From assembly GCA_963663275.1 (NCBI GenBank), contig OY760183.1, positions 192,001 through 256,000 on the forward strand: a stretch of DNA of 64,000 nucleotides, read 5' to 3'. Under the pieces are notes generated by a model. It worked only from the letters and a program-made list of their open reading frames with translations. It was not told the origin of the DNA and did no database searches. Source of the stretch: Chloroflexota bacterium. Its GTDB lineage: Bacteria; Chloroflexota; UBA11872; VXOZ01. The position numbers were made by a program, and so were the translations under genes. This document shows positions 1 to 64,000 of this stretch, piece after piece (positions within the stretch are counted from its first letter, which is position 1; every line of letters starts with the position of its first letter).

Positions 1-152
1 GGATACTCTTCCAGTGCCGCGCCGGTCTCGTCTTTGTACGAATAGCGGTCGGCAAAGACCTTCTGGCGGATGCCGTCGAGCATTGTGCCGTTCTCTACGT
101 CGGCTACAGGCTGCCCGTTGGCGCTCTTGCCGTTGGGGTGAATGACTGCCAT
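1..152 (-). CDS. nrdJ: Class II (B12-dependent) ribonucleotide reductase, 5' end (runs off window)
   Basis: Manual translation MAVIHPNGKSANGQPVADVENGTMLDGIRQKVFADRYSYKDETGAALEEYP resembles the NrdJ N-terminus; AGGAGA SD upstream; NrdR boxes in promoter. Confidence 0.75.
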   Translation of the reverse strand, partial: MAVIHPNGKSANGQPVADVENGTMLDGIRQKVFADRYSYKDETGAALEEY

Positions 153-275
153 AGCGGGATTCTCCTTGGGTCAATGAATTGGCAGATTGAACGAAGGTGC
201 TCGCAGAAGAGGGATGCGCTCAAGTCTCGCGAATGCGCAAAGCGGCGGAGGGGCGCTGCTCAATATGCTGCGTGC

Positions 276-328
276 TCAATATATCTTGTTGTAGTGGAGA
301 TTATAGAAAACAAGATATAGGGTGTCAA
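276..328 (-). promoter_or_regulatory. Sigma70 promoter with two NrdR boxes
   Basis: Minus strand TTGACA (328-323), 17 bp spacer, TATAAT (305-300); NrdR-like cores CAAGATATAG (311-320) and ATATATCTTG (279-288), 32 bp apart. Confidence 0.85.
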
Positions 329-587
329 GGGAGAACAGGAGAGTTTTGGACAGAATTAAGCAGGTTCGGCAAATGGTGGAACAGGGGCAGGCTAAGGCAT
401 TCAGTCAAGGGGCTGTATACAGTCTACCATACGCGACGGCGGCAGTGTTGCGCTATGCGCCGCGCGGAGGAGAAAAGAGGCCGGCGCTGTCAGGAAACGG
501 GCGCCGGCCAACCGGGTATCCTGCCAGCGCACGCCGGAAAGTCAGGCAAAGAGGCGCCCCGCTTGGCGGCGGCTGCCGCCCAACCGG

Positions 588-1292
588 TCACGAACCATAC
601 GGCGCGTGTGACGCTACCGCCGGATTCTCCCGGTCGTATTCCCAACGCGCCGGGTTGCTGCGAATGTACTCCCGAATCTTTGCCAGAGATTCCTCGCCGC
701 GCACCACGTGCTCGAAGTAGTTGCGCTGCCAGAGGGAGTTGCCGGGGAGACCATGCGCGCGATTGACCTGTTTTGTGCTGACGGTTTTGAATGCGCCAAT
801 CAATCGTCCCAAAGGCTTGCGCTTCCCACCGGTAGGGGCAGTTCGCGAACCGTCCGTGCGCACGCCGTCGTCCCCTCCCTCGGTAGGGGCAGTTCGTGAA
901 CTGCCCACGTGCGCGCCATCGTCCTCACCGGTAGGGGCAGTTCGCGAACTGCCCCTACGCGCGCCGTCGTCCTCACCGGTAGGGGCAGTTCGCGAACTGC
1001 CCCTACGAGTGTCGTCACTGATCATGATGAGGCCGTGGAGATGGTTCGGCATCACCACGAATTCGTCCAGCGTCACATAGGGATATTGCGTCTCCAGCCA
1101 TTGCCACGCATCAGTCACCAAACGGCCGGTATCGCTCAGACGCACGGCTCCATCAACCACCTCGCCCAACAGACACGCCCGCCCTTGCACCACAATCGTC
1201 ACAAAGTAAACGCCCGCCTGCGAGTAGTCATAACCTCGCAGGCGGACCGATCGGCGGTTGCGGCTAGCTGGCCGCGTGTTGGAACGAATCAC
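588..1292 (-). mobile_element. REP-associated tyrosine transposase (RAYT/TnpA-REP, Y1 HUH)
   Basis: RRSVRLRGYDYSQAGVYFVT N-terminus, MPNHLHG HUH motif, WQRNYFEHVVR, IREYIRSNP catalytic Tyr. Confidence 0.92.
832..1006. repeat. Four GTAG-type REP palindromes inside the RAYT ORF
   Basis: GTAGGGGCAGTTCGCGAACTGCCCCTAC at 931 and 979 (perfect), 883 and 832 (degenerate); 48-51 bp period, frame-preserving. Confidence 0.92.
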
Positions 1293-1384
1293 TACACTTC
1301 ACTATAGTTCAGGACACATCTGACTCGACTACGGCTCGGCCTCAAACGATCCCTTGGTTACCCCGATAGGCGATAAAAGGCCGC

Positions 1385-1663
1385 TCACGCCCCGTCTCCG
1401 TCAGCGAACGGGATCTCCCGGCGGGACTCGCGGTCGCCGGGAATTTCAAGCTCCACGCCGCGCGGGACGTTTTCCACCAGCCACCGGCCAAGAGGCGCGC
1501 GCTGCGAGAGCTTGGCGTGCCAGGAGTCGGCAGGCACGACCACACACGGGCGCCGCACGCCGATCTGCTGCGGCCCTTCCACCTCCGCCAGGCGCAAAAC
1601 CTCCGAGAGCCGCGCTTTGGCCTCGGCCACGGTCCATACACGGTGGGCAGCGGGTTTCTTCAC
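1385..1663 (-). CDS. Phd/YefM-family antitoxin (no intact toxin partner)
   Basis: WTVAEAKARLSEVLRLAEVEGPQQI is a typical Phd N-terminus. Confidence 0.85.
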   Translation of the reverse strand: MKKPAAHRVWTVAEAKARLSEVLRLAEVEGPQQIGVRRPCVVVPADSWHAKLSQRAPLGRWLVENVPRGVELEIPGDRESRREIPFADGDGA

Positions 1664-2145
1664 GCGCGTGCGACACTCCTCTGATTGGGAATGAGTAGAT
1701 TCAGACGTGACCTAGTCATGGGGCTCGGTTTCATGTCAAACCAAAACGCAGCGTCCAACAGGATTCACGGAATGGAGAATCCCGCACACGAGATCCTTCG
1801 TCGCTGCGCTTCTCAGAACGACCGGCTAAGGCGCCGGGTGGAGTTTAGCCTGAGCTTGCCGAAGGGAAGGGATGCGCAAAGTGTCCGGCACGGAGACGCG
1901 GCCTACGCCCGCATCTACCAAAACCGCTCCACTGCATATACGAGTCCAGACTAGTACACGCATATTCGCAAGTGTGCTCCGGCCACACGGAACAACGGGA
2001 TATCCCGCCAACCGTCGCCGGTCTGTCAGGCAAGCAACCCCCGTTCGACGCGCACTTCCGCGGAGGCGCTCATACGACCCAACCTTTCCCCTCAATGGGC
2101 AAGGGGTATTGCAGAAGTCTCCGTTGGGATTCGCGCCGCCTCAAG

Positions 2146-3885
2146 TCACGCCGGATAGGGGCGGTATTCCACAAGCGCCGCTCTGCCTTCGATGGCGATG
2201 ATGCGCACCAGGAGTTCTGCTCCCGCGGCGTCGGTTAAGCGCAGGTCTTCGCCGGGGATGAAGTTGACCGGCTGCTGCTTGCCCTCGTCGATGGCGATGT
2301 TCGAGGCGTAGAGGTACGTGCGGCCGTGGGTATCGCGGATGGGATTCAGTCTGCCCTCGATGCCCGGCACGCAGCCGGCGGCCTCGGCGAAGATGACGCT
2401 GCCGCCTTCGAGCGCGTGCAGTTCAAGCGCCAGCGCCCCCTGGCGCGGCAACCAGGCTTGTTCCAGATGCGCGGCGTGGCCGGGAGCGGCGGCGAACACG
2501 GTCATGGGAAGGTGGGTCGTGTGCAGGTCTACGGTCGCCTCGCCGTTTTCGTCCGTAGTCCCGCGCTGCCAGGCGCCATTGGGGAAGAGCGCCAGCAGGT
2601 TGGCGCCGGGCAGGGGCTGCCCCGCGGACCGCACCGTGATGACGGCGCGGGCCGGGCTGTGCTCCTGCACGGCCGCCGGTATGGAGAGGCAGACTTCAGA
2701 GTTGTCGATCAAGCGGTATTCGGGCGGTTTGCCGGCGAGTTCCCGTGTTTCGCGCAGGATGATGGGCACGCCATCTCCACGCCGTTCCATGAAGTACTGT
2801 CTTTCCGCCGCGCCGTGAATGCCCCCTACCGTCATGCGCGCCAGCACAGAGGTCAGCGCCTCGTTGCGGGTTGCTTGCGGCTCCGCCATGCTCTCCACCG
2901 TCAGGTTGTTCGGCAGAGAGCCCGGCGATTGAATCTCCAGCCGGTCTTGAAACAGCGAAAGGCGGATCTTACTGCCGCGTATCGCATAGTCGCGATGGGC
3001 CACGGCGTTGACGAGCGCCTCGAACAGCGCCTGCGGGCTGTACTGGGGAATGTCCACTCGCGCCGGCTGCTTGCGGGCCGCGACGCGCATGTTTCTGACG
3101 GCGAAAGCCACCGCCTCGGCGATCTGCCGGTTCAGGGGGCCGGTGATTTCTTGCGCGTCGATCTGCCCGGAAGCGCGGTCGAGTCCCCGGTAGCAGGTTG
3201 CCGTAATGCAAGCGTTGGGGAGCCAGCGGTCGGGGTTTTGGGTGCACAGCAGCACACCGGCCACCGTGGCGCGCAAGACCCCGGCCTCGTCGTCGGCCAG
3301 GAGCGCCAGCTTCTGAAGCGCCGGCGCCGGGTTCGCCGCGCCCTCCGCGCTCAGCAGGGGCTTCCACAACGACTCTTCCAGCGTGTTGAAACCCGTGTCC
3401 TGAACGGTCTGCTCATCGAACGACGAGAACCGCGCCTGCCCCCGCCGCTGCGCCAAGCGCAACCGCTCGTCGCTGGTCATCTTGCGCTTCGAGCCGCCGA
3501 CCCGCACGTAGCTTCCGCCGGGGCTGTCGTGCTGCGCATCGCCCTCGGGCACCTCGACCAGCAGCAGACGCTTGCCGTTTGGCAGTTGCCGATGGTACGT
3601 GCGAATGCGCACGGCCGGCCGCACGGAGTCGGAACTGACCTCGACGAGCAAAGCGTCCAACGCGACGATCTGCGCGCGCGACATGCCCTGCACATCGCCC
3701 TCGTCAGTGACGCCGCAGAGCAGCATGCCGCCGTTCGCGTTGGCAAAAGCGGCGATTTCGTCCGCCCAGTCGCCGCGCTCCGGGCTTCTTGGTCGATTGC
3801 CAGCGAATTCGACGGCTTTGAACTCCCAGTTGCTGTCCTCGCCCAACTGCAATTGGCGCAGCACTTCGTCGTCGCTGTACGTCAT
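2146..3885 (-). CDS. AlbA_2 (Schlafen-like) + HATPase_c_4 (RecG-C-like) protein with an extra C-terminal beta domain
   Basis: GEDSNWEFK, IAAFANANGGMLLCGVTD, EALVNAVAHRDY, RLEIQSPGSLP, MERRGDG. Confidence 0.85.
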   Translation of the reverse strand: MTYSDDEVLRQLQLGEDSNWEFKAVEFAGNRPRSPERGDWADEIAAFANANGGMLLCGVTDEGDVQGMSRAQIVALDALLVEVSSDSVRPAVRIRTYHRQLPNGKRLLLVEVPEGDAQHDSPGGSYVRVGGSKRKMTSDERLRLAQRRGQARFSSFDEQTVQDTGFNTLEESLWKPLLSAEGAANPAPALQKLALLADDEAGVLRATVAGVLLCTQNPDRWLPNACITATCYRGLDRASGQIDAQEITGPLNRQIAEAVAFAVRNMRVAARKQPARVDIPQYSPQALFEALVNAVAHRDYAIRGSKIRLSLFQDRLEIQSPGSLPNNLTVESMAEPQATRNEALTSVLARMTVGGIHGAAERQYFMERRGDGVPIILRETRELAGKPPEYRLIDNSEVCLSIPAAVQEHSPARAVITVRSAGQPLPGANLLALFPNGAWQRGTTDENGEATVDLHTTHLPMTVFAAAPGHAAHLEQAWLPRQGALALELHALEGGSVIFAEAAGCVPGIEGRLNPIRDTHGRTYLYASNIAIDEGKQQPVNFIPGEDLRLTDAAGAELLVRIIAIEGRAALVEYRPYPA

Positions 3886-3986
3886 TGGCGACCTATTCCA
3901 TCAGTGAAGGTCTCTCGGCTTCCTCCCATGCTGCCCACCGGTCCCGCTGCAAACCTTTGCGCGCGGCAGAGTCGTCGCGGGTGGGC

Positions 3987-4223
3987 TTAACCGAGGTGTT
4001 TCAGCACCTCGTCGTGTTCGGGGAAGCGGCCTGTCTGGTGTTTGGAGAAGATGACGGTGTTATCGAGGGTGACCTCGAAGGCGCCGCCGCCGGAGGGGAT
4101 GAGTTCCAGGCTTTCCAGGTTGAATTCGTACTCGCTCAGCACTTTTTCCGTCAAACTGACGGCTTTGGGGAGGTAGCCTCACGAGGTGCAGTATTCGATG
4201 CTCAGGCGCTGCTTGGCGGCCAT
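3987..4223 (-). CDS. SelW/SelT/SelH (Rdx family) selenoprotein, 78 aa, Sec at codon 15
   Basis: MAAKQRLSIEYCTS(TGA)GYLPKAVSLTEKVL...LIPSGGGAFEVTLDNTVIFSKHQTGRFPEHDEVLKHLG; CxxU motif; AAGGAG SD; not in the ORF track. Confidence 0.93.
4148..4181 (-). promoter_or_regulatory. Putative bacterial SECIS element
   Basis: UGA at 4181-4179, followed 16 nt later by hairpin CCGUCA-GUU-UGACGG with G in the apical loop. Confidence 0.75.
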
Positions 4224-4341
4224 GGGTGTGCTCCTTCCGGCTCGCTGTACGTTGGTTCTGTCGTTCTTTATTCAGTATGACTCTTCTTGCGCGTTTCGGT
4301 CAACGGCGCGGGTCGCAAATGCGCGTCTACACGGTGGAAGA

Positions 4342-4400
4342 CGCAGGTTACAAACCTGCGCTACCGGAAGCACGGCTTCCAGGTTGCATACCCGCGCTAC
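4342..4400. repeat. GTAG-type REP pair (CGCAGGTTnCAAACCTGCGCTAC family)
   Basis: Same unit recurs near 20510, 45579 and 57459-57581. Confidence 0.8.
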
Positions 4401-4649
4401 CGGTCTGAGATGGAGAATGCCCGCGCGTCCCATGGGAACCCGCCGTACAGGGGATGCCGCGCGCGGCGGTCTTTTTCCGCAAAAGACCGTCTCTTGGCGG
4501 CGCATTGTGGCTTGCGCGGGATAGAGCGGCTTGGTACCCTATGGTATGGCTACTTTGGGCGTGGGTGTTGCCGTTCCGAAGCCACGCCGCTTCGAACCGC
4601 AACGCGCGCGCTGCCGCTTAACTGAAGGCAGGGAGAAGGTACAGTAGTC

Positions 4650-5900
4650 ATGAGTGAACCGCAACCAGAGCAGCCGGAGGACCTGGCGCGGTCCAACGGC
4701 CACGTGCGCGTGAGCGTGCGCAACGTTTGGAAAGTGTTCGGCCCGGTAGCGGGCCCGGACGTGGCGGAGACCCTGGAGGGCAAGACCAAGGACGAGGTGC
4801 AGGACGAACTGGATTCCGTGCTGGCGCTGCACGACGTGAGTTTCGACGTGCAGCAGGGCGAGACGTTCGTGGTGATGGGCCTCTCCGGCAGCGGCAAGTC
4901 CACGCTGGTGCGCTGCCTCATCCGGCTCATCGAGCCGACCTCCGGCCAGGTCATCGTCGACGGCGAGGACGTCCTCAGCCAGACCGATGAGGAACTCACC
5001 CAGACGCGGCGGCAGAAGACCGGCATGGTCTTCCAGTATTTCGGCCTGCTGCCCCACCGCACGGTGATCGACAACGCCGCCTGGGGCCTGGAGGTGCAGG
5101 GGGTTCCCGCGGAGGAGCGCCGCGAGCGGGCGGCCGAGGTGCTGCGCATCGTCGGCCTGGAAGGCTGGGAAGACTACCGCCCGGCGGCCCTCAGCGGCGG
5201 CATGCAGCAGCGCGTCGGCCTGGCGCGGGCGCTGGCCTGCGACCCGGAAATCCTGCTGATGGACGAGCCGTTCAGCGCGCTGGATCCGCTCATCCGGCGG
5301 GACATGCAGAACGAACTCATCCGCCTGCAGGAGCAGATGCACAAGACCATCATCTTCATCACGCACGACCTGGTGGAGGCCACCAAGCTGGGCAGCCGCA
5401 TCGCCATCATGCGCGACGGCGCGATCGTCCAGATCGGCACGCCGGAAGAGATCATGGCGAATCCGGCGGACGACTACGTGGCCGACTTCACCCGCGACGT
5501 GCGCACCTCGTCGGTGGTCACCGTGGGCTACGTGATGGAAGAATGCCCGGTGCAGGCGCAGAGCGGAGCGGCGCCGGCGGAGACGCTGGCCGCGCTGGAG
5601 GCGGCTGACGCCGATTGCGCGTTCGTCGCCGCTGAAGACGGCGCGTACCAGGGCGAGATCAGTTTGGACGACGTGAGCGAGGCCGCCGCCAACGGCGACG
5701 ACACCATCGATAGCGCCGTAGAACGGCGGCGCGAGCCGGTGGAAACCGGGCAGTGCATCGAGGAGGCCCTCTCCCAGGCCTGGCCCTACGAGGGCAGCAT
5801 TCCCGTGGTGGACGAAGAAGAACGCCTGGTGGGGACGGTCGAGCGCGACACGCTGGCCGAAGCCGTGTTTTCCGAAGTGCGCGAGGAGGCCGGCGCTTAG
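4650..5900 (+). CDS. proV: Glycine betaine/proline ABC transporter ATP-binding subunit with CBS domains
   Basis: VMGLSGSGKSTL, LSGGMQQRVGLARAL, LLMDEPFSALDPLIRRDMQ. Confidence 0.93.
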   Translation: MSEPQPEQPEDLARSNGHVRVSVRNVWKVFGPVAGPDVAETLEGKTKDEVQDELDSVLALHDVSFDVQQGETFVVMGLSGSGKSTLVRCLIRLIEPTSGQVIVDGEDVLSQTDEELTQTRRQKTGMVFQYFGLLPHRTVIDNAAWGLEVQGVPAEERRERAAEVLRIVGLEGWEDYRPAALSGGMQQRVGLARALACDPEILLMDEPFSALDPLIRRDMQNELIRLQEQMHKTIIFITHDLVEATKLGSRIAIMRDGAIVQIGTPEEIMANPADDYVADFTRDVRTSSVVTVGYVMEECPVQAQSGAAPAETLAALEAADADCAFVAAEDGAYQGEISLDDVSEAAANGDDTIDSAVERRREPVETGQCIEEALSQAWPYEGSIPVVDEEERLVGTVERDTLAEAVFSEVREEAGA

Positions 5901-5912
5901 CCGGACACTACT

Positions 5913-6914
5913 ATGGCCGTAACGACACGCTCCGAGGAAGCAACCGAAGAGAGCCGCCAGGCCGCCCGCGGCGGCATACCCATGCCCCCGAAAGGCGTGC
6001 TGGCCCTGGCCGGGTTCGTCGCCTTGTTCATCGTGACGCTGCTGGTGTGGGGGCCCAGGACGGAGTTTCCGCTCGACTGGAGCAACGGCATCAGCCGCTG
6101 GATCAATGAAGGCGTGGAAACCATCACCGTCGCCTGGGGCCCGGCGTTCGACCTGGTGTCCGATTCGGTGCTGCACTTCCTGCTGTGGATCGAGACGGCG
6201 TTCCTGTGGACGCCGTGGCCGGTGGTAGTCGTGGCCGTCGCCGCCATCGCCTGGGCCACGGTCGGCTGGAAATTTGCCGCGTTCGGCACGATCGCGCTGC
6301 TCACCACCGGCGTGTTCGGCCTCTGGGAGAGCGCGATGGAGACCATGGCGCTCATCGTCGTCTCGGTCTTCCTCTCCATCGTCGTGGGCATTCCCATCGG
6401 GGTGCTGGCCGCGCGCAGCAACACCTTCGACGCGGTCCTCAAACCGCTGCTGGACGGCATGCAGACCATGCCGTCGTTCGTCTACCTGGTGCCGGTGGTC
6501 ATGTTCTTCGGCATCGGCAACGTGCCCGCCGTCTTTGCCACCATCATCTACGCCGCGCCGCCCACGATTCGCTTCACCAGCCTCGGCATCCGGGAAGTCA
6601 GCCCGCAGGTGGTGGAAGCGGCGCGCTCCTTTGGCACCACCCCCCGCCAACTGCTCTTCAAGGTGCAACTGCCCATGGCGATGCCGACCATCATGGCCGG
6701 CATCAATCAAACGACCATGATGGCGCTGGCGATGATGGTGATTGCCTCGCTGGTGGGCGCCGGCGGCCTGGGCGAGGACGTGCAGCGGGCGCTCTCGCGG
6801 GCGCAGCCGGGTCAGGCGCTGCTGGGCGGCCTGGGCATCGTCTTCCTGGCAATCATCATCGACCGCATCACGCAAGCCTGGGCGAAGAGCCGGCAAGAAT
6901 CTTTGCGGATGTAG
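5913..6914 (+). CDS. proW: Glycine betaine/proline ABC transporter permease
   Basis: LDGMQTMPSFVYLVP, EAARSFG, KVQLPMAMPTIMAGINQT. Confidence 0.93.
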   Translation: MAVTTRSEEATEESRQAARGGIPMPPKGVLALAGFVALFIVTLLVWGPRTEFPLDWSNGISRWINEGVETITVAWGPAFDLVSDSVLHFLLWIETAFLWTPWPVVVVAVAAIAWATVGWKFAAFGTIALLTTGVFGLWESAMETMALIVVSVFLSIVVGIPIGVLAARSNTFDAVLKPLLDGMQTMPSFVYLVPVVMFFGIGNVPAVFATIIYAAPPTIRFTSLGIREVSPQVVEAARSFGTTPRQLLFKVQLPMAMPTIMAGINQTTMMALAMMVIASLVGAGGLGEDVQRALSRAQPGQALLGGLGIVFLAIIIDRITQAWAKSRQESLRM

Positions 6915-7008
6915 GGCATTTTTGCTGCATTAATGGTTGATTGTGGAGCGGATTTGCGGCATTATTAGGCTAGAGCGTTGTATACACAATTGGGAGGTTC
7001 CCAACGTT

Positions 7009-8064
7009 ATGCGAATACGAACGTGGAAGACACTGGGTGGCATCTTGGCGCTGTTGTTCGCCATGATGCTCGCCCTCAGCGCGTGCGGCACAGCCCAGGT
7101 GGCGCCCACGGACGGCGAGGCCGCGCCGGCCGAGGAAGAGGCCGCGGAACCGATGGAGAAGCCGACCATCGTCTTTGCCGACCTGAGCTGGGATAGCGCC
7201 CAGATCCAGAACGCGGTGGCGCGCTACATCCTGGAAAACGGCTACGGCTACGAGACCGACGCGGTCTTTGGCGACACCGTGCCCATGCTGGTGGCGCTGC
7301 GCGCCGGTGACGTGAACGTGAACATGGAAATCTGGCTGCCCAACCAGGAAGAGCCCTTCCTGCTGGCGCTGGAAGAAGGCACCGTCGAGGTTGTGGGCAA
7401 GAGCCTGGAAGACAACTGGCAGTCGGCCTTCATCATTCCGCAGTACGTCGCGGACGCGAACCCCGACCTGAAAACGGTGGAAGACCTGAAAGACCACATG
7501 GAACTCTTCGTAACGCCGGACAGCAACGGCAAGGCGCGTCTGCTGACGTGCATCCCCGGCTGGGCGTGCGAGGCCGTGAACGCGGCGCAGGTCGAAGCCT
7601 ATGGCTTGAGCGACGTGGTCGAGTTGGTCAATCCGGGTTCGGACTCGGCTCTCCAGAGTGAGATCCGCGCGGCATTCCTCAAGGAAGAGCCGGTGCTCTT
7701 CTACTACTGGGGTCCGACGACGTTCTCCTTCGAGCTTGAAACCCAACTCGGCGGCTTCTACTTCCTGGAAGAGCCGGAATACAACGAGGAGTGCTGGGAA
7801 ACGCGCGCCTGCGCCTACCCGGTAGCCGAAGTTGTGATTGCCGTCAACACGGGTATCAAGGATTCCGCCGGTGACGTGGTCGATATGCTCAGCAAGTGGG
7901 ACTGGAACTTCAACAACCAGCGCCAGGCTGAGACCTACTTCTCCGAGTCCGGCGGCGAGTACGCCGACGTGGCCATCTGGTGGCTGCAGAACAACGATTC
8001 GTGGCGCGAGTGGGTGACCGCCGACGCCGCGGAGAAGGTTGCTGCCGCCCTGGCCGCCGAATAA
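7009..8064 (+). CDS. proX: Glycine betaine ABC transporter substrate-binding lipoprotein
   Basis: GGAGG SD before ATG 7009; lipobox LSAC; WDSA, CIPGWAC and YYWGPT motifs. Confidence 0.88.
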   Translation: MRIRTWKTLGGILALLFAMMLALSACGTAQVAPTDGEAAPAEEEAAEPMEKPTIVFADLSWDSAQIQNAVARYILENGYGYETDAVFGDTVPMLVALRAGDVNVNMEIWLPNQEEPFLLALEEGTVEVVGKSLEDNWQSAFIIPQYVADANPDLKTVEDLKDHMELFVTPDSNGKARLLTCIPGWACEAVNAAQVEAYGLSDVVELVNPGSDSALQSEIRAAFLKEEPVLFYYWGPTTFSFELETQLGGFYFLEEPEYNEECWETRACAYPVAEVVIAVNTGIKDSAGDVVDMLSKWDWNFNNQRQAETYFSESGGEYADVAIWWLQNNDSWREWVTADAAEKVAAALAAE

Positions 8065-8143
8065 TCCGCTTACACGCTATGTTCATGCTACCGCTTGCGG
8101 AGTGATACTCCGCTGAGCGGAGCGGCATGACGGCAACGAGCGA

Positions 8144-8183
8144 GAAAGAGAGAGGGACGCGCGACTGCGCGTCCCTCTCTCTT
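8144..8183. terminator. Intrinsic terminator after the betaine transporter operon
   Basis: AAAGAGAGAGGGACGCGC-GACT-GCGCGTCCCTCTCTCTTT perfect stem. Confidence 0.8.
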
Positions 8184-8274
8184 TGCGCCCAACCCGGACG
8201 GACGCACTCCTGATGACGGAGTCAACTTGACTGTGCCCTGCTGTTTCACCCTCACCCTGACCCTGAAGGAGAGG

Positions 8275-8420
8275 CTGACAGGGGTAGTCATACTACATCC
8301 GACTTCACGTGTCATTCCGAGCGGAGCGCAGCGGAGAGAGGAATCTAAGGCGTTCGCTGTAGAAAAGTCGGTTCTAGATTCCTCGCTCCGCTCGGAATGA
8401 CACTTGTCTACCCCTGTCAG
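8275..8420. mobile_element. MITE family A copy 1 (146 bp)
   Basis: TIR CTGACAGGGGTA...TACCCCTGTCAG; internal GTCATTCCGAGCGG...CGGAATGAC palindrome; degenerate 12-bp flanking repeat. Confidence 0.85.
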
Positions 8421-8507
8421 ATGAGGGAGAGGGGACTAATCCGGAACTTGGCTATCTGTCCTAGCTAACTGTCCTGGCTATCCGTCAGAGATAGATTGAT
8501 ACCGTTG

Positions 8508-10016
8508 CTAGCGCAGGAATTGGCGAAAGACCGCGCGGCCGCGGTAGACGCCCTGCGGGCCCAGTTCTTCCTCGATGCGCAGCAGTTGGTTGTACTTGGC
8601 CAGGCGTTCCGAGCGGGTGATGGAGCCGATCTTGATCTGGCCGGCGCCGGTTCCCACGGCCAGGTCGGCAATGGTGGCGTCCTCGGTCTCGCCGGAACGC
8701 GCCGACACCACGGGCAGGTAGCCGTGGGCGCGCGCCAGGCGCAGCGTTTCGATCGCGGCCGTGAGCGTGCCGACTTGATTCACCTTGACCAGCACCGCGT
8801 TGGCCGCGTTGCGCGCAATGCCCTCTTGCAGGCGCGCCGCGTTGGTGACGAAGAGATCGTCGCCGATGAGTTGCGCCCGGTCGCCGGCCCGCGCCGTAAG
8901 CGCCCGCCAGCCGTCCCAATCGTCTTCCGCCAGGCCGTCTTCGATTGAGATGATCGGATAGTCATCAACCCACCGCGTGAGCAGAGCGACCATCTCATTG
9001 CTCGAAAGCGCACGGCCTTCCGCGCGCAGGCGGTATGCGCCCTCGTGGTAGAAGTGGGTGGCCGCCACGTCCAGACCGATGGCCGCGTCTTCTCCCGGAC
9101 GGTACCCGGCTTTCTCGATCGCTTGAACCAAGAGTTGTACGGCGCTCTCGTTAGCGCCGGCCGTGCTTTCGTTCGCGCCGGTCGCGGAATCGTTCCCGCC
9201 GTTGGCGTTGTCGGGCGCGCCGGTCGCGGCTTCGAGCGGATTCACGGCCGGCGCTAAGCCGCCCTCATCCGCCACCAGGGTGCTCGCGCCCCGGGCCGTC
9301 AGGATTTCGCCCATGGCGTGGTAGACGTTGCACACCATCACCAGGGCCTCGCTGTAGCTCTGGGCGCTCAAAGGGATGCACAAAAAATCCTGGAAATCGA
9401 CGATGCCGCGGGCGTGCAGGCCGCCGCTGAGGATGTTCACCATGGGCACGGGCAACTCCCGCGCCTGGCTGCCGCCCAGGTAGCGGTAGAGCGGCAGGCC
9501 GCAACTCGCCGCGGCCGCGTGGGCCGTAGCCAGCGAGACGCCGAGCACGGCGTTGCCGCCCAGGCGGCGCAGGTTGGGCGTGCCGTCGGTGGCCAGCAGC
9601 AGCGCGTCCACCGTGTGCTGGCGCGCGGCGTCCGCGCCCACCACCGCCGGACCCAGCACCTCGTTCACGTGGCGCGCGGCGTGGCGCGCGCCCTTGCCCT
9701 GGTAGCGGGCCGGATTGCCGTCGCGAAACTCCAGGGCCTCGTGCCGTCCGGTGGACGCGCCCGAGGGCACGATGGCGCGGCCGCGCGCGCCGTCCGCCAG
9801 GGTTGCGTCCACCTCGACCGTGGGCACGCCCCGGGAGTCGAGCACCTCCCTGGCGCGCACGGCCGCAATCGTCGTCGCGGGCTCGGCTCTGACACGTCCG
9901 CGTCCGGTTCCGTCAGACCCGCGTCTCGTTCCGCCAAGCCCACGTCCGGCTCCGTCTTGCCCGTGTTCTGTGCCGTCATTCCCGCGAAAGCGGGAATCCA
10001 TCTGCTCGGACTGCAT
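8508..10016 (-). CDS. eno: Enolase (variant paralog) with N-terminal extension
   Basis: REVLDSRGVPTVEVD, VPSGASTG, DEGG, SIEDGLAEDDW, GDDLFVTN, VKVNQVGTL, RSGETED, QIKIGS, RSERLAKYNQLLRIEE. Confidence 0.88.
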   Translation of the reverse strand: MQSEQMDSRFRGNDGTEHGQDGAGRGLGGTRRGSDGTGRGRVRAEPATTIAAVRAREVLDSRGVPTVEVDATLADGARGRAIVPSGASTGRHEALEFRDGNPARYQGKGARHAARHVNEVLGPAVVGADAARQHTVDALLLATDGTPNLRRLGGNAVLGVSLATAHAAAASCGLPLYRYLGGSQARELPVPMVNILSGGLHARGIVDFQDFLCIPLSAQSYSEALVMVCNVYHAMGEILTARGASTLVADEGGLAPAVNPLEAATGAPDNANGGNDSATGANESTAGANESAVQLLVQAIEKAGYRPGEDAAIGLDVAATHFYHEGAYRLRAEGRALSSNEMVALLTRWVDDYPIISIEDGLAEDDWDGWRALTARAGDRAQLIGDDLFVTNAARLQEGIARNAANAVLVKVNQVGTLTAAIETLRLARAHGYLPVVSARSGETEDATIADLAVGTGAGQIKIGSITRSERLAKYNQLLRIEEELGPQGVYRGRAVFRQFLR

Positions 10017-11158
10017 TAGGGCACCGTCTCCCTGGCAATGCGCGCGTATACGTCGGACATCGTCGCCGGCTCTTCTTGCAGGATGAACCGGCTCACGCGC
10101 CGCACGGTATCTTTGGTCGGCTCATCCGTAATGTACTCTACCGGAGACTTGCCGTCGATGCGCGCCAGCATGAGGCAGCCAAGCTGGAGCCGCGTCTCGC
10201 CCGCCAACTCGCGCCAATGCACGCCCGGCAGCGTCTCTCGATAGCCCTCCAAGAACGCCTCGACGGACTGGAAGTACGCCGGCTGCACGTGCGCGTTGAC
10301 GATTGACTTGATCAGCAGATGATTGACGCAAAAGGCCAGATCGAACGCCGGGTCGCCCCAATGCACCACCTCGAAGTCGAGCAGAAGGATGGAACCGGCG
10401 TTCCCTCCGTCATTCCCGCACGAGTGGGGAGCTACCGTCGCACTCTCTCCGTCATTCCCGCGAAAGCGGGAATCCATCTTCTCCCGCAGCACAAACATAT
10501 TCTTCGGACTATAGTCCCCGTGCACCAGCGCCGTCTTGCGCGCCCGCATGTGCGCAATTGCCATGGCGAACACCGGCTGCAAGGACGGATGCTTCTCCGC
10601 CGTCGTGTTGTAGTACGGATCGACCCGCAGTTGCCAGAAGACCTCGTCATCGATGAAGCGTTCGCGCGCGGCCGGTTCCTGGATGGCGTGCAGTTGTGCC
10701 AGCAGCCGGCCCGCGGCCGCCGCCACCGGCGTCTCCACCACGCCGCCCAGCAGGTCTTCCTTCCAGAGCGTTGCCGAAGCCGGCGCGCACGACATGCCGT
10801 AGATGTAGTTCTCCTCATCGACAAAGGCGACTTCCGGCACGGCGCCGTCCGGCAAATGCTCCGCCGCGATGCGCAGCGCGTCCGCCTCGCGCAAGGCGCG
10901 ATCGACGCGCGACGGCCAGTACGCCTCTACCCGCAACTCCGGCAGCGCCTGCTTGAGCACCAAACACCGCGCCGGTCTCTTCACCGCCGCCTGCTTCACG
11001 CCCCGCGCCTCTTCATCCGGCGTCGTCACCCGCAGCACAATATTCGAGACGCCGCCGCCCAGCGGTTCCACCGCCAGCGCCGCGCCGTCGTCCACCACCC
11101 CCCGCGCCGCCAGGTAGCGCCCAATTTCAGCACTGTCCATTCGGTCAAGAGCAAGCAT
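10016..11158 (-). CDS. APH/methylthioribose-kinase-like phosphotransferase
   Basis: LGGGVSN, VLKQALP, LVHGDYSPKN, LLDFE, GDPAFD; TAATG overlap with enolase. Confidence 0.85.
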   Translation of the reverse strand: MLALDRMDSAEIGRYLAARGVVDDGAALAVEPLGGGVSNIVLRVTTPDEEARGVKQAAVKRPARCLVLKQALPELRVEAYWPSRVDRALREADALRIAAEHLPDGAVPEVAFVDEENYIYGMSCAPASATLWKEDLLGGVVETPVAAAAGRLLAQLHAIQEPAARERFIDDEVFWQLRVDPYYNTTAEKHPSLQPVFAMAIAHMRARKTALVHGDYSPKNMFVLREKMDSRFRGNDGESATVAPHSCGNDGGNAGSILLLDFEVVHWGDPAFDLAFCVNHLLIKSIVNAHVQPAYFQSVEAFLEGYRETLPGVHWRELAGETRLQLGCLMLARIDGKSPVEYITDEPTKDTVRRVSRFILQEEPATMSDVYARIARETVP

Positions 11159-11234
11159 GGTTTCGCACTTCTCTAAACCTGCGTCAAGCTCTACGCCGAG
11201 CAGAATTCTGCCAGCCGGTCTACGACTGCTCAGT

Positions 11235-11642
11235 CTACGACTGCTTAACTTCCAACAGAGTAGCGCCTGCCGCCCGTGACAGTTTGCGGTCGAAGGTATA
11301 GAGCGGTCGGGCTTCTTCACGGGCCGCCGCGGCGAGAATCATCAAGTCCGCGAAATCAGCCCCACTCTGCCGAAAGGAGGATGCGGCAGTGGCCACGTCA
11401 TCGGCAGTCTCGACAACGAGGCTATCGGTAGCGATTACGTTCACCACCACGTCCGCAACCTGCCGGCGGTTGAACCGGTAGGCCCGTTCCAACACCCACA
11501 CGACCTCCAGCACAACTTCGCGGCAGATGAATCCTGGGCGTTCAGGCGTCAGACTTCCCAGAAACGCGCGGGCCGCCGTTGCCAGCCTTTCGTCGTCTTC
11601 AACCAAGGCGCTCACGAGCACGTTTGTATCCACGGCGATCAC
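11235..11642 (-). CDS. vapC: VapC/PIN toxin
   Basis: MIAVDTNVLV, ADFADLMI, LYTFDRK. Confidence 0.9.
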   Translation of the reverse strand: MIAVDTNVLVSALVEDDERLATAARAFLGSLTPERPGFICREVVLEVVWVLERAYRFNRRQVADVVVNVIATDSLVVETADDVATAASSFRQSGADFADLMILAAAAREEARPLYTFDRKLSRAAGATLLEVKQS

Positions 11643-11872
11643 GTTCCACTGGCCCCCTCCGCAATGGCGCGCTCCATGTCTTCAAGGGTCACGGGCGGCC
11701 CATCGTGCTTCAGCACACCGAACAAATGACCAATGGGACGCACCTTGACGATCCGCACTTGCCCATCCTGGATGATGTAGCGCACTCGATCTCCGGCCTG
11801 CACGTCCAAGGCCTCCCGTACGGCCTTGGGCAGTGTCGTCTGTCCTTTGCTCGTGATTCCCGATTCAAGCAT
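11639..11872 (-). CDS. AbrB/MazE/SpoVT antitoxin
   Basis: ITSKGQTTLPKAVREAL; GTGA overlap with the toxin. Confidence 0.9.
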   Translation of the reverse strand: MLESGITSKGQTTLPKAVREALDVQAGDRVRYIIQDGQVRIVKVRPIGHLFGVLKHDGPPVTLEDMERAIAEGASGT

Positions 11873-12068
11873 GGAACACCTCATTATCTCATTACTTCAT
11901 TCTCAAGGTCATTACTATGTCTAGCATAGCAAAGAGGTTGGCTGAAATGCACGCATTTACTGGCTCCACATCCTCGTTGGCGTCGCTCCCATGCGGTGGG
12001 ATGGGCCGGGAAAGCCGCTTTCAAGCCGCAAAGAAATCCCCTCACCCCGGCCCTCTCCCCAGGGAGAG

Positions 12069-12214
12069 CTGACAGGGGTAGGCACGTGTCATTCCGAGCG
12101 GAGCGAGGAATCTAGATCCGACGTTTTTGCAGCGAAAGCCTTAGATTCCTCTCTCCGCTGCGCTCCGCTCGGAATGACACGTGAAGTCGGATGTAGAATG
12201 CCTACCCCTGTCAG
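12069..12214. mobile_element. MITE family A copy 2 (146 bp)
   Basis: Same TIRs; exact 12-bp direct repeat CCCCAGGGAGAG at 12057-12068 and 12215-12226. Confidence 0.9.
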
Positions 12215-12333
12215 CCCCAGGGAGAGGGAGTAAGGAAACGGAGCGGGAGCGGTTCCCTCTCCCCAGGGAGAGGGAGTCTGGACGCCTGTCGGCCAGGTTG
12301 TGCGCAGCCTGCGCTGCGCGCTCTACGGGTTGC

Positions 12334-13011
12334 TTACGGCAGCGGCCGGAAGACGCGATCGTGCCTCCCCGGCCCCCATTCGTCCGGGTCCAGGCCGTCG
12401 CCCAGCAGCGGGTAAGTCTCCGATAGCCCAAACGTATAGGCATAGAGCCTTAGCTGGAGCCGCTGCGTGTACACCATGAACGCGAAAAGACTATCGGGAT
12501 ACTGTCCCATGAAGAGCACGGGAATCCAGGATAGCCAGAACACGAGCATTACCAGAATGCCAAGAACGAACAGGAAGATGAAGAAGGGGACGAGCACGGC
12601 AAAGCGGAAGAGGCCGCCAAGCAGCGGGAACGCAAGCAGGCGGTTCGGTCGCGCGGGCAGGGGAAACTCTACCCTGACCGCGGCGCTGGAGTCGAGTGAA
12701 AACCCAGGGTAGGCGTCGCTGAGGCCCAGAAAGAAGCAGTTGGCTTTGGCTCTGAGCCTCATGCCGCCCACGACAAGCGCATAGGCCGGCGCCCAGTACT
12801 TGCCGGTAAAGAAAACCACGAACGCGTTGATGACGCTCAAAGCAATCGCGGCGAAGTCTACGACCAGCAGCCAGAGAGCCACCGGCAGCACGACGACGTT
12901 CTTGGCCGCGCCGCCCAGCACGGGAAACGCCCACAGCCGGTTTGGGCGCTCATTGTGCGCGATAGACAGCATTTGCAGGTCTCTTTCCGGTGTGGGAGCG
13001 CCGGTGTTCAT
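12334..13011 (-). CDS. DUF4389-type membrane protein (internally duplicated)
   Basis: Two repeats of PNRLxAFPxLGG...FxGxY...GLSxxYP with hydrophobic segments. Confidence 0.75.
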   Translation of the reverse strand: MNTGAPTPERDLQMLSIAHNERPNRLWAFPVLGGAAKNVVVLPVALWLLVVDFAAIALSVINAFVVFFTGKYWAPAYALVVGGMRLRAKANCFFLGLSDAYPGFSLDSSAAVRVEFPLPARPNRLLAFPLLGGLFRFAVLVPFFIFLFVLGILVMLVFWLSWIPVLFMGQYPDSLFAFMVYTQRLQLRLYAYTFGLSETYPLLGDGLDPDEWGPGRHDRVFRPLP

Positions 13012-13226
13012 GGGAATAGCCCCTGGCTTTACTCGATATCCGGACCCAGGCGCGCGCCGCGCCGCCAATCACCGCCGCATCGATCACGCGCGGCATGTCT
13101 CACAACGACTCTAGCGGCTCCGGTGGAAGGTGACAATCCAACGCCCAAGGAATAGCGTACACTACACGGGTGTCGGGTTTCGGCGATGAGCGCGCGCTGA
13201 GCGGCAGCCACACAGAGGAGCAGACC

Positions 13227-14366
13227 ATGATTCGCATCACCAGCGACGTCGAGTGCGGCAACGGCAAGGAGATCGAGCAACTGGCGGACGACCGCTTTCG
13301 CTTGCAGGTGGACGGCGACAAGCAGAGCGGCTACTGCGGCTACTTCTGCTTCGACATCGTCAACGACGGGCCGGCGGCGGACGTGACCATCGAGCTTTGG
13401 GAGGACGCCAAGTTCGGCGGGCCCACCGGCTTTCGCAGCCTCTTTCCCACCACCGTCTGGTTCAAGCCGGTGGAGTTTCACCGTTACCGTCCGCTGCCCA
13501 GCGCGCCGCCGCAATGCGCAAAGGATCACGCCGTCTTCACCGTGCCGGTGGAGCGGGAGCAGCGCGTGCGGGTGGCCATGACCTACGTCGCGCCCTATAG
13601 CGAGATTGCCGCGAACCTGCGCCAATTCGCGGCGGAGCGTCCCGAACGCTGCGCGCTCTTCTCCCTCGGCGAGACGGTACAGGGGCGGCAGATCCTGGGG
13701 TTGCGGGCGGGCACGCCGGGCGCGCCGAAGCTCTTCTGCGTCGCCGGCCAGCATCCCCACGAACACGCCGGGGTCTGGGGCGTGCTGGGCATCGCCGACT
13801 TCATCTCCTCGCTGCTGCCGGACGCCGAGGCGCTGCGCGGGCAACTTGAGGTATTCGTCGTGCCCACCGTGAACCCGGACGGCAACGTCCTGGGACGCAA
13901 CGCCTTCAACGCCGAGGGTTTCGACATGTACCAGGCCTTTGGCGGCGAGCCCGACGCCGACCTGCCGGAAGCGCACGAAAGCCGCCTGCTCTGGGAGTGG
14001 GTGCGCGCGGAAAATCCCGCGCTGTGGATGAACTTCCACTGCTTCACCGGCTGGCGGCTGAACAGCGAGTATCCCTACGACGGCTGGTACGAGGTGGCGG
14101 ACTACGGCCTCTTCAGCGACCCGGCGCGGCGGCGGCTCTACGCGGCTATCTGCGACACCATGCGCCTGGAAACCGACGGCCCTTCCACTCACCAGCGCGC
14201 CAGCATCCACCAACCGAACACGCTCTGCTACCAGTTCGCCAAGCGTTTCGACCTGCCCCACGCCTTCTACGAAATCAACAACGGCACCGCGGGCAAGCAC
14301 CAAGGCGCGCAGCGGGCGCTGCGCGTCTTCAGGCGCGTGACCAACACGCTGCTGCGCTACGCTTAA
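13227..14366 (+). CDS. M14 zinc carboxypeptidase-like protein
   Basis: AGQHPHE, PTVNPDG, NFH; GAGGAG SD. Confidence 0.8.
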   Translation: MIRITSDVECGNGKEIEQLADDRFRLQVDGDKQSGYCGYFCFDIVNDGPAADVTIELWEDAKFGGPTGFRSLFPTTVWFKPVEFHRYRPLPSAPPQCAKDHAVFTVPVEREQRVRVAMTYVAPYSEIAANLRQFAAERPERCALFSLGETVQGRQILGLRAGTPGAPKLFCVAGQHPHEHAGVWGVLGIADFISSLLPDAEALRGQLEVFVVPTVNPDGNVLGRNAFNAEGFDMYQAFGGEPDADLPEAHESRLLWEWVRAENPALWMNFHCFTGWRLNSEYPYDGWYEVADYGLFSDPARRRLYAAICDTMRLETDGPSTHQRASIHQPNTLCYQFAKRFDLPHAFYEINNGTAGKHQGAQRALRVFRRVTNTLLRYA

Positions 14367-14974
14367 TAGGCCGCGTACACGTCGCGCACTTGCCGCTCTA
14401 CTTCGTCCGCGAAAGCGTCCACCCACAGGATCTCGTCGGCCCGGCACTGGAGTTTGGTAGACACACCGTCTTGAAAGACCACGAGCACAATGCGCTTGCC
14501 GCGCTCGGAAAGAAACTCGATGGCGGGCAGAAGGTCGCTGTCGCCGGAGGAGAGCAACAGCGTATCGTAGCGTTCGCTATGCGTCAGCGCGAGCGTGGCC
14601 AGCCCCACGTCAACGCCCTTCTGCTGCTCCTTGACGATGTGGTGATGGGTGCCGTGCGGGCAGGTGAGGCGCACTTTCCGTTCGCAGTCTTCGCAGTAGG
14701 CGGAATCCGCTCTGACCGTCTTCAGTTCATAGAGTTGGGTGATGATCTTCGGCCCCTGCGGCGGCGCGGACTCCAGCCAGTTGTGAAAGCTGTTCTGCCC
14801 TTCGGACGGCACGTTGGGCGTGGAATTGAGGAAGTACGCCCGCCAGATCTTGTACTCCTCTTCGATCTTCGTCCTGAGTTTCAGGTAATCCACGGTATAG
14901 TCGGGCGCCAGGGAACGCTGGGCGTTGAAGATGTAGCCCCCGTCGATCAACCACAGGCAATTCGTGTTCAGCAC
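14363..14974 (-). CDS. NYN domain protein (PIN-like nuclease)
   Basis: LIDGGY, QQKGVDVGLA, LLSSGDSDLLP; CxxC...C insert. Confidence 0.85.
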   Translation of the reverse strand: MLNTNCLWLIDGGYIFNAQRSLAPDYTVDYLKLRTKIEEEYKIWRAYFLNSTPNVPSEGQNSFHNWLESAPPQGPKIITQLYELKTVRADSAYCEDCERKVRLTCPHGTHHHIVKEQQKGVDVGLATLALTHSERYDTLLLSSGDSDLLPAIEFLSERGKRIVLVVFQDGVSTKLQCRADEILWVDAFADEVERQVRDVYAAY

Positions 14975-15147
14975 GTTCGACTCCTTCTATTCTGACTGTA
15001 TTTTGGCGGCTCGTTTTGCCGATAGCCCCCTCCTTCGTTCCGGCGGCGGCCGGCGCCGGTTTGCATCGAGCAAGCGCCGCGCGCCCCCGCCGCCACGCCT
15101 AGCCCCGCAAGCGTAACGCGCCGACCAGCAAGCGGCGGCGAACCCCG

Positions 15148-17661
15148 CTAGGCCGTTGCCTTCACCCGCTTTTGCAGGGGATGGAGCGCCAGCGCCAGCA
15201 CTTCGCTCACGTTCTCAACCGGATGAAACGCGATGTCCTCGCGCACGTGTTCCGGCACGTCCACCAGGTCTTTCGTGTTCTCCTTGGGCAGGATGATCGT
15301 GCGGATGCCGGCGCGGTGCGCGGCGAGCACTTTCTCCTTCAGGCCGCCGATTGGCAGCACGCGGCCGCGCAGGGTCATCTCGCCGGTCATCGCCACCTCG
15401 CGCCGCACCGCCCGCTCGGAGAGCGCCGAAATGAGGGCCGTGGTGAGCGTAATGCCGGCGCTGGGGCCTTCCTTCGGCACGGCGCCGGCCGGCACGTGGA
15501 TGTGCACGTCCAGCTTCTCCCAGTCCCACTCCCGCAAGCGCAGTTTCTCCGCATGCACCCGGGCGTAGCTGAGCGCGGCGCGACCGGATTCTTTCATCAC
15601 CGCGCCCAGTTTGCCGGTCAGGATCAGCTTGCCCTTGCCCGGCACCAGGGTCACCTCCACGGGGATGATGTCGCCGCCGAACTCGGTCCACACCAGGCCG
15701 GTGGCCGTGCCGACCTGGTCGCTCTCCTCGGCCATGCCGTAGAAGAACTGCGGCGCGCCCAGGTAGGCGTTGAGATTGCGCACGCTCACCGACACCGTCC
15801 CGTTGTCGCCTTCCGCGTGCTTGCGGGCCACCTTGCGGCAAATGGTCGCCACCTGCCGTTCCAGGTTGCGCACGCCGGCCTCGCGGGTGTACTGGCGCAC
15901 GATCTGCCGCAGCGCGCCCGCGGTGAAGCGCAGATTGCGCTGCTTCAAGCCGTGCTCGGCCCGCTGCTTCGGCACGATGTAGCGCGTGGCAATCGGCAGT
16001 TTGTCTTCCTCCGTATAGCCGGGCAACTCGATCACTTCCATGCGGTCGCGCAGGGCAACCGCCAATGTATCTACGGTGTTGCCCGTAGTTATGAAAATAA
16101 CGTTCGAGAGGTCGTAGGGGGCTTCCAGGTAGTGGTCTGAGAAAGCGTAGTTCTGCTCCGGGTCCAGCACCTCCAGCAGGGCCGCGGACGGATCGCCGCG
16201 AAAGTCGGCGCCCATCTTTTCGATCTCGTCCAGCATGAAGACCGGGTTCACCGTGCCCACCTGGCGCATAGCTTGCAGGATGCGCCCCGGCAGCGCGCCC
16301 ACGTAGGTGCGCCGGTGGCCGCGGATTTCCGCCTCGTCCCGGATGCCGCCCAGGGAGATGCGCACGAATTTCCTGCCCAGCGCCTGGGCGATGGAAAGTC
16401 CCAGCGAGGTCTTGCCCACGCCCGGCGGCCCCACGAAGCACAGGATCGGCGTGCGCACGTCGGGCGCCAGTTTGCGCACCGCGATGTATTCCAGGATGCG
16501 TTCCTTCACTTTCGGCAGGCCGTAGTGGTTGGCGTCCAGCACCTTCTTGGCGTGCTCGATGTCCAGGTCGTCCTGGCTCGGCTCGCCCCACGGCAGCGCC
16601 AGCAGCCAATCGAGATAAGTCTGGATCACGCTCACCTCCGGGCTGGCGGTGGGCATCGCCTCCAGGCGATCGAGTTCCTTGTAGGCTTTCTCCTTTACGC
16701 CTTCGGGCAACTCCGTCTCATCCACCCGTTCGCGCAGGGCGGCGATGTCGCTGCTCACCTGGTCGGTCTCGCCCAGTTCCTTGTGAATGAGCTTGAGTTG
16801 CTCGCGCAGGAAGCGTTCGTGCTCCTCGGCGTCGGAGGTAGTGGGCGCGGCGTCCTCGTCCAGCTTGCGCTGCAACGCCAGAATGTCCAACTCGCGCCGC
16901 AGCCGCCGGATGACGTTCTCCACCCGCTTGGCTACGTCCAGTTCCTCCAGCAACTCTTGCTGCACCGGCGTGGTCAGGTCGATCGTCGAGGCGATCAAGT
17001 CCGCCAGCGCGCCGGCCTCGTGGGTGTTGATTGCCTGCACGTAGGCCTCGTCCGGCAGGTCCTTGCTCAGTTCCACGGCCTCCTTGAAGAGGGCCAGCAT
17101 GGCGTCCATCTGCGCCTTGAGCGCCCGGCCGGACGCGGCCGCCGGTTCGACGTCGATGGCCTGCACGCGAATGTGGGGGTCGAGCTGGAGGAAGTGGGTG
17201 ATGGTCAGGCGGCGCTGCCCCTCCACCAGGATGCTCACGCTGCCGTCCGGCATCTTGAGCGTGCGCCGGATGGTGACTTCCACGCCGACGAAGTAGAAAT
17301 CCTCCGGGTTGACGTCGTCGATCGTGGGGTCGCGCTGCGTGACTACGAACAACCGCCGGTCGCCGTCCAGCGCGTTGCTCACGGCGTCCAGGGAGCGGTC
17401 GCGCGCCACGATGAGCGGCGCCGTCATCCCCGGAAAGACCACCTGGTCCCGGATTGCCAGCACCGGCAACTCCACCGGATGGAGCATGGCGTCCATCACG
17501 TCCACCGCGTCCTGGCGGCGGGTAGAGCGCCTCTTCCGCTTCGCGCCGTCACCGTTGGCCGTGTCCGGCTCCGCCGTCGTCGATTCAGTGCGTCCTTCCG
17601 ACGCCGTTCGTTCTTCCGACGCCGTGCGTCTCGTGGACGCCTTCCGTTTGCTTTCCGCCAC
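15148..17661 (-). CDS. lon: ATP-dependent protease La
   Basis: GPPGVGKTSLG, IRGHRRTYVGALPG, PKEGPSAG, IGGLKEKVLAAHR. Confidence 0.97.
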   Translation of the reverse strand: MAESKRKASTRRTASEERTASEGRTESTTAEPDTANGDGAKRKRRSTRRQDAVDVMDAMLHPVELPVLAIRDQVVFPGMTAPLIVARDRSLDAVSNALDGDRRLFVVTQRDPTIDDVNPEDFYFVGVEVTIRRTLKMPDGSVSILVEGQRRLTITHFLQLDPHIRVQAIDVEPAAASGRALKAQMDAMLALFKEAVELSKDLPDEAYVQAINTHEAGALADLIASTIDLTTPVQQELLEELDVAKRVENVIRRLRRELDILALQRKLDEDAAPTTSDAEEHERFLREQLKLIHKELGETDQVSSDIAALRERVDETELPEGVKEKAYKELDRLEAMPTASPEVSVIQTYLDWLLALPWGEPSQDDLDIEHAKKVLDANHYGLPKVKERILEYIAVRKLAPDVRTPILCFVGPPGVGKTSLGLSIAQALGRKFVRISLGGIRDEAEIRGHRRTYVGALPGRILQAMRQVGTVNPVFMLDEIEKMGADFRGDPSAALLEVLDPEQNYAFSDHYLEAPYDLSNVIFITTGNTVDTLAVALRDRMEVIELPGYTEEDKLPIATRYIVPKQRAEHGLKQRNLRFTAGALRQIVRQYTREAGVRNLERQVATICRKVARKHAEGDNGTVSVSVRNLNAYLGAPQFFYGMAEESDQVGTATGLVWTEFGGDIIPVEVTLVPGKGKLILTGKLGAVMKESGRAALSYARVHAEKLRLREWDWEKLDVHIHVPAGAVPKEGPSAGITLTTALISALSERAVRREVAMTGEMTLRGRVLPIGGLKEKVLAAHRAGIRTIILPKENTKDLVDVPEHVREDIAFHPVENVSEVLALALHPLQKRVKATA

Positions 17662-17702
17662 AGTTATGCTCTCTTTTACTCGCGCTTCTCGTGTTGTCTT
17701 CT

Positions 17703-18374
17703 CTACGCCTCAAGCGAAACTCCGCACCGCTCCAGCAGCGCCGCCGGGTTTACTTGCCGTATCGTATCGATCTGCGCCCGGTCCAGGCCCGCGCCCAGGA
17801 TGACCTTCTCCACCAGCGCCTCCGTCAGCAGGTCGCCCGGCGCGTGGGCGTCGCTATTGACGACCATGGCCGCGCCCACCTCCTGGCAGACCCGCGCCAC
17901 GCGCCCGTTGGCCGCGCTGTGCCCCCGGCGGGCGCTGAGTTCGAAGACCAGGCCGCGTTCCCGCCCGGCGCGCGCGTCCGCCGCCGTGAGCAGGCCGGGA
18001 TGCGCCAGCAGGTCTACCGCGCCGCACGCCGCGGCCGCGGCGTTCGTGCCGGGCGGCACCGGTTCCGTAATCGTCTCGCCGTGCACCGCCACCACCTGCG
18101 CGCCGGCCGCCTTGCAGCGTTCCGCCAGCGTACCCAGCGCCCCGGGCGCGACGTGGGTAATCTCAACGCCGACCAGCGCCGTAATTGCCATCTCGCGCTC
18201 CACCACCTCGCACTCCCGCAGCAACGCCTCGCACACGTACGCGTAATTGGCAAAACCGACGTGGTCGGTGATGGCAATCGCCCGGTAGCCGGCGGCCACG
18301 GCGCGCTGCACGAGTTCCGCCGGTGAGAGTTCGCCGTCGCTGAGAAAGGTATGGGAATGAAAATCGAGAATCAT
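17703..18374 (-). CDS. PHP-domain phosphoesterase
   Basis: DFHSHTFLSDG, AITDH, VHGET, LAHPG, NSDAH. Confidence 0.88.
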   Translation of the reverse strand: MILDFHSHTFLSDGELSPAELVQRAVAAGYRAIAITDHVGFANYAYVCEALLRECEVVEREMAITALVGVEITHVAPGALGTLAERCKAAGAQVVAVHGETITEPVPPGTNAAAAACGAVDLLAHPGLLTAADARAGRERGLVFELSARRGHSAANGRVARVCQEVGAAMVVNSDAHAPGDLLTEALVEKVILGAGLDRAQIDTIRQVNPAALLERCGVSLEA

Positions 18375-18470
18375 GCGTCTCGGGCTCTTAGCTTGGCGGC
18401 GCGCGGTTGCGGTATCCACATAGTCCAGTGTACCCAACGGGTAGCATGTGCTTCAAACCGCCGCCGCGCC

Positions 18471-20003
18471 TCACCGCACGAGCCCGCCTAACGCTTTGGC
18501 AATCTCGCCGCTGTTCACCACGGTCACGTCGCCGGCGCTGGCAAAATTCGTATCCACCTGCCACCACTGGAACGCCGCCCGCTGCGCGCGCAGGACTACC
18601 ACGTCGCCATAGTCGTGGACGCTCACGGGCAGGCCGTAACGCTCCAGCCAGCGCGGCGTATCCAGCACGAACGCGGCAATCGGCGGCGCGCGCTCCAGCA
18701 TGGCCACGCGGCGCGCCACGATTTCATCCCACGTCATGCCGTCCTCGGCGGCGGTGTCCGCGGGCGGCGGGATCAGGTGTTCGTTGGCCAGCGCCTCATC
18801 GAAGCCCCGCTCGCTGAGAATATCGAAGATTGCCAGGTACGTGAACGAGCGCGTGGACGGCTGCCATTGCAGCGCGCCCTTTTGGAAGAGTTGCGTGGCC
18901 TTGCCCTCATAGGTGATGGCGCGGGTGAGGGGATAGCCCAGCCCGTTCACGCCCCCCAGCCGCCGGAACGTGGTGAGGAACGGCGCCGCGCCGTACGCCT
19001 CCGACACGTCCACCACGTCGTAGCAGGGCAGCATGAGCGCGCTGCCGGCCAGCGTGGGGCTGAAAGAGTTCGCGGTCTGGCCGTAGCAGGCGATGTCCTC
19101 GGCCTCGTACTCGGTCAGCAGGCGCGGCGGGCCTTGGGTGAACCGCAGCCGGAGCGTGCGCGGCAGAAAGGCGGATTGGGTGGTGAACGACCACGCGCGG
19201 GCAAACGTGCCGATGCCGCCGCCCGCGGTTCCCACCACGCTGACCGTATGGGTCTGGCCCGCGCCCAGCGGCAGCACGGTAATGAAGTACGCCCAGCCGC
19301 CGTCGTCCACCCGGCGGTACGGCAAAAGTGTGCCGGACTGGTCGACGATACGTACTTCGTCAAGTGCCGGCGGCGCGTCCGCCCACGGCGAAAGGCCGAT
19401 GCTGATCGGACTGCCCACGAAGCCGGCCGCCTCCGGCAGCGGATTGGGACGCTCGCTCCTGGGCAGAAAGCTGTGGGGCACGTCCGTCTGGCCCGCGCCG
19501 GGATAGACGTGGAGGCGCTCCACCCGCGGCGCGTCGTCCCGGCAGCCGCCAAAGGCGAAGACGCTGCCGCCCGCGCTCTGGGCGAACCCCACCAGCGTGA
19601 GCGCCGGATGCAGCATGACCGTGCGATGGTAGACGCTGTTCACCAGGGCGTCCACGGCGGCGGCCGGGTCGCCCGCCATGCTGGTGGCCGATTCGCCGCT
19701 GCACCGGCCATCGAAACCGGCGGCCCGGATGCGGTCCGCCGGCGCCGCGCCGGTGAAGCCGGGCCGCGTCGGCTCCTGCCCGTGCCCGCTGAAGCCATGC
19801 AGCGCGTAGTACGCCGCGTGCCCCTCCGCCGCGCGCCGCAATGCGGCGTCCGCCCGCACCGGCGCTACCTGCGCGTGGGCGCGCAATTCATTCAGCCGCG
19901 CCACGGCCCGCTCCTGCGCCGTGCCGCCCGCCGCGTGCAGCGACACCTGCGGCGCAAGCACAACACCCGCCACCACCACCGCCAGCGCAATCACCCACCG
20001 CAC
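18471..20003 (-). CDS. Secreted CAP (SCP)-domain protein; start uncertain
   Basis: Signal-like VRWVIALAVVVAG, LNELRA...AAEGHAAY...SVYHR; C-terminal LGYPLT and YGLPVS repeats. Confidence 0.75.
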   Translation of the reverse strand: MRWVIALAVVVAGVVLAPQVSLHAAGGTAQERAVARLNELRAHAQVAPVRADAALRRAAEGHAAYYALHGFSGHGQEPTRPGFTGAAPADRIRAAGFDGRCSGESATSMAGDPAAAVDALVNSVYHRTVMLHPALTLVGFAQSAGGSVFAFGGCRDDAPRVERLHVYPGAGQTDVPHSFLPRSERPNPLPEAAGFVGSPISIGLSPWADAPPALDEVRIVDQSGTLLPYRRVDDGGWAYFITVLPLGAGQTHTVSVVGTAGGGIGTFARAWSFTTQSAFLPRTLRLRFTQGPPRLLTEYEAEDIACYGQTANSFSPTLAGSALMLPCYDVVDVSEAYGAAPFLTTFRRLGGVNGLGYPLTRAITYEGKATQLFQKGALQWQPSTRSFTYLAIFDILSERGFDEALANEHLIPPPADTAAEDGMTWDEIVARRVAMLERAPPIAAFVLDTPRWLERYGLPVSVHDYGDVVVLRAQRAAFQWWQVDTNFASAGDVTVVNSGEIAKALGGLVR

Positions 20004-20029
20004 ACCGAAGCCACCCAACCCAATCCCCC

Positions 20030-20170
20030 CAGCGGAACGCCCCATTACCCTGGAAGGAACCTGCCCCCTCTCCCTGTGAAGAGAACGCCCCATCACCCTG
20101 GGGAGAATCCGCCCCATCACCCTGGAGAAATTCTGCCCCCTCTCCCTGGGGAGAGGGCCGGGGTGAGGGG
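20030..20170. repeat. CCCCTCACCCCGGCCCTCTCCC-type palindrome with ~24-bp degenerate tandem copies
   Basis: Repeated cccc(a/t)tc(a/t)ccctgg units ending in GGGAGAGGGCCGGGGTGAGGGG; family also near 12040, 20361, 23250, 41036, 52862, 54747. Confidence 0.7.
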
Positions 20171-20422
20171 AATCCTGCGCTCCCAAGCCGAGCCCCGTGT
20201 GCTCATCAGCAGAGTGCACAAGTCTCCTCAACGCGGTTGCCATTCCACGCAATGACGCTCGTCTCCATTAGTCATCTGGAAAGCGTATCTCTCTCTATAT
20301 TACGCCTGATCCGCCTCCGGTTGCTCAGGCGCGCGCCAGACATCCCCTGGCAGCGATGCTCCCCTCACCCTAACCCTCTCCCCCAGGAGAGGGAACCTAA
20401 CCGTAGCGCGGGGGCTTGTCCC

Positions 20423-20584
20423 CAATGCTGTCGCATTAACGTAGCGCGGGGGCTTGTCCCCCGCCGGAACAAGAAAAGCGAGAACGGAATGGACTGACCC
20501 TACGGAAGACGCAGGTTACAAACCTGCGCTACCGGAGAAACGAGCGTAGTTTTCATTCTCATCGCGTTTAATGCGACAGCATTG
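20423..20584. mobile_element. MITE family C (IS4-like ends) inserted in a GTAG REP
   Basis: TIR CAATGCTGTCGCATTAA / TTAATGCGACAGCATTG; exact 11-bp TSD GGGCTTGTCCC; partial tandem copy to ~20735. Confidence 0.85.
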
Positions 20585-20755
20585 GGGCTTGTCCCCCGCC
20601 GGAACGAGAAAAGTGAGAACGGAATGGACTGACCCTACGGAAGACGCAGGTTACGCGCACCTCCCGTGCGAACCTGCGCTACCGGAGAAACGAGCGTAGT
20701 TTTCATTCTCATTGCGTTTATTGCGACAACACTAGGGCTTGCCCCGCGCGCCGGT

Positions 20756-22675
20756 TCAACTCTTACGGTCCGTAAGCCAGATCGGGCTTGCCCAGGCAAT
20801 CTGCCGATTGCCCTGCGACACACGAAGATAGTAGAAGACGAAGGAACGATCATGGGCAAACGTGGGTGCAAGGGCCAGCGCAGCCAGAGATTCGGCGTCC
20901 GTCCATTCACCCTCCCAGACGTCGTTGCCCGGATTTGCTGAAAACACCACTTCGTTATTCCGGAGCAACTCAACCGAGTCAATGCGATAGGTACCCGCCG
21001 CGCGCATGGCGAATCGTCTGGGTCCGTACTGAGCAAGGTCTACGTCCAGGTCGGTACCCATCGGCGCGTCGTTCATGGTGAAATCCAGCAGAATGCGATC
21101 GCCGGTAGTTGCGTAGCAGCGGCGCTCGTTGAGCGCCTGCCAAATGGCATCCCGTGTCAACTCGCGCGCCACGACGCAGGCGAGGCCGTTGCCGTCGTCC
21201 ACGAAGAAACTGCCCTGGTTTGCCAGGCCGTGATGGGAGTCCGTGCCGCCGATGAAACCAAGCCGGTGCCCCATGGCCAGCGCCCGCTGCACGCTGTACG
21301 GCCCGCCGGTCTCCGAGATGCCCCAGCTTGAGCAAATCTCCACCAAGCGCTGGTGCTCGTCGTTGCGGTAGTCCCAGTTGGTGACATTGCCGAATTTTGT
21401 GTGATGCGGGATGGTCAGAGCCTCGCGCCCTGCCAGGATCTTCCAAAGCTCATCCGGCGTCATGCCGCCGGGCCCGAATGAACGGATGAATTCGGCGCTG
21501 TCGCCGCGGTGGTAGATGTTCTTGTGGCCGTTGGGATTGCCCGTGCCCCACTCGTGGCTGACCAGCGTGACGAACCGGTGGGGATCATTGAAAGCGTTGG
21601 ACGTATCCACCACCTCCTGCCAGACGTCATCGACGATCTCGAAGCGCATCTTATAGTGATTGGCCGGCGCGCAGAAGTCCAGGCCCGCCACGTCGCGCCC
21701 CCACTGAAAGAACTCTTCGGTCGTGCCAGTTCCCTGGCTGTGCCACATCTGGCTGTGCATCTCGCCAAAGTAGACGCACCGGTCCGGCAGGAACCCCGCG
21801 CCGATAGGATTGCTCTTGCCGGCGATGCCGGTGGCAGGGTCTACCACCGTGACCCGGTGGATGCCTTCGCTGGTGGCCTTTGCTTGCATGGAGGCGCCGG
21901 TGGCGTTTGCCTTCTGGTCAAGGGCAACGCCTCCCGGTATGTCGAGCCCTTCAGTGACGATGGTATTGGCATAGCCCGCATAGCCGGTCGCCGCATTGTA
22001 GCTATAGCCGTCCACCGGCAGCACGCGAATGGAGCACTCCTCACCCGGCTGGACGACGGCAGGCGCGAACACCTTGAAGCGCTCGGCATGGGCGCCCACC
22101 ACGCGCACGGTTGGGTGCGTGGCGGCGCGCCGGTACGCGCCGTCGCCCGCGCGGTCCACGCCAACCGTAAAGATCGCCACCTGGGCATAGCGCTGGGCCT
22201 GCACCAGATTGCCGTCGGGCGGTCCCAGGACGATGCGGATTGCGTCTCCAGGCTCCAGCTCGCCCTCCTGCACGACCACGTCTACCAGGTCCATGTGCCG
22301 CCCCCATGAGGCCGCGTGGGCCAGCTTCACGTCGAGGCGCGAACACGCTACATCAGTGAATGCCCCATATCCCACCTTGCGAATTTGACCCTTGTCGCGG
22401 CTGCCGACGGTCTTCAGCCCGCGCGGATAGGGATTCCCCAGGTGGCACTCCCACGTGCTCGGCACTTCCATGGTGACGTGGGCTCCCTTTGGGAGCGTGA
22501 TGTCCGGCCCCAGCGTGAGCGTCGCAGTAAACGTGTGCCCACTGGCGGCTTGGACTTGATCCGGCGACATTTCACCGTGGATATCCGCCGGCCGCTCGAA
22601 CTGCCACGAGCGGTTGATGGGAAACCAATCGGAGGTATTGTCAAAGAGGCGCGGCTGCGAGAGTTCCTCTGACAT
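20756..22675 (-). CDS. DUF3604 / CehA-McbA-like PHP metallohydrolase
   Basis: YFGEMHSQ, GLDFCAPANH, GHKNIY, IPHH, GFIGGTDSH, RRCYATTG, WASPIW. Confidence 0.8.
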   Translation of the reverse strand: MSEELSQPRLFDNTSDWFPINRSWQFERPADIHGEMSPDQVQAASGHTFTATLTLGPDITLPKGAHVTMEVPSTWECHLGNPYPRGLKTVGSRDKGQIRKVGYGAFTDVACSRLDVKLAHAASWGRHMDLVDVVVQEGELEPGDAIRIVLGPPDGNLVQAQRYAQVAIFTVGVDRAGDGAYRRAATHPTVRVVGAHAERFKVFAPAVVQPGEECSIRVLPVDGYSYNAATGYAGYANTIVTEGLDIPGGVALDQKANATGASMQAKATSEGIHRVTVVDPATGIAGKSNPIGAGFLPDRCVYFGEMHSQMWHSQGTGTTEEFFQWGRDVAGLDFCAPANHYKMRFEIVDDVWQEVVDTSNAFNDPHRFVTLVSHEWGTGNPNGHKNIYHRGDSAEFIRSFGPGGMTPDELWKILAGREALTIPHHTKFGNVTNWDYRNDEHQRLVEICSSWGISETGGPYSVQRALAMGHRLGFIGGTDSHHGLANQGSFFVDDGNGLACVVARELTRDAIWQALNERRCYATTGDRILLDFTMNDAPMGTDLDVDLAQYGPRRFAMRAAGTYRIDSVELLRNNEVVFSANPGNDVWEGEWTDAESLAALALAPTFAHDRSFVFYYLRVSQGNRQIAWASPIWLTDRKS

Positions 22676-22767
22676 GAATGACCTTTCCTTCGTTCTTTGA
22701 ATATGGCGTGGGTCAGCGCAGAATGCCGGCGATCGCCCTCACCCAAACCCTCTCCCCCAGGATTGGG

Positions 22768-22956
22768 AATCTATCGTAGCGCGGGGGCTTGTCCCCCGCC
22801 TTCGGCGCGAAACACGGCGGGCGGGCGTGTTCACTCCCTCGACCCTGCGCCTTGCGTGGCAGGAAATCTATCGTAGCGCGGGGGCTTGTCCCCCGCCTCT
22901 GGCGCGAAACACGGCGGGCGGGCGTGTTCACTCCCTCGACCCTGCGCCTTGCGTGG
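22768..22956. repeat. 97-bp tandem duplication containing the REP GTAGCGCGGGGGCTTGTCCCCCGC
   Basis: Two near-identical units starting at 22768 and 22865. Confidence 0.88.
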
Positions 22957-23105
22957 GATAGAGTAGTATATATTCCCGGACGCCACAAGTGGTTGTCTTT
23001 TGACGAGGCCTTTGCATAACTCGAATCTGTAGGCAATAGACCCTTTCTCCCTGGGGAGACCTTTGCATAACCCTCTGTTAGGCGAGCAAGTCCCCTCTCC
23101 CTGAG

Positions 23106-23245
23106 GAGACCTTTGCATAACTCCGTCATTCCGGTGAAAACCGGAATCCAGAGCGGTGTTACACCTACAGATTGCATGATGTCAAGCCATTTCACCCCCC
23201 ATCCCAACCTTCCCCCCAATGGGGAAGGGGTTACGCAAAGGTCTC
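23106..23245. mobile_element. MITE family B (IS5/IS1106-like ends)
   Basis: GAGACCTTTGCATAA...TTACGCAAAGGTCTC with CTGAG on both sides; extra left ends at 23005 and 23056. Confidence 0.82.
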
Positions 23246-23348
23246 CTGAGGGAGAGGGTTAGGGTGAGGGGAAAGCGGTGCTGTTCCAGCCCAGTGCCAA
23301 CTGTTTGACAGAGTTAAGCATAGTTCTCCCTGACGAGGCCGATAAACA

Positions 23349-26300
23349 ATGGATGAAACTGAAGACACCGCCCAACTCAGCGACCTGGCCGCCGGCATCC
23401 TGCGGCGGCACGACAACCGCGAGCCCGAGGCCAACATCACCAGCGCCGTGCGCCGATTCCTCACCGACACCGGCCTGGTAAGCGAGGCAGACATCCAGGA
23501 GGAGAATCCGCCCACACAAGGTTCGCGCCAGGCCGTAGACCTGCGCGCGCTGGACACCTTCATCGAGTTCAAGCGCCGCGTCGGCCCCGGCGGCATCACG
23601 CCCAACCCCGATTACGTGCGCCAACTCGACGACTACCTGTCGCAGTCCGCGGCCGCGGGCAAGAGCGTGCGCCTGGGCATCCTGACCGACGGTAAGCACT
23701 GGCTGCTGCGCTGGCCCGGCGCCGGGGCGGTGCGCACCGCGCGCCCGTACGCCTTCATCCTCGAATCTCCTGAAAGCGGCGCCGCTCTTTACACCTGGCT
23801 GCGGGACGAGGCCTTGGCCGCCACCCAGCAGACCCAACCCGACCGGCAGAGCATCACGGCGCGTTTCGGGCCGGACAGCCTGCTGTACCAGCGCGACATC
23901 GACACCCTGCGGCAGCTTTACCAGTCTACCGCCGCCAGCGAGACCATCGCCGTCAAGCGCCGCCTCTGGCACAACCTGCTCATGGCGGCCCTGGGCGAGA
24001 TTGCCCGCGGCCGGCAGCAGATGGACGACCTCTTCGTCCGCCACACCTATCTCAGCATGACCATCGGCATGGTGGTGCAGGCCTCGTTTGGCATTGACAT
24101 TGCCGAAGTCGCGGCCAGCGATCCCGCCGCGCTGCTGCACGGCCGCCGCTTCCACAACGCCACCGGCCTGCACGGCATCGTGGAGTCGGACTTCTTTGCC
24201 TGGCCGGCCGAGGTGGAGGGCGGGCTGGCGCTGGTCAAGACCCTGGCGCGGCGCGTGGCGCGGTTCGATTGGACCCAGGCCCCGGCCGACGTGGGCGCGA
24301 TTCTCTACGAAACCGTCATTCCGCCCGACGAGCGCCGCCAACTGGGCGAATACTACACGCCGGACTGGCTGGCGCGGGTGATGGTGCGCGAGTTGGTCGC
24401 CGAACCGCTTGACCAACGGGTGCTGGATCCGGCCTGCGGTTCCGGCACCTTCATCGTGGAAGCCGTGGCGCATTTTTTGGAAGCGGCACGCGCGGCAAAC
24501 CTCGCGCCTGACATAGTTATGGAAAAACTACGGCTGGCGGTGACCGGCATCGACGTGCATCCGGTGGCGGTGCACCTGGCCCGCGCCGCGTGGACGCTGG
24601 CGGCGCGCCCGGCCATCATGGCCGCCGCCCGCGCCGGCTACAGCAATCCCATCTCCGTGCCGGTCTACCTGGGCGACGCGCTGCAACTGCGCTTCCACAC
24701 CGGCGACATGATTGCTGCCAATGAGGTGCGCATCGAGGTTGAAGACGAACAGAACACGACCCTGATCTTCCCGACCTCTCTGGTGGCCCGCGCCGACACC
24801 TTCGACCCGCTGCTGAGCGACGTGGCCGACGCCACCGAACGCGGCGCCGACCCCCGCGTGGCCCTGGACGACCACGCCGTCACCGACCCCTACGAGCGCG
24901 AAACCCTGCGACACACCATCGCCGCAATGCAACGCCTCCACGCCGCCGGCCGCGACCACATCTGGGCCTACTACACCCGCAACCTCGTCCGCCCCGTCGT
25001 CCTCAGCCGCGAAAAAGTGCACGTAATCATCGGCAACCCACCGTGGCTGAACTACAACCAAACTGTGAGCACCCTGCGCACCGCATTGGAAGACCTGAGC
25101 AAGGACCGCTACGGCATCTGGACCGGCGGCCGCTACGCCACCCACCAGGACGTGGCCGGCCTCTTCTTCACCCGCTGCGTTGACCTCTACCTACGAGACG
25201 GCGGCGTGATCGGCATGGTGTTGCCCCACAGCGCGCTGCAAACGGGACAGTACACCAAGTGGCGCACCGGCCTCTGGCGCTCCAAACCACAGGGCCGGGG
25301 CCGCAACCGCACGCCTACGCTCACCTTGTCGGTGGAGTTCGACTACAAGCGGGCCTGGGACTTGGAACGGCTGGAACCCAATACCTTCTTCCCGATACCT
25401 GCCTGTGTTGTCTTTGCGCAGAGCACCGGCGATAGCGGAGTGGCGAACGCCCTAAAGGGAACCGTCGAGCGGTGGCGCGGCAAGACCGGGGCAGACGACA
25501 ACCACAGGGAGCCTATGCCCATCACCGACACATCAGATATTGGCGATTCTCATTACGCCAAGCACGCAAAACAAGGAGCGGTGATTGTACCTCGCTGCCT
25601 GTTCTTCGTGCACGAGGGCGAAAACCCGGCCATCATCCAGGCCGGCCAAACGGTCATTGTTAACCCACGACGAGGAACTTATGACAAGGAGCCGTGGCGC
25701 GGCCTTGACCTTTCACTAATCGCTGGTCAGGCCATTGAGCGTCAGCATGTCTTTGACGTGCACTTGGGAGAGACTGTTGTACCCTACGCTACGCTTGACG
25801 CTCTCAAGGCGGCGCTACCGCTAAAACGGGATGACACCACTCCGCCTGCCGACCCGAACGGAGTGGGCGGTATCCGCCTCGGTGGACTGGATAGACGGAT
25901 GCGCGAACGCTGGCAGACCGCTAGTTCTTTGTGGGAAGAGAACAAAGCGGCAGCCAACGAACTGGACTTGCTGGGTCAGTTAGACTATTACGGCAAACTG
26001 TCTGCACAACTCGAATGGCGGCAGAATCTCTCTACCAGACCCGTTCGCGTAGTCTATAATTCCTCGGGCACGCCGACAGCGGCATTGCTCTGCGACGATG
26101 ACGCTTTGGTTGATTACACGCTGTTTTGGATTGCCTGTAACAATGTCCAAGAAGCCTACTACCTGCTAGCAATCATCAACAGCGATGCCCTGTACGAGGC
26201 CGTAACCCCGTTGATGGCTAAAGGCCAGTTCGGCGCACGCCATCTACAGAAGCACCTCTGGAAACTCCCCATCCTCGCATTCGACCCATCCGTCCCCCTC

Positions 26301-26486
26301 CACGCCGCCATAGCCGACGCCGGCCAAACTGCCGCCACCGCCGCCGCCCACCAACTCGAGCAACTCCGCGCTACCCGCCCCCGACTCACCGTAACCATAG
26401 CCCGTCGCGAACTCCGCAAATGGCTCCGCGCGTCTACCGAAGGCCAAGCCGTTGAGGAAGTGGTCAAGAAGCTATTGAACGGCTAG
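23349..26486 (+). CDS. Type IIG-like fused restriction endonuclease / N6-adenine methyltransferase
   Basis: N-terminal VD...IEFKR and GILTDG; LGEYYTPDW, VLDPACGSGTF, IIGNPPW; C-terminal TRD-like region (YLLAIINS). Confidence 0.9.
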   Translation: MDETEDTAQLSDLAAGILRRHDNREPEANITSAVRRFLTDTGLVSEADIQEENPPTQGSRQAVDLRALDTFIEFKRRVGPGGITPNPDYVRQLDDYLSQSAAAGKSVRLGILTDGKHWLLRWPGAGAVRTARPYAFILESPESGAALYTWLRDEALAATQQTQPDRQSITARFGPDSLLYQRDIDTLRQLYQSTAASETIAVKRRLWHNLLMAALGEIARGRQQMDDLFVRHTYLSMTIGMVVQASFGIDIAEVAASDPAALLHGRRFHNATGLHGIVESDFFAWPAEVEGGLALVKTLARRVARFDWTQAPADVGAILYETVIPPDERRQLGEYYTPDWLARVMVRELVAEPLDQRVLDPACGSGTFIVEAVAHFLEAARAANLAPDIVMEKLRLAVTGIDVHPVAVHLARAAWTLAARPAIMAAARAGYSNPISVPVYLGDALQLRFHTGDMIAANEVRIEVEDEQNTTLIFPTSLVARADTFDPLLSDVADATERGADPRVALDDHAVTDPYERETLRHTIAAMQRLHAAGRDHIWAYYTRNLVRPVVLSREKVHVIIGNPPWLNYNQTVSTLRTALEDLSKDRYGIWTGGRYATHQDVAGLFFTRCVDLYLRDGGVIGMVLPHSALQTGQYTKWRTGLWRSKPQGRGRNRTPTLTLSVEFDYKRAWDLERLEPNTFFPIPACVVFAQSTGDSGVANALKGTVERWRGKTGADDNHREPMPITDTSDIGDSHYAKHAKQGAVIVPRCLFFVHEGENPAIIQAGQTVIVNPRRGTYDKEPWRGLDLSLIAGQAIERQHVFDVHLGETVVPYATLDALKAALPLKRDDTTPPADPNGVGGIRLGGLDRRMRERWQTASSLWEENKAAANELDLLGQLDYYGKLSAQLEWRQNLSTRPVRVVYNSSGTPTAALLCDDDALVDYTLFWIACNNVQEAYYLLAIINSDALYEAVTPLMAKGQFGARHLQKHLWKLPILAFDPSVPLHAAIADAGQTAATAAAHQLEQLRATRPRLTVTIARRELRKWLRASTEGQAVEEVVKKLLNG

Positions 26487-26606
26487 CGTAAGCCATTGCC
26501 ACTTGCAACCCCCAATGCGAGCCTGACGGCAGACCAGTGACAAGACCCGCATCTTGTTGGTACATTGCCAGATAATCTGACGGAATTGCTCGAAGGGCGG
26601 CGAGTG

Positions 26607-27041
26607 ATGAATCTTCCATACCCAGAGCCAACGAGCGCCACTGCGACCAAGAAGATGCGCTCCAACCGTCGGGTCGATACGAAACCCGAAGTTGCGCTCA
26701 GGTCATTGCTGCACCGGCGAGGGCTGCGCTTCAGGAAAGATTACCCCATTCGCCTACCGAACGGTCGGACAGTACACCCGGACATCGTCTTCACCAGGAA
26801 GAAACTCGCCATATTCGTGGACGGCTGCTTCTGGCACTCATGCCCCGAACACGGCACGACGCCAAAGACCAACCAGGACTACTGGACTCCCAAGCTGCGG
26901 CAGAATGTCGAGAGGGACAAGAAAACAGACGACGGCTTGCGGACTAATGGATGGCAGGTCGTACGTATATGGGAACACACAGGTTCAGAAGATGCCATAG
27001 CCACGATCCAAGGGGCTCTGGCACAATCTTGCGTCACTTAA
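26607..27041 (+). CDS. vsr: Very short patch repair endonuclease
   Basis: MRSNRRVDTKPE, PDIVF, IFVDGCFWHSCPEH, VVRIWEH. Confidence 0.93.
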   Translation: MNLPYPEPTSATATKKMRSNRRVDTKPEVALRSLLHRRGLRFRKDYPIRLPNGRTVHPDIVFTRKKLAIFVDGCFWHSCPEHGTTPKTNQDYWTPKLRQNVERDKKTDDGLRTNGWQVVRIWEHTGSEDAIATIQGALAQSCVT

Positions 27042-29046
27042 AGTTTGGATTCATGGCTTTGATGTCTTCTATTGAAATGCTGTTAATTAGGCGGAATACT
27101 CTTCCTGCTTCTGTCTCTCGATCTAGGTAGTCCTCATACGCTTGTAGCGCATTATGGATCAATTCCTCATACCTAATCACTCGAGCCCTTGCTCCTTCAA
27201 GCGTTCTAGCTGACACTTCCCTTCCGCCGGGACTCGACCAATCTGACAATGGCTTGCCGATCAAGCAAATGAATTCTAGGGGTTCGTTAGACCTGCCATG
27301 AGACTCTAATACTTTGGAAACTCCAGTTCGGTACTTGAGGATCTGTTGCACCAATCCACCAGTTTCAAGCGGGCGACTTGCACGCTTCAGTTCGATTATC
27401 ACGTGTTTGTTTCCTGTTGTCGTATAACGAATGTCCAGTCTTGCGAGTCTTTGCTCTTCGGTAAGCGACTGGTAAACCTCGTCGAGCTTCCTAGCGATCT
27501 GGGTTTCCATTCGCGTAGTGTGAGTCGCACGTTCCCAGGATGGGTCCAGCAGCCATAGGTGTTTGTACAGGTGATCCTGAATCACTCTTTCCTTGGCGTC
27601 ATCGTCAATCAGGTCTGTCAGCTTATCTATAACTTCCAGCCGATCTTTGCTGATTTGGTAGTATGCGCTCGCCTCCAAATCATCAAGTTGACTGAAGACG
27701 TCACCGAGTGAACCTAAGTTTTCCGCCGATAGTTGCTCTATGCGATGTAAGAGATGCCGGAACTTCAAACTTTCAAATGCCAGTATTCCGCTGACGAACA
27801 GTTGTCGTTTTTGGCTAACGTCGTCAATTGGCAGTTGGTTGAATTTGCCGAACAATTGCTCTGCTGACCTCTTGTGATCAGGGCTGAGGCTTTCGTACCA
27901 TTCCTTGATTTGAGGAATTGTAACGGCAACTTTCCGTCCCTGATTGTTTCTCAGAACAGTCCAATCGCTTTGTATGGCTTTCAACTCGGACTGGAGTTTC
28001 GATCTCAGAGCCTGGTACCTCGGATCTTCCTCTATGATCCGCTGTCTGCTGGTGGTAGCGATGTCATCTGCATGATCTAGATCGAGGAAGTCAGCGTGGA
28101 TTTCCCCAATGATGTACTTGCTGTAAATTCCGCCTTCGCCAAACTCCTCCAGGATGTCTTCCTGGGCTAACTTCCCTCGTACCATTACTACAATCTTGTT
28201 TATGCTCTCGCCGGTGTCCGAATCTTTCAGTTGACCAGCTTCTTTGACCGTTCCAATCCAGCCGTCGATCGCAAACTTGGCTTCGCCTACTTCGACTTCC
28301 CCTGCGCGTGGCTTTTGGTGCTCCAAATTACTTGCAAGGGTACGAGCCTCTTCTCCACGTGCGCCGAATGTCCACATGTACTGAAGCTTGTCGTAGTAAT
28401 CACGATCCTCAATAGTAATCGGAGCACTGTCCAATTCGATTTCAAAGTGATGCTTAGCTCCTATGATGCTGAATCTGCGAGCGAGCCTGCGTCTCAAAGC
28501 TGAACTGGACCGATGAAGCTGGCGCTTCATATCGGTAAGGAATATCTTGGTACCTTTCGCAATCTCGACTCTCGCAGGATCGACAGGGTCAGGCGAGTAT
28601 TCATTGTCTTCGCTATCCGTAATAGCTTTCTCAATGTCGTCGAGGTTCATTCTGAAACCATGTCGCTTGCCCTGCTTCACACTGTGGACTTCGACGGTCC
28701 TTGCGATAGAGAATAGGGACAGCTTGCCAATCCCCTTTCGTCCCATCACTGGCCTTTGAAACCTTGGCGACCTGGCCCCGTCTTTCTGTTTGCGACGCTC
28801 GTAACCGACCGTCAGGTACCTGTCGTTCGCGTCGTCCACGCTCATGCCGTGTCCGTCGTCCTGGATCACGATCCTGTCGCCCCGAGGGTCGATCTCAATG
28901 ATCACGTGCTCGGCATCAGCATCCCACGCGTTGGCAACTACCTCTGAAAGGACTGCGGGCACGTTGCTGTAGAGCCCTAACCCCAAGTGCTTCAGCACAT
29001 TCAGATCCAGCGTCATCCTATATTTGTGTTCGCTGTCGTCAGTCAT
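27034..29046 (-). CDS. GHKL (MORC-like) ATPase with C-terminal PD-(D/E)xK nuclease-like domain
   Basis: EVVANAWDADA, IQDDGHGM, GRKGIGKLS; RLDIRY...VIIELKR. Confidence 0.85.
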   Translation of the reverse strand: MTDDSEHKYRMTLDLNVLKHLGLGLYSNVPAVLSEVVANAWDADAEHVIIEIDPRGDRIVIQDDGHGMSVDDANDRYLTVGYERRKQKDGARSPRFQRPVMGRKGIGKLSLFSIARTVEVHSVKQGKRHGFRMNLDDIEKAITDSEDNEYSPDPVDPARVEIAKGTKIFLTDMKRQLHRSSSALRRRLARRFSIIGAKHHFEIELDSAPITIEDRDYYDKLQYMWTFGARGEEARTLASNLEHQKPRAGEVEVGEAKFAIDGWIGTVKEAGQLKDSDTGESINKIVVMVRGKLAQEDILEEFGEGGIYSKYIIGEIHADFLDLDHADDIATTSRQRIIEEDPRYQALRSKLQSELKAIQSDWTVLRNNQGRKVAVTIPQIKEWYESLSPDHKRSAEQLFGKFNQLPIDDVSQKRQLFVSGILAFESLKFRHLLHRIEQLSAENLGSLGDVFSQLDDLEASAYYQISKDRLEVIDKLTDLIDDDAKERVIQDHLYKHLWLLDPSWERATHTTRMETQIARKLDEVYQSLTEEQRLARLDIRYTTTGNKHVIIELKRASRPLETGGLVQQILKYRTGVSKVLESHGRSNEPLEFICLIGKPLSDWSSPGGREVSARTLEGARARVIRYEELIHNALQAYEDYLDRETEAGRVFRLINSISIEDIKAMNPNFK

Positions 29047-30178
29047 GAAATCTCTCTAGGTGCGCGACTATGGACCTGCCAACCGCCTCGCCAAGCTTCA
29101 CGGGAACCGCATTGCCGATCAGCCGCGCCACTGAGGTGATCTGCACGGATTCTCCTGTTGGGACGAACGAGTAATCTCTTGGAAACGTCTGTAGCAGAGC
29201 GCCCTCGCGCAAGGATATAGCGCGGTCCTGGACCGGGTGGCCAAATCGCCCGTTGCCGTAGCCGTGGAACTGGGTGGTGATGGTTGGAGCAGGCCGGTCC
29301 CACTCCATGCGACCGTAGACGCTGGGATAGGTCTTGCCGGATTGCTTGACATGGCAGTCGGCGCGGAGGTCTTGACCGGATGCTGAATCCGCCCAATCCC
29401 GCCAGGTTCCGCCGGGCTTGGAATGCTGGACGCGCGCCAAGTTCGCAGCGGATAGTCCACTTGACTTGTGCAATGGGTCTAATGGGGACGCCTGCCCTGC
29501 TTCGATGTGCGGCAAATGCTGGATCGCATCCCTTACGGTCACGGAGTCACTATCGGCATGTGTCGGCGGGATCATTTGGATAGGGCCGAGCCTGGAGGCT
29601 AGCAACACCAAGCGCCTTCTCGATTGGGGTACACCGTAGTCGGCACAGTGAACTACAGAATAGTCGCAATAGTAGCCAGCGTTGCGCAAAGCGGCTTGGA
29701 ATTCATCGAAGACGGCATATCCCCGCAAGCGTGGGACATTCTCCATGGTGACGATCTCCGGCTGTAGCGCGGTGACCATTTCGCCAAACTTGGGTAGCAA
29801 TTGCCACTGGGCATCGCGTTCGAATCTGCGATTGGAGTAAGACGAAAACGGCTGACAGGGAGCGCAGCCCGCGAGAATCCTGATGACATTCGCCGGAAAC
29901 AGCGACTCGACGAATCGCGGCGATAGCGCGGCCACATCTTTCTCATAGAATGCAGCTTCGACATTTGCTTCGAACGGGTGTTTGCAAGCGGGGTCGATGT
30001 CGATCCCGGCGCGGATCGTGATGCCAGCGTGCTTCATGCCGTAGGAAAGCCCACCGGCGCCGCAAAAGAGGTCTACGGCAACTGGCTGTGAAGTTGGCTG
30101 CGTCTTGTCGATGGGGGCTTCAAGCCACATATCTCCGCCGCCAGTTGCTACTTGCGGTCTTGGAACTGCCTTCACCAT
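29039..30178 (-). CDS. dcm: DNA (cytosine-5) methyltransferase (alternative start 30130)
   Basis: DLFCGAGG, GCAPCQPFS, MENV, YGVPQSRRR, IGNAVP. Confidence 0.93.
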   Translation of the reverse strand: MVKAVPRPQVATGGGDMWLEAPIDKTQPTSQPVAVDLFCGAGGLSYGMKHAGITIRAGIDIDPACKHPFEANVEAAFYEKDVAALSPRFVESLFPANVIRILAGCAPCQPFSSYSNRRFERDAQWQLLPKFGEMVTALQPEIVTMENVPRLRGYAVFDEFQAALRNAGYYCDYSVVHCADYGVPQSRRRLVLLASRLGPIQMIPPTHADSDSVTVRDAIQHLPHIEAGQASPLDPLHKSSGLSAANLARVQHSKPGGTWRDWADSASGQDLRADCHVKQSGKTYPSVYGRMEWDRPAPTITTQFHGYGNGRFGHPVQDRAISLREGALLQTFPRDYSFVPTGESVQITSVARLIGNAVPVKLGEAVGRSIVAHLERFHD

Positions 30179-30237
30179 AGCCGACTCTGTTCACTTTGAG
30201 CAACTTTGGCTTGGAATCCCCACCTGGCGCCGCGCGG

Positions 30238-30822
30238 GTGAAGGACGTCCTGTGGGGGATGCAGGTGGGGGTGACGGTGTTGGCGGTGGTTCTGGGCGCG
30301 ATCTTTGCCGCCTACAAGTGGCAGGTCTTCCGCGAATCCGAGCCGCACCTGACGATCACCCACGAGGTATCCCACCGGCCCGTCGGCGCAAGCTACGTCC
30401 ACATCGCCGTGACCGCGGTTCTGCACAATAGTTCAAAGGTCAAAATGGAATTTCGCGAAGCGTTTTTTCTCATGCAGAAGATCTCCCCGGTGTCGGACGA
30501 GGAAATTGAAGCACTGTACGCTGAGTACGCTCAGGCATTTGAGCAAGGGGAGTACAAGAACATGCAGTGGGATACGCTTGACAAGATTCCCATCACCTGG
30601 GATGAAGACGTAGTGATCGTGGAACCGGGTGAAATGCATCAAGAAACGTGCGAGTTCATCGTGCCGAAGGACGTTAAGTCGGCTATCATATACTCATATT
30701 TCTATAACTCTCGGGTGCCGCAGGTTCCTCAAGGATGGGGCGCGACTACAGTCCACGACATAGCGGCCCGTGATTGCGGGAGTGTCGATGTGGAAGGAGA
30801 TTGCAATGCCAGCCAAGAATGA
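30238..30822 (+). CDS. Hypothetical protein with N-terminal TM anchor and beta-rich soluble domain; start uncertain (30196/30238/30259)
   Basis: VTVLAVVLGAIFAAY TM segment; open frame; its 3' end is re-copied downstream with mostly synonymous changes, which supports coding. Confidence 0.75.
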   Translation: MKDVLWGMQVGVTVLAVVLGAIFAAYKWQVFRESEPHLTITHEVSHRPVGASYVHIAVTAVLHNSSKVKMEFREAFFLMQKISPVSDEEIEALYAEYAQAFEQGEYKNMQWDTLDKIPITWDEDVVIVEPGEMHQETCEFIVPKDVKSAIIYSYFYNSRVPQVPQGWGATTVHDIAARDCGSVDVEGDCNASQE

Positions 30823-30964
30823 GAAGAAAAGAGGAGATGTCGCCATAAAAGGAGGCGGGCCGAGGCAGAGTCCTCCCAAACGTGAGCCCCCGGTCAAACC
30901 ACCAGGAGCGAGCAAGCCTAAACCCGCGTCCAATCCACCGCAGCAATCCAAGCCGGCCAAGTGA
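30806..30964 (+). CDS. Pro/Lys-rich peptide P1 (52 aa)
   Basis: AAGGAG SD; MPAKNEKKRGDVAIKGGGPRQSPPKREPPVKPPGASKPKPASNPPQQSKPAK. Confidence 0.75.
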   Translation: MPAKNEKKRGDVAIKGGGPRQSPPKREPPVKPPGASKPKPASNPPQQSKPAK

Positions 30965-31000
30965 GCGCCGCCGGGCGGCACGGCGGTTGAACCTTGATCG

Positions 31001-31111
31001 ATGCCGTTGGCGTCCAGGCAGGTAGTCGCCTACTACAATTCGAGAGTGCCGCAAGTTCCCCAGGGTTGGGGCGCGACCGCGATTCACGACATAGCTGACC
31101 ATGGTCAATGA
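31001..31111 (+). pseudogene. Orphan C-terminal fragment of the 30238-30822 gene
   Basis: MPLASRQVVAYYNSRVPQVPQGWGATAIHDIADHGQ; 19/21 aa identical to 30703-30765. Confidence 0.75.
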
Positions 31112-31135
31112 GCAGTAGTGTAAAGGAGGGTTACA

Positions 31136-31279
31136 ATGCCGGCAAGTTCCAAGGTGCAAAGAGAAAGTGTCGGGCCAAAAGGCGGCGGGCCCAAGAAGAG
31201 GCCGCCCAAAGTTCCTTCCAAGAAACCACCGGGAGCAACTCCGCCTAAGCCTCCCCAATCGTCGAAGCCATCCAAGTGA
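31136..31279 (+). CDS. Pro/Lys-rich peptide P2 (47 aa)
   Basis: AAGGAGG SD; MPASSKVQRESVGPKGGGPKKRPPKVPSKKPPGATPPKPPQSSKPSK. Confidence 0.75.
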   Translation: MPASSKVQRESVGPKGGGPKKRPPKVPSKKPPGATPPKPPQSSKPSK

Positions 31280-31338
31280 ACGCCAATCGAAGAGGCTGCT
31301 GGAACGAAGGACTCCAGCCGTTCCAATTGGAGAGCATG

Positions 31339-31701
31339 ATGCCGGAGGAAAGAGAAGCCAGCAAGAGCAGGCCGGTCAGGAGTGGAACGGGCCCAAGGGT
31401 TCGACTTGAACAGTTACCGCCTGAGAAACGCATAGCGGGCAAGAGCGGCACGGGTCCGAAAGAGAATCCGCCGCTGGTGAAGACTTCGCGCAAGCCGCCG
31501 GGCGGATTGGGGTTGACCAAAGCCTCGATAAGGTCGACTATGCCAGCCGACGAAGAGTGCACCAATAGAGTGGTCATCAAGAAGGGAACGGGGCCAAAGC
31601 AGAGGCCCCCTATGACTGCTTCCTCAGGTAAACCCCCGGGCGGCCCGCCTAAACCCAAACCCTCATCTCCACCTCACAAGCAACCGCAATCATCCAATTG
31701 A
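31339..31701 (+). CDS. Fused Pro/Lys-rich peptide units P3a + P3b (internal ATG at 31540)
   Basis: MPEEREASKSRPVRSGTGP...SGTGPKENPP...KPPGG, then MPADEECTNRVVIKKGTGPKQRPPMTASSGKPPGGPPKPKPSSPPHKQPQSSN. Confidence 0.65.
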   Translation: MPEEREASKSRPVRSGTGPRVRLEQLPPEKRIAGKSGTGPKENPPLVKTSRKPPGGLGLTKASIRSTMPADEECTNRVVIKKGTGPKQRPPMTASSGKPPGGPPKPKPSSPPHKQPQSSN

Positions 31702-31791
31702 AGGCAGGCAAGCCGCCGAAGGCCGGGGCGCGACGACCCTCCATGCTATTGTGGAAATGTAACCGCACAGTATGCGCTCATGGAGGTTGCA

Positions 31792-31950
31792 ATGCCAGAC
31801 AACGAGAAAGGCAATGAGACACAGGTCGTCATTAAAGGGACAGGACCAAGAACCGCGCCTCCCAAAGCCGATTCTTCCGGGAAACCCCCGCGAGCGAGCA
31901 GGCCTAAACCCGCGTCCAATCCACCGCAGCAATCCAAGCCGGCTAAGTGA
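31792..31950 (+). CDS. Pro/Lys-rich peptide P4 (52 aa)
   Basis: GGAGG SD; MPDNEKGNETQVVIKGTGPRTAPPKADSSGKPPRASRPKPASNPPQQSKPAK. Confidence 0.75.
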   Translation: MPDNEKGNETQVVIKGTGPRTAPPKADSSGKPPRASRPKPASNPPQQSKPAK

Positions 31951-32074
31951 GCGGCGCCAGGCGCGTTGCCTCAATCTACCTTGCCCCCATGCCTAAGGCT
32001 GGCGCTGGGGCTCCCCAGATAGTTCGCTAGCCGCCTCGGCTCAATAACCTAACCCCTGAGCACTGTCCTCGACA

Positions 32075-32857
32075 TTAAAGCTGCGGCACGCACACTTTGC
32101 CGCCGCGGGCCACGGGCAGGCCGGCGAAGGCGCAGCGGTTGCCCCACTGGTCGATGGCCGCTTTGGACTTGTATTCGTTGATGACCTTGTGGCGGGACGT
32201 GTGGCTGTAGTTATTGCCGGCGGTATGCAGCACCATCACGTGGATGAAGAGCACGTCGCCGGGCTTGGCGATCATCGGCACCGGGTCGTAGTCCGCCACC
32301 TTCTCGTCGGCTACGGTATGGCCGTGTGACGTCTCCCACTCGCCCATCAGGTGGCTGCCGGGCAGCACCGTGGTCGCGCCCGCGTCGACGTCATTGGCAT
32401 CCAGGTAGATGATGGCCGCCGCCAGTTCCGACTTACTGTGGCGCTCGTAGGGCCAGTCCTGGTGCCAGCCCTGTTCATTCGTGAAGCCCGGCGGATTGTT
32501 GCGCACCTTGCCGTTGTGGAAGTCGATGTCCGGGCCGAAGAGGTCGATGAAGACGTTCACTATGCGGGGGTCGGTAACGTTGTTGAACCAGTAATCGCTC
32601 GCCAACGGCTGGTCCATGATGCCCTGCACGTTCTTGGGGTTATAGGGGTCGATGGGATACCCCTCCGCCTGCTCCATGAAGGTGTATCTTATAGCCTCAG
32701 GACGGCCGTCCGTATTGGTGATGAGGTCATGGAACTCCCGCCGCATCTCCTCAATCTCAGCGGCGTTGTACAAGCCCTCCATCACGAGATACCCGTTATC
32801 GTCGAAGAACTGCTTCTGCTCCGGCGCCAAAGTCACCAGTTGCATAGTACTTGCCAT
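32075..32857 (-). CDS. Phytanoyl-CoA dioxygenase (PhyH) family Fe/2OG enzyme
   Basis: FFDDNGYLV, WHQD, VLPGSH, KPGDVLF...H. Confidence 0.88.
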   Translation of the reverse strand: MASTMQLVTLAPEQKQFFDDNGYLVMEGLYNAAEIEEMRREFHDLITNTDGRPEAIRYTFMEQAEGYPIDPYNPKNVQGIMDQPLASDYWFNNVTDPRIVNVFIDLFGPDIDFHNGKVRNNPPGFTNEQGWHQDWPYERHSKSELAAAIIYLDANDVDAGATTVLPGSHLMGEWETSHGHTVADEKVADYDPVPMIAKPGDVLFIHVMVLHTAGNNYSHTSRHKVINEYKSKAAIDQWGNRCAFAGLPVARGGKVCVPQL

Positions 32858-33187
32858 CGTTTCCTCTCCTAATTCTGCCGTGCTCGAATTCGTCGATGGT
32901 GAGCACACCTTGTTCGATTATACAACCTTCTGCGCGAGGCTGGCATGGGGGCGTTCGCACCCGCCTGCGGAGCCCGCGCGCATGGCCTTGCGGAGCGCCA
33001 CTTCAGGCCGATAGCGCCGGTTGCGCGGGAAAAACGCCATGCGGAAGACCACCTCCGCAAACCGTCTTGCGTTACTATGAACTTTAGACTATCGACTGTC
33101 AATAGTACAGTCGCGAATCGAGACAGAACAAGGCTGGATATAGTAGTCTGGGATTGGAGTTTCGCATCGAGCAACGGGAGTGTCCTC

Positions 33188-33430
33188 ATGGAGATCCTGG
33201 TCAGAGAGTACGCCGTATACGAGGACAAACGGGCTGAATTAGAAGCCGAATTCATGGGCAAGTGGGTCGTCATATGCGGTGACGACTTCCTGGAAGTGTA
33301 TGAAACCTTCCAGGTCGCCGCCGATCAAGCGGCGCAGAAGTTCGGCCGCGGCCCATACCTCATCGAGGAGATCGGCAGAGACCACGCGGCCCGGCTGCCT
33401 ACTTCCGTGATGTACGGCACGAGAGTATGA
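33188..33430 (+). CDS. Small DUF5678-like protein
   Basis: GKWVVI...FG...PYLIEEIG pattern; GGGAG SD; ATGA overlap with the protease. Confidence 0.6.
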   Translation: MEILVREYAVYEDKRAELEAEFMGKWVVICGDDFLEVYETFQVAADQAAQKFGRGPYLIEEIGRDHAARLPTSVMYGTRV

Positions 33431-33876
33431 GCGGTAAGAGCCTGGATCTTCTGCGCAACGGGCCCACCCTGCCCGTTCACATAGGGTTTCATCCCACGTA
33501 CCGGCTAGGCAGTAGCGCCATCGACGCCGATGTGCTAAGCGCGCTCTTCGAGCCATGCTCAGCGCTCATAGACACCGGCGCCTCCGTCAGTTGCATTGAC
33601 GACGATCTCGCCAGAGAGCTGGAACTGCCTGCCGTTGCGGTACGTACGATAGCCGGCGTCACCGGCGCGGCGACGTACTTCGAGTATTCCGCTCAGATTT
33701 TCGTTCCCGAGTTGGATAGGCTCGTCTATGGTGAGGTCGTTGGCGTCAACCTGGCCGAGATCGACCGCGAGTATCGCGTGTTGCTGGGGCGAGACTTCCT
33801 GCAGTATTGCAGAATGGTCTACGACGGCATCGCCGGTGAGGTCAGCTTGACCGACTATTCACTGCCTGCAAATTAG
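33427..33876 (+). CDS. Retropepsin-like (clan AA) aspartyl protease
   Basis: ALIDTGASVSCI, VLLGRDFL. Confidence 0.85.
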   Translation: MSGKSLDLLRNGPTLPVHIGFHPTYRLGSSAIDADVLSALFEPCSALIDTGASVSCIDDDLARELELPAVAVRTIAGVTGAATYFEYSAQIFVPELDRLVYGEVVGVNLAEIDREYRVLLGRDFLQYCRMVYDGIAGEVSLTDYSLPAN

Positions 33877-33914
33877 ACTCCACTCACGACCGAGCGACCG
33901 CTCTGAGACCGCTT

Positions 33915-34955
33915 TCACTCCTGAACCTCAACCCTCCCGCCGCCGTGGGAACTCTCATACACCGCCTCGCCGAAGGTGAGCGCCTTGTAGCTATCCCAGA
34001 GGTCGGGGCCGCCGGTTTCCAGGCCCAGGCAGCGGCGGGCGAAGTGGCGCACCTCGCCGGTGTAGCCGAAGTTTATCTGGCTCCGCGCTATGCTGTTCCA
34101 CGCGGGCTCCACGGTGTAGTTGTAGCGGCCCAGGTGCGGCTTCTCCTGCGTCCATTCCTCGTAGGGCTGGTACGTGACCTTCAGCATATCCTCGCAGACC
34201 ACGTGTTTTTCCAGGCCGATGAGTTCCAGGTTCTCGATGATGTCGCGGAACGCCACCTTGGAATCGAGCGTATTGATGTCCATCTGGCCGACCATGCCGT
34301 TCGTGAATTCCACGTTGATCAGATAGGCGAAATTCTGGGGGCCCACCTCGTGGTAGAGCGCGTTCACGGCTTTCACGTCGCCGCCATAGAAGCGCATCAG
34401 GTCGAAGATGTGCACGCATTGGCCGATGAGGAACGCCCGTTTGGCGGAGTCGATGCCCCAGATCTGCGGGTACTTGCCCTGCCCGAACTTGGTCTTGACC
34501 ACGTGCAGGTCGCCAAACTCCGGCCGGGAGACGATCTCCTTGGCGATGAGGTACACGTCGGCAAAGCGCTTCATGAAGCCCACCTGGCCCCACACACCGT
34601 TTGCCTCCGCCATTTCGGCCAGTTCCTTGGCTTCCGCCGAGGTATTGGCCGACGGCTTTTCCGTGTACACCGGCAGGCCGCGCTGCAGCACCACCGGCGC
34701 TAGCTGGTACTGCTGGGGCGCGGGGCCGATGGTGAACACGCCGTCAAGCTCTTCCGTGTCCAGCATCTTGTGCATGTCGGTGTAGACGCGGCGCGCGCCG
34801 AAGTTGCGGGCGTTGCGCTGCGCCTTCTCCTCTTCGATGTCGCACACGGCGACCAGGTCGATTTCGGGGATGAGTTGAATCTGGGGAAAGATCGAGGCGG
34901 TGGCAAAAGCGCCACAGCCGATGAAGGCAAGTCTGGCGCGGCGTTCGGTACTCAT
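33915..34955 (-). CDS. Gfo/Idh/MocA oxidoreductase (paralog 1)
   Basis: AFIGCG, VAVCD, YTEKPS, VGFMKRF. Confidence 0.9.
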   Translation of the reverse strand: MSTERRARLAFIGCGAFATASIFPQIQLIPEIDLVAVCDIEEEKAQRNARNFGARRVYTDMHKMLDTEELDGVFTIGPAPQQYQLAPVVLQRGLPVYTEKPSANTSAEAKELAEMAEANGVWGQVGFMKRFADVYLIAKEIVSRPEFGDLHVVKTKFGQGKYPQIWGIDSAKRAFLIGQCVHIFDLMRFYGGDVKAVNALYHEVGPQNFAYLINVEFTNGMVGQMDINTLDSKVAFRDIIENLELIGLEKHVVCEDMLKVTYQPYEEWTQEKPHLGRYNYTVEPAWNSIARSQINFGYTGEVRHFARRCLGLETGGPDLWDSYKALTFGEAVYESSHGGGRVEVQE

Positions 34956-35101
34956 GGGAAAATTCGCTCCTTGCGATGGGGGCGCGATGCAATTGCAATG
35001 CGGTGAAGCAGTCGCGGGCAGTCCAATCGCACCGGCAAGAGTATTACGGAGATTATATGCCCACGTGGCAGGCGCATCAAAGTACCGCCGGGCCTTGCCC
35101 C

Positions 35102-35278
35102 CAATGGTGTCGCATAAACGTAGCGCGGGGGCTTGTCCCCCGCCGGAACGAGAAAAATGAGAACGGGATGGATTTACCCTACGGAACACGCAGGTTATGC
35201 GCACCAGCCGTGCGAACCTGCGCTACCGGAGAAACGAGCGTAGTTTTCAATCTCATTGCGTTTAGCGCGACAACACTA
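35102..35278. mobile_element. MITE family C, degenerate copy
   Basis: CAATGGTGTCGCATAAAC...GCGACAACACTAG; interior matches 20423-20735. Confidence 0.75.
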
Positions 35279-35400
35279 GGTCTTGTCCCCCGCCTCTTGC
35301 GCGGATCAAGACCGGCGTGCCCAGCGCGCGGCAAAGCAAGCCGGATTCCGCAATGCTGAGAAATCAACTGCGCGGCAAACGCTGTGTCCGGCGCCGGCGC

Positions 35401-36441
35401 CTATTGTTCCACCAGCACCCGGCCCCCGCCGTGTGAGCTCCGGTAGACCGCTTCCCCGAACGTGAGCGCCTTGTAGCTATCCCAGAGGTCGGGGCCGGTG
35501 TTCACCTCGCCCAGGCAACGGCGGGCGAAATGCTCCACCTCGCCGGTGTAGCCGAAGTTGCGCTTGCTGATCGACAGGCCGGTCCACGAGGGCTCCAGGG
35601 TGAAGTTGTACCGGCCCAGGCGCGGCGCTTCATCCGTCCACGCTTCCTGGGGCTGGTATTTGACCTTCATCATGTCCTCGCAGACCAGGTGGGTCTCCAT
35701 GCCGATGAGTTCCAGCGTCTCGATGATGTCGCGGGTGCCCACCTTGGAATCGAGCGTATTGATGTCCATGTGGCCGACGCTGCCGTTCACGAACTCCAGA
35801 TTGATGAGATAGGAGAAGTTTTGCGGGCCGACCTCATAGTAGAGCGCATTCACGGCGCGCACGTCGCCGCCGAAGAAACGCACCAGGTCGAAGATGTGCA
35901 CGCACTGGCCGATGAGAAAAGCGCGCTTGGCGGAGTCGATGCCCCAGATTTGCGGATACTTGCCCTGGCCGAACTTGACCTTGAGCACGTGCAGGCCGCC
36001 AAATTCTGGACGGGCGATAACTTCCTTGGCAATTCGATAGACGTCGGCGAAGCGCTTCATGAAGCCCACCTGGCCCCACGTGCCGTTGGCCTCGGCCAAT
36101 TCGGCCAGTTCCTTGGCCTCCGCCGAGGTATTGGCCGACGGCTTCTCCACGTACACCGGCAAGCCGCGCCGGAGTACCACCGGCGCAAGCCGGTACTGCT
36201 GCGGCGCCGGTCCGATGGTGAACACACCATCGAGTTCCTCCGTATCGAGCATCTTCTCCATGTCGGTGTACACGCGGCGCGCGCCGAAGTTGCGGGCGTT
36301 GCGCTGCGCTTTGTCTTCGTCGAGGTCGCACACGGCGACGAGTTCGATCTCGGGGATGAGCTGAATCTGCGGAAAGATCGAGGCCGTGGCAAAGGAGCCA
36401 CAACCGATGAAGGCAAGTCTGGCTTGACGCGCGGTGCTCAT
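35401..36441 (-). CDS. Gfo/Idh/MocA oxidoreductase (paralog 2, tandem duplicate)
   Basis: Colinear with and highly similar to 33915-34955. Confidence 0.9.
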   Translation of the reverse strand: MSTARQARLAFIGCGSFATASIFPQIQLIPEIELVAVCDLDEDKAQRNARNFGARRVYTDMEKMLDTEELDGVFTIGPAPQQYRLAPVVLRRGLPVYVEKPSANTSAEAKELAELAEANGTWGQVGFMKRFADVYRIAKEVIARPEFGGLHVLKVKFGQGKYPQIWGIDSAKRAFLIGQCVHIFDLVRFFGGDVRAVNALYYEVGPQNFSYLINLEFVNGSVGHMDINTLDSKVGTRDIIETLELIGMETHLVCEDMMKVKYQPQEAWTDEAPRLGRYNFTLEPSWTGLSISKRNFGYTGEVEHFARRCLGEVNTGPDLWDSYKALTFGEAVYRSSHGGGRVLVEQ

Positions 36442-36597
36442 GGGGTAATCGCTCCATCAGGTGAGGCCGGGGCGCAGCCAATTCGCGGTGAGATGCATGC
36501 TGACTGGCATTCCACGACCGGGAAGGGTACTACGGCAATTATATTCTCACGGCGCGGGCGCATCAATGCTGAGCGATTTTGGCATGATCCCCATTAG

Positions 36598-36928
36598 GAG
36601 ACCTTTTCATAGCCCCTTCCCTCTCGATGGCTGACTGGGGTATGTATTCTACAGTCGACTTCACGTGTCATTCCGAACGGAGCGCAGCGGAGAGAGGAAT
36701 CTAAGGCGCCACTCCGCAAAATCAGCAACTCTAGATTCCGCGAACCCTGTTCGACGCTCCACTCGGAATGACATTTACATACCCTTGTCAGCCCCTCAAT
36801 GGGGAAGGTTGGGATGGGGGTGAAATGGCTTGACTTGATGCTATCTTTAGTTGCAACAGCGCCCTGTGTTCTGCGCCCCCGCGCAGGGGCGGGCTTTCGC
36901 AGGAAAGACGGAGTCATGTAAGAGTTTC
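36598..36928. mobile_element. MITE B with nested MITE A (36631-36791)
   Basis: Degenerate GAGACCTTTTCATA...AGAGTTTC ends; CTGACTGGGG...CTTGTCAG insert. Confidence 0.75.
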
Positions 36929-37087
36929 CTCAGGGGCAGGCAGCCAGCGCGTTGACCCGTAGCGGGTATACTTTGTACTAGAATACCTCTAACGTGCAGC
37001 GCCTGACACCGGCGCGGTGGGCGCTTTCATCCATCGCGGAAAGACCGGAGAGCGTGAGAACGCAAAGCAGTAGCAGAGGAGCACCCC

Positions 37088-38680
37088 ATGAGCGAGCGGC
37101 CGAATTTCCTCATCATCCTCACCGACCAGATGCGCGGCGACACCATGAGGTGCGCCTGGCGCGACTGGCGAGATGACACGCCGCTGCAAACGCCCAATCT
37201 CGATCGGCTGGCGGCCGGCGGCGCGCTGCTTGAACGCGCTTATGTCAATAATCCTCTCTGCATGCCCTCCCGCTCCACGCTGCTCACCGGCCTCACCCCG
37301 CGCGGGCACAACGTGCGCACCAACGGCATCGACCTGGACCCGGCCTTTCCCACGGTCACCGGCACATTGGCCGATGTCGGCTACCGCACCCACAGCATCG
37401 GCAAGATCCACGTGCGCACGGGCGGCGAGCCCATCGGGGTTGACCCGAAAACGCTCGAGCCGCTGGACTTTCCCGAAACCCGCTGGATGTGGCGCAACCG
37501 CAAGGTCTCGTCGCTGCCCACGCCTTACTACGGGTTCGAAAGCACGGAACTGACCATCGGCCACGGGCCAGGGAACTTCGACAATCACTACCTGTGGCTG
37601 GAGCGCGAGCACCCGGACGTGCTGCCCTTCTGGAACCGCCAGGCGTCCACTCCCGCGGCCAGCGGCGCGGAGCAGTCCTACCGCATCAACGTGCCGCCAG
37701 AGTACCACTACAACACCTGGATCGCCGACCGCTCGATTGCCTATATGAAAGAGGCGGCCGCCCAGCCGCAGCCTTTCATGCTCTGGGCCTCGTTCCCCGA
37801 TCCCCATCATCCGTTTGCCGCGCCGGAGCCGTGGTTTTCCCTGTACGACCGCGATGCGATCCCGCCGGCGACGCGGCGCGAAAACGAACTGGACGACCTG
37901 CCGCCGCACATGCGCCTGAGGTACGAGACCGACCAGTGGACGTCCGGCCGGCGCATGGCCACCAGGATGCCGGATGAACAGATGCGCGAAATTACGGCCA
38001 TCACCTTTGGCATGGTTTCATTCATCGACGAGCAGGTGGGGCGCATACTGGACTCGCTCGACGAACTGGGCCTGGCCGCAAACACCGTTGTCGTCTTTAC
38101 CGCCGACCACGGCGATCTGCTCGGCGACCACTGGCTATTGAACAAAGGGCCCTACCACTTCGACGGCATGCTGAACATCCCCTCGATCTGGCGCTGGCCG
38201 GCGCGCTTCCCGGCGGGCCAGGTCTCCCAGAGCCTGGTCTCGCACCTGGACATCCCGCCGACGCTGCTCGACCTGGCGGGTGTTGAAGCGCCGGAGTACG
38301 GGCCGCCGTTCATGAAAGGCATACCGCAGCCGGAAGCGGAACGGCAGATGGCGGCCTGGCCGGGACGCGCGCTCACGCCGCTGCTCGCCGGCGCGGCGGA
38401 GTCCGTGCAGGACGCCATCATCATCGAGAACGACGAGGACTACATCGGGCTGCGCCTGCGCACGCTGGTCACAGACACCCACCAACTCACGGTCTACGTG
38501 GGCGACGACGGCGAGCAGGAGTACGGCGAACTCTTCGACACCCGGAATGACCCCGGCCAACTCCACAATCTCTGGAGCGATCCCGCCGCGCAAGGCCTGA
38601 AACGCGAACTCAAGGCGCGCCTGATGGCGGAACTCGTCCGCACCGACAACCGGCTGCCTAGAAGGCAAAGCCATGCGTGA
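37088..38680 (+). CDS. Formylglycine-dependent sulfatase
   Basis: RPNFLIILTDQ, CMPSRSTLLTG (CxPxR), GKIH, DPHHP, ADHG. Confidence 0.92.
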   Translation: MSERPNFLIILTDQMRGDTMRCAWRDWRDDTPLQTPNLDRLAAGGALLERAYVNNPLCMPSRSTLLTGLTPRGHNVRTNGIDLDPAFPTVTGTLADVGYRTHSIGKIHVRTGGEPIGVDPKTLEPLDFPETRWMWRNRKVSSLPTPYYGFESTELTIGHGPGNFDNHYLWLEREHPDVLPFWNRQASTPAASGAEQSYRINVPPEYHYNTWIADRSIAYMKEAAAQPQPFMLWASFPDPHHPFAAPEPWFSLYDRDAIPPATRRENELDDLPPHMRLRYETDQWTSGRRMATRMPDEQMREITAITFGMVSFIDEQVGRILDSLDELGLAANTVVVFTADHGDLLGDHWLLNKGPYHFDGMLNIPSIWRWPARFPAGQVSQSLVSHLDIPPTLLDLAGVEAPEYGPPFMKGIPQPEAERQMAAWPGRALTPLLAGAAESVQDAIIIENDEDYIGLRLRTLVTDTHQLTVYVGDDGEQEYGELFDTRNDPGQLHNLWSDPAAQGLKRELKARLMAELVRTDNRLPRRQSHA

Positions 38681-38761
38681 CTCACGCAGTCGGCGCCTTG
38701 CGGGGGATTGCGCGAGTCCGGCGTCATGCGTTACGTTGAAAGGAGACAGGAGACACTGGCC

Positions 38762-38947
38762 ATGGAGAACTACGAGTTCATCCGTTCCTTAGCCGTTGCC
38801 GCCGTGGCAATCGCGGCACTGATATGGCGTTTCGATACACGCCTGGCCGGTGTCGAAACGCGCATTGCCGACTTGTCCCACCGTGTATCCCGCATCGAGG
38901 GGCTACTCGAGAGATACGTTCTCCAGGCTGGCAAGAAGCAAGAGTGA
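38762..38947 (+). CDS. Small hypothetical TM/coiled-coil protein
   Basis: AGGAG SD; hydrophobic N-terminus followed by heptads ending RVSRIEGLL. Confidence 0.6.
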   Translation: MENYEFIRSLAVAAVAIAALIWRFDTRLAGVETRIADLSHRVSRIEGLLERYVLQAGKKQE

Positions 38948-39009
38948 CCCGGCTCCTACAGGGACGGGTCACTTGCCGATAAACCCCTCAGGTATCCCCA
39001 CCGTCTCTC

Positions 39010-39270
39010 ATGAGAAATTTCGTGGCCGTGCTTTTCCCAGAGCGCCTGGCCGTCCTTGTCAAGCGGGCGGTGATCGCGCTGCGCTGCACGTACCCCGAAG
39101 AGAAAGAGACGGCGTACTCGCTGGAATTGAGAATGACCGGCAGAGTGCGCTACGCCGTGCGCCGCGACTTGATCCTGGCCAACGGGTTGAGAACGGTGCT
39201 GTACCAACTGGAGGAATCGACCGAACCCCAGACGTTTAGCAAGGGCGCACAACCGCCGGCGATCCCTTAA
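39010..39270 (+). CDS. Hypothetical protein
   Basis: 86-aa ORF filling the intergenic gap; no recognised motif. Confidence 0.3.
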   Translation: MRNFVAVLFPERLAVLVKRAVIALRCTYPEEKETAYSLELRMTGRVRYAVRRDLILANGLRTVLYQLEESTEPQTFSKGAQPPAIP

Positions 39271-39335
39271 CAAGACAATGACGACTCCCACTTTCAGGGG
39301 AATCGCCATTGTCCGCCGCCGTTGTCCGGTCAATT

Positions 39336-40619
39336 CTATACCCGGTAATACTCCGCCACTTTGGCGAACATCGTCGCCATGTCTTCCACGTCCTCGGCGG
39401 TGTGCTTATCGGTCCAGCCCCAGCGGATGGTGGTATCCACGTGTTCCTTGCCCTGGGGGCACATGGCCGCGCTGTACTCGATGTCCTTGGCAAAAGCGTT
39501 CATGGGGTGGTCCCACGGCCAGCCGGACTTGCCGGCCACGTGGGCCTTCTTCTGCATGAACGTATGGCTGTCGGGCACCAGGTAGTAGGGCGCGGGGCCC
39601 GCGCCGGCACTCAGGCCCTCGGCCTTCAGCGCGTCGGCAAAGTCCCAGATGGAGCAGCGGAACTGGTCCAGGTCCAGGCGGACGTGGTAGAGCCAGTGGA
39701 TGTGGTCGCTGCCGGGGGGTGTATACGGCGGGGTCAGGCCGTCGATCTCAGCGATCAGGGAGTTCAAGTGAGCCGCGCCCTGCCGCCGCCGCTCGTTCTG
39801 CTCCTCCAGCACGCCAAGCTCCGCCAGCCCCAGCGCCGACTCGAACTGGCCGAAGCGCAGGTTCAGGCCGAACGTATCGTGCTTGCGGCCGTAGTTGGGA
39901 TACGACACCGCGCCGCGCGAGAGCGCAAATTGCCGCACGCCGTCGGCAATGTCCTTGTTGTCCGTGGTGATGGCGCCGCCGTGGTCGGCGCTCAGGTGCT
40001 TCTCCGCGTCGAACGAGAACGCGCCCACGTCGCCCAGCGAGCCGGCCTTGCCGCGCACGTTCTGCCCCGTGTAATTCGCCAGCGGCGCCTGGCAGACGTC
40101 CTCCACCAGCGTGATGCCCCTGTCCGCCGCCAGCGCCACGATCTCTTCCATGGGGCAGAGCAGGCCGTAGAAATGCACCGCCACGATGGCCGCCGTGCGC
40201 GGCGAGAGCACTTTCTCGATCGTCTCGGCGGTCACGTTGCCCGTGCGCACGTCCACGTCGGGGAAGATCGGAATCGCCCCCTGCGCCACGATGCCGGCGA
40301 TGGTGCCGAAGTCCGTGATGGGGCTGACGACGATTTCGTCGCCCGGTCCGGCGCCCAAGCCGGCGTACAGCGCGTGCAGCGCCGCCGTGCAGTTGGCGAT
40401 GGCGACGCAGTACTTGGTGCCCGTCGCCGCGGCAAACGCCTCCTCGAAACGGCCGATCATGTTGCTGGCGACGCCGCCGTCCAGCACCTCGCGCACGTTG
40501 TCGTAGGCGCTCTCCGGCACGTAGCGGGGAAAGACTTCCTGCAATGGATTGTCCGCGCTCCGCACCGGCGCGCCTCCATCGATAGCCAAACTGACGTCCG
40601 CGGGACTCTTGATTGCCAT
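39336..40619 (-). CDS. DegT/DnrJ/EryC1/StrS PLP aminotransferase
   Basis: ANCTAALH, VEDVCQA, FSFDAEKHL; AAGGAG SD. Confidence 0.9.
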   Translation of the reverse strand: MAIKSPADVSLAIDGGAPVRSADNPLQEVFPRYVPESAYDNVREVLDGGVASNMIGRFEEAFAAATGTKYCVAIANCTAALHALYAGLGAGPGDEIVVSPITDFGTIAGIVAQGAIPIFPDVDVRTGNVTAETIEKVLSPRTAAIVAVHFYGLLCPMEEIVALAADRGITLVEDVCQAPLANYTGQNVRGKAGSLGDVGAFSFDAEKHLSADHGGAITTDNKDIADGVRQFALSRGAVSYPNYGRKHDTFGLNLRFGQFESALGLAELGVLEEQNERRRQGAAHLNSLIAEIDGLTPPYTPPGSDHIHWLYHVRLDLDQFRCSIWDFADALKAEGLSAGAGPAPYYLVPDSHTFMQKKAHVAGKSGWPWDHPMNAFAKDIEYSAAMCPQGKEHVDTTIRWGWTDKHTAEDVEDMATMFAKVAEYYRV

Positions 40620-40800
40620 ACCACGCTCCTTTCGCGGGTTGTTTACTGGATTATACACCGATAGTTGGCGCGATGTGGATTCCCCCCCCTCTCCCCCAGG
40701 AAAACATCGCGTAACCTCGCTGAGAGGCGAACAGTACCCACTCCCAGGGGTAGAGGGAGCAAACGAAGCCTAGCGCGCGCGTCTTATCCCCTCTCCCTAG

Positions 40801-40946
40801 CTGACAGGGGTAGGCATTCTACATCCGACTTCACGTGTCATTCCGAGCGGAGCGCAGCGGAGAGAGGAATCTAAGGCTTTCGCTGCAAAAACGTCGGTTC
40901 TAGATTCCTCGCTCCGCTCGGAATGACACTTGCCTACCCCTGTCAG
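40801..40946. mobile_element. MITE family A copy (146 bp)
   Basis: Near-identical (reverse complement) to 12069-12214. Confidence 0.88.
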
Positions 40947-41202
40947 CCTCTCGCTGGGGAGAGGGTTAGGGTGAGGGGAGATTATGCGGCGACTCATACC
41001 CAAGTCTTGCGAAATTGGGGAAGACCAACGAGGATTCCCCCTCACCCCGGCCCTCTCCCCAGGGAGAGGGGGCTTTTTGCCTGCCGGCCTTGTTGTGAAT
41101 AGACCTACCCCAGGAGAGGGAATGTCCGTTTGCATTTTGCACGCAGGCGGATTTTGCAAGCCCAAGGGTATTGCGGGCAGGTGAATGCGTCTCGCGCACG
41201 CG

Positions 41203-42195
41203 CTACGCGATTCGCGGAATTGCAACCGGCGCGTCCGCCGCCGCGGCCGCTTTGGCCGTGAGCGCCGCTTGCATCGATTGCAGCGCGCCGTCCGTATCCA
41301 CCAGCGGCTCTTCGCCGGCGGCGGCTTTCAGGGCAAAGTCGGCAAACACGTTTTGCGCGGCCGGCAGCAATTCAACCTGCCCGGCGTGGCCGCTATTGTA
41401 GAGAATCACCTCGCCTTTCGCCGTGATCTCCACCTGGCCGTCCGTGCCCACCACCTTCATGCGGCAGTCCATGCCGCCGAACGACGGATGCGCCAGGCGG
41501 TGGTGCTCCATGATCGCCGTCGCGTTCCCTTCCTGCAGAAAGAAGAGTTGGCCCGCGTTGCGGTAGTAGGGGTCGTCGGGACGGGCGAAGTTGGCCTCCC
41601 GCGCCAGCACGTGCTCGTACTCCAGTCCCGTAATCCAGCGGAGCGCGTCGATGTCGTGGATGAGCAGGTCGGGAATGGGGCCGCCGGAGAGCCGCTCGTC
41701 GAAGAACCACGGCGCGCGGGTCTCGCGCTTTTCCATGGCCGAGCGCAGGCCGTAGCTCTGCACAACGTCACCAATCGCGCCGCCGCGCACGATCTCGCGC
41801 AGCTTGGCGTAGCCTGGGCTGCCGCGCAGGGTGAAGAGTTGCCCCACTTTGCGGTCCGGCTGCTGGCGAGCCAGCGCCGCGACGGCGTCGAGTTCCGCCT
41901 GGGTAATGACCAGGGGCTTGTCCGCCGTGACGTGCAGGCCCGCCCGCAAGGCGTCGATGACGACTCGTCCCTGGTCGGCGGGAATGAGGCAGACCGCCGC
42001 CACGTCCAGTTGCTCCTGGGCGAACATCGCCGCGTGGTCGTCGTAGAGCCGCGCGCCGTACTTCTCCTGTAGTTCTCCGGCGCGCGCGCCCGCCTGCGCC
42101 ACCGCCGCCAGTTCGATGTTATCCGATTCGTCGATGCCCGCGAATACGTGCGGCACGTGCTGTTCCACGCCCACCAAACCTACTCGTGCTGCCAT
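41203..42195 (-). CDS. Gfo/Idh/MocA oxidoreductase
   Basis: HVTADKP, SGGPIPDLLIHDID. Confidence 0.85.
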   Translation of the reverse strand: MAARVGLVGVEQHVPHVFAGIDESDNIELAAVAQAGARAGELQEKYGARLYDDHAAMFAQEQLDVAAVCLIPADQGRVVIDALRAGLHVTADKPLVITQAELDAVAALARQQPDRKVGQLFTLRGSPGYAKLREIVRGGAIGDVVQSYGLRSAMEKRETRAPWFFDERLSGGPIPDLLIHDIDALRWITGLEYEHVLAREANFARPDDPYYRNAGQLFFLQEGNATAIMEHHRLAHPSFGGMDCRMKVVGTDGQVEITAKGEVILYNSGHAGQVELLPAAQNVFADFALKAAAGEEPLVDTDGALQSMQAALTAKAAAAADAPVAIPRIA

Positions 42196-42358
42196 CGGCT
42201 TCGGCTATCCTTTCTGTCCGGGAGACAATTCTCGCTGCCTTGCTCCTCGCGCAACGCGGCAAACCGCGCTCCACGCGGCTAGCCCTGCCAGAGATAGTAC
42301 CGCACCCGCCAATCTCGCGCACGGTCTCCTCTATGGGTTAAAGGCCTCATGACACAAC

Positions 42359-42394
42359 AAAGCAGGCCCGGGTGTGCAACCCGGGCCTGCTTTC
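42359..42394. terminator. Intrinsic terminator downstream of the solute-binding protein gene
   Basis: AAAGCAGGCCCGGGT-GTGCA-ACCCGGGCCTGCTTT. Confidence 0.75.
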
Positions 42395-42431
42395 TCTTCG
42401 CCTCGATGCGGACGAACGCGCCGGCTGCGCG

Positions 42432-43826
42432 TTAGCAGATGCAGCCGCCCTCTTCCAGGGCGACCGTCGCCACCTGCTGCAACTCGTCCTGCACGTCTTG
42501 AACGGTGCGCGCGCCGTCCTCGATGTCCTTCCAGCCCTGGCTCCAGACGCCGTTGACCTCAGACTGCTTCACAATCTGCTTGGCGCCTTCGCTGATCTCC
42601 GCCATCTTGGCGTACACGTCAGCGTCCTCGTAGGGCCACAGGGTCACCGGGCTCTGCTTGCGGCTGGCCGTGTAGCGGCGGCCGCCCAGCCGGGCAATCT
42701 GCTGGTCGGACTCCGGCCCCACGAGAATCTTGTAGAGTTCCCAGGCCAAGTCCGCTTCCGGCGCGGACGAACTGAGGTAGTTCGCGTTGAGCGCCTGGAT
42801 GGTCTTGCGTCCGCCCGGACCCTCGGGCAGCATGGTGTGGCCGATGTTGAAGGGCTTGTCCTTGGTCATGATCTTTTCCTGGAAACTGCGCGTATTGGCG
42901 CCGCTTGCCAGGCGCGCGGCAAGGGTCTCCTCTTCGAAAGACGCCTTGGCGTCGTTCTCACGCGGCGTGCTGATGCGCGGCGAGACCTCGTGCTTGGTGA
43001 CCAGGTCCTGCGCCGCCTGCACCGCGGCCGCGAATTCGGGCGTGTTCATCGTCGCCGCGCTGATGTCGGCGTTCCACCAGTCGGCGCCCCAGGCCTTCAG
43101 GTGATGCCCGAACCAGCCGGTGGAGTGATAGGCGTAGAAGAAGCCCCAACGCGTCGTGTTCTGGCCTTCCTTCTTGGTGAGCTTCTGCGCGAACTCAAGC
43201 GCGGCGTCCCACGTCCACTTGCCTTCCGCCTCCAGTTCGGCCGGCGAGGTAAGGCCGGCTTCGGTCACCTGGTCGGCGTTGTACCAGAACTCTTTGCCCT
43301 GGTTGAACCAGGCAATGCCGTAGATCTGGCCGCCGATCTTCTCCAGCGCGTGATCGTAGAAGTCGCCGCGCGACACGTCGCCGTCCTTCGCGATGAACGG
43401 ATCCAGCGGCTGGATCATCTCCTGCTGGGCAAACTGGCTGATGTAGGAGAAGTGGCCGTAGTACATGTCGATCGGCACGTTGCCCGCGAACGAGGCCACG
43501 GCTTTCTCGATGAGTACCTTAAAACCGCCGGTTACCGGGTCCACTTCCAGGTTCACGTCCGGGAACTTCGCCCGGTAGGCGTCGAAGATCTGGCCGAAGT
43601 TATCCTCCCACACCGCCTGCGTGGTGGTGTAGTGCAGGTAACGCACGGTCTTCGGCTCCGCGGCCTTGGTTTCCTCAGCCGGCTTGGCCTCTTCTTCCTT
43701 CGGCGCCGGGGCTTCGCCCTCAGCCGGCGAGGCAGGCATAGCCTGTCCGCACGCAGCCGCCAGCATGCCCGCGCCAGCTATTAGGCTGCCGCCCAGCAAT
43801 GTTCGTCGCGTTACTTTCGCTTTCAC
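42432..43826 (-). CDS. Carbohydrate-type ABC extracellular solute-binding Tat lipoprotein (orphan)
   Basis: TRRTLL twin-Arg, LAAAC lipobox, WYNAD, WTWD. Confidence 0.85.
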   Translation of the reverse strand: MKAKVTRRTLLGGSLIAGAGMLAAACGQAMPASPAEGEAPAPKEEEAKPAEETKAAEPKTVRYLHYTTTQAVWEDNFGQIFDAYRAKFPDVNLEVDPVTGGFKVLIEKAVASFAGNVPIDMYYGHFSYISQFAQQEMIQPLDPFIAKDGDVSRGDFYDHALEKIGGQIYGIAWFNQGKEFWYNADQVTEAGLTSPAELEAEGKWTWDAALEFAQKLTKKEGQNTTRWGFFYAYHSTGWFGHHLKAWGADWWNADISAATMNTPEFAAAVQAAQDLVTKHEVSPRISTPRENDAKASFEEETLAARLASGANTRSFQEKIMTKDKPFNIGHTMLPEGPGGRKTIQALNANYLSSSAPEADLAWELYKILVGPESDQQIARLGGRRYTASRKQSPVTLWPYEDADVYAKMAEISEGAKQIVKQSEVNGVWSQGWKDIEDGARTVQDVQDELQQVATVALEEGGCIC

Positions 43827-44077
43827 GTTCTCTCCCTCCGTGAATGAAACGATACAAACGTACTTCCTAGTGGTCTCACCACCAATGCATAGTGTGCGCA
43901 CGCGGCGTCTATCTGTCAAGGAAACCGCGCGCGCAGCCCAGCGGCCGGTCATCCCGCTTGCCCGCCAAGCCCGCGACCGCCGTTGGCAGTAGTATACCAC
44001 CGCCGCGCCGGCAGGCAACCCGGCCGCGCTCAGGCCCACATTCGCCGCGTTTGACCGGCAAAGCGGGCGGCCCGGCG

Positions 44078-44839
44078 CTAGCGCGCCGTGAGGCCGCCGT
44101 CTATCACCAGTTCCGTGCCGGTGATGAACTCGGCGGCGTCGGAGGCCAGGTAGAGGGCGGCTTTGGCGACTTCGTCGGGTTGGCCCAGGCGGCCCATGGG
44201 CTGCCGCAGGCGCAGGTTTTCCATGGCGGCCGCCGGGTCGTCCTCGATGGCGAGCAGGCGCTGCACCCAGGGGGTTTCCACGGTGCCGGGGCAGACGCAG
44301 TTCACGCGGATGTTCTCAGCCACGTACTCGATGGCGACCTGCTTGGTGAGGGCGATCACCGCGCCTTTGGACGCGCTGTAGACCGCGCGCTTGGGCAGGC
44401 CGACCTGTCCCGCCACCGACGCGGTGTTCACGATGATGCCGCCGCCCTGGGCCAGCATGTAAGGAACCGCGTACTTGCAGCCCAGCCAGACGCCGCGCAC
44501 GTTCACCGCCATCACCCGGTCCCACTCCTCGGGGGTGACCTCCAGCACGCTGCCCACGTGGCCGATGCCGGCGTTGTTGCAGAGAATATCGATGCTGCCA
44601 AAGGCCTCGACCGTCTCGGCCATCAGGTGTTCCACGGCGTTCGGATCGGTCACGTCGGCGCTGAACGTCCGCATGGGGCGGCCAATTGCTTCCACGTCCG
44701 CCGCGGTCTTGGCGAGGCCCTCCACGTCCACGTCCGCGCCCATGATGCGCGCGCCTTCCCGCGCGAAGAGCGTCGCCATCTCGTACCCGATGCCGGACCC
44801 GGCGCCGGTAATGACCGCTACCTTATCTGCCAGTTTCAT
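44078..44839 (-). CDS. SDR family oxidoreductase
   Basis: TGAGSGIG, NNAG, YSASK, DGG. Confidence 0.93.
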   Translation of the reverse strand: MKLADKVAVITGAGSGIGYEMATLFAREGARIMGADVDVEGLAKTAADVEAIGRPMRTFSADVTDPNAVEHLMAETVEAFGSIDILCNNAGIGHVGSVLEVTPEEWDRVMAVNVRGVWLGCKYAVPYMLAQGGGIIVNTASVAGQVGLPKRAVYSASKGAVIALTKQVAIEYVAENIRVNCVCPGTVETPWVQRLLAIEDDPAAAMENLRLRQPMGRLGQPDEVAKAALYLASDAAEFITGTELVIDGGLTAR

Positions 44840-44903
44840 GGATCACATTTCCCTCTTGGCTGGGTTCATTTACAGTAGATTCGACGGTTTCCCGCGCCTA
44901 GCG

Positions 44904-45043
44904 GAGACCATTGCGTAACTCTGTCATTCCGGCGAAAGCCGGAATCCAGACAGCATTTACACCTCACAATAGCTTGAGGTCAAGCCTTTCCACCCCCATC
45001 CCAACCTTCCCCCTCGATGGGGAAGGGGCTATGCAAAGGTCTC
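44904..45043. mobile_element. MITE family B copy
   Basis: GAGACCATTGCGTAA...ATGCAAAGGTCTC; abuts the EamA stop codon. Confidence 0.8.
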
Positions 45044-45460
45044 CTAGCGGGTGAGGAATACAATCGCCAGCGCGGCGAAGAGGATGCCGAGCGCGCGCAT
45101 CAGCGTCATCTGTTCGCCCAGGAAGAGCACCGCCAGTATCGCCGTCAGCACGGGATAGGTGCCGCTGGCGGGCGTGACGAGCGAGGCGTCGCCCAGGCGC
45201 AGGGCGTTGTAGAACCCGATGACGGCGCTGGCGGTGAACGCGGTCACGACCACGACCAGCGCCCAGACCTGCCAGGTTGGCGTAATCGAAATCGAGTTGG
45301 CGCGCTGCGCCCAGACCAACGGCAAGAGCAGCAGAACGGTGAAGATGCTCCGCACCCACACGAGATACGGCGCGCCAAAGTAGGGCGCGACCATCTTGCC
45401 GAAGAACGACGCCAGTCCCCACGATACGAACGCTACGCCAATCCAAAACCACAGCGCCAT
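45044..45460 (-). CDS. EamA/DMT family membrane protein (single repeat)
   Basis: FYNALRLGDASLVTP, YPVLTAILAVLFLGE. Confidence 0.85.
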   Translation of the reverse strand: MALWFWIGVAFVSWGLASFFGKMVAPYFGAPYLVWVRSIFTVLLLLPLVWAQRANSISITPTWQVWALVVVVTAFTASAVIGFYNALRLGDASLVTPASGTYPVLTAILAVLFLGEQMTLMRALGILFAALAIVFLTR

Positions 45461-46015
45461 AGCCGCTCCTACGTTCTTTGCTGCAACGGTTCCTACTTCG
45501 CGCCGCCGGCAGCCAACCCCTCACTCTAATGCCGTCGCACGAAGTTTCATGGTGAAAGCACAACGTCACACATCCCCGGTAGCGTAGGTTTGCAACCTGC
45601 GCACACGTGGGGTCTCTATGTGGAAACGGATTCCTCATGCGAGACCGCCGGTGATCGCTTTTCGTGCTTCACGCTCCGGCGGGGGACAAGCCCCCGCGCT
45701 ACGTTAGTGCGACAGTACTTCCCCCTCACCCCGGCCGGCCCAGGGAGAGGGAACTCCCTGCCCGCGCGCCCGGCGCGCTTCCTCTGCAACTATAGCAAAC
45801 CTGTCTGTGGGCTGCGGAGTCCGCTCTCCATGCGGCTACCTTTGGTCTGCGCGCTGCGGAAATGGCTCTGCAACGCGGCGACACGTGGCCCGTTCGCTTC
45901 TTCGCTATACTAAGAGCACATTGAGCCGGACCGCACGCTCCGGCGGGCAACACGCTCCGGCGGGCGGCGCGCTGCGGCATAACCCACCCAAGCAGACCTG
46001 GAGGCACGCACACCA

Positions 46016-47110
46016 ATGGACCTTACCGTCGGCGTACTCGGTACCGGGCGCATGGCGCAACTGCACAGCGCGGCATTGCGCTCAATTCAAGAAAAGGGCT
46101 TGACCATCGACGGCGAGCGCCACCACGTCGCCGTCGCCCTCTACGGGCGCGATCCCGCGAAAGTCGCGCCGCTCGCCGCGGCCTGCAATGCCGCCAAGAC
46201 GAGCACCGACCTGGAAAGCTTCATCGACGACCCCGACCTTAGCGCAATCGACAACTGCCTCGTCAACCGCCTGCACTTCCAGCCGCTCTTGCGGGCCATC
46301 CAGAACGGCAAGCACGTCTACACGGACAAGCCGCTGACCAATACCGCCGCGGAAGGCCGCTACCTGCTGCGCGCGGCGCGGCAGGCCGGCGTGCGGCACG
46401 GCATCGTGCAGAACATGCGCTTCCAGGCCGGGCCGGCCAAAGCCAAGGAGATCATCGCCTCCGGCGCGCTGGGCCGCATTCTGCACGCGCGGGGTGTGTT
46501 CGGCTACTTCGTGCCGCAGCGGGTGGAGAACCGGCCGGCGTGGTTCTACCAAAAGGACGAGGCCGGCGGCGGCATCGTGCACGACATGATGGCGCACTTC
46601 TTCGACCTGCTGGGCTGGATGATCGGCCCCATCGAGCGCGTCTCGTGCGACATGACGAACGTCTTTGCGGAGCGCGAGACGCCGGAAGGCGAGCGTTTTC
46701 GCTCGGAAGTCGAAGACGCGGCCACGGTGCAGATGCGCTTCGCGAACGGCGCGTTGGGCGACGTGTTCGTCTCCTGGGCGCGGCGCAAGCACGAAGAGGT
46801 GCCGTTCTTCGAGATCGACGGCGAGGACGGCAGCTTGATCTTCAGCTTCAACGCCATGCGCCAGCAACTCCAGGCCGACACCCCCGGCTTTCGCTACGAT
46901 CCGACCCAACTCCAGGCCGACCCCATGACTGGCTGGGAACCGGTGGCCCTGGAAGGCGGCGACCCGTTTGAAATCCAACTGCGGGCATTCCTGGAAGCCA
47001 TCGTCACCGGCGCGCCCGCCAAGCCCGACTGGGAAGACGGCGTGCGTGCGTTGGAACTGGTGGAAGCGGCGTACGAGTCCGTGGAACATGGCAGAGCGGT
47101 GCGCGTGTGA
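46016..47110 (+). CDS. Gfo/Idh/MocA oxidoreductase
   Basis: GVLGTG, GKHVYTDKP, GGGIVHDMMAH. Confidence 0.88.
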   Translation: MDLTVGVLGTGRMAQLHSAALRSIQEKGLTIDGERHHVAVALYGRDPAKVAPLAAACNAAKTSTDLESFIDDPDLSAIDNCLVNRLHFQPLLRAIQNGKHVYTDKPLTNTAAEGRYLLRAARQAGVRHGIVQNMRFQAGPAKAKEIIASGALGRILHARGVFGYFVPQRVENRPAWFYQKDEAGGGIVHDMMAHFFDLLGWMIGPIERVSCDMTNVFAERETPEGERFRSEVEDAATVQMRFANGALGDVFVSWARRKHEEVPFFEIDGEDGSLIFSFNAMRQQLQADTPGFRYDPTQLQADPMTGWEPVALEGGDPFEIQLRAFLEAIVTGAPAKPDWEDGVRALELVEAAYESVEHGRAVRV

Positions 47111-47191
47111 GCGCTCTTGTCAGAGTAGCGAGCCAATGACCCTGCAAGAGGCGCCTTGCATTCAATGTATCCTGTGGCCTACAATATGGTG

Positions 47192-47482
47192 ATGGTCGAG
47201 GTTCGCCAAACCGAAGTCTATGCCCGCTGGTTCAGACGGCTTAGGGACGGGCAAGCCAGAGTGAGAATCGACAGCCGCATCCGGCGGCTGTCCCTGGGTA
47301 ACCCCGGCGACGTTAGGCCGGTGGGAGAGGGAGTGTCGGAGATTCGGATCGACTACGGACCCGGCTACCGGGTGTACTTTGTGCAGAGAGGTGAGGCACT
47401 GGTCGTCCTTCTGGCCGGAGGCGACAAGAAAAGCCAAGTACGGGACATACGTAGGGCGCTGGCACTCGCCAGAGGACTCTAG
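47192..47482 (+). CDS. RelE/ParE-like addiction module toxin (HI1419 type)
   Basis: GNPGDVRPVGEGVSEIRIDYGPGYRVYF, LLAGGDK. Confidence 0.92.
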   Translation: MVEVRQTEVYARWFRRLRDGQARVRIDSRIRRLSLGNPGDVRPVGEGVSEIRIDYGPGYRVYFVQRGEALVVLLAGGDKKSQVRDIRRALALARGL

Positions 47483-47491
47483 GAGGCAGCT

Positions 47492-47797
47492 ATGGCAAAG
47501 ACGCAGACAAGGCCGTGGGACCCGGCAGAGCATCTGGAGACCAAGGAGGACATGGCGGCATATCTGAACGCCGCGCTGGAAGACGGTGACCTGAGCCTGA
47601 TCATGGCGGCCCTTGGAGACATTGCCCGCGCCCAGCGCATGGCGGTAGTGGCACAGGAATCGGGACTGGGCAGGGAGAGCCTGTACAAGTCTCTTTCAGC
47701 CAACGGCAACCCGGAGTTCGCCACCGTGCTGAAGGTGGTGCGCGCTCTGGGACTCAGACTTCAAGCCGCAGTTGGGCCTGTTGCGATCGGCGAGTAA
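47492..47797 (+). CDS. Addiction module antidote (HI1420-type HTH)
   Basis: WDPAEHL, ALGDIARA, GLGRESLYKSLSANGNPEFAT. Confidence 0.92.
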   Translation: MAKTQTRPWDPAEHLETKEDMAAYLNAALEDGDLSLIMAALGDIARAQRMAVVAQESGLGRESLYKSLSANGNPEFATVLKVVRALGLRLQAAVGPVAIGE

Positions 47798-47861
47798 GCG
47801 ACGCAATTTGGATAACACCTAGCTAACCAACGCAGAAATCCAGCGACCGCAAGGAGACGCC

Positions 47862-49490
47862 ATGACCCCTTCCGACCGGGCATCCCGCGCTCCCAGGTAC
47901 ACCTTCGCCGATACCCTCGACGCGCAGGAAGCCCAGCTTCGCGCTAACCCGCTGGTGCGGCGCATGGCCGCGTCCCGCAAGGCGCTGGCGGGCGACCCCC
48001 ACCGCCCGCTGTACCACTTCGTCAGTCCCGAGAACACACTGAACGACCCCAACGGGCTCTGCTTCTGGCAGGGACGCTGGCACCTCTTCTACCAGGGCTA
48101 CCCACCGGAAGACCCCCGGCCCCACTGGGGGCATGCCGTCAGCGACGACCTCATCCACTGGCGCGACCTGCCGTATGCTATCTACCCCGATCCGGAGGAG
48201 AGTTGCTACTCCGGCGGGACTCTCGTCGAAGACGATCGGGTCATAGCCATCTACCACGGGACGCAGGTGGGCAACATGGTCGCCGTCTCCCGCGACCCGC
48301 TCCTCCTCAACTGGGAGAAGGTCATAGGGCAGGCGGTCATCCCCATTCCGGCAGACGACGGCTCACCCAGAGAGTATGCGGTCTACGATCCCTGCATCTG
48401 GAAGCGCGGCGGCGTCTACTACTCCCTCTCCGGCGGCGCGCTAACCGACGGCCCCGGCGGCCGGCGCGTTGCCGCCGACTTCCTCTTCCGTTCGCGGGAT
48501 CTCGAAACCTGGGAGTACCTGCACCCCTTCACCGAGGATGACCGGTTCACGCTGGTGGGCGACGATGGCGCATGCCCCTATTTCTGGCCGATCGGCGACC
48601 GCCACATGCTCCTCTTCTTCAGCCACGTGAGCGGCGGCCAGTACCTGCTCGGCGACTACGACGAGGACCGCGACAAGCTGGTCGTCACCGCCCACGGCCT
48701 CTTCAACTTCGGCCCGGCGGTCCCGTCAGGCGTCCACGCTCCATCCGCCGCGCCCGACGGACAGGGCGGCATCATCGTGCTGTTCAACATGAACCCCGGA
48801 TTGCCCACCAAGGGCTGGAACCAGATCATGACCCTCCCCAGGCGTCTTACCCTGGCGGGAGACGACGACGTGCGCGTGGAGCCTACCGGCGACATCGAGT
48901 CCCTCAGGCATGACCACAGGCGCGTCGGGCCGATGGAACTCCCCGCCAACGAGGAAGTGGCGCTGGCAGGCATCGCGGGCAACGCGCTGGAACTGGCGCT
49001 GGAGCTCGACCCCGGCGCGGCGCCTATGGTCGAACTGAACGTCCTCCGGTCCCCGGGCCGGGAGGAGTACACGCGCATCGCCTTCTACAAGGATCGCGGC
49101 TTCAAGGTACAGCGCCCCGCCGTCCGGCCCGGCGCGGTGCACCACACCGGCCAGGTCGCCATCGGCGGCGCCACGCGCCCGCGGCCCGTCGACCGCTTTG
49201 AAAGCCTGCTGACCCTCGACTCTTCCTATTCGTCAACCCTGCCCGGCGCACTCTCCCGCGCTCCCGAGACGGCCCCTCTCCGGCTGGATCCGGACGAGCC
49301 GCTCAGGCTCCGGGTATTCGTCGACCGCAGCGTGGTAGAGGTCTTCGCGAACGGCAAACAATGCGCCGCGGTCCGCGTCTATCCCGGACGAGACGACAGC
49401 ACCGGCGTCTCCCTGCGCGCCCAAGGCAGCCCCGCCCACCTCCGTTCCCTCGACGCCTGGCAGATGCGGAGCATCTACACCCAGCATTAG
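47862..49490 (+). CDS. Glycoside hydrolase family 32
   Basis: LNDPNG, WHLFYQ, WGHAVSDDLIHW, DRSVVEVF; RDP and ECP motifs appear altered (YDP, ACP). Confidence 0.85.
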   Translation: MTPSDRASRAPRYTFADTLDAQEAQLRANPLVRRMAASRKALAGDPHRPLYHFVSPENTLNDPNGLCFWQGRWHLFYQGYPPEDPRPHWGHAVSDDLIHWRDLPYAIYPDPEESCYSGGTLVEDDRVIAIYHGTQVGNMVAVSRDPLLLNWEKVIGQAVIPIPADDGSPREYAVYDPCIWKRGGVYYSLSGGALTDGPGGRRVAADFLFRSRDLETWEYLHPFTEDDRFTLVGDDGACPYFWPIGDRHMLLFFSHVSGGQYLLGDYDEDRDKLVVTAHGLFNFGPAVPSGVHAPSAAPDGQGGIIVLFNMNPGLPTKGWNQIMTLPRRLTLAGDDDVRVEPTGDIESLRHDHRRVGPMELPANEEVALAGIAGNALELALELDPGAAPMVELNVLRSPGREEYTRIAFYKDRGFKVQRPAVRPGAVHHTGQVAIGGATRPRPVDRFESLLTLDSSYSSTLPGALSRAPETAPLRLDPDEPLRLRVFVDRSVVEVFANGKQCAAVRVYPGRDDSTGVSLRAQGSPAHLRSLDAWQMRSIYTQH

Positions 49491-49603
49491 GGCGGCCCGT
49501 CTCGGCGAGGTCGTCGTTTGCGGCTCGCCAGGCGCTGTACCGGCATTAGTCGCATTGTCCGGTTGTCGGCAAGCGCGCGCGGAGCGCCACTGGGTACACG
49601 AGT

Positions 49604-50458
49604 CTAGTCCTGCGTCACCTTCTGCCAGTCCGCGCTGGGTTCCAGGCCGCCGACGTTGGTCAGGGCCTGGTTCAGGCGGTACACCGTGTGGTTGCCGATG
49701 CGGGCCTGGAGCGGGTCCTGGCCCTGGAGCCAGATCGGCCACACCTTGTGCAGGTTGCCACCGAGTTGGATGCTATCGCCGGCGGCAATCTGGTAGACCA
49801 GGCCCCGCCGGGGCGTATCGCTGTGGTTCGGATACGAGGCGTGCAACATGCAGCAGTGGTGGATGGTCATCGAGCCGGCCGGCACCACCAGGTCCACCAC
49901 GTTGCCGCGCGCCGCGTCGTCCTCGTATTCACGCGGTTCGGTGCAGCGGCCGGTAAACTTGCCGCTCTCATCGTCGTAGTGGTCAACCGGCCCGCGCAGG
50001 TGGCTGCCGGGAATCACCCTCATGCAGCCATTCTCCGGCACGGCGTCGTCCAGCAGGAACATGCACGCCAGCAAGTCGTAGTTGGTGTGGGGGAAGAAGG
50101 GGAAGTCCTGGTGCCAGCCCACCTCGCCCTTGCCCTTGGCCGGCGGCTTCCAGTTGAGCTTGCAGTGCTGCAGGCGCAGATTCTCGCCAATAAGCTGCGT
50201 CACCGCCCCCAGCAACACCGGATGCTTTGCGGCCTGCATGAAGGCGTCGTCGAAGAGCGCCACGTTGTGGATTACCGCCAGGCGGTCGTCGCCGGCCAGG
50301 CGGGCGCGCTCTTCCTTTAGCCGTTCCGACGCCGCTTGCAGTCCCTGTAGTTCAGCCGCCGAGAGCACGTCTTCCAGGATGAGATACCCATGCCGCCGGT
50401 AGAACGCGACCTGGTCGTCGCTCAGGACCTTTTCCTGGGTTGCGGGAGACGTCGCCAT
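49604..50458 (-). CDS. PhyH family dioxygenase
   Basis: WHQDFP, ENGCMRVIPGSH, HASYPN...RR. Confidence 0.9.
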   Translation of the reverse strand: MATSPATQEKVLSDDQVAFYRRHGYLILEDVLSAAELQGLQAASERLKEERARLAGDDRLAVIHNVALFDDAFMQAAKHPVLLGAVTQLIGENLRLQHCKLNWKPPAKGKGEVGWHQDFPFFPHTNYDLLACMFLLDDAVPENGCMRVIPGSHLRGPVDHYDDESGKFTGRCTEPREYEDDAARGNVVDLVVPAGSMTIHHCCMLHASYPNHSDTPRRGLVYQIAAGDSIQLGGNLHKVWPIWLQGQDPLQARIGNHTVYRLNQALTNVGGLEPSADWQKVTQD

Positions 50459-50644
50459 GGGTTATCTGCTCCTTGATTACCGTCGTAAACATGTTTGGCG
50501 CACGTGTGCCTATCGGACAAGGGTATGGTGACACCGGATCAGTTCCAGCACAAGCCCGTAGTCCGTCAATCTATGGAAATTACGCCACGTGGCCGTCTTT
50601 CCCGCGAAAGCGGGAAGCCATCTTCAGAGTTGCGTGTGTGACAT

Positions 50645-50813
50645 GCCATTGCGGGGGACAAGCCCCCGCGCTACGTTTACTACATGTGCCATTCGCCATT
50701 GCGGGGGACAAGCTCCCGCGCTACGTTAACTACGTCTGCCATTCGCCATGCGGGGGACAAGCCCCCGCGCTACGTTAACGCGACAGCATTGGGGACACGT
50801 CCCCGCGCTACGT
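50645..50813. repeat. Cluster of four GCGGGGGACAAGCCCCCGCGCTAC REPs plus a MITE C end
   Basis: About 50-bp period; TTAACGCGACAGCATTG at ~50775-50791. Confidence 0.85.
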
Positions 50814-50874
50814 TCTCCCTGCCGTTCACGCGAACCCTGGACTCCGGCGTTCGCCGGCGTGACGGAACAGCGGC

Positions 50875-51705
50875 TCACTTCTCGCTCGGTTCCAAGCCAC
50901 CGGCGTTGGTGAGCGGACGACTCAGCCGGAAGACCGTGCCGTCTCCCATGCGCGCGCGCAGCGGATCCTCGCCCTGGAGCCAAAGCGGCCACACCTTGTA
51001 CAGATGGCCGCCGAGTTGGATGCTGTCGCCGGCGGCAATCTGGTAGATCAGGCCCCGCCGGGGCGTGTCGCTGTTGTTGGGATAAGAAGAATGCACGATG
51101 CAGCAGTGGTGGATCGTGATCGAACCGGCCGGCGCGATAAGGTCCACTACGTTGCCGCGCGCCAGATCGTCAGCGTAGTCCGCCGGATCGGTGCAGTGTC
51201 GCGCGAAAGTCCCATCCGCGGCAAAATGGTCGACCGGGCCGCGCAGATGGCTGCCGGGAATCACGCGCATGCAACCGTTCTCCGGCACGGAGTCGTCCAG
51301 AAGGATCATACAAGCAAGCAGGTCAAAGTTGGTGTGAGGCAGAAATGGAAAATCCTGGTGCCAGTCCACCTCGCCGGCGCCTTTGGTGGGCGGTTTCCAG
51401 TTCAGCTTGCAGTGCTGCAGGCGCAAGTTTGCGCCGATGAGCTGTGTCACCGCAGCCAGCATCAGCGGATGGCGCGCAGCGCGCATGAAGGCGTCGTCCA
51501 GCAGCGCAAAGTCCATGATGGCGACGATATTGTCCTTGCCGCCCCGCCGGACGCGCTCATCGCGCAGGCCCTCTGTGGCAACGCGCAGTTCTTGCAATTC
51601 AGCCACAGACAGCACGTTTTCGAGGATCAGGTAGCCGTGCCGGTGGTAGAAGGCGACCTGATCGTCGTTTAAGACCTTATCCTGCGTAGCGGTAGCGTTT
51701 CCCAT
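50875..51705 (-). CDS. PhyH family dioxygenase (tandem paralog)
   Basis: Colinear with 49604-50458. Confidence 0.9.
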   Translation of the reverse strand: MGNATATQDKVLNDDQVAFYHRHGYLILENVLSVAELQELRVATEGLRDERVRRGGKDNIVAIMDFALLDDAFMRAARHPLMLAAVTQLIGANLRLQHCKLNWKPPTKGAGEVDWHQDFPFLPHTNFDLLACMILLDDSVPENGCMRVIPGSHLRGPVDHFAADGTFARHCTDPADYADDLARGNVVDLIAPAGSITIHHCCIVHSSYPNNSDTPRRGLIYQIAAGDSIQLGGHLYKVWPLWLQGEDPLRARMGDGTVFRLSRPLTNAGGLEPSEK

Positions 51706-51763
51706 TACGTCTATCTCTTCAGCGGGTGATTCGAGCGATTCTTGCACAAAATCAAAGCGCGCT

Positions 51764-52825
51764 TCACTCTTGCAGCCAGCGGTCAAGGAAGGCGAACGAC
51801 TCAATCCCGTGGATTACGTGCGGGCCATCGAAGACGCCGAGTTCGACCCGCTCCGGTATCCCCAGCCGCGCGTAGATAGCCTGGAGTTGCGCAAACTCCT
51901 CCTTCACGTGCTCCAGCCAGAACACCCGGTCTTCCGTGCCCGCCTCCACGAAGAACGGGCGCGGGCAGATGAGCGCGCCGATGTCGCAATCGGAAAACTC
52001 GTTCAACTGGCCCCAGAAGAACTTATCGTCATCGCCGGTTTGGATGAAGGACGTATAGTGGGGTGACGGCTCGATCATCTTCGGCGCGCGGTTGGTGAAG
52101 TAGCCGGAGCAGACGCAGGCGGCGATGCGCTCGTCGGCGGCCGCGGCCCAGAGGGCCATCATGCCGCCCTGGGAGATGCCCATGTAGCCGATACGGTTGT
52201 TGTCAACCTCCGGCAGGGTCTCCAGGAAGTCCACCACGCGCATCACCTTGCCCACTTCCAAACCCATCAGTTGCCGCGCGATGAGCGACGCCTTGCGGTT
52301 GGTGCGCGAGCGGTCCGGCGTGTTGTTCATCACCAGCGGAGCAAAGACCACGTAGCCTTTTTCGGCCAGGCGCAGGCCGAAGTCGCGCAGATACGCGGTC
52401 TCGTCCAGTTCGTAGTAGCCGCAGGTGGCTTCCGGCGAGCCGGAAAAGCCGTGCTGGGCGATGACGGCCGGTTTCGGGCCGGCGGGTTGCGCGGGCACGA
52501 GCAGCACGCCGTAAGCGTGGACGCCTGCATCGACCGGCAGCCAGACGCGCCGCGCCGCGATGCCCGGGCGCTCCGGCAAGTCCTGCGCACGCGGTTCCGG
52601 CGGCGCGGCGGCGCGCGGCACGCCGCCCATGAGGCGCCAAAACCGTGCCCGGTTCTCCGCCACCGATTGGCGATAGGCCTCGGGCGAACGAAAGTCCCGC
52701 TGCCACGCGCGCTCGCGGGTCTCCGCTGCCGCGTAGACCAGAGCGGCGTAGTAGCGGTCTATTTCGGCTACCTGCTCCTGGCGAATGGCTTCGGCGTCAC
52801 CGGGTGTAACGCCAAGATCGGCCAT
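51764..52825 (-). CDS. Alpha/beta hydrolase (dienelactone hydrolase / acetyl esterase-like)
   Basis: AVIAQHG, GISQGG nucleophile elbow, LICPRP, GPH. Confidence 0.85.
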   Translation of the reverse strand: MADLGVTPGDAEAIRQEQVAEIDRYYAALVYAAAETRERAWQRDFRSPEAYRQSVAENRARFWRLMGGVPRAAAPPEPRAQDLPERPGIAARRVWLPVDAGVHAYGVLLVPAQPAGPKPAVIAQHGFSGSPEATCGYYELDETAYLRDFGLRLAEKGYVVFAPLVMNNTPDRSRTNRKASLIARQLMGLEVGKVMRVVDFLETLPEVDNNRIGYMGISQGGMMALWAAAADERIAACVCSGYFTNRAPKMIEPSPHYTSFIQTGDDDKFFWGQLNEFSDCDIGALICPRPFFVEAGTEDRVFWLEHVKEEFAQLQAIYARLGIPERVELGVFDGPHVIHGIESFAFLDRWLQE

Positions 52826-52937
52826 GCTCCTTGCCTTTCACGATGCTTTATCCGATGTTTCACCCCTCACCCTAGCCCTCTCCCTGAGGGAGAGGGGACA
52901 GGAGTTGCGATCCTGCACCGAGTCTCTGGCAACGGTT

Positions 52938-53020
52938 CAGTTGACCGGCTGCCTGGTGCGGTTAACCGACCTCCCGGTTTGGTCAACCGACCTGCCTGGT
53001 GCGGTCAACCGGCTGCCTGA
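52938..53020. repeat. ~21-bp tandem repeat, 4 copies
   Basis: GGT(C/T)AACCG(A/G)C(C)TGCCTGGT units. Confidence 0.7.
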
Positions 53021-53027
53021 AACGCGC

Positions 53028-53118
53028 GTAGGGGCACGACATGTCGTGCCCCTACGTTGCGCGGGCTTCCCGTGAATGGTGTTCCAAGAACAACAAACAC
53101 CATGCGTCGTGCCCCTAC
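53028..53118. repeat. GTAG REP GTAGGGGCACGACATGTCGTGCCCCTAC plus a partial partner
   Basis: Perfect 28-bp palindrome at 53028-53055. Confidence 0.85.
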
Positions 53119-53133
53119 GTATCGCGGGCTTGA

Positions 53134-54507
53134 CTACTGCCTGCTGGCGTTGTACTCATCCAGGATGGCCTGGGCCTCGCCTTGGGCCGTGCGCGTCGCC
53201 TCCTCCGGCGTCAGAGTCGGATTGGCGTTCGTCGCCTCACGGGCGTTCTTCCACAGGGGGCCGGCCAGATCGCCGCCAATGGGATGGAGCAAGAAAGGAA
53301 TGGCGGTTTCCATCGCGCGCAGGTACTCGACGATTCTCTCTCCGGGCGGCAGGTCCAGATTGATGAATGCGTCGCTCTCGGCAATCGACTTGATCGTCGG
53401 CGTGGTATCGCCGTTGCGGGCGGCCGTATCCAGTTGCTCCGGCCCGCAGATCCACGAGGCGAATTCCCAGCCGTGGTCCAGCACCTTGCTACCGTCCACC
53501 AGGGCGATTTCCTCGGTGTAGAGCGCGCCGTTGCGGGTCGGTTCACCTTCGAAATCGATGTACGGGATAGGATGGAGCGTCCAATTGAACTGCGCGTCGG
53601 TGCGGAAACTGGGCACCAGCCAGTTGTAGCCCGCGTAGATGGTGACCTTCTGGTTCTTGAAGTGATCGAAGATCGTCTCTTCCTTGGCATCGTCCCCATA
53701 GGCTTCCACCTGGTGCTTGTGGTACAGGTCTGCCTGCGTCCTGATCAGTTCGGTGCGCACCGGCGCGTCCCAACTCATCGTCTGCCACTCGTTGTTCACG
53801 GAACCCTGATCGCGGCCATAGGAGACGTACCAGGTAGACCAATACCAGAAGCGCGTCGAGACGCCCCACTTGCCGTTGGGGGCATCGGTGAGTTTGGCGC
53901 CAATGTCGATCATGTCCCCGAAGGTCCAGTCGTCGGCCGGCAACTCGATGCCCGCCGCCGCGAGCGAATCGAGGTTAAGGGCCATCACCGGCGTCAGGAT
54001 GCCCAGCGGCAGCGCATGCAACGTGCCGTTCCAGGTGACACCGTCGATGGCGGCTTTGTAATAGTCGTTCAGGTCCAGGCCCGACGCCTTGACATAGGGC
54101 TCCAGCGGCAGGAAGACACCTTCTTCGCCCCAGCGCGCCCAGCCCCAGCCATGCCAGGTAACGTCCAGCAAGCCGCCGCCGGCCGCGGCGTTCGTGCCGA
54201 TGCGGTCGTTCAGCGCCGTATCGAGAATCGTGGAGATGGTTACGTTGGGATTCTTCTCTTCGTAGGCGTTAACCAGGCGTTCGTACCAGCGCTCTTTGGC
54301 CGGCGAATAGGGCGGCCACATGAACTGAATGGTCACCTGCTCGGCTACGGGCGCCTCTTCGGCCTTCTTCTCTTCCGCCGGTTCTGCCGCTTTTTCTTCC
54401 ATGGCCTCGCCCGTCGTCGCTACCTGGCCGCACGCGGCCAGGGTTACGGCGCCGAAAGCGGCGGCGGAACCTGCCAGCATTGCACGTCTGCTCATCTGAG
54501 AACGCAT
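53134..54507 (-). CDS. Extracellular solute-binding Tat lipoprotein (orphan)
   Basis: SRRAML, LAACG, DWTFGD. Confidence 0.85.
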   Translation of the reverse strand: MRSQMSRRAMLAGSAAAFGAVTLAACGQVATTGEAMEEKAAEPAEEKKAEEAPVAEQVTIQFMWPPYSPAKERWYERLVNAYEEKNPNVTISTILDTALNDRIGTNAAAGGGLLDVTWHGWGWARWGEEGVFLPLEPYVKASGLDLNDYYKAAIDGVTWNGTLHALPLGILTPVMALNLDSLAAAGIELPADDWTFGDMIDIGAKLTDAPNGKWGVSTRFWYWSTWYVSYGRDQGSVNNEWQTMSWDAPVRTELIRTQADLYHKHQVEAYGDDAKEETIFDHFKNQKVTIYAGYNWLVPSFRTDAQFNWTLHPIPYIDFEGEPTRNGALYTEEIALVDGSKVLDHGWEFASWICGPEQLDTAARNGDTTPTIKSIAESDAFINLDLPPGERIVEYLRAMETAIPFLLHPIGGDLAGPLWKNAREATNANPTLTPEEATRTAQGEAQAILDEYNASRQ

Positions 54508-54812
54508 GATTCCCTCTCCTTATGCGGCGCAGTCTTCCACGGCGCCGCCTTCCTAGAGATACTTCCCCGTGCTTAGACCCGGCTTTGGCAACCCGACGTT
54601 GCCGCTTGTGCGCGCGCACACCTCCCTTTCCCCATGCGGCGTATTCCTGGCAATCATCCTACCTGATGCGCAACGTATTGGCAATAGTATGTACGGAAAT
54701 CTACCGGCAGACCCGTGCGCAACCTCGATTGGCACGGGTTGAAACTCCCTCTCCCTGGGGAGAGGGCCGGGGTGAGGGGAAACCATCGAGGCAGCGCCAC
54801 GTTGACCGCGTA

Positions 54813-56315
54813 CTAGGCGAACATCTCCGCCAGGTTTGCCGCCGCGATGCGCGCCTCGTCCCAGGGCAAGGACTCATCGCCCCAGATGATCGAATGCTCG
54901 TGGCCCTTGCCGGCCAGCAGCACGGTATCGCCCGGCCGGGCCTGCTTGAACGCGGCGCGGAACGCCTGCGTCCGGTTCACGCTCACGCTGTAGTCCCGGC
55001 CGTAGACGCAGCCGGCCTGGAGCGCGCCCGCCTCGATTTCGCGGCAGATGGCGTCCGGGTCTTCGCTGCGGGGGTCCTCGCTGGTGATGACGAAGTAGTC
55101 GGCGTGCCGCGCCGCGACCGCGCCCATGAGCGCCCGTTTCTCCACGTCGCGCTCGCCGGCGCTGCCAAAGACGACCACGAGCCGCCCCGGCGTCACGCCG
55201 CGCAGGGCGTCCAGCACCAGGCGCAGGCTGTTGGGCGTGTGTGCGTAGTCCACGATTACCGCGAACGGCTGGCCGGCGCTGATCACCTGCATGCGGCCGG
55301 GCACGCCGGGGAAGGTACCGATTGCCGAAGCAGCCGCGTCGAGCGGCACGCCCAGCCCGGTGACGACGGCCAGCGCCGCCAGGGTATTCGCCGCGTTGAA
55401 ACGGCAGACCAGCGGCGAGCGCACGGACGCTTGGCCTTCCGGCGTTGTCACGGTGAACGCGGTGCGGTCCGCGCCCAGCGCCAGATCCGTTGCGCGCACG
55501 TCCGCATCTTCAGCAAAGCCAAACGTCCGGAGGCCGGGCGGCATCAGTCCGGCGAAGTACGCGAAGTTTTCATCGTCGGCGTTGAGCACGCTCACCCGGG
55601 GAAACGGCTTGCTTTGGTCCCGCGCCCGCACCCGCTGGAAGAGCAGACCCTTCGCCTCGCGGTATGCTGCGAACGTCTTGTGAAAATCCAGGTGCTCGTG
55701 GGTGAGGTTCGTCAGCACGGCGGCGTCGATCTGCGCCGCGTCCAGCTTGTGGAGCGCCAAACCGTGGGAACTGGCCTCCACCACCGCGTGCGTGCCGCCC
55801 CGCGCCCGTATATCCCGCAACATGCGCTGCAAATCCGAGGCGTGCTGGGTGGTGAGGCGCGTCTCGTTGGGCGTCTCCCGCCGGCTGTCGTGGAAAGCCA
55901 CCGTGGTGATCACGCCGGTGGGATGCCCGCATTCGCGCAGGATATGACCGATGAGCGTGGACGTGGTGCTCTTGCCGTCGGTGCCGGTGACGCCGATGAC
56001 GCAAAGTTCCTGTGAAGGGTCGCCGTAGAACGCCGCCGCCACTTGCCCGATTGCCGTCCACGTATCCGGCACAAGCGCCTGCGTGACGCGCTCCGGCAGT
56101 TCCAGAGGCCGCGCAACGAGGACGGCGGTAGCGCCGTTCTCCACCGCGGCCGCGGCAAAGTCGTGCCCGTCGCGGTGCAAGCCTTTCAACGCTATGAAAA
56201 GCGCCCCGGCCCGCGCCTCACGCGAGTCGTAGCAAAGCTGCGCTATGGGAACATCCACCGCGCCGGTGAGCACCTGCGCTTCCGGCACGGCGGCGAGGAG
56301 TTCAGAGAGTTGCAT
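54813..56315 (-). CDS. murE: UDP-MurNAc-L-Ala-D-Glu ligase
   Basis: GVTGTDGKST, EASSHG, HEHLDFH, VDYAHTP, LAGKGHE; EDPR in place of DNPR. Confidence 0.95.
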   Translation of the reverse strand: MQLSELLAAVPEAQVLTGAVDVPIAQLCYDSREARAGALFIALKGLHRDGHDFAAAAVENGATAVLVARPLELPERVTQALVPDTWTAIGQVAAAFYGDPSQELCVIGVTGTDGKSTTSTLIGHILRECGHPTGVITTVAFHDSRRETPNETRLTTQHASDLQRMLRDIRARGGTHAVVEASSHGLALHKLDAAQIDAAVLTNLTHEHLDFHKTFAAYREAKGLLFQRVRARDQSKPFPRVSVLNADDENFAYFAGLMPPGLRTFGFAEDADVRATDLALGADRTAFTVTTPEGQASVRSPLVCRFNAANTLAALAVVTGLGVPLDAAASAIGTFPGVPGRMQVISAGQPFAVIVDYAHTPNSLRLVLDALRGVTPGRLVVVFGSAGERDVEKRALMGAVAARHADYFVITSEDPRSEDPDAICREIEAGALQAGCVYGRDYSVSVNRTQAFRAAFKQARPGDTVLLAGKGHEHSIIWGDESLPWDEARIAAANLAEMFA

Positions 56316-56529
56316 GGCTCACTATCTGCTCCTGACGCATTAGCTCTTGCGCTTCGACAGGCTCAGCGCGAACGGTTTGTCAGTTTCAAGAATCATCGCT
56401 ATTGCCTAACTTCCATCAATTGTAGCGCAGCGGCGAAAGAGTACAGTTTTTGGAAATTCTGCACGTCCGGCGCAGAATTGAGTTGCAGTTACATGGTAAG
56501 GCTCGGTAGGAGTCTCGGCTGAAGTGCCT

Positions 56530-57075
56530 TTAGCTCTCCATCGGAAAGGGCCTACAGGTGCGCCGCAATCTGAGCGGATGCGCCGGTTCGCCTGCTTTTG
56601 TAATGCCAAGAGCGTGGAGCGGTCGCGGGAAGGCTTGGCGGAATGCCTGGGCGCGCCCTTGCCACGCGCCGTGCACGCCCCACGCCGCGATCACCAACTC
56701 CGCTTCCTCTGCCAGTTCGCGCAGCGCGCTGTCGTTGTCCCGGCCAATCGGGTCGACCACCGACCGTAACACCTCAGGATACGGTGTGCGCCACGCAAAC
56801 AGATTGCCCACGCGCACGCCGCCGTAGCCCCAGTCGCGGGCGAAGCCGATGCAGCGCCGGATGGTGGGGTCGTTCCGGGTCGCGTCCGCCGTGGAGGGGT
56901 TGAGCATGATGAACATGACCAGCGGGGCGTCAGCGTCCCACGTCCGCCAGAGCGTGTAGCGATAGCGGCCGCACGGGGAAAACTCAGCGCCGCTCCCCAT
57001 GGGCGCCATTCCACGTGCGCTGTTCACCGCGCCTGCCCCATTGCGCATACGCCCGGCAAGAGCTGAGGAATCCAT
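56530..57075 (-). CDS. DUF1643 family protein
   Basis: YRYTLWRTW, FIMLNPSTAD, DPTIRRC, NLFA, AAWG, PAHPL. Confidence 0.88.
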   Translation of the reverse strand: MDSSALAGRMRNGAGAVNSARGMAPMGSGAEFSPCGRYRYTLWRTWDADAPLVMFIMLNPSTADATRNDPTIRRCIGFARDWGYGGVRVGNLFAWRTPYPEVLRSVVDPIGRDNDSALRELAEEAELVIAAWGVHGAWQGRAQAFRQAFPRPLHALGITKAGEPAHPLRLRRTCRPFPMES

Positions 57076-57458
57076 TTCTCATGCATCCATCGGCTTCACG
57101 ATAGGCAAACTCTGGCCGCCAGGACCGTTCAGTGTGATGATAGCACTGCGTTCAGCGGGAACTGAAGAGTTCGACCAATTCGTTGGCAGAATCCCGCTCT
57201 TCTCAAGAGTGTTGACCGTTCACGTCATTCCGAGCGCGGCGAGGAGTCCAGGAGCCATGCCGCGCGCGGGCTGATAGGCCCAGCGCCTTAGATTCCTCAC
57301 TGCGCTGCGCTCCGTTCGGAATGACATGCATACACGCCATGGATAGTTTCGTTTTTCCATTCTCTCTGTACGGAATTCTCTTTGTACAGAATCCGTAAAC
57401 GGACTTTCTGGCGATCACACGCCGGATTTCCGCTTGCGGCGGCATGGCGGCAGCAGGC

Positions 57459-57581
57459 GCAGGTTGCAAACCTACGCTACCCCGAGCACGGCCGGCAGCC
57501 GGGGAGGACGCAGGTTGTAAACCCGCGCTACCCGGGAGGCGGCCGGCAGCCGGGCAGACGCAGGTTGCAAACCTGCGCTAC
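57459..57581. repeat. Three tandem GTAG REPs (~51-bp period)
   Basis: CGCAGGTTG(C/T)AAACC(T/C)(G/A)CGCTAC, 3 copies. Confidence 0.85.
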
Positions 57582-57742
57582 CGGAGCGAAACCGCCTACG
57601 GCATCTACTCTGCATAGCAATTGCGGGTCGACCTGGCGCGCTGCCGGCGGCGCTGGTTTGGCCGGCGCGAAGGCGGTACCATACGGCGTAGCCGACCGTT
57701 CGTGCGTCGCCGGCCCCAGCAACACGCAGGAGCACCCACGCC

Positions 57743-58882
57743 ATGAAGATTACCGCCGTCCGCGCGCTGCCCATCGACCGCTATCTCTTCGTGCAGATCG
57801 AGACCGACGCCGGCATCACCGGCCTGGGCGAATCCGGCACGTGGGGACACCTGGAAGCCTCCCAAGCCGCCTTGGGGAAGTTCGCGGACCACCTGATCGG
57901 CCAGGACCCCGCCCGCATCGAGCACCATTGGAACGTCATGTACCGCACGGCGCACTTTCGCGGCGCGGCCATCATGGGCGCGCTTTCCGCCATCGACATC
58001 GCGCTGTGGGACATCAAGGGCAAGGCCCACGGCGTGCCGGTCTACGACCTGCTGGGCGGCGCGTGCCGCGACCGGGCGCGGGTCTACTACCACGTCTACG
58101 GGCGCACCATCGCCGAGCAGGTGCAGGGCTGCGTGGAAGCGCGCGAGCGGGGCTTCAGCGCCGTTGGGCATCTCAACCCGCTGCTGGACGAGGGTCGGGA
58201 CGTGCCCTTCTTCAAGACCCACGCCGCCAGAATCGCCGAGGCCGCCGACAACGTGCGGCAGTACCGGGAAGCCGTCGGTACGGACGTTGACCTCTGCATC
58301 GAGATCCACCGGCAGTTGACACCCGCGGAAGCCGTGGTGCTGGCGCGCGCCATCGAACCCTTCCTTCCCTTCTTCTACGAGGATCCCACCTTGCCCGACA
58401 ACTTCGACGCCATGGCGCAGATCGCCGACAAGATCGCCATTCCGATTGCCACCGGCGAGCGGCTGCACACGCTGCACGAGTTCCAGATGCTGCTCACCCG
58501 CGCGGCGGTGCAGTACGTGCGGCCGGACGTCTGCCTGGTGGGCGGCATTTCGGGAACCAAGAAGATCGCGGCGCTGGCCGAGGCGCACTACGTGGGCGTG
58601 GTGCCGCACAATCCGCTCTCGCCGGTCAGCACCGCCGCCTGCCTGCAAGTGGCCGCCTGCATCCCCAACTTCGCCATCCAGGAGTACCCCATCGGCGAAG
58701 ACCGGCCGCCAAAGAGCGAAATCGTGCAAACGCCCGTGCGCTGCGAACAGGGCTTCCTGCTCATCCCGGACGCGCCGGGCATCGGCATCGAGCTAATGCC
58801 CGACGCCGCCGAAAAGCATCCGCCCGTGCCGCGCCCCACCGGCGCCCGCCTGCACGTGGACGGCAGCGTGGTGGATCAGTAG
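57743..58882 (+). CDS. Mandelate racemase / galactonate dehydratase-like enolase-superfamily enzyme
   Basis: SAIDIALWDIKGK, IEIH, YEDP, ATGER, PHNPL. Confidence 0.9.
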   Translation: MKITAVRALPIDRYLFVQIETDAGITGLGESGTWGHLEASQAALGKFADHLIGQDPARIEHHWNVMYRTAHFRGAAIMGALSAIDIALWDIKGKAHGVPVYDLLGGACRDRARVYYHVYGRTIAEQVQGCVEARERGFSAVGHLNPLLDEGRDVPFFKTHAARIAEAADNVRQYREAVGTDVDLCIEIHRQLTPAEAVVLARAIEPFLPFFYEDPTLPDNFDAMAQIADKIAIPIATGERLHTLHEFQMLLTRAAVQYVRPDVCLVGGISGTKKIAALAEAHYVGVVPHNPLSPVSTAACLQVAACIPNFAIQEYPIGEDRPPKSEIVQTPVRCEQGFLLIPDAPGIGIELMPDAAEKHPPVPRPTGARLHVDGSVVDQ

Positions 58883-58969
58883 GCGCCCCGTGCCCTTGCG
58901 CGTGGCCGGGGCGAGCGCGGCCAACCTGGCGCGGCGCGATCGTTGCCAAGCAAAGCGCCGCGCCCTGCG

Positions 58970-59291
58970 GAGAACTTTGCATTACCCCTTCCCAATTGAA
59001 GGCTTACAGGGGTAAGCAATCTTGAATGGGCCAATCGTGTCATTCCGAACAGAGCGCAGCGGAGAGAGGAATCTAGAGCGGGGAACCGCAAGTCCAGCAA
59101 TTCTAGATTCCTCGCTCCGCTCGGAATGACAGTCTGACACAACATACAAATGACATTTGCATACCCCTGTCAGCCCATTGAGGGGGAAGGTTGAAGTGGG
59201 GGTGAAATAGCTTGACTTCATGCTATCTTTAGTTGCAAAAGCACCCTGGATTCCGGCGAAAGCCGGAATGACGGAATTACGCAAAGGTCCC
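58970..59291. mobile_element. MITE B with nested MITE A (59003-59173)
   Basis: GAGAACTTTGCATTA...TTACGCAAAGGTCCC; same architecture as 36598-36928. Confidence 0.78.
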
Positions 59292-59657
59292 CTACGGTCT
59301 CTTCCGCTCGCGCGGCGCTCTTGTTTGGCGCTCTATGCGGTCTCGCTTCTGACGGCCCTTAGCGCCTGCGGGACGGAGAATGGTGTTGTGATCGAGGTCC
59401 GCGTCCGCAATGTCTCGACGCTCGACTTCACCGGCGTCAGCGTCGCGGGCCAGCCTTATGGCGACGTCCCGGCCGGCGAGACCGGCGCGTATAAAGAGGT
59501 CAGGTTGCGCTTTAGGTTCGCGGCCCTGGAGTTCAAGGCCGGCGGACACCGGGTCACCGGACAGACCCTGAACCTGGGCGCGGAACGGTTCACGTACGCA
59601 ATCGACGTGGTCGACCTCGAAGCGGGGCATCTGGCCATCGAGGTCATCGCCGAGTGA
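59268..59657 (+). CDS. Hypothetical small lipoprotein; start uncertain
   Basis: LLTALSAC lipobox followed by a beta-rich domain. Confidence 0.6.
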   Translation: MTELRKGPLRSLPLARRSCLALYAVSLLTALSACGTENGVVIEVRVRNVSTLDFTGVSVAGQPYGDVPAGETGAYKEVRLRFRFAALEFKAGGHRVTGQTLNLGAERFTYAIDVVDLEAGHLAIEVIAE

Positions 59658-59713
59658 GCGCCGCCGGATAGACGCCGCGCATGCGCGGCAACGTCCGGTT
59701 CGGGCCTCAGACG

Positions 59714-59767
59714 CGGTTTTACAGGTGTAGGGGCACGACATGTCGTGCCCCTACACCTGTAAAACCG
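59714..59767. repeat. Perfect 54-bp palindrome built on a GTAG REP
   Basis: CGGTTTTACAGGTGTAGGGGCACGACA|TGTCGTGCCCCTACACCTGTAAAACCG. Confidence 0.9.
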
Positions 59768-59856
59768 TACCCCAACATCTCTACCGGCCAGTCGTGCCCC
59801 TACCACCTGTGCCGTCGTACCCCAACCTCTTTACCGCCACAACCCTGGCGGCGCGC

Positions 59857-61314
59857 CTATTCCGGCGGTTCCCAGCGCAGGTTGGGTCGCCGCGCGGCGG
59901 TGGTCTCGTCCAGGCGGCGCACCGGCGCGGAGACTGGCGCGTCTTTCAGCTTCTCCGGCGCGGTCTGGGCTTCCTCGGCTATCGCCAGCAGCGCGTCCAC
60001 AAAGGCATCCAGGGTGTCCTTGTTCTCGGTCTCCGTCGGCTCGATCATCAGGGCTTCCGGCACGATCAGCGGGAAGTAGACCGTGGACGGGTGAAAGCCG
60101 TAGTCGATCATGCGCTTGGCCACGTCCAGCGTGCGCACGCCCTCGGCCTTTTCCTTCAGGCCCGCAAAGACCACCTCGTGCATGCAGGTACGGTCGTAGC
60201 GCAGGGCGTAGGCCTCGCGCAGGCGTTCTTTCAGGTAGTTGGCGTTCAGCACGGCGTAATCGCCAGCGCGCTCCACGCCCTCGGCCCCGAGCGTGCGGAT
60301 GTAGGTATAGGCGCGCACCTGGTTGAGGAAGTTGCCGTAGAACGAGTGGATGCGCCCGATGCTGTCCGGACGGTCGTAGTCCCAGGCGTACGCGCCGTCT
60401 TCCTCTTTCACCAGCGGCACCGGCAGGTAGGGTTCCAGGGTCTCGTTCACGCAGGTCGCGCCCGCGCCGGGTCCGCCGCCGCCGTGGGGCGTGGTGAACG
60501 TCTTGTGCAGGTTGAGGTGGAGCACGTCCAGGCCCAGCGCGGCGGGCTGCACCGTGCCCAGCAGCGCGTTCATATTCGCGCCGTCGCAGTAGACCAGCGC
60601 GCCCACGTCGTGCGCCATGCGGCAGATCTCCACGATGTCCTGCTCGAAGAGGCCCAGCGTGTTCGGCACCGTGAGCATCAAACCGGCCACGTCCTCGTCC
60701 AGCAGCCCGGCCAGCGCCTCCATGTCCACCGTGCCGCGCCCACTGGAAGGCACCTCGATGGACGTATAGCCGCACATGGCGGCGGTGGCCGGATTGGTGC
60801 CGTGGGCGGAATCGGGAATGATCATCTTGCGGCGCGGGTTGCCCTGCTTCACGTGGTGCGCGCGCATCATCAGCACGCCGCAGAGTTCGCCGTGCGCGCC
60901 CGCCGCCGGTTGCAGCGAGCAGTTGGCGTAGCCCGTTATTTCCTTGAGCAATCCGGTGAGACCGTGTATGAGCGCCAGCGCGCCCTGGATCGTGCTCTCC
61001 GGCTGGTGGGGATGGATGAACGAAAAACCCGGCAGGCCGGCGGTGGCGTCGTTCACCTTGGGGTTGTACTTCATGGTGCACGAGCCCAGCGGGTAGAAGC
61101 CGTGCTCGATGCTGTAGTTGCGCTGGGAAAGGCGGGTGAAGTGGCGCACCACGTCCAGTTCGGACGCTTCCGGCAAGGGCAGCGCATCGCGCCGCCAGTG
61201 CGCGGGCACGGCCTCTTCACCGGCTACATCAGGCACGTCGCTCTCCGGCAACGAAAAGCCGTGGCGGCCGGGCGAACTGCGCTCGAAGATGAGAGGTTCT
61301 GCGTTTTGCATCAT
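59857..61314 (-). CDS. gcvPB: Glycine dehydrogenase subunit 2
   Basis: PLGSCTMKYNP, HLNLHKTF, MIEPTETE. Confidence 0.96.
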   Translation of the reverse strand: MMQNAEPLIFERSSPGRHGFSLPESDVPDVAGEEAVPAHWRRDALPLPEASELDVVRHFTRLSQRNYSIEHGFYPLGSCTMKYNPKVNDATAGLPGFSFIHPHQPESTIQGALALIHGLTGLLKEITGYANCSLQPAAGAHGELCGVLMMRAHHVKQGNPRRKMIIPDSAHGTNPATAAMCGYTSIEVPSSGRGTVDMEALAGLLDEDVAGLMLTVPNTLGLFEQDIVEICRMAHDVGALVYCDGANMNALLGTVQPAALGLDVLHLNLHKTFTTPHGGGGPGAGATCVNETLEPYLPVPLVKEEDGAYAWDYDRPDSIGRIHSFYGNFLNQVRAYTYIRTLGAEGVERAGDYAVLNANYLKERLREAYALRYDRTCMHEVVFAGLKEKAEGVRTLDVAKRMIDYGFHPSTVYFPLIVPEALMIEPTETENKDTLDAFVDALLAIAEEAQTAPEKLKDAPVSAPVRRLDETTAARRPNLRWEPPE

Positions 61315-61401
61315 TGCCTATCCTGGTTGTGTGGGAGCGTCATTGCTATAGCCATGGTTGCCGCTAGGCCGCTTGCCGTTTAGAAGCGCGGCCGCGGCCT
61401 T

Positions 61402-62760
61402 TCACGTTCCGCAAGAGCGCAGCGCGGCGACGAGGCGGTCGATGTCTGCTCGTGTATTGAGTTCCGTCACGCAGACCAGCATGTGGCGGTCGAGATCGCC
61501 GCGCACGTTGCCCAGGTCGTAGCCGCCCAGCACGCCGTGTTCCAGCAGATGCGCGTTCACCTCGCTCACCGGCGCGGGGCAGTGCGCCACGAATTCCTTG
61601 ATATACGGACCCGGCGCTGACACCGCAAAGCCGGGCAGGGCGTCGATCTGCGCCGCGGCGTAATGGGACTTGGCCAGGCAAAGCTCGGCCTTGCGCCTCA
61701 TGCCCGCCGGGCCAAGCCAGCTAACGTTGATCGTGAACGCCAGCGCCGCCAGCGCCTCGTTGGTGCAGATGTTCGAGGTGGCTTTTTCGCGGCGGATGTG
61801 CTGCTCCCGGGCCTGGAGGGTCATCACGAAACCGCGCTTGCCCTCGATGTCCTTCGTCATGCCGGAGACCCGGCCCGGCATCTGGCGCAGGTACCGCTTG
61901 CGCGTGGCGTAGAGGCCGAGGCGGGGGCCGCCGAGACCGGGCGGCAGCGCCAGGCTGTGCCCCTCGCCGGTCACCACGTCCGCGCCGTACTCGCCCGGCG
62001 GCGTCAGGATGCCCAACGCCACCGGATCGGCGCTGACCACCAGCATCGCACCGTGGGCGTGGACGGTCTCCGCGATCTCCTGGCATTCGTGCACCCAGCC
62101 GAAGAAGTTGGGCACCTGCACTGCCACGCAGGCCGTGTCGTCGTCGATAGCGGCGCTTACCGCGTCCCAGTTGTCCCGCAACGCGCCGTCGTCATCGATA
62201 CTGAAGGCCGGCACGCGCTCCAGGGTCACCTCGCGGCCCTCGGCGTAGGTCTCCAGCACCTCCAGCGTGGTCGGATTGAACGTGTCCGGCACGACGATCT
62301 TGGCGCGCTTGGTCACGCTGCACGCCGTCAGCGCCGCTTCCGCGGTGGCGGTGGCCTCGTCGTACATGCTGGCGTTCGCCACGTCCATGCCGGTAAGCAG
62401 GCAGACCATGCTCTGGAATTCGTACATAGCCTGCAAGGTGCCCTGGGAAAGTTCGGCCTGGTAGGGCGTGTAACTGGTGAGAAACTCGCCCCGCAGGATC
62501 AGCGCGTTGACGATGCTGGGGATGAAGTGGTTGTAGCAGCCCGCGCCGAGAAAGCTGGGCATGGCCTGGACGTTTTGGTTCTGTTGCCCCAACTCGTTGA
62601 GGTGGCGAAGCACCTCCGGCTCGGACATGCCCGGCGGCAAGTCGAGGCGCGGATGGCGCACGTCCGCGGGAATGTCGTGAAATAGCTCGTCGGTGCCGCC
62701 AACGCCAATCGCGCGCAGCATCGCCTCGCGGTCTTCGCTACTGTGGGGTACGTAGTCCAT
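61402..62760 (-). CDS. gcvPA: Glycine dehydrogenase subunit 1
   Basis: YTPYQAELSQGTLQ, REQHIRREKATSNICTN. Confidence 0.96.
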   Translation of the reverse strand: MDYVPHSSEDREAMLRAIGVGGTDELFHDIPADVRHPRLDLPPGMSEPEVLRHLNELGQQNQNVQAMPSFLGAGCYNHFIPSIVNALILRGEFLTSYTPYQAELSQGTLQAMYEFQSMVCLLTGMDVANASMYDEATATAEAALTACSVTKRAKIVVPDTFNPTTLEVLETYAEGREVTLERVPAFSIDDDGALRDNWDAVSAAIDDDTACVAVQVPNFFGWVHECQEIAETVHAHGAMLVVSADPVALGILTPPGEYGADVVTGEGHSLALPPGLGGPRLGLYATRKRYLRQMPGRVSGMTKDIEGKRGFVMTLQAREQHIRREKATSNICTNEALAALAFTINVSWLGPAGMRRKAELCLAKSHYAAAQIDALPGFAVSAPGPYIKEFVAHCPAPVSEVNAHLLEHGVLGGYDLGNVRGDLDRHMLVCVTELNTRADIDRLVAALRSCGT

Positions 62761-62769
62761 GTGTTGTCC

Positions 62770-63165
62770 TTAGTGCGCGCCGGACTCGGCCAGAACCGCC
62801 GCATAGCCCGCGGCGTCGAGCAGCGTCGGCCAGTCTTCATCCAGGTTCGTGGGCCGGAGTTTCAGCATCCAGCCTTCCTCGTACGGCGAGTCGTTCACCA
62901 GTTCCGGACTGTCGGCCAGCGCCTCGTTGACGGCAACCACCTCTCCCGCCAGCGGCGCGTAGAGGTCGGACGCGGTCTTCACCGACTCCACCACGCCAAA
63001 CTCGCCCATCGCTTCCACCTGCGCGCCCGGCTCCGGCAGTTCCACGTAGACGATGTCGCCCAGTTCGCCCTGGGCGTAGTCGGTGATGCCGACCACGCAG
63101 AGGCCGTCCTCCAGGCGCGCCCACTCGTGTTCCTTTGTATAGCGCAACTCATCCGGTATGTTCAT
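62770..63165 (-). CDS. gcvH: Glycine cleavage system H protein
   Basis: [16 protein letters not shown] (lipoyl Lys). Confidence 0.97.
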
Positions 63166-63226
63166 GTGCTTCTCCGTTTATGTGCACGCCTGGCGGCGCA
63201 TCCGCCTCTCATTCCATTGTGCCGCC

Positions 63227-64000
63227 TCAACGCGGGCGTTGATAGAACGGCATCGGGACCACCCTGGCCGCGCGCAAGTCCGCGCGCACGCGCACGTGGA
63301 CCGTCGCGTCCACCAAGGCCGTCCCGGTTTCCACGTTCGCGATCGCGATCGCCTTCCGCAGCGTGGGGCTGAACGTGCCGCTGGTAACGACGCCAACGTC
63401 TTCACCGTCCACCACGATGAGGCACCCGTCCCGCGCGATGCCGCGATCTATGAGTTCCAGGCCGATCAACTCCCGGTCGGGGCCCACCCGCCGCACGTGC
63501 GCCAGCGCCTCTTTGCCAATGAACTCCCGGTTGCGGAAACGCACGAACTTCTGCAGCCCCGCGTCGAAAGGATTTGTGGCGTCGTCCAATTCGTGCCCAT
63601 AGAGCGGCAGCCCGGCCTCCAGCCGCAGCGTGTCGCGCGCGCCGAGGCCGACGGGCTTGATGCCGCGCGGCGCGCCGGCCGCGAGCAACGCCGACCAGGC
63701 CGCTTCCGCGCCGGCCGCGGGCACGAATAGCTCGAAACCGTCCTCGCCGGTGTAGCCGGTGCGGGTGATGGTGATGGTTTTGCCGAGAAAGGGCGCCTGC
63801 GTCCCGCGATAGTAGCGCACCGCCGACAGATCCGCGGTGTGCCCCACCATGTCCTGCAAGAGCGCCAACGCCTGCGGGCCTTGCACGGCCAGCAAGGCGA
63901 GGTCGCTGTTCTGTACGCTTATGTCAATAGACCAGTGCTGGGTCGCGTTCCGGTGCTCCAGCCAATCCACGATCTTGTCGGTGTTGGAGGCGTTGACGAC
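63227..64000 (-). CDS. gcvT: Aminomethyltransferase, 3' part (5' end outside window)
   Basis: RTGYTGEDGFE, GLGARDTLRLEAGLPLYG. Confidence 0.96.
   Translation of the reverse strand, partial: VVNASNTDKIVDWLEHRNATQHWSIDISVQNSDLALLAVQGPQALALLQDMVGHTADLSAVRYYRGTQAPFLGKTITITRTGYTGEDGFELFVPAAGAEAAWSALLAAGAPRGIKPVGLGARDTLRLEAGLPLYGHELDDATNPFDAGLQKFVRFRNREFIGKEALAHVRRVGPDRELIGLELIDRGIARDGCLIVVDGEDVGVVTSGTFSPTLRKAIAIANVETGTALVDATVHVRVRADLRAARVVPMPFYQRPR

Follow-up and report, generated by a model that had tools for sequence, protein, structure and literature searches.

Between two housekeeping genes, the 64,000-nucleotide stretch of Chloroflexota DNA analysed here (the window) holds an island of RM genes that ends in a gene for a membrane protein, which we call c0, and a series of small ORFs for Pro/Lys-rich peptides. 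The locus raises the question of whether these peptides are genes at all, how several related copies came to lie side by side and what they might do for, or to, the membrane protein. The features on which the analysis rests are listed in Table 1.

Table 1. Features of the RM island and of the c0-peptide array (positions are those of the window)
Feature	Position	Strand	Remarks
Island flank, DUF3604-like gene	20756-22675	-	
Whole island, 9.3 kb	22769..32070		Compared with the empty site in congeners
Type IIG RM enzyme (c1)	23349..26486	+	Pfam N6_Mtase, Eco57I; PADLOC REase_MTase_IIG, E 5.4e-62
Type II RM cassette (Vsr, REase, C5 MTase)	26565..30178	mixed	Between type IIG gene and c0
Vsr	26565-27041	+	Pfam Vsr
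HATPase-type REase	27034-29046	-	Pfam HATPase_c_3; PADLOC REase_II, E 1e-102
C5 cytosine MTase	29039-30178	-	Pfam DNA_methylase; PADLOC MTase_II
c0, membrane protein gene	30196 (TTG) or 30238 (GTG)..30822	+	5'-truncated, from alignments
P1, 52 aa	30806..30964	+	17-nt overlap with c0 stop; AGGAG-type SD upstream
c0 second copy, 3' remnant	31001..31111	+	Profile positions 187-213; stop-terminated; DNA repeat and c0 profile match
P2, 47 aa	31136..31279	+	Strong AGGAGG SD
P3, composite unit	31339..31539	+	Two core motifs; lacks tail and stop; runs in-frame into P4
P4, 53 aa	31540..31701	+	Weak SD
c0 third copy, 3' remnant	31719..31762	+	Reads ..GATTLHAIVEM, then stop, by eye; D3 repeat
P5, 52 aa	31792..31950	+	GGAGG SD
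Island flank, PhyH gene	32075-32908	-	

Five related units follow the membrane gene from the starts given in Table 1, as an earlier note on this DNA had described. All five begin with MP and carry G[GT]GP at residues 16-19, and the first overlaps the end of c0. The three strong SDs of that description are also present, being of the AGGAG/GGAGG type before P1, P2 and P5 when judged by eye, with weaker ones before P3 and P4. The conserved tail that had been ascribed to all five units was found in the four intact ones and not in P3, which is fused to P4 within a single ORF (31276-31701). The array consists of 4 intact units and 1 composite unit, or of 6 motif units by profile count. Similarly, the variability placed at residues 3-14 holds for residues 3-10, the truly variable stretch, and not for residues 11-15, which are semi-conserved (VAIK, VVIK). 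Using tblastn at loose settings, which gave mostly low-complexity noise and of which the top rows alone were used, the peptides matched this locus and no other in the genome of 3.53 Mb; the match ranked next had an E value of ∼4e-4 and was of low complexity. Tandem Repeats Finder reported a 13-nt micro-repeat at 30252-30279 alone, the peptide units being too diverged for it. Rfam gave no matches between 22000 and 33000 at E ≤ 0.1, and at this locus no sigma-70-like promoters and 3 terminator-like sites (3.5 expected) were found. Two minus-strand ORFs, at 30746-31258 and 31245-31658, were considered as genes and rejected; profile matches, starts, SDs and dN/dS all fit the plus strand.

The same arrangement recurs in other genomes. 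At least one same-strand peptide lies directly downstream of c0 in 74 of 80 homologous loci, a count that was obtained with a peptide profile iterated on its own matches (the seed profile alone gave 63 of 81 loci) and over loci that are phylogenetically non-independent, L060 and L061 being identical in sequence and from one contig record and several others coming from near relatives. A single unit is present at 49 of the 80 loci and 2-3 units at 25, and a six-frame scan of all 80 with the peptide profile gave only one minus-strand match. At the 55 loci where the ATG is clear, c0 and peptide are separated by a median of 22 nt, with 39 gaps of 0-60 nt and 13 overlaps, and an SD-like motif precedes the peptide in 43. 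Because the matches in the window's own genome are confined to the locus and the same type of ORF stands behind c0 in these 74 other loci, the peptide pattern is not a product of chance. Within the genus, peptide matches occur at c0 loci only; 12 of 17 genomes contain both c0 and peptide and 5 contain neither.

Both genes also bear the mark of purifying selection. Peptide dN/dS values were 0.06-0.49 in 15 of 17 evaluable pairs, for example 0.17 for P1 and the peptide of L001 and 0.24 for P5 and the peptide of L012, and 0.72 and 1.08 in the remaining two, while c0 gave 0.09-0.35 across relatives. Two expectations of the earlier note, that homologs of c0 would be followed by such peptides and that these would be under purifying selection, were thus borne out. 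Since the downstream linkage, the dN/dS values and the co-occurrence within the genus all point the same way, we conclude that the peptides are real genes and conserved partners of the membrane protein.

As judged from these comparisons, c0 with its Pro/Lys-rich peptide or peptides is a previously undescribed gene pair that is conserved in Chloroflexota. The pairing is among the tightest that comparative genomics can show, though neither gene has a family. Neither c0 nor the peptides matched any in Pfam (E ≤ 0.01), PADLOC, NCBIfam or PHROGs, and the ESM Atlas clusters that match c0 are all labelled ‘hypothetical protein’. A full-text literature search, with supplements outside its scope, returned nothing relevant, the motif strings leading to one unrelated collagen paper. 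These results agree with the earlier note, whose author recognised no described system here. The c0 family itself comprises 1611 representative clusters at E ≤ 1e-3. Of 98 genomes of the class 18 carry c0, as do 9 in a phylum-wide sample of 401, and the neighbourhoods of c0 vary even inside the genus; the distribution of the module is accessory and mobile-like. Among viral contigs, 16 pattern matches were found, and no relative. In the window and in G086, G090 and G097, c0 has decayed and peptide-like ORFs have been kept, a decay that could equally mean that the module is dispensable.

The DNA between the peptides bears on how the array was formed. The 3' end of c0 (30702-30772) is repeated at 31033-31103 with 76% identity, and a second repeat, D3, links 30731-30766 to 31719-31754 with 72% identity; the remnant that contains the latter copy falls below the threshold of the c0 profile. 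The tails of P1 and P5 share 84% DNA identity (repeats D1 and D5). Because 3' remnants of c0 lie between the peptides, whole modules were duplicated, and we conclude that the array arose via tandem duplication of a [c0 + peptide] unit, with c0 remnants left before P2 and P5. Duplication with c0 remnants was also seen at L010, L012 and L022 and in G085. The earlier note does not mention that c0 has a repeated 3' end. Individual units can be paired with different peptides elsewhere: P1 is similar to the only peptide present at L001 and at L002, P5 to a peptide of L012, and the second half of P3 to L008 and to the second peptide of L012, where motifs of the same type as the second one of P3, PPLVKTSRKPPGG, occur. 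For that reason the variation is old, and the units are old paralogous types rather than variants made in place.

This origin bears directly on the proposal of the earlier note that selection has shaped the five units into a repertoire, in which an invariant scaffold presents a length-locked variable segment and the copies serve as diversified baits or antitoxins. In the window, G[GT]GP is preceded by 15 residues in every unit, and the units vary at residues 3-10; across the family, however, the N-terminal length of the peptides varies, and the single-unit loci noted above offer no repertoire. In a contig of run X3 whose two sides are ∼95% similar to the window, the segment 30783-30856 (the c0 tail and P1 residues 1-17) is swapped for 73 other letters, as a diversified segment might be. 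At residues 3-10 the pairs W1-L001 and W5-L012 gave a pN/pS of 1.20, a value that would suit diversification but is based on tiny counts (3.3 synonymous and 17.7 non-synonymous differences), and other pair sets, also with small counts, gave 0.52-0.82. No reverse transcriptase was present among the 10 ORFs scanned, and the repeats found were module duplications and included no template repeat. Together with the c0 remnants, which speak for whole-module duplication, and with the age of the variation, these results make a selected repertoire very unlikely. Residues 3-10 appear to evolve near neutrally, under relaxed constraint rather than by programmed diversification.

The c0 gene of the window is itself incomplete. 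It aligns to positions 32-213 of the 214 in the profile, so that the first TM helix is missing, and the break lies at ∼30228, since the X1 and X3 run contigs match the window from 30228 rightwards and differ to the left. The helix was lost at the insertion site of the type II RM cassette, within which the GC content falls to 0.475-0.53 (27000-28999). Compared with relatives, the remaining part of the window c0 gave dN/dS values of 0.11-0.19. Pfam and PADLOC confirmed the defence-island context given in the earlier note: upstream of c0 are the type IIG RM enzyme, Vsr, the type II REase and the C5 MTase. Three congeners lack the entire island, and in these the flanking genes are 169-170 nt (G096, G094) or ∼276 nt (G092) apart. 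In G095 this site holds an 81%-identical type IIG gene and no c0-peptide module. The locus records a defence hot spot in which RM and accessory genes were gained stepwise, nested and decayed within one genus.

We also compared the genes that surround c0 across loci. In neighbour clustering no cluster apart from c0 itself exceeded 18 of the 81 loci; the most frequent was the type IIG RM gene, located ≤6 kb upstream and co-oriented with c0 in these 18; it often abuts c0 (L034, L035, L042, L046, L058, L077). Such a gene is lacking within 6 kb at ∼63 of the 81 loci. The immediate upstream gene, in the 78 loci where it was scored, was type IIG in 9, HEPN/DUF499 (HmaC) in 2 and GmrSD in 2. Most immediate neighbours are metabolic genes (ADH, PEPCK-like, aldo-keto reductase, TPP enzymes). 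By these counts the module recurs beside RM and other defence genes, and the type IIG gene is not an invariable neighbour. On a c0 tree from a quick IQ-TREE search, the type IIG linkage required 14 label changes, at least 9 of them forced by well-supported branches; 56 of 500 shuffles gave values as low, which puts the clustering of the label barely above chance.

These figures could be read to mean that c0 and the peptide are accessories of a three-gene type IIG RM defence operon rather than an autonomous pair, with c0, for example, a latent membrane effector that guards the RM enzyme and the peptide its regulator. The frequent co-orientation and abutment, the spread of the linkage over most c0 clades and the joint presence of both genes in the window's hot spot, where G095 retains the type IIG gene, are what such an operon would predict. 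However, at most loci c0 and peptide lie among metabolic genes and a type IIG gene is missing within 6 kb, the label on the tree is barely distinguishable from shuffles, and the same G095 has the RM gene without c0. We consider this explanation unlikely.

Structural models suggest what the two proteins may look like. The AF2 model of c0 (pLDDT 88) has two helices (residues 6-28 and 33-69) and then eight strands, which form a C-terminal beta-sandwich of ∼145 residues. The best PDB matches of this soluble domain are ApaG/DUF525 proteins, with E values of 1e-5 to 1e-3 and TMt of 0.56-0.71; the ApaG entries 1tza, 1xvs and 1xq4 gave 1.4e-5 to 4e-4 at a sequence identity of 6-11%. ApaG was also among the ESM Atlas structure matches, and further fold neighbours are LEA_2 and the luminal domain of TMEM106B. 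The N-terminus of c0 is net positive (K + R 1.34, D + E 0.43) and the loop net negative (K + R 1.30, D + E 2.16), and from this charge distribution we infer that the beta-sandwich is cytoplasmic. The peptide was modelled without secondary structure (pTM 0.19). Peptides of the family are basic, Pro-rich and 40-65 aa long, and contain two near-invariant motifs at fixed spacing, G-x-x-P-[RK] and K-P-P-G.

A tethered beta-sandwich of the ApaG or LEA_2 kind and disordered hydrophilic peptides might instead be expected of a membrane function unrelated to conflict, such as stress protection or a scaffold, of which the window would hold a dispensable, decaying copy. The mostly metabolic neighbours, the purifying selection on both genes, the fold neighbours and the lack of a PADLOC profile match all fit such a role. 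It does not readily account for the patchy distribution, with the module absent from 5 of 16 congeners and as rare in the phylum sample as stated above, nor for the hot-spot island, the repeated tandem duplication and pseudogenisation, and the enrichment beside RM, HEPN and GmrSD genes. For these reasons we regard it as improbable. As a further possibility, the peptides might be precursors of RiPPs or be exported as proline-rich, antimicrobial-like effectors, with c0 providing immunity or export. Both options had been raised in the earlier note, and small, cationic, Pro-rich peptides in several copies would suit either. Both are now disfavoured: in the listed peptide translations neither a hydrophobic nor a signal-like stretch is visible and Cys is nearly absent, modifying enzymes, proteases and transporters were not recurrent beside the module, and c0 has two TM helices only. 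We give this explanation almost no credence.

We believe, tentatively and with slightly less than even confidence, that the locus holds a conserved, undescribed two-gene module with a putative toxin/antidote-like or abortive-infection-like function, in a copy that was duplicated in tandem and is decaying. In its intact form c0 would have two N-terminal TM helices and a cytoplasmic ApaG-like beta-sandwich, and the peptide gene, a few nt behind it, would probably be translationally coupled. The module may have arrived together with the type IIG RM gene at the hot spot between two housekeeping genes; whole [c0 + peptide] units would then have been duplicated and most of the extra c0 copies deleted, and insertion of the type II RM cassette would have stripped the first c0 of its first TM helix. 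The peptide is a putative linear-motif ligand of the cytoplasmic beta-sandwich that may restrain a membrane effector, and the pair would form a conflict module, often carried along with RM genes, with c0 toxicity, peptide binding and a role in defence all putative. Among functional readings, an antitoxin or bait that restrains a membrane effector, one of the options of the earlier note, is the most plausible. A broader proposal, which we put forward as doubtful, is that the c0 family and the GxxP[RK]..KPPG peptides form a new and widespread conflict class, a peptide-restrained membrane beta-sandwich effector whose specificity or dosage is tuned by the copy number and sequence of the peptides and which acts as a guard or back-up for the type IIG enzyme. 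If the peptide is an antidote or regulator of a membrane effector, it would be a new kind of partner, proline-rich, multi-copy and without predicted structure. It would also be a concrete reason to annotate ORFs of <60 aa, which gene callers mostly skip.

Several known systems resemble this module in part. In Cap15-type effectors of CBASS and Pycsar, a pair of N-terminal TM helices is followed by a small beta domain at the C-terminus. The c0 model is similar, with its two N-terminal TM helices and compact all-beta cytoplasmic domain, but c0 has no PADLOC match, and no Cap15 entry is among the listed fold matches. In contrast to CBASS, the upstream neighbours include no recurrent cyclase gene (none in the 25 families most often seen among the 78), and the partner is a peptide rather than a nucleotide signal. 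By structure, the soluble domain of c0 is best matched by ApaG/DUF525 (PF04379). The similarity is one of fold only, as c0 has no Pfam match and shares only the low identity given above, and c0 differs in an inserted helix (122-138) and in its 2-TM anchor. To our knowledge, the function of ApaG itself is poorly known.

Polymorphic toxin systems reportedly contain arrays of orphan cassettes, in which displaced toxin C-termini and immunity genes are repeated. The window likewise has downstream arrays of a 3' fragment of the large gene plus a small partner that derive from duplication or recombination. Here, however, the remnants are of a conserved C-terminus and not of variable toxin tips, the partners are 40-65 aa long and without predicted secondary structure, and neither a secretion apparatus nor a recognisable toxin domain accompanies them.

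Type II TA modules differ from the c0-peptide pair in several respects. Neither c0 nor the peptide has a sequence match to a TA or defence family; the peptide is very basic and Pro-rich, has no DNA-binding domain and is often present in 2-6 copies; and the large gene comes first and the small one second, an order that, like the very basic, Pro-rich partner, is unusual for classical type II pairs. Nevertheless, the pair is like type II TA and abortive-infection modules in that two tightly coupled genes are adjacent, co-oriented and co-occurring, with a patchy accessory distribution and a hot spot beside RM genes. It also resembles them in that the large gene often decays and the small one is kept, and in that the small partner has no predicted secondary structure.

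The window (bases 192001-256000) belongs to a genome assembled as a single contig of 3.53 Mb, and its relatives are Chloroflexota/Dehalococcoidia MAGs. An earlier note, made by reading the sequence alone, had described five Pro/Lys-rich peptide units (P1-P5) behind a membrane-protein gene, here called c0. The description was borne out: the units start at the positions in the table, all five begin with MP and carry G[GT]GP at residues 16-19, and P1 overlaps the c0 stop by 17 nt. The strong SDs claimed for three units are, by eye, of the AGGAG/GGAGG type and lie ahead of P1, P2 and P5. The observation is also correct on the scale of the whole genome, since this locus was the sole tblastn match of the peptides; the next best (E ~4e-4) was low-complexity noise. 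P3 has no stop of its own and runs in-frame into P4 (ORF 31276-31701); it holds two core motifs and lacks the tail. Two antisense ORFs of 170 and 137 aa, 30746-31258 (-) and 31245-31658 (-), lie over the peptide array, probably as a side effect of its Pro/Lys codon composition.

Genes and peptide units of the c0 locus in the window
Feature	Position	Strand	Location	Evidence
Type IIG RM gene	23349-26486		beyond the type II cassette	PADLOC E 5e-62
Type II RM cassette (Vsr, HATPase-type REase, C5 MTase)	26565-30178		left of the c0 break	PADLOC E 1e-102 (REase)
c0	start 30196 (TTG) or 30238 (GTG), end 30822	+		ORF
Peptide units P1-P5	starts 30806, 31136, 31339, 31540, 31792	+	3′ of c0	

A 5.8-billion-protein set contained 204 relatives of c0 at E <= 1e-3, all unnamed or hypothetical. 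Scanning species genomes gave 131 confirmed stretches, and 80 loci were retained; the peptide profile was seeded with 15 script-picked peptides from the loci and iterated twice. The earlier reading depended on peptides downstream of c0 homologs and on purifying selection acting on them, and both were found. Using the iterated profile, which counted six units in the window, a same-strand unit was located just 3′ of c0 in 74 of the 80 loci (one unit in 49, two in 22, three in 3), with one minus-strand match when all six frames were searched. The seed profile without iteration matched 63 of 81 loci, none on the minus strand. Gap and SD statistics were restricted to the 55 loci with a clean assignable ATG. 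Here the median gap from c0 stop to peptide start is 22 nt (13 overlapping, 39 at 0-60 nt) and 43 loci have an SD-like motif ahead of the peptide; the two genes are probably translationally coupled. Seven positions are near-invariant in a 64-sequence peptide alignment (M1, G16, P19, K31, P32, P33 and G34 in P1 numbering), with G-x-x-P-[RK] and K-P-P-G at a fixed spacing. Pairwise dN/dS of the peptide gene is 0.06-0.49 in 15 of 17 evaluable pairs and 0.72 and 1.08 in the other two, the last value resting on only 4 differences. Within the genus, c0 and peptide occur together in 12 of 17 genomes and are both absent in 5, and peptide matches are confined to c0 loci. In a more distant genome, G139, a peptide-like ORF lies ~100 nt downstream but is weak (E 0.009). 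The protein database already holds 87 such peptides, all unnamed or hypothetical. Judged by their conservation, the peptides are real, conserved genes.

The 3′ end of c0 at 30702-30772 is repeated at 31033-31103 (76% identity), and the stretch 30731-30766 at 31719-31754 (72% identity). Both repeats stand immediately ahead of a peptide unit, and the first is also detected by the c0 protein profile (positions 187-213). The P1 and P5 tails share 84% DNA identity over 106 nt, and their SD-plus-start regions 90% over 21 nt. These likenesses identify the repeated unit as the end of c0 plus a peptide, the residue of tandem duplications of the whole module. Among homologous loci, L022 has the full c0-peptide module twice in tandem, L010 has c0 followed by two peptide motifs, then another c0, one c0 3′ fragment and a further peptide, and L012 (= G088) and genome G085 have a c0 3′ fragment between peptides. 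A single peptide ORF with 2-3 core motifs as internal tandem repeats was seen in L046:6587-6964 (near-identical repeats of 47 residues each), L009, L019, L038 and L059; peptides have therefore multiplied within genes as well as between them. A 149-nt contig of sequencing run X4 matches the P1 tail (30859-30977, 8 mismatches in 119) and continues with 30 letters that agree by eye at 29/30 positions with the sequence right after P5 (31964-31993). This suggests a strain with a P1-like tail as its last or only unit and, if that reading holds, an array whose length varies as the P1 and P5 tails recombine.

The DUF3604-like and PhyH genes on either side of the locus are 169-276 nt apart in congeners G096, G094 and G092, where this hot spot is empty, and ~22769-32070 (9.3 kb) is therefore an island. 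The site in G095 is occupied by the type IIG gene (81% identity) and ~1 kb of unassigned sequence, c0 being absent; in G091 c0 is present only as a 5′ fragment (86% identity to 30234-30416), adjoining PhyH, along with ~2.4 kb of other sequence. The type II cassette, with a GC content below its surroundings (0.475-0.53 at 27000-28999), is nested between the type IIG gene and c0. L012 too has two genes at this junction, both on the minus strand (428 and 413 aa), and insertions may therefore recur there. Short dispersed repeats lie in the gap between the DUF3604-like and type IIG genes (22733-23330); query positions 2173-2206 and 2347-2575 of window:20700-23340, for example, gave 51-83 matches per genome in five congeners, and some matches reach 97-100% identity. 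They resemble a REP- or MITE-like family, here bordering the island on its left. The start of a GFO/IDH/MocA oxidoreductase region (33931-34000) has two to three matches in each congener, and L092 has two 1-kb copies (83-85% identity); the matches probably represent paralogs beside the hot spot.

The window copy of c0 aligns only to profile positions 32-213, and its first TM helix is gone. Contigs of two runs match the window from 30228 rightwards and differ leftwards, where by eye they translate like the N-terminal part of full-length c0 homologs. Gene c0 is split in two in G090 and G097 and reduced to small remnants in G086, with one TGA within the match; all three retain peptide-like ORFs despite the broken c0. 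Sequence comparison firmly supports a tandem duplication of the window module, which now decays within an RM hot spot.

A type IIG family gene is upstream and co-oriented in 18 of 81 c0 loci, often abutting c0, and is scattered over a quick c0 tree, with 14 changes of which at least 9 are forced. Immediately upstream, 9 of 78 loci have type IIG, 2 HEPN/DUF499 (HmaC) and 2 GmrSD; the others have mostly metabolic enzymes. Gene c0 is accessory: of 98 genomes of the class, 18 carry it (in 2 of 20 genera), as do 9 of a phylum-wide sample of 401, with 8 of these 9 in this genus. No relatives were found in viral contigs. No model in Pfam, NCBIfam, PADLOC or PHROGs matches c0 or the peptide, and a full-text literature search returned nothing relevant to either. 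On these comparisons, c0 and peptide firmly qualify as a conserved accessory two-gene module of no known family.

The earlier note had also read the residues before G[GT]GP as a length-locked variable segment, suggestive of a selected repertoire. The 15-residue register is real among the window units, but residues 11-15 are semi-conserved (V-x-I-K), leaving only residues 3-10 free, and family-wide the N-terminus varies in both length and sequence. The window units also have separate counterparts elsewhere: the peptide of L001/L002 for P1, that of L012 for P5, and the second peptide of L012 and L008 for the second half of P3. All three points argue against a selected repertoire. From small counts, pN/pS of residues 3-10 is 0.82 among window copies, 1.20 between window and nearest foreign copy and 0.52 in three pairs of foreign copies; outside residues 3-10 the peptide gives 0.07-0.5 when compared with foreign copies. 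This fits relaxed constraint on residues 3-10, with no solid sign of diversifying selection. The one observation that keeps the repertoire alive is an X3 contig from another metagenome, ~95% like the window on both sides, in which 30783-30856 (the c0 tail and P1 residues 1-17) is replaced by 73 other letters; this looks like allelic or gene-conversion mosaicism limited to that segment.

An AF2 model of the full-length c0 homolog P0005 (87-sequence alignment, pLDDT 88) has two helices (6-28 and 33-69) ahead of a beta-sandwich into which one further helix is inserted (122-138). Foldseek against the PDB ranked ApaG/DUF525 first (E 1.4e-5 to 4e-4, TMt 0.56-0.71), followed by Ig-like domains of glycosidases and the TMEM106B luminal domain. 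Over 83 sequences the short N-terminus carries a net positive charge (K+R 1.34, D+E 0.43) and the loop between the helices a net negative one (K+R 1.30, D+E 2.16); the positive-inside rule would then place the beta-sandwich in the cytoplasm, where a signal-less peptide would meet it. For the peptide, modelling gave no secondary structure (pTM 0.19). Gene c0 is under purifying selection (dN/dS 0.09-0.35; window copy 0.11-0.19). Its family comprises 1611 representative clusters at E <= 1e-3 and 978 at E <= 1e-10, and ESM Atlas look-alikes are "hypothetical" clusters, most commonly from Acidobacteriota, Chloroflexota and Actinomycetota. In L007:5959-6456 a 166-aa homolog has a short N-terminus joined directly to the post-TM2 segment, lacking both TM helices and keeping the downstream peptide; it may be a soluble form.

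Secreted proline-rich effectors or RiPP precursors, also put forward in the earlier note, are disfavoured, as no signal-like segment is seen in the peptides and neither modifying enzymes nor transporters are recurrent neighbours. We propose instead that the peptide would bind the cytoplasmic beta-sandwich as a linear-motif ligand, and that this would restrain c0 as a membrane effector. Pointing this way are the tight coupling of the genes, their patchy occurrence at a hot spot, neighbouring RM, HEPN and GmrSD genes, c0 breakage that recurs while peptide-like ORFs stay, and the multiplication of the small partner. These are pointers, none a proof, and a dispensable membrane or stress function of the module is possible. 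With c0 as a restrained effector, the arrangement would be toxin/antidote-like or abortive-infection-like, often travelling with type IIG RM genes, and we regard it as a candidate two-gene conflict module, claiming membership in no named family.

Follow-up and report, generated by a model that had tools for sequence, protein, structure and literature searches.

To our knowledge, stacks of orphan cassettes typify genes that diversify under conflict, and until now they have been linked with large secreted toxins and the matching immunity proteins. The demarcation motifs of the polymorphic toxins are VENN and PxxxxDPxGL.

Orphan rhs-CT/rhsI and cdiA-CT/cdiI modules sit downstream of the main toxin gene; in the excerpted text of Koskiniemi et al. 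2014 (PMC3967940) they are 3′ gene fragments without the 5′ part, each linked to a separate small partner gene. These cassettes represent diverged alleles with active copies in other strains, and recombination between a fragment and the main gene can re-attach a stored cassette. The genes esaG and tipC form strings of non-identical immunity genes that are shaped by recombination between conserved blocks and are gained, lost and reshuffled between strains (excerpted text of Garrett et al. 2022, PMC9484751). Type II toxin-antitoxin and small defence modules are compact two-gene operons with overlapping or adjacent frames; they are patchy, horizontally moved and found beside restriction-modification, HEPN and PIN genes, and in many cases the larger gene is disrupted beside an intact small partner.

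The locus described here shares these features of layout, exchange and distribution. It lies in the window, by which we mean the whole 64,000-nucleotide stretch of DNA that was analysed, from an uncultured sponge-associated Chloroflexota bacterium, and it is built on a pair of genes that both lack annotation, one for a membrane-anchored protein (here called MEM) and one for a Lys/Pro-rich peptide. We consider it likely, with a probability of about 0.8, that the stack at this locus is made up of different alleles of a single conserved two-gene module (MEM plus peptide), brought together by recombination.

The initial annotation had likened the locus to the orphan CT/immunity cassettes of polymorphic toxin loci. 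That likeness holds for the architecture, in which stubs followed by peptide genes are also found in the genus genomes G009 (locus G009:C2) and G011. It does not extend to membership of the polymorphic toxins: neither demarcation motif occurs in the MEM alignment (read by eye), and no secretion apparatus (CdiB, T6SS, T7SS) was found within ~4.5 kb on either side of 13 genus loci, where 50 of 92 listed ORFs were annotated, or in the 4-kb flanks of four more distant MEM loci. Rhs and CDI toxins are large exported proteins, whereas MEM is ~215 aa long (range 208-250 aa), is membrane-anchored and has no known toxin domain. The MEM stubs hold just the conserved last strand (15-60 codons) and not a whole variable toxin domain, and the partner is a disordered Lys/Pro-rich peptide. 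The tandem non-identical small genes resemble those of esaG and tipC, with the 3′ end of the peptide gene as the conserved block and possible crossover site, but the excerpted PMC9484751 deals with Firmicutes immunity proteins that are folded and act against known T7SS toxins, and the peptides here are disordered and ~50 aa long. Unlike in the esaG and tipC strings, stubs of the upstream gene are interleaved here, and no toxin is identified by library match. The operon form of type II toxin-antitoxin systems is present (a 17-base MEM/P1 overlap and a 24-base stub 2/P2 gap), but in the MEM module the large gene comes first and there is no PADLOC, Pfam or NCBIfam match.

Layout of the locus

The module consists of MEM followed directly by a leaderless basic peptide gene of ~45-75 codons, and wherever a locus includes a MEM 3′ end (22 of 22 cases among the genomes, 8 of 8 among the metagenomes) at least one such short basic peptide gene follows it. 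In the window the order is MEM (with a type-A 3′ part) and P1, a PhyH-like stub, a type-B MEM stub and P2, P3, a type-C stub and P4, a shared flank and finally PhyH. Of the five peptide types present (A to E), E and D are fused as P3. The features are as follows.

26565-27041, Vsr gene of the strain-specific restriction-modification insert
27034-29046, GHKL-type endonuclease gene of the same insert
29039-30178, − strand, dcm-type C5 cytosine methylase gene at the edge of that insert (Pfam, PADLOC)
30196-30822, + strand, resident MEM, a membrane-anchored beta-sandwich gene (208 aa from a TTG start; called gene P0001, 194 aa)
30806-30964, + strand, P1, 52-aa Lys/Pro-rich peptide of type A, its start overlapping the MEM stop by 17 bases
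30905-30977, + strand, conserved 3′ end of P1, recurring at 31891-31963 (P4 3′ end)
30967-31030, − strand, PhyH-like dioxygenase stub of ~21 codons at the junction of cassettes A and B (sequence match)
31028-31111, + strand, stub 2, last 27 codons and stop of a type-B MEM allele, within open frame 31001-31111
31136-31279, + strand, P2, 47-aa peptide of type B, with AAGGAGG before the ATG, 24 bases after stub 2
31336-31701, + strand, P3, 121 aa, in which a type-E peptide (31336-31539) is fused in frame to a type-D peptide that starts at an internal ATG (31540)
31709-31762, + strand, stub 3, decayed last 17 codons and stop of a type-C MEM allele, contiguous with P4 in the G011 alignment
31792-31950, + strand, P4, 52-aa peptide of type C, with GGAGG before the ATG
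31951-32013, no strand, 3′ flank moving with the cassette (G011 homology reaches 32013, and the downstream flank resumes at 32013 in contig X5)
32075-32908, − strand, PhyH-family dioxygenase, the conserved right flank (Pfam PF05721, E 4.7e-27)

The P3 fusion, the PhyH-like identity of the spacer before stub 2 and the loss of the first helix of the resident MEM had escaped the earlier reader.

Comparison within the genus divides the stack into blocks. The first, 30340-30954, has its best match in G003 and G015 (80-81%). Stub 2 and P2 (31030-31279) form a single alignment of 251 bases with full-length G009 MEM at its 3′ end and the peptide behind it (82%), and stub 3, P4 and the next 60 bases (31709-32013) form a single alignment of 306 bases to the gene end and peptide of G011 (74%). 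The best-matching genome differs for each of the three blocks. The repeat unit proposed earlier, a MEM 3′ end with its peptide gene, is borne out by the way in which each of the two stubs aligns with its peptide as one block.

The MEM family

MEM and the peptides match nothing in Pfam, NCBIfam or PADLOC (PADLOC-DB 2.0 has no family for MEM, P1 or P3 at E up to 0.01), and eleven distant MEM homologues give sub-threshold noise only in the family libraries. MEM is predicted to have a pair of helices at the N-terminus, followed by an Ig-like beta-sandwich. This domain (residues ~72-211) superposes on the ApaG, TMEM106B-luminal (LEA-2-like) and GH2 Ig-like folds (Foldseek E 2e-5 to 3e-4; VIA Z 10.3-11.9, rmsd 2.3-3.3 over 103-117 residues, with 5-13% sequence identity); this fold is common and function-neutral, and sharing it implies no family membership. 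The beta-sandwich domain is probably cytoplasmic. Distant homologues have a lipoprotein-type signal and one membrane helix ahead of the domain (read by eye).

The superfamily comprises 1,630 clusters (50% identity; E up to 1e-3). MEM is patchily distributed, being present in 9 of the 401 genomes of the phylum sample and in 11 of the 16 other genomes of the genus. A PDB sequence search with MEM returned chance-level matches only (a 7.5-kDa complex I subunit, E 0.019), the ESM Atlas returned only unnamed clusters, a pattern-based scan of viral contigs with the MEM profile found no relative (which does not imply absence), and the motif strings of MEM and of the peptide were not found in the full-text literature.

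The peptide genes

The peptides are real genes: each has a Shine-Dalgarno sequence and an ATG, dN/dS is 0.11-0.26, and they share the motif M-P...V..KG.GP[KR]..PP(K)...KPPG (short form GP[KR]xxPP...KPPG). P1, with GGAG 6 bases ahead of its ATG, is 69-71% identical to the G015 and G003 peptides (dN/dS 0.17-0.22); P2 has a dN/dS of 0.26 against G009 and 0.11 against G013; and the P4 protein is 58% identical to the first peptide of G011 (dN/dS 0.25). Within P3, 31440-31505 matches the E-type peptides of G009, G011, G005 and G004 (74-77%) and 31567-31603 the D-type peptides of G008 and G010 (84-86%). Every peptide type in the window is closest to a peptide behind MEM in another genome of the same genus: types A, B, C and E lie directly behind a full-length MEM there, and the best DNA matches of type D likewise lie directly behind MEM. 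In G009:C2 and G011 the E-type peptide is the second peptide, after a MEM stub.

P1 and P4 have almost the same 3′ end, as had been noticed from the letters, with 68 of 73 bases shared and a perfect run of ~41 bases (counted by eye); the repeat pair D1 covers 106 bases, 89 of them identical. This conserved end is likely a downstream crossover or gene-conversion tract.

A protein database search with P1 yielded one relative among three candidates, so few because such small genes are rarely called, and a PDB sequence search with the peptide profile gave a chance-level match (GAGA factor, E 8). When P1 and the MEM domain (residues 44-200) were each entered as an alignment for complex prediction, the score was 0.01 without controls, which is neutral on binding. 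Polyproline-stalling leader peptides were also considered in view of the conserved PPG and PPK motifs, and were rejected: the peptides lie 3′ of the gene, and none is ahead of a regulated gene.

Genomic neighbourhood and possible roles

The locus is flanked in the window, G009, G011 and G006 by a type IIG restriction-modification gene on one side and on the other by a variable slot, which is occupied by Vsr/GHKL/Dcm, HEPN-TPR or DUF5677 genes. Elsewhere, MEM starts 22 bases behind a IIG gene (locus L010) or lies near BglII/MT-A70 and PIN/HTH/PaREP1 genes (L005 and L009). The PhyH flank is syntenic in G009, G011 and G005; a functional link between MEM and PhyH was rejected, as the second chromosomal site of MEM and the more distant loci have no PhyH. 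At that second site an ABC-2 transporter operon lies directly upstream on the same strand in nine genus loci. A functional link with it was likewise rejected: the window genome's own site has the transporter without MEM, and other lineages have other neighbours.

MEM and the peptide may be a cognate conflict pair that acts in the cytoplasm, with the variable domain of MEM as effector and the peptide as neutraliser or trigger; we favour this only tentatively. Other roles have to be weighed against it. The fusion of a Pro/Lys/Arg-rich C-terminal tail to a MEM-like protein in the distant homologue P0258 would suit an ordinary role, in which MEM is a membrane scaffold, the peptide is its disordered basic partner (a detached C-terminal tail) and the stack is the neutral debris of recombination at a hot spot. 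Both chromosomal MEM sites are indeed variable for other genes also, stubs require no function, and there is no match in defence or toxin libraries. Such a role is nevertheless somewhat less likely when presence is patchy even inside the genus, when alleles have diversified to 50-70% DNA identity within the domain and yet are under purifying selection, when the module is found repeatedly beside restriction-modification, HEPN and PIN genes, and when the orphan peptide genes are intact with dN/dS as low as that of the MEM-attached ones.

It is decidedly improbable that the peptides are secreted or released as leaderless cationic proline-rich antimicrobials with MEM as an immunity protein or export helper. 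They are short, very basic and proline-rich with several types per locus, and their polymorphism and orphans would suit a competition locus, but no leader (signal or double-glycine) and no hydrophobic or amphipathic stretch was seen in 25 aligned peptides (by eye). The upstream ABC-2 operon, which would fit an exporter, is restricted to one site in one genus; neighbours elsewhere are unrelated, no processing enzyme is conserved nearby, and the MEM domain is probably cytoplasmic. Class II and leaderless bacteriocin loci have a leader or an amphipathic core and a conserved exporter or immunity gene, whereas the 25 peptides show no leader or core and ABC-2 genes adjoin the MEM module at one site of one genus. 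The cytoplasmic conflict pair remains our tentative preference.

Origin of the stubs

Positions 30703-30765 of the resident MEM translate to YNSRVPQVPQGWGATTVHDIA and positions 31034-31096 to YNSRVPQVPQGWGATAIHDIA. Nineteen of the 21 residues are identical, as first reported; nine codons are identical, ten differ synonymously and two non-synonymously (T>A, V>I). The 15 differing bases of 63 comprise 11 transitions and 4 transversions, and when 15 changes were placed at random in 63 bases with the transition share kept, two or fewer amino-acid changes were obtained in 0 of 100,000 simulations (minimum 3). This synonymous bias is explained by divergence at a time when both alleles were full-length genes. 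A repeat search finds the same pair (D2, 30702-30772/31033-31103, 76%) and a third copy (D3, 31719-31754, 72%).

The third copy had been described as more decayed, and it is real: stub 3 reads QAAEGRGATTLHAIVEM followed by a stop, with R at an invariant W and A at a nearly invariant D. On its own it is ambiguous as to type (76% over 54 bases to C, 83% over 35 bases to E); linkage alone is a sufficient explanation for the agreement of stub type and peptide type. Stub 2 is matched by the family HMM at positions 188-214 (E 2.1e-5), and when the window genome was searched with the MEM gene, only the full copy and stub 2 matched (stub E 4.2e-8).

If the stack had arisen in place, by tandem duplication of the MEM 3′ end with its peptide and slow divergence, and the stubs were selected as small genes or leader frames, stub 2 might be expected to look much as it does: it lies in an intact 36-codon ATG frame (31001-31111), retains all invariant residues of the MEM alignment and differs from the resident MEM mostly synonymously. 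It is, however, far closer to the full-length G009 allele in its 3′ part (90% over 82 bases) than to the neighbouring MEM (76% over 71 bases), the best donor differs from unit to unit, stub 3 has lost conserved residues, P3 has no stub, P2 has its own strong ribosome-binding site, and the identities suggest that stubs and orphan peptides group with the active modules of other genomes. A PhyH-like stub also stands at a junction; it matches the interior of the PhyH gene in G009, G011 and G005 at 74-77%, and against the window's own PhyH (32354-32428) it scores 50, the best of 200 shuffles scoring 30 (CLDANGIDQGSTAVPPGGAHL versus YLDANDVDAGATTVLPGSHL of PhyH). Duplication in place is thus very improbable.

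Derivation from diverged functional alleles, as the initial annotation had it, is upheld by the identities of stub 2 and by the existence of full-length proteins with alternative ends. The search for such proteins found ends of ...GWGATAIHDIDDRGQ (P0002, P0009) and ...GWGATAIHDINDHGQ (P0008), and the G009 allele nearest to stub 2 has the C-terminus ...GATAIHDIDDRGQ.

The resident MEM gene

The first membrane helix present in its relatives is missing from the resident MEM, whose homology to other alleles begins only at ~30223-30234. The restriction-modification insert beside it removed the MEM 5′ end including this helix; relatives have other genes in the slot of the Vsr/GHKL/Dcm insert, and the X3 and X5 contigs diverge from the window upstream of 30228. 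Sliding-window identity against other alleles shows the remainder to be a three-part mosaic, in which 30226-30315 resembles G009, G005b and G006 (76-93%), 30316-30405 resembles G011 (86-95%) and 30436-30705 resembles G003 and G015 (83-93%).

A promoter and terminator scan found no promoter-like site at the locus and three terminator-like sites, not above shuffles, and no Rfam family was found in 29500-32500 at E up to 1. Because the resident MEM has neither its first helix nor a recognisable promoter, the locus may be inert in the source strain.

Variation among genomes and samples

Similar arrangements are found elsewhere. In G009:C2 a MEM stub of 61 codons separates the first two peptides, in G011 the stub is frameshifted, and the layout of G009 recurs in L061, an independent metagenome record. 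The module is single and stub-free at the second chromosomal site, beside the ABC-2 transporter operon, so stacking is a property of one site and not of the module. G004 and G013 have frameshifted MEM genes, which were not counted as signs of decay; the frameshifts are single-base deletions and possibly sequencing errors.

That the assembly strung together strain variants of a single-cassette locus is highly improbable, since, although the genome comes from a mixed sample and source-like run depths along the stack are 60, 18, 4.8 and 29 (values that cannot be ranked), the borders between units are crossed by contigs of other runs (X3 spans 30857-31396; X2 contigs span 31118-31703, 31686-31865 and 31897-32255), the same design occurs in G009:C2 and the independent metagenome record, and the junctions hold MEM and PhyH stubs, not clean repeats.

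One short-read contig (X5) from another study and sample, with a depth of ~8 and aligned at a likeness of at least 85%, has another order: 30228-30416, 342 unmatched bases, 31747-31887, 30902-31095, 31184-31279, 377 unmatched bases, 30687-30977 and 32013-32114. It reads as a full-length MEM with a type-C end placed first and cassette A last, and it changes from P4-like to P1-like sequence at 31887 to 30902. The contig may be a chimeric assembly. The earlier idea that recombination swaps cassettes is supported by this order, by the mosaic resident MEM and by the variability of the locus across the genus.

Proposed mode of cassette exchange and its possible function

Under the allelic-module reading of the stack, a new allele would enter by homologous crossover within the conserved part of MEM, and the breakpoints near 30316 and 30420 in the window MEM may be marks of such crossovers. 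The far end would be joined by a second crossover in the conserved 3′ end of the peptide gene or by an illegitimate join; the old MEM body would be deleted, and its last 15-60 codons with the peptide gene would be shifted downstream as an orphan. Cassettes could later be reordered or re-attached by crossovers that pair the full gene with a stub or the 3′ end of one peptide gene with that of another. If MEM and peptide are a conflict pair, the orphan peptide genes might be retained for continued action on related MEM types.

A fuller version, which is doubtful at present though possible, is that MEM and the peptide are a polymorphic intracellular conflict module with cassette switching and without secretion. 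Such a module would combine a constant membrane anchor and an exchangeable beta-sandwich with a matching exchangeable disordered Lys/Pro-rich peptide; displaced peptide genes would be banked as spare partners, and one crossover would switch the expressed domain/peptide pair.

The hallmark of orphan stacks is thus found here for an unannotated pair, a membrane-anchored protein of 215 aa and a disordered peptide of 50 aa. Gene finders hardly ever call the peptide partner (as the single database match for P1 indicates) and the superfamily is large, so recognition of the MEM/peptide pair annotates many loci at once. The pair is a compact and easily synthesised two-gene system suited to tests of toxicity, neutralisation and defence. 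The locus is also a clear natural case of cassette exchange by crossover within a gene, in which the junction stubs record the order of events. If the polymorphic-module reading is true, cassette switching would here be built from an unannotated family of more than 1,600 sequence clusters.

The MEM gene and the peptide gene behind it

MEM, a gene for a small membrane-anchored beta-sandwich protein, has 287 relatives in a word-indexed protein search, and at an E cutoff of 1e-3 a profile search returns 1,630 clusters, a number that falls to 974 at 1e-10 and to 107 at 1e-30; Pfam, NCBIfam and PADLOC have no match for it. The AlphaFold model of its full-length relative P0002 (pLDDT 86.5, built on 83 aligned sequences) has N-terminal helices at 6–28 and 33–69 and a beta-sandwich at 72–211, which structure comparison finds similar to ApaG, the luminal domain of TMEM106B and the Ig-like domains of GH2 enzymes; as modeled, this fold is common and does not name a function. 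In distant homologs a lipoprotein-type signal (judged by eye) takes the place of the first helix, so the sandwich most likely faces the cytoplasm. In the distant homologs P0258, P0190, P0219 and P0241 the sandwich continues into a long disordered C-terminal tail, and the one tail that is Pro/Lys/Arg-rich (...RPRPPAPPRPPQRPPDTKQQPPKPPPPPKK; the others are acidic) hints that the separate peptide encoded behind MEM may be a detached tail.

Features of the locus (G-numbers are other genomes)
23349–30178, two adjacent restriction-modification units
Type IIG enzyme, 1,045 aa (PADLOC REase_MTase_IIG, E 5e-62)
26565–27041, Vsr, part of a Vsr/GHKL/Dcm unit with overlapping frames
27034–29046, GHKL-ATPase endonuclease (PADLOC REase_II, E 1e-102)
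29039–30178, Dcm of the same unit, opposite strand to MEM
30196–30822, MEM
30806–30964, P1, short gene behind MEM; strong ribosome-binding site, starts with MP
30340–30954, type A cassette, MEM 3' part and P1; 80–81% to G003/G015
31030–31279, type B cassette, stub 2 (a leftover MEM 3' end) and P2; 82% to G009:C2
P3, types E and D, in-frame fusion of two peptide types; internal ATG at 31540
31709–32013, type C cassette, stub 3 (a further MEM 3' end), P4 and 60 bases; 74% to G011

The consensus of 25 peptides aligned from different loci is M-P-x4-K-x5-V-x2-K-G-x-G-P-K-x2-P-P-K-x3-S-x-K-P-P-G-G; apart from the start, one position is invariant and four are nearly so. The peptides are strongly basic and rich in proline, and none of the 25 has a hydrophobic stretch. 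Between orthologous peptides dN/dS is 0.11–0.26, close to the value for MEM (0.11–0.18), which marks these frames as real genes. Wherever a genome locus has the MEM 3' end (22 distinct loci), a peptide gene lies behind MEM, and so it does in 8/8 metagenome loci (some of which duplicate one another or G009); the sole locus without a MEM 3' end, the second site of G005, has no peptide gene. As a database query P1 finds one relative only, and gene callers overlook peptides of this kind. In L024 (G032) two peptide genes face each other (968–1165, plus strand; 1188–1409, minus strand), as though the MEM gene of a second, inverted module had been lost. Opposite the peptide genes the minus strand is open for 170 codons (30746–31258) and for 137 codons (31245–31658), most likely as a side effect of the AAR/CCN-rich coding strand and not because genes lie there; AT skew is +0.34 to +0.37 across 30800–31800.

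A stack of cassettes from different alleles

Five peptide types are present in the window, each with its best match elsewhere. In G009:C2 the type B sequence forms the last part of a full-length gene (...GATAIHDIDDRGQ) and the peptide gene after it, and type C corresponds likewise to a full-length gene end and peptide in G011, as expected if the repeat unit is a MEM C-terminus plus a peptide gene, as the initial annotation had it. P3 begins like the peptide that stands second in G009 and G011 and first in G005 and G004; beyond the internal ATG its DNA matches G008 and G010 peptides (84–86%), and at the protein level this second part aligns with G001 and G006 peptides (35–40% identity to P1).

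The two best-preserved 3' ends, 30703–30765 (YNSRVPQVPQGWGATTVHDIA) and 31034–31096 (YNSRVPQVPQGWGATAIHDIA), were also recovered independently by a repeat search. They differ at 15 of 63 bases, and the recount agrees with the earlier tally of 9 identical, 10 synonymous and 2 nonsynonymous codons among 21; when 15 changes were placed randomly with the transition share kept, two or fewer amino acid changes arose in 0 of 100,000 trials. Over 82 bases stub 2 shares 90% identity with the full-length allele of G009, against 76% with the resident MEM, so the synonymous bias reflects divergence of two full-length alleles under selection, the origin originally suggested, and selection on the stub itself need not be invoked. 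All invariant MEM residues are retained in stub 2, and stub 3 is without the invariant W and a conserved D; the latter's proposed status as a third, more decayed copy agrees with a weaker repeat at 31719–31754 in the same search. The reported near-identity of the P1 and P4 3' ends amounts to 68 of 73 common bases. A search of the whole genome found one full MEM gene and stub 2, nothing further.

Junctions and probable reordering

The resident MEM is a mosaic: bases 30226–30315 are 76–93% like G009, the second G005 locus and G006 and just 46–55% like G003/G015, 30316–30405 are 86–95% like G011, and 30436–30705 are 83–93% like G003/G015. Crossovers within MEM thus seem to have swapped the 3' two-thirds of the gene along with the peptide, and the nearly identical 3' ends of P1 and P4 offer a plausible second site of crossover. 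The 64 bases that separate P1 from stub 2 (30967–31030) derive from a PhyH-like dioxygenase gene, of which they form an opposite-strand stub; they match the interior of PhyH, the gene flanking the locus in the window, G009, G011 and G005. A piece of flanking sequence thus seems to have entered the stack by a nonhomologous join.

A 2,192-base contig (depth ~8) of sequencing run X5, which belongs to another study, carries window segments in the order 30228–30416, 342 unmatched bases, 31747–31887, 30902–31095, 31184–31279, 377 unmatched bases, 30687–30977 and 32013–32114. Its MEM is of normal length, with the first 190 bases ~96% like the window, a type C end and a P4-like peptide next; the same PhyH stub, the type B stub and P2 follow, and cassette A is last, an orphan from 30687. 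Judging from this one short-read contig, the same cassettes would stand in a different order with a different one joined to the full gene, and this order and the mosaic MEM support the cassette swapping by recombination proposed in the initial annotation. Contigs of runs X2 and X3 span the window's unit borders, and the stack design recurs in G009:C2 and in an independent metagenome record (a 61-codon stub between two peptides), which argues against an assembly artifact. Contigs of X1, the source-like run, have depths of 60 (29132–30945), 18 (30916–31272), 4.8 (31448–31931) and 29 (32057–32526), which are not rankable; strains that differ in their stacks and live side by side may account for the differences.

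The start of the MEM frame and the dcm start codon, where the restriction-modification insert ends, are 18 bases apart. GC content is 0.47–0.50 at 26800–28200 against ~0.6 nearby, and the Vsr/GHKL/Dcm unit is absent from the corresponding slot in relatives. Homology to other MEM alleles begins at ~30223, and every full-length relative has ~31 codons, encoding the first membrane helix, that the resident gene lacks; X3 and X5 contigs depart from the window upstream of 30228, making the junction (30179–30235) strain-specific. The insert has removed the first helix, and this loss may have impaired the resident copy.

Genomic setting

The module occupies two sites in the genus. At site 1, behind an ABC-2 transporter operon and ahead of a ceramidase-like gene, nine loci carry single cassettes (G001, G003, G004, G005, G008, G009:C20, G010, G013 and G015), and no MEM was found at this site in the window's own genome. 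Site 2, between the type IIG gene and PhyH, is that of the window and is common to G009:C2, G011, G006 and G005; stacks and stubs occur here. The slot between the type IIG gene and MEM varies: the window has Vsr, a GHKL-type endonuclease and Dcm there, G009 a HEPN-TPR gene, and G006 and G011 DUF5677 genes. More distant loci likewise lie near restriction-modification, PIN/HTH and PaREP1 genes; the slot suggests an insertion hot spot for defense-type genes. In L039 (G009:C2; 7906–9543), L035 (G005; 4057–5826), L037, L042 and L036 it holds TPR plus HEPN_LA2681 or one to two DUF5677 proteins. Two small overlapping frames lie at 33190–33876; the first is conserved beside PhyH in G011, and the second (33427–33876) has a D-T-G-A-S motif (spotted by eye), as in retropepsin-type aspartic proteases. 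Distribution is patchy (11/16 other genus genomes and 4/6 in one further genus) and rare phylum-wide (9/401 sampled genomes).

Possible function and relation to known systems

MEM is structurally damaged in several loci (5' loss in the window, internal deletion in G006, 3' loss at the second G005 locus, anchor deletion in G020). Five features, namely strong allele diversification under purifying selection, patchiness, frequent MEM damage, intact orphan partners and defense-island neighbors, are more in keeping with a conflict module than with a housekeeping pair. MEM and the peptide are tentatively read as a putative intracellular effector/partner pair (probability about 0.4). A nonconflict role, with the stack as neutral debris, is somewhat less likely, and secreted peptides with MEM as their immunity or helper protein are improbable.

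The closest known architecture is that of rhs and cdi loci, whose orphan toxin-fragment/immunity modules are stored cassettes that recombination joins back to the main gene (PMC3967940); strings of immunity genes reshuffled via conserved blocks (PMC9484751) are also near. MEM is unlike these families in size, toxin domain and secretion, the tests that define them. A full-text literature search with four motif strings returned no matching paper, and the searched libraries have no model for the pair. By this comparison, the stack represents an architecture of known kind in a new, unannotated gene pair.
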